Shown here: one piece after another, positions 1 through 14,232 of the stretch | Position numbering within the stretch: position 1 is the stretch's first letter | How the letters are laid out: each line of letters starts with the position of its first letter | Assembly: GCA_048885535.1 (NCBI GenBank) | Contig: JBHLLO010000076.1 | Location: forward strand, 1-14,232 | Source: Candidatus Hermodarchaeota archaeon | Lineage (GTDB): Archaea; Asgardarchaeota; Lokiarchaeia; Sigyniarchaeales; SOKP01 | Reading direction: 5' to 3' | DNA: 14,232 bases | Position numbers and translations under genes: made by a program | Notes under the pieces: model-generated | Database searches by the model: none | What the model was told of the DNA's origin: nothing | Seen by the model: the letters and a program-made list of their open reading frames with translations, nothing else

Positions 1-68
1 TCGTACTCATATGATTTCTCACCAAGATAAGAGTCTGGAAATTGGGGAAGCTTATTTTTTCGCGTCAT
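1..68 (-). CDS. 5' end of a gene running off the left edge; product not determinable
   Basis: Read by hand: ATG at 68 (alternative in-frame ATG at 80) gives MTRKNKLPQFPDSYLGEKSYEY.. with no stop before the edge. It is divergent from the receiver gene across an AT-rich spacer. Confidence 0.6.
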   Translation of the reverse strand, partial: MTRKNKLPQFPDSYLGEKSYEY

Positions 69-95
69 ACAGAATAACATATATAAAAATCAGCT

Positions 96-109
96 AAACT
101 ATTTAAATA
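96..109 (+). promoter_or_regulatory. Archaeal BRE-TATA promoter, probably for the receiver gene
   Basis: AAACTATTTAAATA; near-identical to AAACTGTTTAAATA (12776-12789) and AAACTCTTAAATA (2816-2828), each upstream of a + strand gene. Confidence 0.55.
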
Positions 110-195
110 GGTAAACGAATATATATTTGTTAAAAATAAACTGTCCCACATAAATTGAGGTAAATTATAATCTATTAATAAATTTAGAGAGTAAA

Positions 196-588
196 ATGGC
201 TGAAAAAAAAACTATTCTAGTTGTTGATGACGAACCAGACATTGTAAATCTCACCCAGAAATTTTTGGAACTAGATGAGTATCACACAATCACTTGTAAT
301 AATGGTAAAGAAGCTCTGAAGATTGTGGAGGAAAAATTTGATGAGATAGTCCTAATCCTACTTGATCTAATGATGCCTGGTGTTAGTGGCTATGATGTGC
401 TCCGAAATATAAAGACTAGCGACACTTATAAAGATATATTAGTAGTTATTTTTACTGTAAAAAGTTTTAATGAAGATATTCAGAAAGGAAAAGCATTAGG
501 TGCTGATGGCTATATTACAAAGCCATTTTCTGGTAATGATTTACTAAAATATGTTAAAAAACTTTTAAAAGAAAAAGGAAAGCTGTAA
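196..588 (+). CDS. Single-domain response regulator (CheY-like receiver)
   Basis: ILVVDDEP acidic pocket, LLDLMMP phosphoacceptor Asp, conserved Thr (FTVK), GADGYITKPF Lys-Pro motif; 130 aa, no output domain. Confidence 0.96.
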   Translation: MAEKKTILVVDDEPDIVNLTQKFLELDEYHTITCNNGKEALKIVEEKFDEIVLILLDLMMPGVSGYDVLRNIKTSDTYKDILVVIFTVKSFNEDIQKGKALGADGYITKPFSGNDLLKYVKKLLKEKGKL

Positions 589-604
589 GCTTTCTTGCTT
601 TTTA
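578..604 (+). terminator. Short inverted repeat over the stop codon followed by a T-rich tract; possible terminator between convergent genes
   Basis: GAAAGCT-GTA-AGCTTTC (578-594), then TTGCTTTTTA. Confidence 0.35.
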
Positions 605-636
605 TTAGAATTGTTTAGTCAAATATAATATATATT

Positions 637-1833
637 TTAGATTAGATAAAAAAAGTATACCCAAATCAATGTTATCATTAATAATATTAGAAGAATACAA
701 AATGATTTTCTAATAGTATGAATGATGTGAGATCGAGGTTCTCTATCCTTTTGATTTAATAACTTCGGAAAGAGATTATGATCGTGGGGCTCAATTTGAT
801 ACCAATATGATGTAGAAGACCAATCATCCCTTCTATGATTATCGTGACCATGTTCTATAGATACGATTATTTGTTTATTAAAATAAATCGGATCTTCGAT
901 ATGATAGCGATAATAAGTAATTTTTCCCCACCAATTAAAGCCACCTGGTAGAATAGTACCATGATAAGGAGCATTATATTTAGTGCTTTGACTGTAAGCT
1001 TGATTAACATAGTCCTCCGTTCCAGTTCCATATAAGGTTGGAGTCGCCTTCTCAATATTTTCATCAATAAATATCATATCATCACCTTCACCAGGCCAAT
1101 TTAAGAACCAAGGTAAAAAAGTTATATTATCAATATCTAAATGACAGCCAACATAATGCCCTTTTCCTCTTGCTTCAAGTATTTTATAATTATATTTTAG
1201 AGGTTCACGATTCTTCCCAGAGAACATAAACTTAATAGGTTTTCTCTTTTTAAACTTTTTCCCTGTCTCAGGATCTGCTTTTTTCACAACAGGAGGATTT
1301 TCTCTTCGCCATTGTGCATGGAATCTACCATAACTATTAGAATCATCAAATTCCTCCTCATAGAACTCATAATCGACATAAAAATACATCTTAAATTTTT
1401 TTGACGTATCGTTTTCGATGGTTATTTTGAACCCGTTTGAATATGGCATTGGCCACCAACAATTGAATCCTCTTCCATTCCTTGGGCTCATTTGTAGTGG
1501 AAGAGACACAAAATTTTTATGCTTTGCATGTCCCATCCCGAAAAAGTCTCCAATAGGGACTTCAACACTGGGTTTATCCTCAGGTTCACCATCCCAGTAC
1601 ATTCTAATTATAATGTTCCGTAAAAAATGTTTGGCTCTGCTAGCCATAGTACACCAAATATGAGTAATACACCCTGCTCCTTTTTCTTCTGCTATGGTGA
1701 TTTTTTCTCCAGGAGTTATAGTAATCCAATCAATATTTCCTCCTGTCTTATCATAACTTGATATTCTTCTTCGTTTAACAGAATCTGGTCTAATTTTAGC
1801 AATATCATTTAGACTTGACCTACCAATGTTCAT
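637..1833 (-). CDS. Glycoside hydrolase family 172 (DUF2961) protein with C-terminal transmembrane helix
   Basis: Family motifs RISSYDKTGGN, GAGCITHIW, YWDGE..PSVEVPIGDFFG, FNCWWPMPY, WPGEGDDMIFID, GTGTEDY, YRYHIEDPI, SIEHGH; ends in hydrophobic FCILLILLMITLIWVYFFYLI. Confidence 0.92.
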   Translation of the reverse strand: MNIGRSSLNDIAKIRPDSVKRRRISSYDKTGGNIDWITITPGEKITIAEEKGAGCITHIWCTMASRAKHFLRNIIIRMYWDGEPEDKPSVEVPIGDFFGMGHAKHKNFVSLPLQMSPRNGRGFNCWWPMPYSNGFKITIENDTSKKFKMYFYVDYEFYEEEFDDSNSYGRFHAQWRRENPPVVKKADPETGKKFKKRKPIKFMFSGKNREPLKYNYKILEARGKGHYVGCHLDIDNITFLPWFLNWPGEGDDMIFIDENIEKATPTLYGTGTEDYVNQAYSQSTKYNAPYHGTILPGGFNWWGKITYYRYHIEDPIYFNKQIIVSIEHGHDNHRRDDWSSTSYWYQIEPHDHNLFPKLLNQKDREPRSHIIHTIRKSFCILLILLMITLIWVYFFYLI

Positions 1834-1960
1834 AATTTCTCATCTATTAATTAATTACTTTATTAATATTTAAGGCGCAAATTTTTAAATAAAATTAATA
1901 AAATTGTTTTATGAATTAATTAAATATAATTTATCAAATTTTACAATGGGGGTAATTTAA

Positions 1961-2794
1961 TTGGATTCTACATCATTAAATATTGTAGCAATTTTTGCTC
2001 ATCCTGATGATTTATCTTTTTTTTGCGCAGGGAGTCTGACAAAATGGGTTGATGAAGGGCACAATGTTTACGCAATTTGCTGTACAAATGGAAATATTGG
2101 AACGTTAAGGACAGATTTAAGTAAAGAAGATGTTGCTAAAATGCGAGAAAGAGAATTAAAAGAAGCGAATAGAATATTAGGAATTAAAGAAACAGTTATA
2201 ATGGATTATCCGGATGGAGGGTTCATTATGGGACAGGAGTTAAGGGAAAAGCTTACATATTATGTGAGAAAACTACGTGCTGACCGAGTATTGACATTTG
2301 ATCCCTGGGTTTCATATGAAGTACATCCTGATCACGTGATTGTTGGTAGAATGGCTTCAGAAGCAAGTGCATTTGCCGCTTTTCCATTATTATATTCAAA
2401 TCAAATAAAAGGCAATGTAAAACCATATACTTGTTCTAGCGTATGGTTTATGGGATTATTAGGGCACTATCCTAATTGTTTTGTTGATATTTCATCTACA
2501 ATCGAAAAGAAAGTCGAAGCAGCGTTAAAATTTGAAGCAACCTTAACTCTGTTAGCTCAATTTTTTGCACCAGACATTGATCCCGTAAATGTATCTCCAC
2601 AAGAACTAAAAAAGTTAGAAAAGTATGCAAATCGATTATTACATTCAATCGCAGTTACTATTGGCAAAAAGTCGAATTTAAAAGCTGCTGAAGCGTTCTA
2701 TATACAAAAAGTATTACCTGGACATTTTGATAACTTCCTAGAGTTAATGAATGAAATGTTGGGAAACCCTAGTGAAGCACCTAAAATATTCTAA
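1961..2794 (+). CDS. PIG-L/LmbE family Zn-dependent de-N-acetylase
   Basis: AHPDD and HPDH metal-binding motifs, CTNG, R..E...A..ILG, YPDG, FVDIS; TTG start preceded by GGGGT. Confidence 0.93.
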   Translation: MDSTSLNIVAIFAHPDDLSFFCAGSLTKWVDEGHNVYAICCTNGNIGTLRTDLSKEDVAKMRERELKEANRILGIKETVIMDYPDGGFIMGQELREKLTYYVRKLRADRVLTFDPWVSYEVHPDHVIVGRMASEASAFAAFPLLYSNQIKGNVKPYTCSSVWFMGLLGHYPNCFVDISSTIEKKVEAALKFEATLTLLAQFFAPDIDPVNVSPQELKKLEKYANRLLHSIAVTIGKKSNLKAAEAFYIQKVLPGHFDNFLELMNEMLGNPSEAPKIF

Positions 2795-2815
2795 TCTTTT
2801 TATTATCTATTATCG

Positions 2816-2828
2816 AAACTCTTAAATA
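2816..2828 (+). promoter_or_regulatory. BRE-TATA promoter upstream of the rhomboid gene
   Basis: AAACTCTTAAATA about 70 nt before the TTG start; SD-like GAGGA at 2886-2890. Confidence 0.5.
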
Positions 2829-2895
2829 AATAATAACACCTAAACATAATTATTAAAAATTTAATCCTTAATCTTTCAATGAAAAGAGGATAACG

Positions 2896-3582
2896 TTGGT
2901 TTTAGAAGCAGAAAGTGATAAAATTCCATTTTTTAAGCAATATTTTTCAGTAATTATTTTAGTGGCTAATATTGTCGTGTTTATTTGGCAAATGCTAGAT
3001 CCTACTGGTAATATGCGCATTGAATATGCATTTCGACCCGATGAGTTTTTTACAGGAGTGAAATTATGGACTCTAATAACCTCAATGTTCATGCATGGTG
3101 ATATCGTTCATATAATTATGAATATGTGGTTTTTTATTGTAATTACGGACAATTGTGAACATGCTTTAGGTCATTTCACATACCTAATCACGTATTTAGT
3201 TTCAGGAATCTGTGGTACATTACTTCATGCTTTAACTGCAGTCATTATTCCAGTCTGGGGACCAATTTTAGCAGAAATACCTTCTTTAGGGGCTTCTGGA
3301 GCAATCTTTGGACTAATGGGCGTCTATTTAATCTTGTATCCACATAATAAGTTCTATCTTCCTTCAGCAACAGGCACCTCAATGAGAAAAGTAAATGCGG
3401 GCTACTTTATACTAACCTATTTTATAGCTGAATTAAGTTATGCGATTTATTCATTGTATGATCCATTTGGACTTGGACAAACAGCCCATTTTGCTCATGT
3501 AGGGGGATTTATAGCGGGAGCTATCATAGCAGGAGTTTATAAGGGAATTAAAGGCAGTTCATATAAGAAGAAGAAACCTTAG
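2896..3582 (+). CDS. Rhomboid-family intramembrane serine protease
   Basis: WTLITSMFMHG..H...N, catalytic GASG serine and AHFAHVGG histidine; about six hydrophobic segments. Confidence 0.95.
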   Translation: MVLEAESDKIPFFKQYFSVIILVANIVVFIWQMLDPTGNMRIEYAFRPDEFFTGVKLWTLITSMFMHGDIVHIIMNMWFFIVITDNCEHALGHFTYLITYLVSGICGTLLHALTAVIIPVWGPILAEIPSLGASGAIFGLMGVYLILYPHNKFYLPSATGTSMRKVNAGYFILTYFIAELSYAIYSLYDPFGLGQTAHFAHVGGFIAGAIIAGVYKGIKGSSYKKKKP

Positions 3583-3713
3583 GATGCAATTTTAAATTTC
3601 ATTTTTTTTAAGTTATTATTCAGATTTCTCTTTTTGTTTCATTGAGATGTTTTTAGTACAACTAAACGTTTTTAAAAAAAAAAAAGATTTTTTAATATTT
3701 ATCTACTCAAGGA

Positions 3714-5723
3714 TTATATTTTACTTTTCCTTCTCCTTTTTCGCAGACTTAATATCAAAACTAAACCTATTACAGTTCCTCCTATAATTGACGAGATGAT
3801 AATAATATATCCCAGAATATCGTAAGGTCTATCCGGAATTGTCTTATCAATTACTTCAGGATCGACAGCAAAGTATGCTTCATAATATTTGTTATCATAT
3901 CCTACCGCAGAAATGGTCATATTAAGCAAAATAGGGTCCTCTGTGGGTAAAACAGTTATTGGGTCTACTGAAACAAGGTAAGATCCTCCACCGAGGTTTA
4001 GAACACTATTACTAACCTCAGTTCCATCCCACCACATTTGAATCATCGCAGAATCAATACCATTGCCAGTTTCATTATATATAAAGAAGATAAATTCAAA
4101 CTCATCGGTAGAATACGAGTGATAGACAATTTCAACGTGAATCAAATTAATTGTCTCCTTGATAACTGTTCTTTCCTCAAATCCCTCTCCACCAGCGATA
4201 TCTGCAGCGTAAAATCTTATAGGAATATAATCATCAGGTCTTAAATTCCAAGCTGTTTGATCTATTGGTCCTATTACTTCTGAATAGAAATTATCTCCCT
4301 CTATCCAATTCGTCGGCAAGGTAAGAGAAAAATTTGTTAATCCTCCATCTATAGTATACCAAATGCTATCTAGTAGATAATGATGTTGGATGGTAATATT
4401 AAACTCAGGAGCGACTGTACCAAACTCTTGATTAAGATCAGGGGAATTAATTGTAATTAAAGGTTGCTGGCGAATTGCTTCTGAATATTTTAGTAAAACA
4501 AATGCATCGGATACTCCATTATACCAATCTGTGTATCCTGAAATATATATATCATAAAGAGGATTTATAGTAATACCAAAGGCTTCAGTAATCATTGAGC
4601 CTGTCCATCCCCATGTTTTATTTAAGAGGAGTGAACCATTTTTATCATATTTTAAAAAACAGAAATATTCACCAACAGGACCATAGCAATAACCAGTTAG
4701 ATATATATTGCTAAATGGGTCACTGATTAAGTCTTTGCAATTACTGCCTGAATATTCTGTATAAGTGGTATTCCAAATTTGAGATCCTAAATTATTATAT
4801 TTCACTATAAATATTCTACGAGAACCTCCACCGAAGCTATCAGTATATCCTGCAATATATATATTATTTTCATTATCAGTTGTAACTGATTCGGCACCAT
4901 CTATATCGACCCCTCCCCATGTTCTATTCCATAATTCATTACCTAAATTATCATATTTTATTAAAACAGCGTCACTCGATCCAGCACCAAAACTAGTTGT
5001 ATATCCAGTAAGATATATGTTATTCTGCGAATCTACAGCAATATCAACACCGTATCTTCCTTCATCGGCAGGTCCGCCCCATATTCGTTCCCATAATTTT
5101 GTGCCAGAATTATCATATTTTATTAAAACAAATTCATTTGGATAATCATTTGCATATCCAGCAACATATATATTATCATCAGAATCTATGATAACGCTTC
5201 GTCCTTGTGCCCTATTCAATCCACTCCAAGTTCTATTCCAATAATTTACACCAGAACTGTCATATTTAAGGAGGATAATCTTTTCTTGAGCAAGCAAAAA
5301 ACCATCGATTGTCCCGACAACATAGATATAATTATTAGAATCTACAGCTACATCAAATCCTCCATCATCATTAACCGTACCCCATGTTACATTCCATTGT
5401 TGGACTCCTAAACTATTTGTTTTAATGAACAAACCATCATTACGACCATACGGTCCGTTCATTGTATACCCTGCTTGATAAATATTTCCAAATGAATCCA
5501 CAGCTACGCCTTTTCCGCCTTGTACACCTCCATCATTCCATAATCTATACCATTCTAATTGATATTGATTAGATTGGGAAAGACATAGGGGAAGAGTTGT
5601 AATATTATCTATGTTTCTAGATTTGTCTGTAAGTGTGATATTGGAACTAAAGAGAGAAGAAAGTATAATTAATATTCCCAAAATTAGAATTATCTTACTT
5701 TTTATATTTTTTACCATTTTCAT
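3714..5723 (-). CDS. Cell-surface protein: signal peptide, SBBP-type beta-propeller (about 7 blades), Ig-like stalk, C-terminal TM helix and basic tail
   Basis: Basic plus hydrophobic N-terminus; roughly 55-aa repeats W..TWGG...D.G..(I/V)AVDS..NIY..G...L.KYD..G; PLITINSP..WYTIDGG stalk; many N-x-S/T sequons; C-terminus ILGYIIIISSIIGGTVIGLVLILSL-RKRRRKSKI. Confidence 0.88.
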   Translation of the reverse strand: MKMVKNIKSKIILILGILIILSSLFSSNITLTDKSRNIDNITTLPLCLSQSNQYQLEWYRLWNDGGVQGGKGVAVDSFGNIYQAGYTMNGPYGRNDGLFIKTNSLGVQQWNVTWGTVNDDGGFDVAVDSNNYIYVVGTIDGFLLAQEKIILLKYDSSGVNYWNRTWSGLNRAQGRSVIIDSDDNIYVAGYANDYPNEFVLIKYDNSGTKLWERIWGGPADEGRYGVDIAVDSQNNIYLTGYTTSFGAGSSDAVLIKYDNLGNELWNRTWGGVDIDGAESVTTDNENNIYIAGYTDSFGGGSRRIFIVKYNNLGSQIWNTTYTEYSGSNCKDLISDPFSNIYLTGYCYGPVGEYFCFLKYDKNGSLLLNKTWGWTGSMITEAFGITINPLYDIYISGYTDWYNGVSDAFVLLKYSEAIRQQPLITINSPDLNQEFGTVAPEFNITIQHHYLLDSIWYTIDGGLTNFSLTLPTNWIEGDNFYSEVIGPIDQTAWNLRPDDYIPIRFYAADIAGGEGFEERTVIKETINLIHVEIVYHSYSTDEFEFIFFIYNETGNGIDSAMIQMWWDGTEVSNSVLNLGGGSYLVSVDPITVLPTEDPILLNMTISAVGYDNKYYEAYFAVDPEVIDKTIPDRPYDILGYIIIISSIIGGTVIGLVLILSLRKRRRKSKI
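4946..5130. repeat. Exact 23-bp direct repeat in adjacent propeller blades
   Basis: AATTATCATATTTTATTAAAACA at 4946-4968 and 5108-5130, 162 nt (54 codons) apart; both encode VLIKYDN. Confidence 0.85.
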
Positions 5724-5895
5724 TAGAATTCACCAAAAAACTCGTGAGATATTATTAATTCTGATAAATATATATTTAACACTTATGTATAAATAGAATT
5801 TAATTTCAAGTTAAATATCCTTAATAAAAGTTTTTCAATAATACAAATTTATAGAGCGTACAGAGATAGATGTTTAATTAAGGTTCGAAAATAAA

Positions 5896-7263
5896 ATGCC
5901 GACCAAAATTGTTGTCGTTGGAATGGGGTATGTTGGAATACCTATGGCTGCTATGTTAGCAGATGTTGATGATTTTTTTGTTACAGGAATTCAACGAAGA
6001 TCTATAAGATCAGGATGGAAGATAGATTGGCTTAACGATGGTAAGAATCCTTTTGAAGGTGAGGAACCTGGATTGGATGAACTAATCAGTAGAGTAATAA
6101 GAAATAAAAAATTCTACGTTACTGATAGCTATGAATCATGTAAAGATGCAGATTATATTTTGATTGATGTTCAAACTCCAGTTGAAATTGAAGACAAAAT
6201 ACCAAGATATGAATCCCTAGTAGAAGTTTCTGAAAAAATTTCTAAACATATGAAAAAAGGAGTAACTATTATTATCGAGTCTACAGTTGCTCCGGGGACT
6301 ACAAATAATATTGTTCAACCCATATTAGAAGAGGGAAGTGGACTAAAGAGAAGTGAGGATTTTTATCTTGTTTTTTCGTTTGAACGAGTTATGCCAGGGA
6401 AATTGTTAGAGTTTATTACTGATATCCCCCGTGTAATTGGAGGAGGATGCAATGAAGCAAACGAGAGAGCTAAATTTTTATATGGGAAAGTAGTAAAAAA
6501 GGAATTACAAATAACAGACACGCTTACGGCAGAATTAACAAAATGTATAGAAAATGCTTATAGAGACGTGAATATTGCTTTTGCAAATGAAATGGCATTA
6601 TTGTGTGAAGACTTTGGGAGAAATATATTTGAAATTATTACATTAATCAATCAAAGGGAAGACAGAATGATGCATCTTCCTGGATCTGGAGTTGGTGGTC
6701 ATTGTTTGACAAAAGATCCATGGTTACTCCTATATGGTTATGATCGATATACTCAAAAACAAAATAAGGAAAAAATAAAAATAATACCTGATTCCCGAAA
6801 TCTAAATGATTTTATGCCTAAACATATGGTGGAGTTAATGGAAGATGCTTTAAAAGAAGTAGGAAAATTAGTTGATAATATAAAGATTTGTCTTTTAGGA
6901 GTTTCTTATAAAGCAAACACAGATGATACTCGAAATACTCCCACTGAACATATCATAAAAATTTTAACAAGTAAATATCATTCACACAATATCATATATC
7001 TGGCTCAGGATCCCTATGTGAAGGCAAAAGATTACAACCTAACTGATTTTACTAATGATTTTAATGAAGCTGTGTCGAAAGCGGATGTGCTAATCTTTAC
7101 TACCAACCATAAACAATATTACAATATAGATTTAGATGATTTAAAGAAAAGAGTGAGAACCCCTATCATTATTGATGGGAGAAATATATTCAATAAAAAG
7201 ATGGTTGAGAGCAGAGGTTTTATATATAGAAAAGTAGGAGAAGGCGCTAAAAATCCATTTTAA
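5896..7263 (+). CDS. Nucleotide-sugar dehydrogenase (UDP-glucose/GDP-mannose dehydrogenase family, WecC/WbpA-like)
   Basis: GMGYVG Rossmann motif, IESTVAPGTT, ERVMPG, AELTK..EN.YRDVNIAFANE, PG.GVGGHC catalytic Cys, YKANTDDTRN, IIDGRN. Confidence 0.95.
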   Translation: MPTKIVVVGMGYVGIPMAAMLADVDDFFVTGIQRRSIRSGWKIDWLNDGKNPFEGEEPGLDELISRVIRNKKFYVTDSYESCKDADYILIDVQTPVEIEDKIPRYESLVEVSEKISKHMKKGVTIIIESTVAPGTTNNIVQPILEEGSGLKRSEDFYLVFSFERVMPGKLLEFITDIPRVIGGGCNEANERAKFLYGKVVKKELQITDTLTAELTKCIENAYRDVNIAFANEMALLCEDFGRNIFEIITLINQREDRMMHLPGSGVGGHCLTKDPWLLLYGYDRYTQKQNKEKIKIIPDSRNLNDFMPKHMVELMEDALKEVGKLVDNIKICLLGVSYKANTDDTRNTPTEHIIKILTSKYHSHNIIYLAQDPYVKAKDYNLTDFTNDFNEAVSKADVLIFTTNHKQYYNIDLDDLKKRVRTPIIIDGRNIFNKKMVESRGFIYRKVGEGAKNPF

Positions 7264-7294
7264 AACGATATTTCTTATTGAATTATAATCCTTT

Positions 7295-7328
7295 TTATCT
7301 CAAGCTTTCACATAGCTTATAAGACTAA
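7295..7328. other. Imperfect stem-loop between convergent genes (terminator or 3' UTR element)
   Basis: AAGCT (7302-7306) pairs with AGCTT (7314-7318) around a 7-nt loop; outer TTATCT and AGACTAA arms extend it with bulges. Confidence 0.4.
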
Positions 7329-7345
7329 ATCCTAATATTTTTGAT

Positions 7346-7498
7346 TTAATCCTTGAGATTTTTTTTGTTTATTTTTTTATGTTTTGTCTTTTTTTTTAAG
7401 TACCGGAAACATGCAATAACGCCATCAATAATTCCTCAACTAGTACAAAACTTATTATCAGATTCTGATTCATCAAGTCTATATTTCCATTCAGACAT
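7346..7498 (-). CDS. Unannotated 50-aa protein with in-frame TGA in a CxxU motif; candidate small selenoprotein (alternative: pseudogene)
   Basis: Manual translation MSEWKYRLDESESDNKFCTS[TGA]GIIDGVIACFRYLKKKTKHKKINKKNLKD-TAA; TGA at 7436-7438; TATA box about 29 nt upstream of the ATG; fills an otherwise empty 390-nt gap. Confidence 0.6.
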
Positions 7499-7520
7499 TA
7501 TTTAATCTATTCTTTTAATT

Positions 7521-7532
7521 TTTTATATAAAA
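7521..7532 (-). promoter_or_regulatory. TATA box positioned for a leaderless or short-leader transcript of the 7346-7498 ORF
   Basis: Minus strand TTTTATATAAAA, centred about 29 nt upstream of the ATG at 7498. The background is AT-rich and the motif is palindromic, so the strand is inferred. Confidence 0.5.
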
Positions 7533-7651
7533 TAAGAAATAGAAATTATTAAAGAATATTTCTTATATTTAATAATTTTAGGAATATACTAAAGTTTTGA
7601 AATCTTTTATAGAACATATTAAAAAGATAGCAAACATTTGGCGGTCTTGTC

Positions 7652-7918
7652 ATGGGTATAAAAAAAGAGCTTAATGAAATGAGAAGAAGTATAGAAAGAA
7701 TGGCTGTAGAATTACATGATACAAATAAAGCAATAAGAGAATCGTTAAAGTTAACTTCTGATACAATAAAGGACATGAGTGAAAATTTTTCAAAAACATT
7801 AGAAGAATCTCTTAAAATTATGCGAGATATGAAGATTCAGATGGACATTAAAGACACTATCTTTAAAACTCTTGGAATCGATGGATTATTAACAGACTTT
7901 TTGAAACGGAAGAAATAG
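7652..7918 (+). CDS. Hypothetical 88-aa coiled-coil/amphipathic helical protein
   Basis: No Pro, heptad-like hydrophobic periodicity, Met/Lys/Glu-rich, ends LGIDGLLTDFLKRKK. Confidence 0.8.
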   Translation: MGIKKELNEMRRSIERMAVELHDTNKAIRESLKLTSDTIKDMSENFSKTLEESLKIMRDMKIQMDIKDTIFKTLGIDGLLTDFLKRKK

Positions 7919-7948
7919 TTATTTCTAATAAAAATTTCATTTTGAGGA

Positions 7949-8140
7949 TCAATATTCTTTTTGCCTTCTTTTAATCACAAAATACATAATTGTGAGAGAT
8001 ACTAAATAAACTATAGTTATAATAAACCACAAGGCAAATTCAGTTATTGATTGATTAATTAATGCTTCTATGGCTTTATATATAAAAAAAACACTAAAAA
8101 GACTTAATAAAGTTATCCGGAATCTTAATTGTCTATCCAT
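7949..8140 (-). CDS. Hypothetical 63-aa membrane protein with two TM helices
   Basis: Two hydrophobic stretches flanked by basic termini (RQLRFR, KRRQK), consistent with the positive-inside rule. Confidence 0.78.
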   Translation of the reverse strand: MDRQLRFRITLLSLFSVFFIYKAIEALINQSITEFALWFIITIVYLVSLTIMYFVIKRRQKEY

Positions 8141-8238
8141 AATATAAAGTAATTTCTCAATTCTTTATTAAATAAAATAATTTTTAAAATTAAAAGTATA
8201 ATAAAGATTATTAAATTATGTTTTAATTTTATGATAAA

Positions 8239-8439
8239 ATGTCTAAAAATCCTCCTTTTTGCTATATTTGTGGAAAAAATTGTGAAGATTTCCTTGATGA
8301 ATGTTATTATTGTATTTGCGATATCACTATCTGTAATGATTGCATTGATTCAGTTAGAAAAGATGAAACTTCTTGGATTTGTCCACATTGCAATGAAGTA
8401 CGAGCTATAGGGAAGACTAGGTTATTTAGGAATACATAA
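8239..8439 (+). CDS. Stand-alone Cys-rich binuclear zinc finger (C4C4 RING- or FYVE-like)
   Basis: 10 Cys in 66 aa; C8-x2-C11-x13-C25-x-C27-x4-C32-x2-C35-x12-C48-x2-C51, ending W-I-C-P-H-C. Confidence 0.85.
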   Translation: MSKNPPFCYICGKNCEDFLDECYYCICDITICNDCIDSVRKDETSWICPHCNEVRAIGKTRLFRNT

Positions 8440-8529
8440 TTCCTGAATCACTCTAAATTTTATTTCATAAATAATTATAAACTCTCCAAATTTCTATTTA
8501 CTTAATAAAAAAATTGATTGATATTCATT

Positions 8530-9015
8530 ATGAGTAAAATATCGAAAATATTGGAAATCAATAATTGCAATAAAAATTCTCTCTTGAAAGCGATTTATAC
8601 ACCCAAATTTTGGGAGGAAATTAAACCAACTAAGAAGTTAGAAGCCCAATTCATCGCTCCTAATGTTTTATATACTAAGGTTTATGATGAAATTAATATA
8701 GTTAAGGTTCCAATAGAAATGGAAGGAGAATTAGTATTAAATGATAAAGGAGAGGACCCAGGTAAAGGTAGATTAATAGAATTTAACGTGAGAAACAATA
8801 AAGATGTAAGGGAATTAGAAGGGCGGTTAAGAGTTAAAGAATTGAGTCCTAATAAAACTAAAGTTGGAGTGTTCATAGAAAATTTCGTTTTAAGTAGCGA
8901 TTTCCTTAATTTAATGGGTGGTGCTGCCGATCTCACTTTACAAATGAAAATAACAGACATGTTAAGAAATCTAGAGAAATATTGCAAAACTAAAAAGCTT
9001 GAAGAATTATTATAA
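8530..9015 (+). CDS. Hypothetical protein, probable SRPBCC/START/CoxG-like helix-grip fold
   Basis: About 160 aa; N-terminal strand, helix, P..W..I.P, alternating beta strands, TKV strand and a long C-terminal helix (..MLRNLEKYC). ATG at 8530 preferred over TTG at 8518. Fold judged by pattern only. Confidence 0.6.
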   Translation: MSKISKILEINNCNKNSLLKAIYTPKFWEEIKPTKKLEAQFIAPNVLYTKVYDEINIVKVPIEMEGELVLNDKGEDPGKGRLIEFNVRNNKDVRELEGRLRVKELSPNKTKVGVFIENFVLSSDFLNLMGGAADLTLQMKITDMLRNLEKYCKTKKLEELL

Positions 9016-9096
9016 AAACAAAATCAAAAGAAATTTATTAAGGAAGGTTTTTAATTTATTTAGAAACAATATCTAATAATTTTGGGTTAAAAAGAA

Positions 9097-9945
9097 ATGA
9101 ATATATGGATTTTAGATTCTCAATCTGGAATTACATTACTCTATAAATCGTATTTAGATTTAGCGCTAAATGAAGATCTAATTTCTGGCTTACTTACTGC
9201 AATCAACCAGTTTACAGTGTTCGAATTAAAACAAGGAATTGAAAGTATTGATATGTCTGGTCTTAGATGGGTATATCTAGAAGAGAAAGAGTTAAACTTA
9301 CTTTTTATAGCTGCTGCTGAGAAAGATGTTAATGCTGACATCTTAAAGGCAAGATTAAATATAATAATGTTGACCTTCATACAGCAATATGCCCAAGATA
9401 GAGAAGAATGGAAAGTATTATGGAAAGGAAATACAGATCTTTTTAATCCTTTTAAGGAAATAATTGATGAATATTATTCCCAATGGTTAACAGCCGAAAA
9501 TATAACAACACTCGCAGAATATTTTGATATATTGGGAGTATTTCAACAGATTTTAAATTTATTAATCAATGTTATTGAAGCTCATTTTCAACCCGCCAGT
9601 AAGGAAAGAGTTTATGAACAGATAGAGAAAATGTTTAAAAATTATTTAAGCCACGATTATGTACAACAACATCAAGAATTAAGTAAATTTTCTTTTGATA
9701 GAACTACTGGGATCAACATTATTAGTATAGACCCTAAAAATGTTGATATGATTATAGTTGAGAAGCAGATTGTGAATCTAATCAGAAGAATCACAGAAAT
9801 GATAAAATCAGAAGTAGGTTATCAGAAATCTTTGAGCTTTTTTATAGAGGAAAATATTTTTGAATATCTAGTATCGAATTTATCATTACTTAATGAATTA
9901 AACCTGTTTAAATTCCTCCTACGGCTATTTTTATTAAATAAGTAA
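9097..9945 (+). CDS. Longin-like N-terminal domain protein with an unknown helical C-terminal region
   Basis: IWILDSQSGITLLYKSY, LISGLLTAINQF, IESIDM..LRWVY, LLFIAAA, then a helix ending FIQQY and F..F...IDE: the beta-beta-alpha-beta-beta-beta-alpha-alpha order of longin domains common in Asgard archaea. Confidence 0.75.
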   Translation: MNIWILDSQSGITLLYKSYLDLALNEDLISGLLTAINQFTVFELKQGIESIDMSGLRWVYLEEKELNLLFIAAAEKDVNADILKARLNIIMLTFIQQYAQDREEWKVLWKGNTDLFNPFKEIIDEYYSQWLTAENITTLAEYFDILGVFQQILNLLINVIEAHFQPASKERVYEQIEKMFKNYLSHDYVQQHQELSKFSFDRTTGINIISIDPKNVDMIIVEKQIVNLIRRITEMIKSEVGYQKSLSFFIEENIFEYLVSNLSLLNELNLFKFLLRLFLLNK

Positions 9946-10019
9946 TATTTTATTAAGATTTATTAAAAAAAATTTATTTAAAATATTATTAATAATCTCT
10001 AATCTCAAGTAATTTCATA

Positions 10020-11336
10020 ATGAATATCCCTGTTTTAATTATTCTATTCATATTATTTATATTAATTATATTAAGTTACTCAATGAAAAATGCTGATTTT
10101 GTTGCGATTTCCTTAATATGCATGTTCACTGGAGCAACAATCACTTTTTTAGTTTTAGAGGTTCAATTTACAGATTTTATTCAAATGATTGAATGGGAAG
10201 CAATCATAATTATTCTAAGTATGAGTTTAATAACAAAAGTTGCTCAAGATTCAAATATTTTAGAGTTTGTAGCAGTTAAATTATTTAAATTGTCAAGAGG
10301 AAACCAGAGAGCATTTTTATATCTACTATGTATTATAACTACCTTACTAGCTGCAATAATTACTGACGTAGTTGTTGTCTTGATTTTAGCTCCGGTTGTA
10401 GTTAGATTGTGCCACTTTTTAAAAATAAGGGCGGGAACTTATTTATTGGGAATCACTATATGTATAAATATAGGTTCTATGATTACTCCCTTTTCAAGCG
10501 GCGAAAATATAATCATTTCTACATATAACTGGTCTCCGCCTGTACCTGAATTAAACACTTTGTATTTTATTCAATATTACTGGATTTTTTCTTTCTTATT
10601 ATTATTTTTAACAATCTTTCTAATAGATAGATTTCTTTTATCAAAAGAACCAAAAATTGAAGATCAACAGAAAGAATTCGTATTAGAGTTAGTTGATGCT
10701 GACATTATGATAAAAAGCAAGAAGTATTTCTACTTTAACAGCATTGCAATAATTATAACAATAGCATTATTTGCAATTTTACCCCTTCTCTATTTAACAG
10801 CGATTATTTCAGCCTTAATTCTCGTAATTGCAAATAAAAAATTTTCAAAAAAACCAATGGGAGAATTACTTAGAGATATTGAATGGGAAATCATATTTTT
10901 TTTCATTTCATTATATGTTATTGTTGGCTCTCTTATAGAAGCTGGATTTGCTGAAATTTTTCAAGCTATTCCTTTTCAATTAATAGATCCAATACTTCTG
11001 TCTTTCTTATTACTTATTGCAATTAGTTTAATATCAGGATTTGTAGCTAACACTCCTACAGCGTTAATATTTTTACCTATCGTAAATACTTTAATAGATG
11101 GTTTTTCTTTTCCGTACATTCCTCTAATATTTTCCTTAATAGTTGCTATAAATCTTGGGGGGAATTTTATTCCACAAGGCGCAGCGGCTGACATGATGAC
11201 TCTAAAAGTAGCAAGAGATAGTGGGGTGGAAAATCTTAATTATAAAAGATTATTAAAAATGGGGGCAATTTTCGCAACGATTCATCTACTAGTATCAATG
11301 TTATATTTACTAATATTGATTCCATTCTCAGGGTAG
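10020..11336 (+). CDS. Ion-transporter superfamily permease (ArsB/NhaD/CitMHS, P-protein-like); substrate unknown
   Basis: About 12 hydrophobic segments with internal duplication (IEWE twice; NIGSMITPFSSGENII and NLGGNFIPQGAAADM; SGFVANTP). Confidence 0.88.
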   Translation: MNIPVLIILFILFILIILSYSMKNADFVAISLICMFTGATITFLVLEVQFTDFIQMIEWEAIIIILSMSLITKVAQDSNILEFVAVKLFKLSRGNQRAFLYLLCIITTLLAAIITDVVVVLILAPVVVRLCHFLKIRAGTYLLGITICINIGSMITPFSSGENIIISTYNWSPPVPELNTLYFIQYYWIFSFLLLFLTIFLIDRFLLSKEPKIEDQQKEFVLELVDADIMIKSKKYFYFNSIAIIITIALFAILPLLYLTAIISALILVIANKKFSKKPMGELLRDIEWEIIFFFISLYVIVGSLIEAGFAEIFQAIPFQLIDPILLSFLLLIAISLISGFVANTPTALIFLPIVNTLIDGFSFPYIPLIFSLIVAINLGGNFIPQGAAADMMTLKVARDSGVENLNYKRLLKMGAIFATIHLLVSMLYLLILIPFSG

Positions 11337-11355
11337 ATTATAAAAGATTTTCCCT

Positions 11356-12612
11356 TTAAGGGAAAAAACCTCTTAATTCTATAGCTTTAGCAAGTCTCCC
11401 AACAGCAATAATATAAGCTGCTGTACGGAGTTGAATCTTTCTTTCTTGTGAAATTTTATAAGTCTCTTCAAAAGCATCTAAAATAATTCTTTTTAACTCC
11501 TCATTAATTCGATCTAATTTCCAAAAGTATGAGTGAATATCTTGTAAATATTCAAAATACGAAACACATACTCCTCCACTATTTGCCAAAATATCAGGTA
11601 ATACACTTATTCCCTTTTCGAATAATATTTTATCAGCCTCTGGAGTTGTGGGTCCGTTTGCTCCCTCTAAGATAATTTTGCAATTTAATTTATCAGCATT
11701 TTCCTTTGTTATTTGATTCTCAATAGCAGCAGGTATTAAGACATCACATTTGCCTGTAAGAAGTTCTTCGTTTGTAATGAATTTATAGTTATTATCTTTA
11801 TAATCTTCTAGATAATCGCCTTGATTGACCCATTCTAAAAGCTTAGGAACATCTAATCCCCCTTCATAAAATATACCCGTTGATATATCCGATACAGCTA
11901 AAACTCTACATCCATCATCATAAAGTAGTTTAGCAATTGTACCACCTACATTTCCAAATCCTTGTATAATATAGCTTAATTTTTTATAATCATAATTTAA
12001 TTTTTTACAAATTCCCTGTAATACAAAATAAAGACCCATACCTGTTGCTGACTCTCTCCCCACAGATCCTCCTATTTCAATAGGCTTCCCGGTTACTACA
12101 CCAGGAATAGATCGTCCTTTTTGCATTGAATACGTATCCATAATCCATGCCATGACCTTCTTGTCTGTCGCTATATCTGGAGCTGGAACATCAATATCAG
12201 GTCCAATGACGTTAATTATTTCCGCAGTATACCTTCGGGTTAATCTTTCTAGCTCTCTTTGTGATAGCTTCCGTGGATCTACACATACACCTCCCTTTGC
12301 TCCTCCTAGGGGAAGATTAAGAAGCGAGGTTTTGAATGTCATCCACGTTGCTAAGGCTTTAACTTCATCTAAATAGACATGTGGTGAATATCTGATACCA
12401 CCTTTTCCAGGGCCTCTAACAGTAGAATGATGCACTCGATAGCCTTCAAAAATTTTTAAAGATCCATCATCCATCATGATTGGAATCGAAACAATTAAAG
12501 AACGCTCAACTCTTTTAAGATATTCCGCAACATTCGGATCCAAGCCCATTTCCTTAGCAACAATATCGATTTGCTTTTTGGCAACGTCAAAAGGGTTTAT
12601 TTCATTTACCAT
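11356..12612 (-). CDS. gdhA: Glutamate dehydrogenase (Glu/Leu/Phe/Val dehydrogenase family), paralog 1
   Basis: GPGKGGIRY, MTFK, GGAKGG, DVPAPD, VTGKP..GGS.GR, QGFGNVG, EGANGP, PDILANSGGV.VSYFE. Start placed at MVNEINPF (12612) by alignment with paralog 2; ATG at 12627 is possible. Confidence 0.95.
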   Translation of the reverse strand: MVNEINPFDVAKKQIDIVAKEMGLDPNVAEYLKRVERSLIVSIPIMMDDGSLKIFEGYRVHHSTVRGPGKGGIRYSPHVYLDEVKALATWMTFKTSLLNLPLGGAKGGVCVDPRKLSQRELERLTRRYTAEIINVIGPDIDVPAPDIATDKKVMAWIMDTYSMQKGRSIPGVVTGKPIEIGGSVGRESATGMGLYFVLQGICKKLNYDYKKLSYIIQGFGNVGGTIAKLLYDDGCRVLAVSDISTGIFYEGGLDVPKLLEWVNQGDYLEDYKDNNYKFITNEELLTGKCDVLIPAAIENQITKENADKLNCKIILEGANGPTTPEADKILFEKGISVLPDILANSGGVCVSYFEYLQDIHSYFWKLDRINEELKRIILDAFEETYKISQERKIQLRTAAYIIAVGRLAKAIELRGFFP

Positions 12613-12687
12613 TTGTTCATTCCACATTAGAGAATAAGTTAAAAAATAATTAGACAAGTTATATTTTAAATTTAAGAAGAACATAAG

Positions 12688-12700
12688 ATATAAAAGTTAC
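12688..12700 (-). promoter_or_regulatory. BRE-TATA promoter for minus-strand gdh
   Basis: Minus strand GTAACTTTTATAT, about 75 nt upstream of 12612; same AACT-then-TATA layout as the other promoters. Confidence 0.5.
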
Positions 12701-12724
12701 GGATTAAATCATTAAATCCCTAAA

Positions 12725-12750
12725 GGAAAGTGTGAATTTTTGAACTTTCC
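12725..12750. promoter_or_regulatory. Inverted repeat (candidate operator) between divergent gdh promoters
   Basis: GGAAAGT-N12-ACTTTCC, perfect 7-bp arms. Confidence 0.45.
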
Positions 12751-12775
12751 CAAGATCTTCCCCTTATTAAATTGA

Positions 12776-12789
12776 AAACTGTTTAAATA
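12776..12789 (+). promoter_or_regulatory. BRE-TATA promoter for plus-strand gdh
   Basis: AAACTGTTTAAATA about 85 nt upstream of ATG 12874. Confidence 0.55.
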
Positions 12790-12873
12790 ATTGTCCCCAT
12801 TATATAGAAATATTGAAAAAAAAATCAAAAAAAAATAATAATTGACTTAATTAGGTAGATAGGGATAAAGATT

Positions 12874-14124
12874 ATGTCTGAAAGTTTAGATCCATTTAAA
12901 ATTTCGCAAAAACAATTAAGAGAAGCATGTGATTTAAAAGAGATTGATAATGATATTTATCAAACTTTAAGTGAGCCTGAAAGATTTGTTCAAGTCAAAA
13001 TCACCATTAAAATGGATGATGGAAATATTAAAACCTTTAAGGGATTTCGAAGTCAATACAATTCAGCAAGAGGTCCAATGAAAGGAGGTATACGTTGGCA
13101 TCCTGAAGAAAGTGCTTCTTTAGTTAAAGCTCTCAGCGCATGGATGACTTGGAAAACAGCGTGTGTAGATATTCCACTTGGGGGCGCGAAGGGGGGAATT
13201 ATTTGTGACCCTAAAGGGATGAGTAATAAAGAATTAGAATCTTTAGCTAGAAGCTATATTCGACAACTAGCTGACTTTATTGGTCCAAATATTGATGTAC
13301 CCGCACCTGATGTCTATACTAATCCGCAAATTATGGCTTGGATGATGGATGAGTATGAAAAGATTATACGTAAACATTCTCCTTCTGTAATTACAGGTAA
13401 GCCACTATCTTTGGGTGGAAGCGCTGGAAGATCAATAGCGACAGCTAAGGGAGGAGTATTTACAATTAGAGAAGCAGCTAAGGATATTGGTTTAGAACTA
13501 AATGGAGCAACTGTGGCGATACAAGGATATGGGAATGCTGGTTCATGGGCTGCTAAAATCCTACACGACGATTTAGGGTGTAAAATTATTGCAGTTTCAG
13601 ATTCAAAAGGAGGTGCATTTAGTCAAAATGGGATTGATCCATATAAAGCAGCAAGTCATAAAGAGAAAACGAGAAGCGTCATAGGCCTAGAAGGAACAAA
13701 AACTATTAGTAATGAAGAATTGCTTGAACTAGAATGTGATATTTTAGTTCCAGCAGCTTTAGAAAACGAAATCACTGAAAAAAATGCGAAAGATATTAAA
13801 ACAAAAATAGTAGCTGAGTTAGCAAATGGTCCCACAACTCCTGATGCTGACAGAATTCTATTTAATAACGATATACTTATGATTCCCGACTTTTTATGCA
13901 ATGCTGGTGGTGTAACTGTTTCTTACTTTGAAATGGTGCAGGGATATTATATGTATTTTTGGACCGAAAAAGAAGTATTTGCTGCTTTGGACAGAATAAT
14001 GACAAATGCTTATAGAGCGACTGTAGAGCATGCTAAGCAATATAATACCCATAATCGAATGGGAGCCTATATGATTTCTATCGATAGGGTTATTGAAGCT
14101 ATGAAATTACGAGGCTGGATTTAA
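12874..14124 (+). CDS. gdhA: Glutamate dehydrogenase, paralog 2
   Basis: [82 protein letters not shown]. Confidence 0.96.
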
Positions 14125-14140
14125 TTCTTAATTTTACTAT

Positions 14141-14160
14141 ATTTTCATTTTCTCTTTTTT
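14141..14160 (+). terminator. Oligo-T tract after gdh paralog 2; likely archaeal intrinsic terminator
   Basis: ATTTTCATTTTCTCTTTTTT starting 17 nt after the stop. Confidence 0.45.
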
Positions 14161-14232
14161 ATCAGAAGATAATAATCTATATAGACTAAACTTATTTTAA
14201 TTCAAGCAATTACTTTTTATAATTAACTGCAA

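What the first reader, a model, noticed from the sequence alone, without database searches (positions are those of the whole stretch)
7346..7498. Hidden 50-aa candidate selenoprotein with a CxxU motif, missed by the ORF track
Seen in sequence: the minus strand reads MSEWKYRLDESESDNKF-C-T-S-[TGA]-GIIDGVIACFRYLKKKTKHKKINKKNLKD-TAA. The only interruption falls three codons after a Cys. The frame stays open for 29 more codons in very AT-rich DNA, a TATA box sits about 29 nt upstream, and only 1 of the 14 other complete genes here ends in TGA (10 TAA, 3 TAG). Established knowledge: CxxU is a common redox motif in selenoproteins, and Lokiarchaeota encode Sec machinery and selenoproteins. Inference: TGA is read as Sec21. 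The protein is too small for a thioredoxin fold and matches no selenoprotein family I recognise. Its layout (acidic N-terminus, CxxU, short hydrophobic segment with Cys30, Lys-rich tail) suggests a membrane- or nucleic-acid-associated redox or metal-binding microprotein.
Basis: partly seen in the sequence, partly recalled or inferred. Interest (0 to 1): 0.9.

Follow-up and report, generated by a model that had tools for sequence, protein, structure and literature searches.

The report
New small Lokiarchaeal selenoprotein gene
A 50-residue gene with an in-frame TGA is a real, widely conserved selenocysteine micro-protein of Lokiarchaea, followed by an unusual RNA signal that probably directs the selenocysteine insertion.

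Summary
The minus-strand ORF 7498-7346 reads exactly as described, with TGA at 7438-7436. Alone it is not beyond chance: the genome holds 586 ORFs of this shape, 6 with CxxU. Comparison settles it. A six-frame profile search found the peptide in 102 of 134 other genomes of the same GTDB family of Promethearchaeota (Lokiarchaeota), always with one TGA at the aligned codon. Codon-position variation and dN/dS (0.20 upstream, 0.22 downstream) show protein-level selection on both sides. The genome has tRNA-Sec, SepSecS, a Sec-containing SelD and PSTK/SelB-like genes. Three further assemblies keep the TGA.

A conserved three-way-junction RNA (7362-7294) starts 67-98 nt after the TGA. It is well supported by covariation (15 of 19 pairs compensatory across 102 copies). 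Its main hairpin has the 9-bp stem and 11-nt apical loop (AAA..U.G) of the canonical lokiSECIS, but 0 of 102 copies have the AUGA/GA kink-turn core.

A second, paralogous micro-selenoprotein family found in relatives carries the same RNA. Four of its five Cys-for-Sec variants lack it.

The family matches no Pfam or NCBIfam model and none of the seven published Asgard selenoprotein families. Function is inferred only: a Cys/Sec/Asp site at the start of a long helix.

The parts
7346..7498 (-). Gene of a 50-residue selenoprotein ('family A'), stop codon included
   Evidence: sequence; conserved with one TGA in 102 of 134 other genomes of the GTDB family; coding periodicity and dN/dS about 0.2 on both sides of the TGA.
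7436..7438 (-). In-frame TGA, read as selenocysteine 21
   Evidence: Invariant TGA in 34 of 34 genus orthologues and in 39 of 39 examined orthologues from other genera. No difference at this place in contigs of runs X3, X4 and X5.
7445..7447 (-). Cys18 codon, the putative resolving or ligand Cys
   Evidence: Invariant in the genus and at least 90% conserved family-wide. Displaced in subgroup L108-L112.
7424..7426 (-). Asp25 codon
   Evidence: Besides Sec, the only invariant residue in the 69-sequence alignment A4. Two codons are used.
7294..7362 (-). Conserved three-way-junction RNA, the putative SECIS. It overlaps the last 5 codons and the stop. P1 is 7359-7355 with 7301-7297 (UCUC/GAGA core). 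P2 is 7352-7343 with 7331-7322. The apical loop is 7342-7332. P3 is 7317-7314 with 7306-7303.
   Evidence: covariation; the only strong match in the genome, 79 bits; position relative to the TGA codons. MFE -15.8 kcal/mol, z -3.3.
7523..7530 (-). A/T-rich TATA-like box about 29 nt upstream of the ATG (promoter role untested)
   Evidence: A similar A/T-rich box appears in close relatives. A second conserved block lies about 45-70 nt upstream, so the true promoter is not settled.
5896..7263 (+). Convergent neighbour: UDP-glucose/GDP-mannose dehydrogenase family gene
   Evidence: Pfam PF03721, PF00984, PF03720. Same convergent position in 60 of 73 loci.
7652..7918 (+). Divergent neighbour: 88-aa helical protein of unknown family
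   Evidence: no family. Same divergent position in 52 of 73 loci.

Best explanation
The ORF is a real protein-coding gene whose TGA (7438-7436) is decoded as selenocysteine, giving a 50-residue micro-selenoprotein. It belongs to a family restricted, as far as searched, to one GTDB family of Promethearchaeota (Lokiarchaeia). Recoding is most likely directed by the conserved three-way-junction RNA at 7362-7294, which overlaps the stop codon. Its long hairpin has the 9-bp stem and 11-nt apical loop of the known lokiSECIS, but it lacks the AUGA/GA kink-turn core and has an invariant UCUC/GAGA closing helix instead. The gene, the conservation, the coding constraint, the RNA structure and its link to TGA are shown by comparison. 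Sec insertion itself is inferred. The protein is predicted to be one long helix from residue 18 to 48. Cys18, Sec21 and Asp25 (i, i+3, i+7) lie on one face at its N-terminal end, followed by a Lys/Arg-rich tail. My inferred function, at roughly 35-40%, is a selenenylsulfide redox couple at the helix N-terminus, as in CxxC/CxxU oxidoreductases. In that reading Asp25 is a catalytic or ligand residue, and the basic tail serves partly as a docking surface and partly as the spacer that sets the UGA-to-SECIS distance.
For: Sequence as described. Conservation: the single peptide matched 34 of 36 sampled same-genus genomes with one TGA inside, and all 34 extracted orthologues have TGA at the aligned codon. 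The profile matched 102 of 134 other genomes of family f1 with one TGA inside, and gave no credible match in 26 genomes of six other families of the class. All 39 orthologues read from other genera keep TGA. Coding constraint: codon-position entropy is 0.63/0.50/1.12 upstream and 0.86/0.67/1.31 downstream of the TGA, and pooled dN/dS is 0.20 and 0.22. Machinery: tRNA-Sec at 61 bits; SelD with an in-frame TGA; SepSecS at 486 bits beside the tRNA-Sec; a PSTK-like gene at 166 bits; a SelB-like gene at 230 bits on the same contig. The genome also has known selenoprotein genes with canonical SECIS elements. TGA is a normal stop genome-wide. Contigs of three other runs from two studies keep the TGA. 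RNA: 19 pairs, 96.6% paired, 13 compensatory, 0 of 500 shuffles as good, and slid controls 27-55% paired. Over 102 copies it is 96.5% paired with 15 of 19 pairs compensatory. There is one strong copy in the genome. In 5 other genomes all 9 strong hits lie beside A or B genes. The element starts 67-98 nt after A's TGA and 76-89 nt after B's. The loop invariants AAA, U and G have the same spacing as in six canonical SECIS elements of this genome, and the loop is identical to that of one VhuD-type SECIS. All 33 examined Sec-type family-B genes have the element, 4 of 5 Cys-type ones have none, and the fifth has a weakened copy. Structure: AlphaFold2 gives a helix over residues 18-48, with pLDDT about 90 for residues 21-40.
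Against: There is no experimental evidence of any kind: no RNA run holds the stretch, and there is no proteomics or 75Se labelling. The RNA lacks the AUGA/GA quartet that defines every described lokiSECIS and eukaryotic SECIS (0 of 102 copies). A covariance model of six canonical SECIS elements did not find the A or B elements with default filters. With filters off it scored only the hairpin part, at 12.9 bits and E 0.22, although that was the best hit in the window. No Cys homologue of family A itself was found, so the classical Sec/Cys pair exists only for paralogue B. Families A and B are probably paralogous (hhalign probability 69%, E 4e-5), so their shared RNA is not fully independent evidence. 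One Cys-type B gene (G148) still has a 39-bit copy of the element. PSTK and SelB score below their curated cut-offs. Some complete genomes of the genus gave no match (for example G012). The function rests on motif geometry and a medium-confidence model (mean pLDDT 72, pTM 0.36). The movable Cys position argues against a fixed metal site but does not prove a redox role.
Confidence: 0.85

Rival explanations
1. The TGA terminates translation. The product would be a 20-residue peptide, and the conserved downstream sequence would be a non-coding RNA such as a regulatory, stability or terminator element.
For: TGA is an ordinary stop in this genome (234 of 1610 long frames). The 3' element lacks the canonical SECIS core and is not significantly matched by the canonical SECIS model. 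No expression or protein data exist.
Against: The 13-21 codons between the TGA and the RNA element show third-position-biased variation and dN/dS 0.22, with invariant Asp25 encoded by two codons and Gly/Ile positions by 4 codons. The frame stays open to a TAA/TAG in all 73 examined orthologues, although they are only 31-76% identical to the window's peptide. In paralogue B, TGA is replaced by TGT (Cys), not by another stop.
Confidence: 0.04
2. The TGA is read through, but not as Sec. It could be near-cognate Cys or Trp insertion, or a local recoding unrelated to the Sec machinery.
For: Public gene callers already translate family members with W at this place (P0002-P0014). The element is not a canonical SECIS.
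Against: Those W residues are TGA codons read under another table: P0013 equals the L083 product with W for U. All 135 genomes of the GTDB family were searched and 130 have SepSecS. The apical loop signature equals that of the canonical SECIS elements. TGA is never replaced by TGG or TGT in the A matches listed, which would be unexpected if Trp or Cys were the product. Cys replaces Sec in paralogue B, and there the RNA is mostly lost.
Confidence: 0.04
3. It is a real selenopeptide, but not a free-standing redox protein. It could be a small subunit or cofactor-binding piece of a larger complex (as the 25-residue VhuU selenopeptide of Methanococcus voltae hydrogenase is, recalled from memory), a metal-binding peptide, or a precursor of a modified peptide.
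For: A single amphipathic helix of about 30 residues is unlikely to be stable alone. Invariant Sec and Asp, with a Cys on the same helix face, could be ligands. The N-terminal MSEWK motif is strongly conserved as if recognised by a partner. Families A and B often lie in tandem.
Against: No hydrogenase, maturase or radical-SAM gene is a conserved neighbour. The conserved neighbours are a sugar-nucleotide dehydrogenase and a small helical protein, both on the other strand. The Cys-to-Sec spacing varies (x2, x4, x6-7), which fits a flexible redox pair better than a fixed metal site. The window's genome gave no match to family B.
Confidence: 0.3
4. It is a chance ORF, a pseudogene or a sequencing error at the TGA.
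For: 586 ORFs of similar shape occur in the genome by the mechanical count, 6 of them with CxxU.
Against: Conservation across 10 or more genera with an invariant TGA. Purifying selection. The same TGA in other assemblies.
Confidence: 0.01

Closest known systems
lokiSECIS (Mariotti et al. 2016, PMC4989117, passages read) and eSECIS-like type I elements of Asgard archaea (Huang et al. 2024, PMC11227280, sections 4, 13 and 14 read)
   Same: It lies at or just after the end of the selenoprotein ORF. It has a 9-10-bp stem and an 11-12-nt apical loop that begins A-rich and ends AG. The invariant AAA, U and G of the loop have the same spacing as in six canonical elements of this genome. A second small hairpin follows within a closing helix; for the canonical elements I saw this by eye and did not test it.
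   Different: There is no AUGA before the stem and no GA/AA after it, in 0 of 102 copies. The base of the hairpin is ordinary Watson-Crick pairing that covaries. The closing helix has an almost invariant UCUC/GAGA. The canonical SECIS model scores only the hairpin part, at 12.9 bits.
Thioredoxin-fold CxxU/CxxC selenoproteins (SelW/Rdx-type, DsbA-like, AhpF-N-like, Prx-like)
   Same: The Cys-x-x-Sec motif is predicted to sit at the N-terminal end of an alpha-helix, the usual position of redox CxxC/CxxU motifs (established knowledge, recalled).
   Different: At 45-60 residues it is predicted to be a single helix with no beta-sheet. There is no Pfam or NCBIfam match. The Cys spacing is not fixed. 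It is not a member of these families.
VhuU, the 25-residue selenopeptide subunit of the Methanococcus voltae [NiFeSe] hydrogenase (recalled, not looked up)
   Same: It is a very small archaeal Sec-containing polypeptide encoded by its own gene.
   Different: The window's peptide shows no hydrogenase large-subunit C-terminal motif and gives no Pfam or NCBIfam match. There is no hydrogenase gene nearby. This genome's hydrogenase-linked Sec codon lies in the frame that ends at the canonical SECIS on contig C57, next to the large-subunit match.
Family B, the paralogous micro-selenoprotein found here in relatives (motif C-Y-x-T/S-S/T-U ... W-Y; alignment A3)
   Same: It has the same size and layout: a charged N-terminus, Cys...Sec, a hydrophobic helix and a charged tail. 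It has the same 3' RNA element at the same distance from the TGA. The profile-profile alignment places Sec on Sec.
   Different: It has an acidic, aromatic N-terminus instead of MSEWK, C-x4-U, an invariant W-Y, and no invariant Asp. Cys-for-Sec forms exist. It was not found in the window's genome.

Membership tests
Selenoprotein gene (generic criteria) | In-frame TGA conserved at the same codon in orthologues, with conserved coding sequence on both sides | tested here: met
Selenoprotein gene (generic criteria) | The organism has the Sec-decoding machinery (tRNA-Sec, SelD, PSTK, SepSecS, SelB/EFSec) | tested here: met
   tRNA-Sec at 61 bits, above cut-off. SelD at 186 bits, above cut-off, with an in-frame TGA. 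SepSecS at 486 bits. The PSTK-like gene (166 bits) and SelB-like gene (230 bits) are below their curated cut-offs.
Selenoprotein gene (generic criteria) | Homologues with Cys aligned to Sec | tested here: inconclusive
   None found for family A among the matches or the 13 database proteins (one has Leu, the others W, which stands for TGA). Five Cys forms exist for paralogue B.
Selenoprotein gene (generic criteria) | Selenium shown in the protein (75Se labelling or mass spectrometry) | not testable with these tools
   No RNA or protein data were available; no RNA holder was listed.
lokiSECIS / Asgard eSECIS-like type I | AUGA (rarely GUGA) immediately 5' of the stem and GA or AA immediately 3' (kink-turn quartet) | tested here: not met
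   0 of 102 elements. The window has CAAG before the stem and UU after it.
lokiSECIS / Asgard eSECIS-like type I | Stem of about 9 bp (7-15) closed by an apical loop of about 11 nt (8-20) | tested here: met
   The window has a perfect 9-bp stem and an 11-nt loop. Loops are 11-12 nt in 98 of 102 copies. All 9 stem pairs covary.
lokiSECIS / Asgard eSECIS-like type I | Apical loop begins with adenines and ends in G, usually AG | tested here: met
   AAA, U and the final G are invariant in 102 of 102, and A precedes the G in 97 of 102. The six canonical elements of this genome have the same invariants.
lokiSECIS / Asgard eSECIS-like type I | Located close to the 3' end of the selenoprotein ORF | tested here: met
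   The stop codon lies inside the element or up to 18 nt before it. The element starts 67-98 nt after the TGA.
lokiSECIS / Asgard eSECIS-like type I | Supports Sec insertion | not testable with these tools
   Only comparative support: 33 of 33 Sec-type B genes have it, and 4 of 5 Cys-type B genes lack it.
Thioredoxin-fold CxxU oxidoreductases | Thioredoxin fold (beta-alpha-beta core) carrying the CxxU motif | tested here: not met
   The protein has 50 residues. AlphaFold2 predicts one helix over residues 18-48 and no strands. There is no Pfam or NCBIfam match.

The most novel reading that the evidence does not exclude
Lokiarchaea have a second class of SECIS: a three-way junction with an invariant UCUC/GAGA helix and the canonical A-rich apical loop, but no kink-turn core. 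It serves two lineage-specific micro-selenoprotein families. This would mean that the apical loop, not the AUGA/GA quartet shared with eukaryotes, is sufficient for the Asgard Sec-insertion machinery. It would also mean that the Asgard selenoproteome is larger than homology-based surveys report.
Probability: 0.6. Interest if true: 0.85.

Novelty: new variant of a known kind. Interest (0 to 1): 0.8.

Why it matters
Published surveys of Asgard selenoproteomes looked for homologues of known families and list seven (PMC11227280 sections 4 and 13; PMC13188914 passages). This gene belongs to none of them, yet it occurs in more than 100 Lokiarchaeal genomes. One of these is the MAG that shares a contig length with isolate bin41, which the review cites as holding the largest archaeal selenoproteome. 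So even the best-studied genomes are under-annotated for short Sec genes. The associated RNA keeps the lokiSECIS hairpin and loop but not the kink-turn core. That core is the centrepiece of the proposed archaeal-to-eukaryotic SECIS transition. If the element works, it offers a natural dissection of which SECIS parts the archaeal machinery needs, at a time when no archaeal SECIS-binding protein is known (PMC4989117 passage). The peptide is small enough for chemical synthesis, so its redox or metal chemistry can be tested directly.

Tried and rejected
Rfam scan of the window at E<=1: only a chance miRNA match and no SECIS family. ARAGORN found no tRNA in the window. Pfam and NCBIfam gave nothing above cut-off for the peptide, for family B or for the divergent neighbour.

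Two profile hits outside the family were read and rejected as false: L053 (G053) and L113 (G059).

A co-occurrence test of the gene against the Sec trait within the GTDB family was uninformative, because SepSecS is present in 130 of 135 genomes.

With default filters the canonical SECIS model R2 hit no A or B element. Its weak recurrent hits (L029, L031, L051, L026, L024) lie inside the coding sequence of the divergent neighbour gene and were rejected.

I considered a kink-turn formed at other places in the element (J1/2 with the GAGA strand). The 5' junction is variable, so I dropped the idea.

The cluster look-up showed only 'hypothetical protein' names. A 381-aa member of one cluster (P0018) is unrelated.

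Expression: no RNA holder was listed, so nothing can be said about transcription. The runs laid were contigs, not raw reads, so they show presence of the TGA but no read-level support.

I did not run fold search, because a single helix gives no meaningful matches. I did not use the protein-atlas search or the search for homologous proteins.

Literature searches found no description of this family. Supplementary tables of PMC11227280 (Tables S3-S5) and PMC4989117 could not be seen and may list candidates.

Rows dropped:
- L053 from A1 and A2.
- L113 from the second set.
- 4 of 73 from A4: L034 and L042 (ATA at the aligned start), and L046 and L075 (near-duplicates).
- Of the 102 other family-f1 genomes with a TGA-bearing match, only 72 (33 same-genus, 39 from other genera) were fetched and read.
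Full report
**Observation.** The minus strand of 7498-7346 translates, with TGA read as U, to MSEWKYRLDESESDNKFCTSUGIIDGVIACFRYLKKKTKHKKINKKNLKD*. The ATG is at 7498-7496, the TGA at 7438-7436 and the TAA at 7348-7346. A TTATATAA box lies about 29 nt upstream. A table-11 ORF list does not show the gene.

By itself it is weak. The genome is 30.1% G+C, and TGA ends 234 of 1610 long open frames. A mechanical count finds 586 ORFs of the same shape in six frames, 6 of them with CxxU.

**Genome and machinery.** The window is contig C76 of a 3.09-Mb, 112-contig assembly that is 91.6% complete.

- The nearest named relatives, found with the neighbouring UDP-glucose dehydrogenase, are 'Promethearchaeota archaeon' MAGs, that is Lokiarchaeota.
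- The genome has a tRNA-Sec at 61 bits, above the Rfam cut-off.
- It has a SelD gene with an in-frame TGA.
- SepSecS scores 486 bits and lies next to the tRNA-Sec.
- A PSTK-like gene scores 166 bits, below the curated cut-off.
- A SelB-like gene scores 230 bits, just below cut-off, on the same contig as SepSecS.
- Three VhuD/FlpD-type genes carry in-frame TGA codons, each with AUGA...GA SECIS hairpins downstream.

The organism clearly decodes Sec.

**Conservation.**
- A six-frame search with the read-through peptide matched 34 of 36 sampled genomes of the same genus over residues 1 to 42-50, each with one TGA inside.
- I fetched all 34 loci, the window's own among them. Every one has TGA at the aligned codon, and S2, E3, W4, K5, C18, U21 and D25 are invariant.
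- A profile of these sequences was searched in all 161 genomes held for the class. It matched 103 of 134 other genomes of the same GTDB family. 102 matches have one TGA inside; the G077 match is doubtful.
- It gave nothing credible in the 26 genomes of six other families. The single hit there, G059, was read and rejected.
- The count is a lower bound. G065, scored as a non-match, has a divergent member that was found through the RNA model.
- I read 39 orthologues from nine other genera, and all keep the TGA.
- In the 69-sequence alignment A4, only Sec21 and Asp25 are invariant. M1, S2, E3, K5, C18 and G20 are at least 90% conserved.
- CxxU is not universal. Four genus members have C-x4-U. Subgroup L108-L112 has the Cys 7-8 residues before Sec.

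**Coding constraint.** Variation is concentrated at third codon positions on both sides of the TGA. Mean entropy is 0.63/0.50/1.12 upstream and 0.86/0.67/1.31 downstream. Pooled Nei-Gojobori dN/dS is 0.20 upstream, 0.22 for the 21 codons after the TGA and 0.37 for the basic tail. dS is saturated, so these ratios are rough.

The 1.84-billion-protein library holds 13 relatives. Twelve have W at the Sec position and one has Leu. P0013 is identical to the L083 product apart from W for U. These W residues are therefore TGA codons called under another table, not Trp homologues.

**Independent assemblies.** Contigs of runs X3 and X4 (other samples of one study) span the whole stretch, and a contig of X5 (another study) spans 7423-7668. 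None shows a difference at 7436-7438. All three carry 7441 T>C, which turns Ser20 into Gly and gives the consensus CTGU. These are contigs, not raw reads.

**The RNA element.** All 34 genus orthologues share a conserved block that begins 68-96 nt after the TGA. The stop codon lies inside it or up to 18 nt before it. The block is therefore conserved whether or not its first bases are translated.

RNAalifold gives a three-way junction:
- P1 has 5 bp with a UCUC/GAGA core.
- P2 has 9-10 bp and an 11-12-nt loop.
- P3 has 5 bp and a 5-7-nt loop.

On the MAFFT alignment, 96.6% of cells pair and 13 of 19 pairs show compensatory change. No shuffle out of 500 reaches the score, and sliding the partners drops pairing to 27-55%. 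The window's copy folds this way on its own, at -15.8 kcal/mol with z = -3.3.

A covariance model (R1) finds exactly one strong copy in the genome, at 7362-7294 with 79 bits. The next hit scores 22 bits. In the 73 fetched loci it finds 102 copies. On that alignment, which is fitted to the model, 96.5% of cells pair and 15 of 19 pairs are compensatory. All pairs of P2 and P3 covary, while UCUC/GAGA is almost invariant. In five further genomes, all nine strong hits lie beside family A or B genes.

**Relation to the known SECIS.** Mariotti et al. describe the lokiSECIS as AUGA, a 9-bp stem, an 11-nt loop starting with adenines and ending in G (usually AG), then GA (PMC4989117, passages). Six such elements of this genome align with invariant G.AUGA, AAA, U, G and AC.

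The new element's P2 in the window is a perfect 9-bp stem with the loop AAAAAUAUUAG. That loop is identical to the loop of one VhuD-type SECIS of the same genome. Over 102 copies the loop positions AAA, U and G are invariant, with the same spacing as in the canonical set.

However, none of the 102 copies has UGA before and GA after the stem. The base of P2 is ordinary covarying Watson-Crick pairing.

A model of the six canonical elements (R2) did not find the new elements with default filters. With filters off, its best hit in the whole window is exactly the P2 hairpin (7351-7323). It aligns to the stem-loop positions only, at 12.9 bits and E 0.22.

A strict pattern (9-bp stem, 11-nt loop, at least 4 A among the first five, ending AG) occurs 12 times on both strands of the genome. 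Three of these have the canonical core, and the candidate is one of nine without it. So the hairpin resemblance alone is only suggestive.

**A second family and the Sec/Cys test.** In many relatives a second short TGA-containing ORF lies 340-390 nt downstream on the same strand. I call it family B. Its motif is C-Y-x-T/S-S/T-U followed by W-Y.

- It occurs in 65 of 135 genomes of the family and was not found in the window's genome.
- Profile-profile comparison aligns it with family A, Sec on Sec, at probability 69% and E 4e-5. The two are probably old paralogues.
- Family B genes carry their own copy of the same RNA element.

Tabulating the 73 loci:
- 35 loci have gene A only and one element.
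- 28 loci have A and Sec-type B, with two elements. These lie 73-98 nt after A's TGA and 78-89 nt after B's.
- 5 loci have A and B only 18-20 nt apart, with a single element 76-89 nt after B's TGA. This resembles the shared SECIS of hdrA-vhuD.
- 4 loci have B with Cys (TGT) at the Sec position and no element after B (L032, L094, L095, L096). Filters-off searching confirmed this.
- 1 locus (L101) has lost B and keeps a degraded second element.

A fifth Cys-type B gene (G148) still has a weaker copy, at 39 bits against 49-64 bits for the others. It has a substitution in the invariant UCUC.

In sum, the element is present in 33 of 33 Sec-type B genes, absent in 4 of 5 Cys-type ones and weakened in the fifth. 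The Cys forms come from at least two lineages (genera g1 and g28). Relatedness means this is not a formal statistical test. This is the strongest evidence that the element is the Sec-insertion signal. It bears on gene A through the shared element.

**The protein.** AlphaFold2 with alignment A4 predicts a short N-terminal helix (residues 4-8) and one long helix (18-48). Mean pLDDT is 72, and about 90 for residues 21-40. Cys18, Sec21 and Asp25 would then lie on one face at the helix start. There is no Pfam or NCBIfam family.

Conserved neighbours are a convergent UDP-glucose/GDP-mannose dehydrogenase (60 of 73 loci) and a divergent 88-aa helical protein (52 of 73 loci). Neither is in the same transcription unit, so context gives no functional lead.

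From the motif geometry and the movable Cys, I favour a selenenylsulfide redox couple at a helix N-terminus. Rivals are a metal-binding peptide, a subunit of a larger complex, or a modified-peptide precursor. The weaker constraint on the Lys-rich tail (dN/dS 0.37) and the narrow UGA-to-element distance suggest that the tail also acts as a spacer. All of this is inference.

**Comparison with what is in print.** Huang et al. searched 409 Asgard MAGs with known selenoprotein families only and report seven families (PMC11227280, sections 4 and 13 read). A 2026 review lists the same set (PMC13188914, passages). Mariotti et al. also relied on known families or Cys homologues (PMC4989117, passages). 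None mentions a peptide of about 50 residues of this kind. Four full-text searches found nothing else.

**Caveats.** Everything rests on comparative genomics of metagenome-assembled genomes. There is no transcript, protein or selenium evidence. The RNA fails a defining feature of the known SECIS class. Family A has no Cys homologue of its own. The function is unproven.

Noticed in passing
Relatives only, e.g. L037:527-664 (+), L034:1135-1272 (-), L105:828-962 (-); not found in the window's genome: A second micro-selenoprotein family ('B'), 44-59 aa, with invariant M1, C15, Y16, U20, W26 and Y27. It usually lies 340-390 nt downstream of the family-A gene on the same strand and has its own copy of the same 3' RNA element. 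It occurs in 65 of 135 genomes of the GTDB family. Five genomes have Cys in place of Sec.
   Followed up: yes
G000 contig C15:16265-16465 (+), i.e. L193:2297-2497, with a SECIS at L193:2497-2531: Another unannotated small ORF of 67 aa: a predicted hydrophobic segment followed by GGGUPC. Its TGA stop overlaps the AUGA of a canonical lokiSECIS (one stem mismatch). It is conserved with one TGA inside in 8 of 11 sampled same-genus genomes and was not found with this query in 49 sampled genomes of 12 other genera.
   Followed up: partly
G000 contig C58, about 18200-18800 (-), locus L192; SECIS at C58:18164-18192: An ORF ending just before a canonical lokiSECIS contains two consecutive in-frame TGA codons (motif G-C-U-U). 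I did not determine its family.
   Followed up: no
window 7441: Strain polymorphism. Contigs of three other runs have C instead of T on the + strand, which changes Ser20 (AGT) to Gly (GGT). The window's CTSU is a minority variant of the family consensus CTGU.
   Followed up: yes
L101 (G135:C84), about 210 nt after the family-A TGA; and L204:926-995 (G148): Degraded copies of the RNA element. One (40.6 bits) stands where the family-B gene has been lost. The other (39.3 bits, UCUC changed to UCUA) follows a Cys-type family-B gene. Both look like relics after loss of the Sec codon.
   Followed up: partly
window about 7543-7570 (minus strand), upstream of the gene: A conserved A/T-rich block (ATATAA..A.TCTTTTAAGA-like) lies 45-70 nt upstream of the ATG in most genus orthologues, in the intergenic region shared with the divergent 88-aa gene. 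It could be the promoter of either gene.
   Followed up: no
Public protein collection, P0002-P0014: Gene callers have already predicted some family-A members by reading TGA as Trp (alternative table). They are named 'hypothetical protein' at best. One member (P0012) has Leu at the Sec position.
   Followed up: partly
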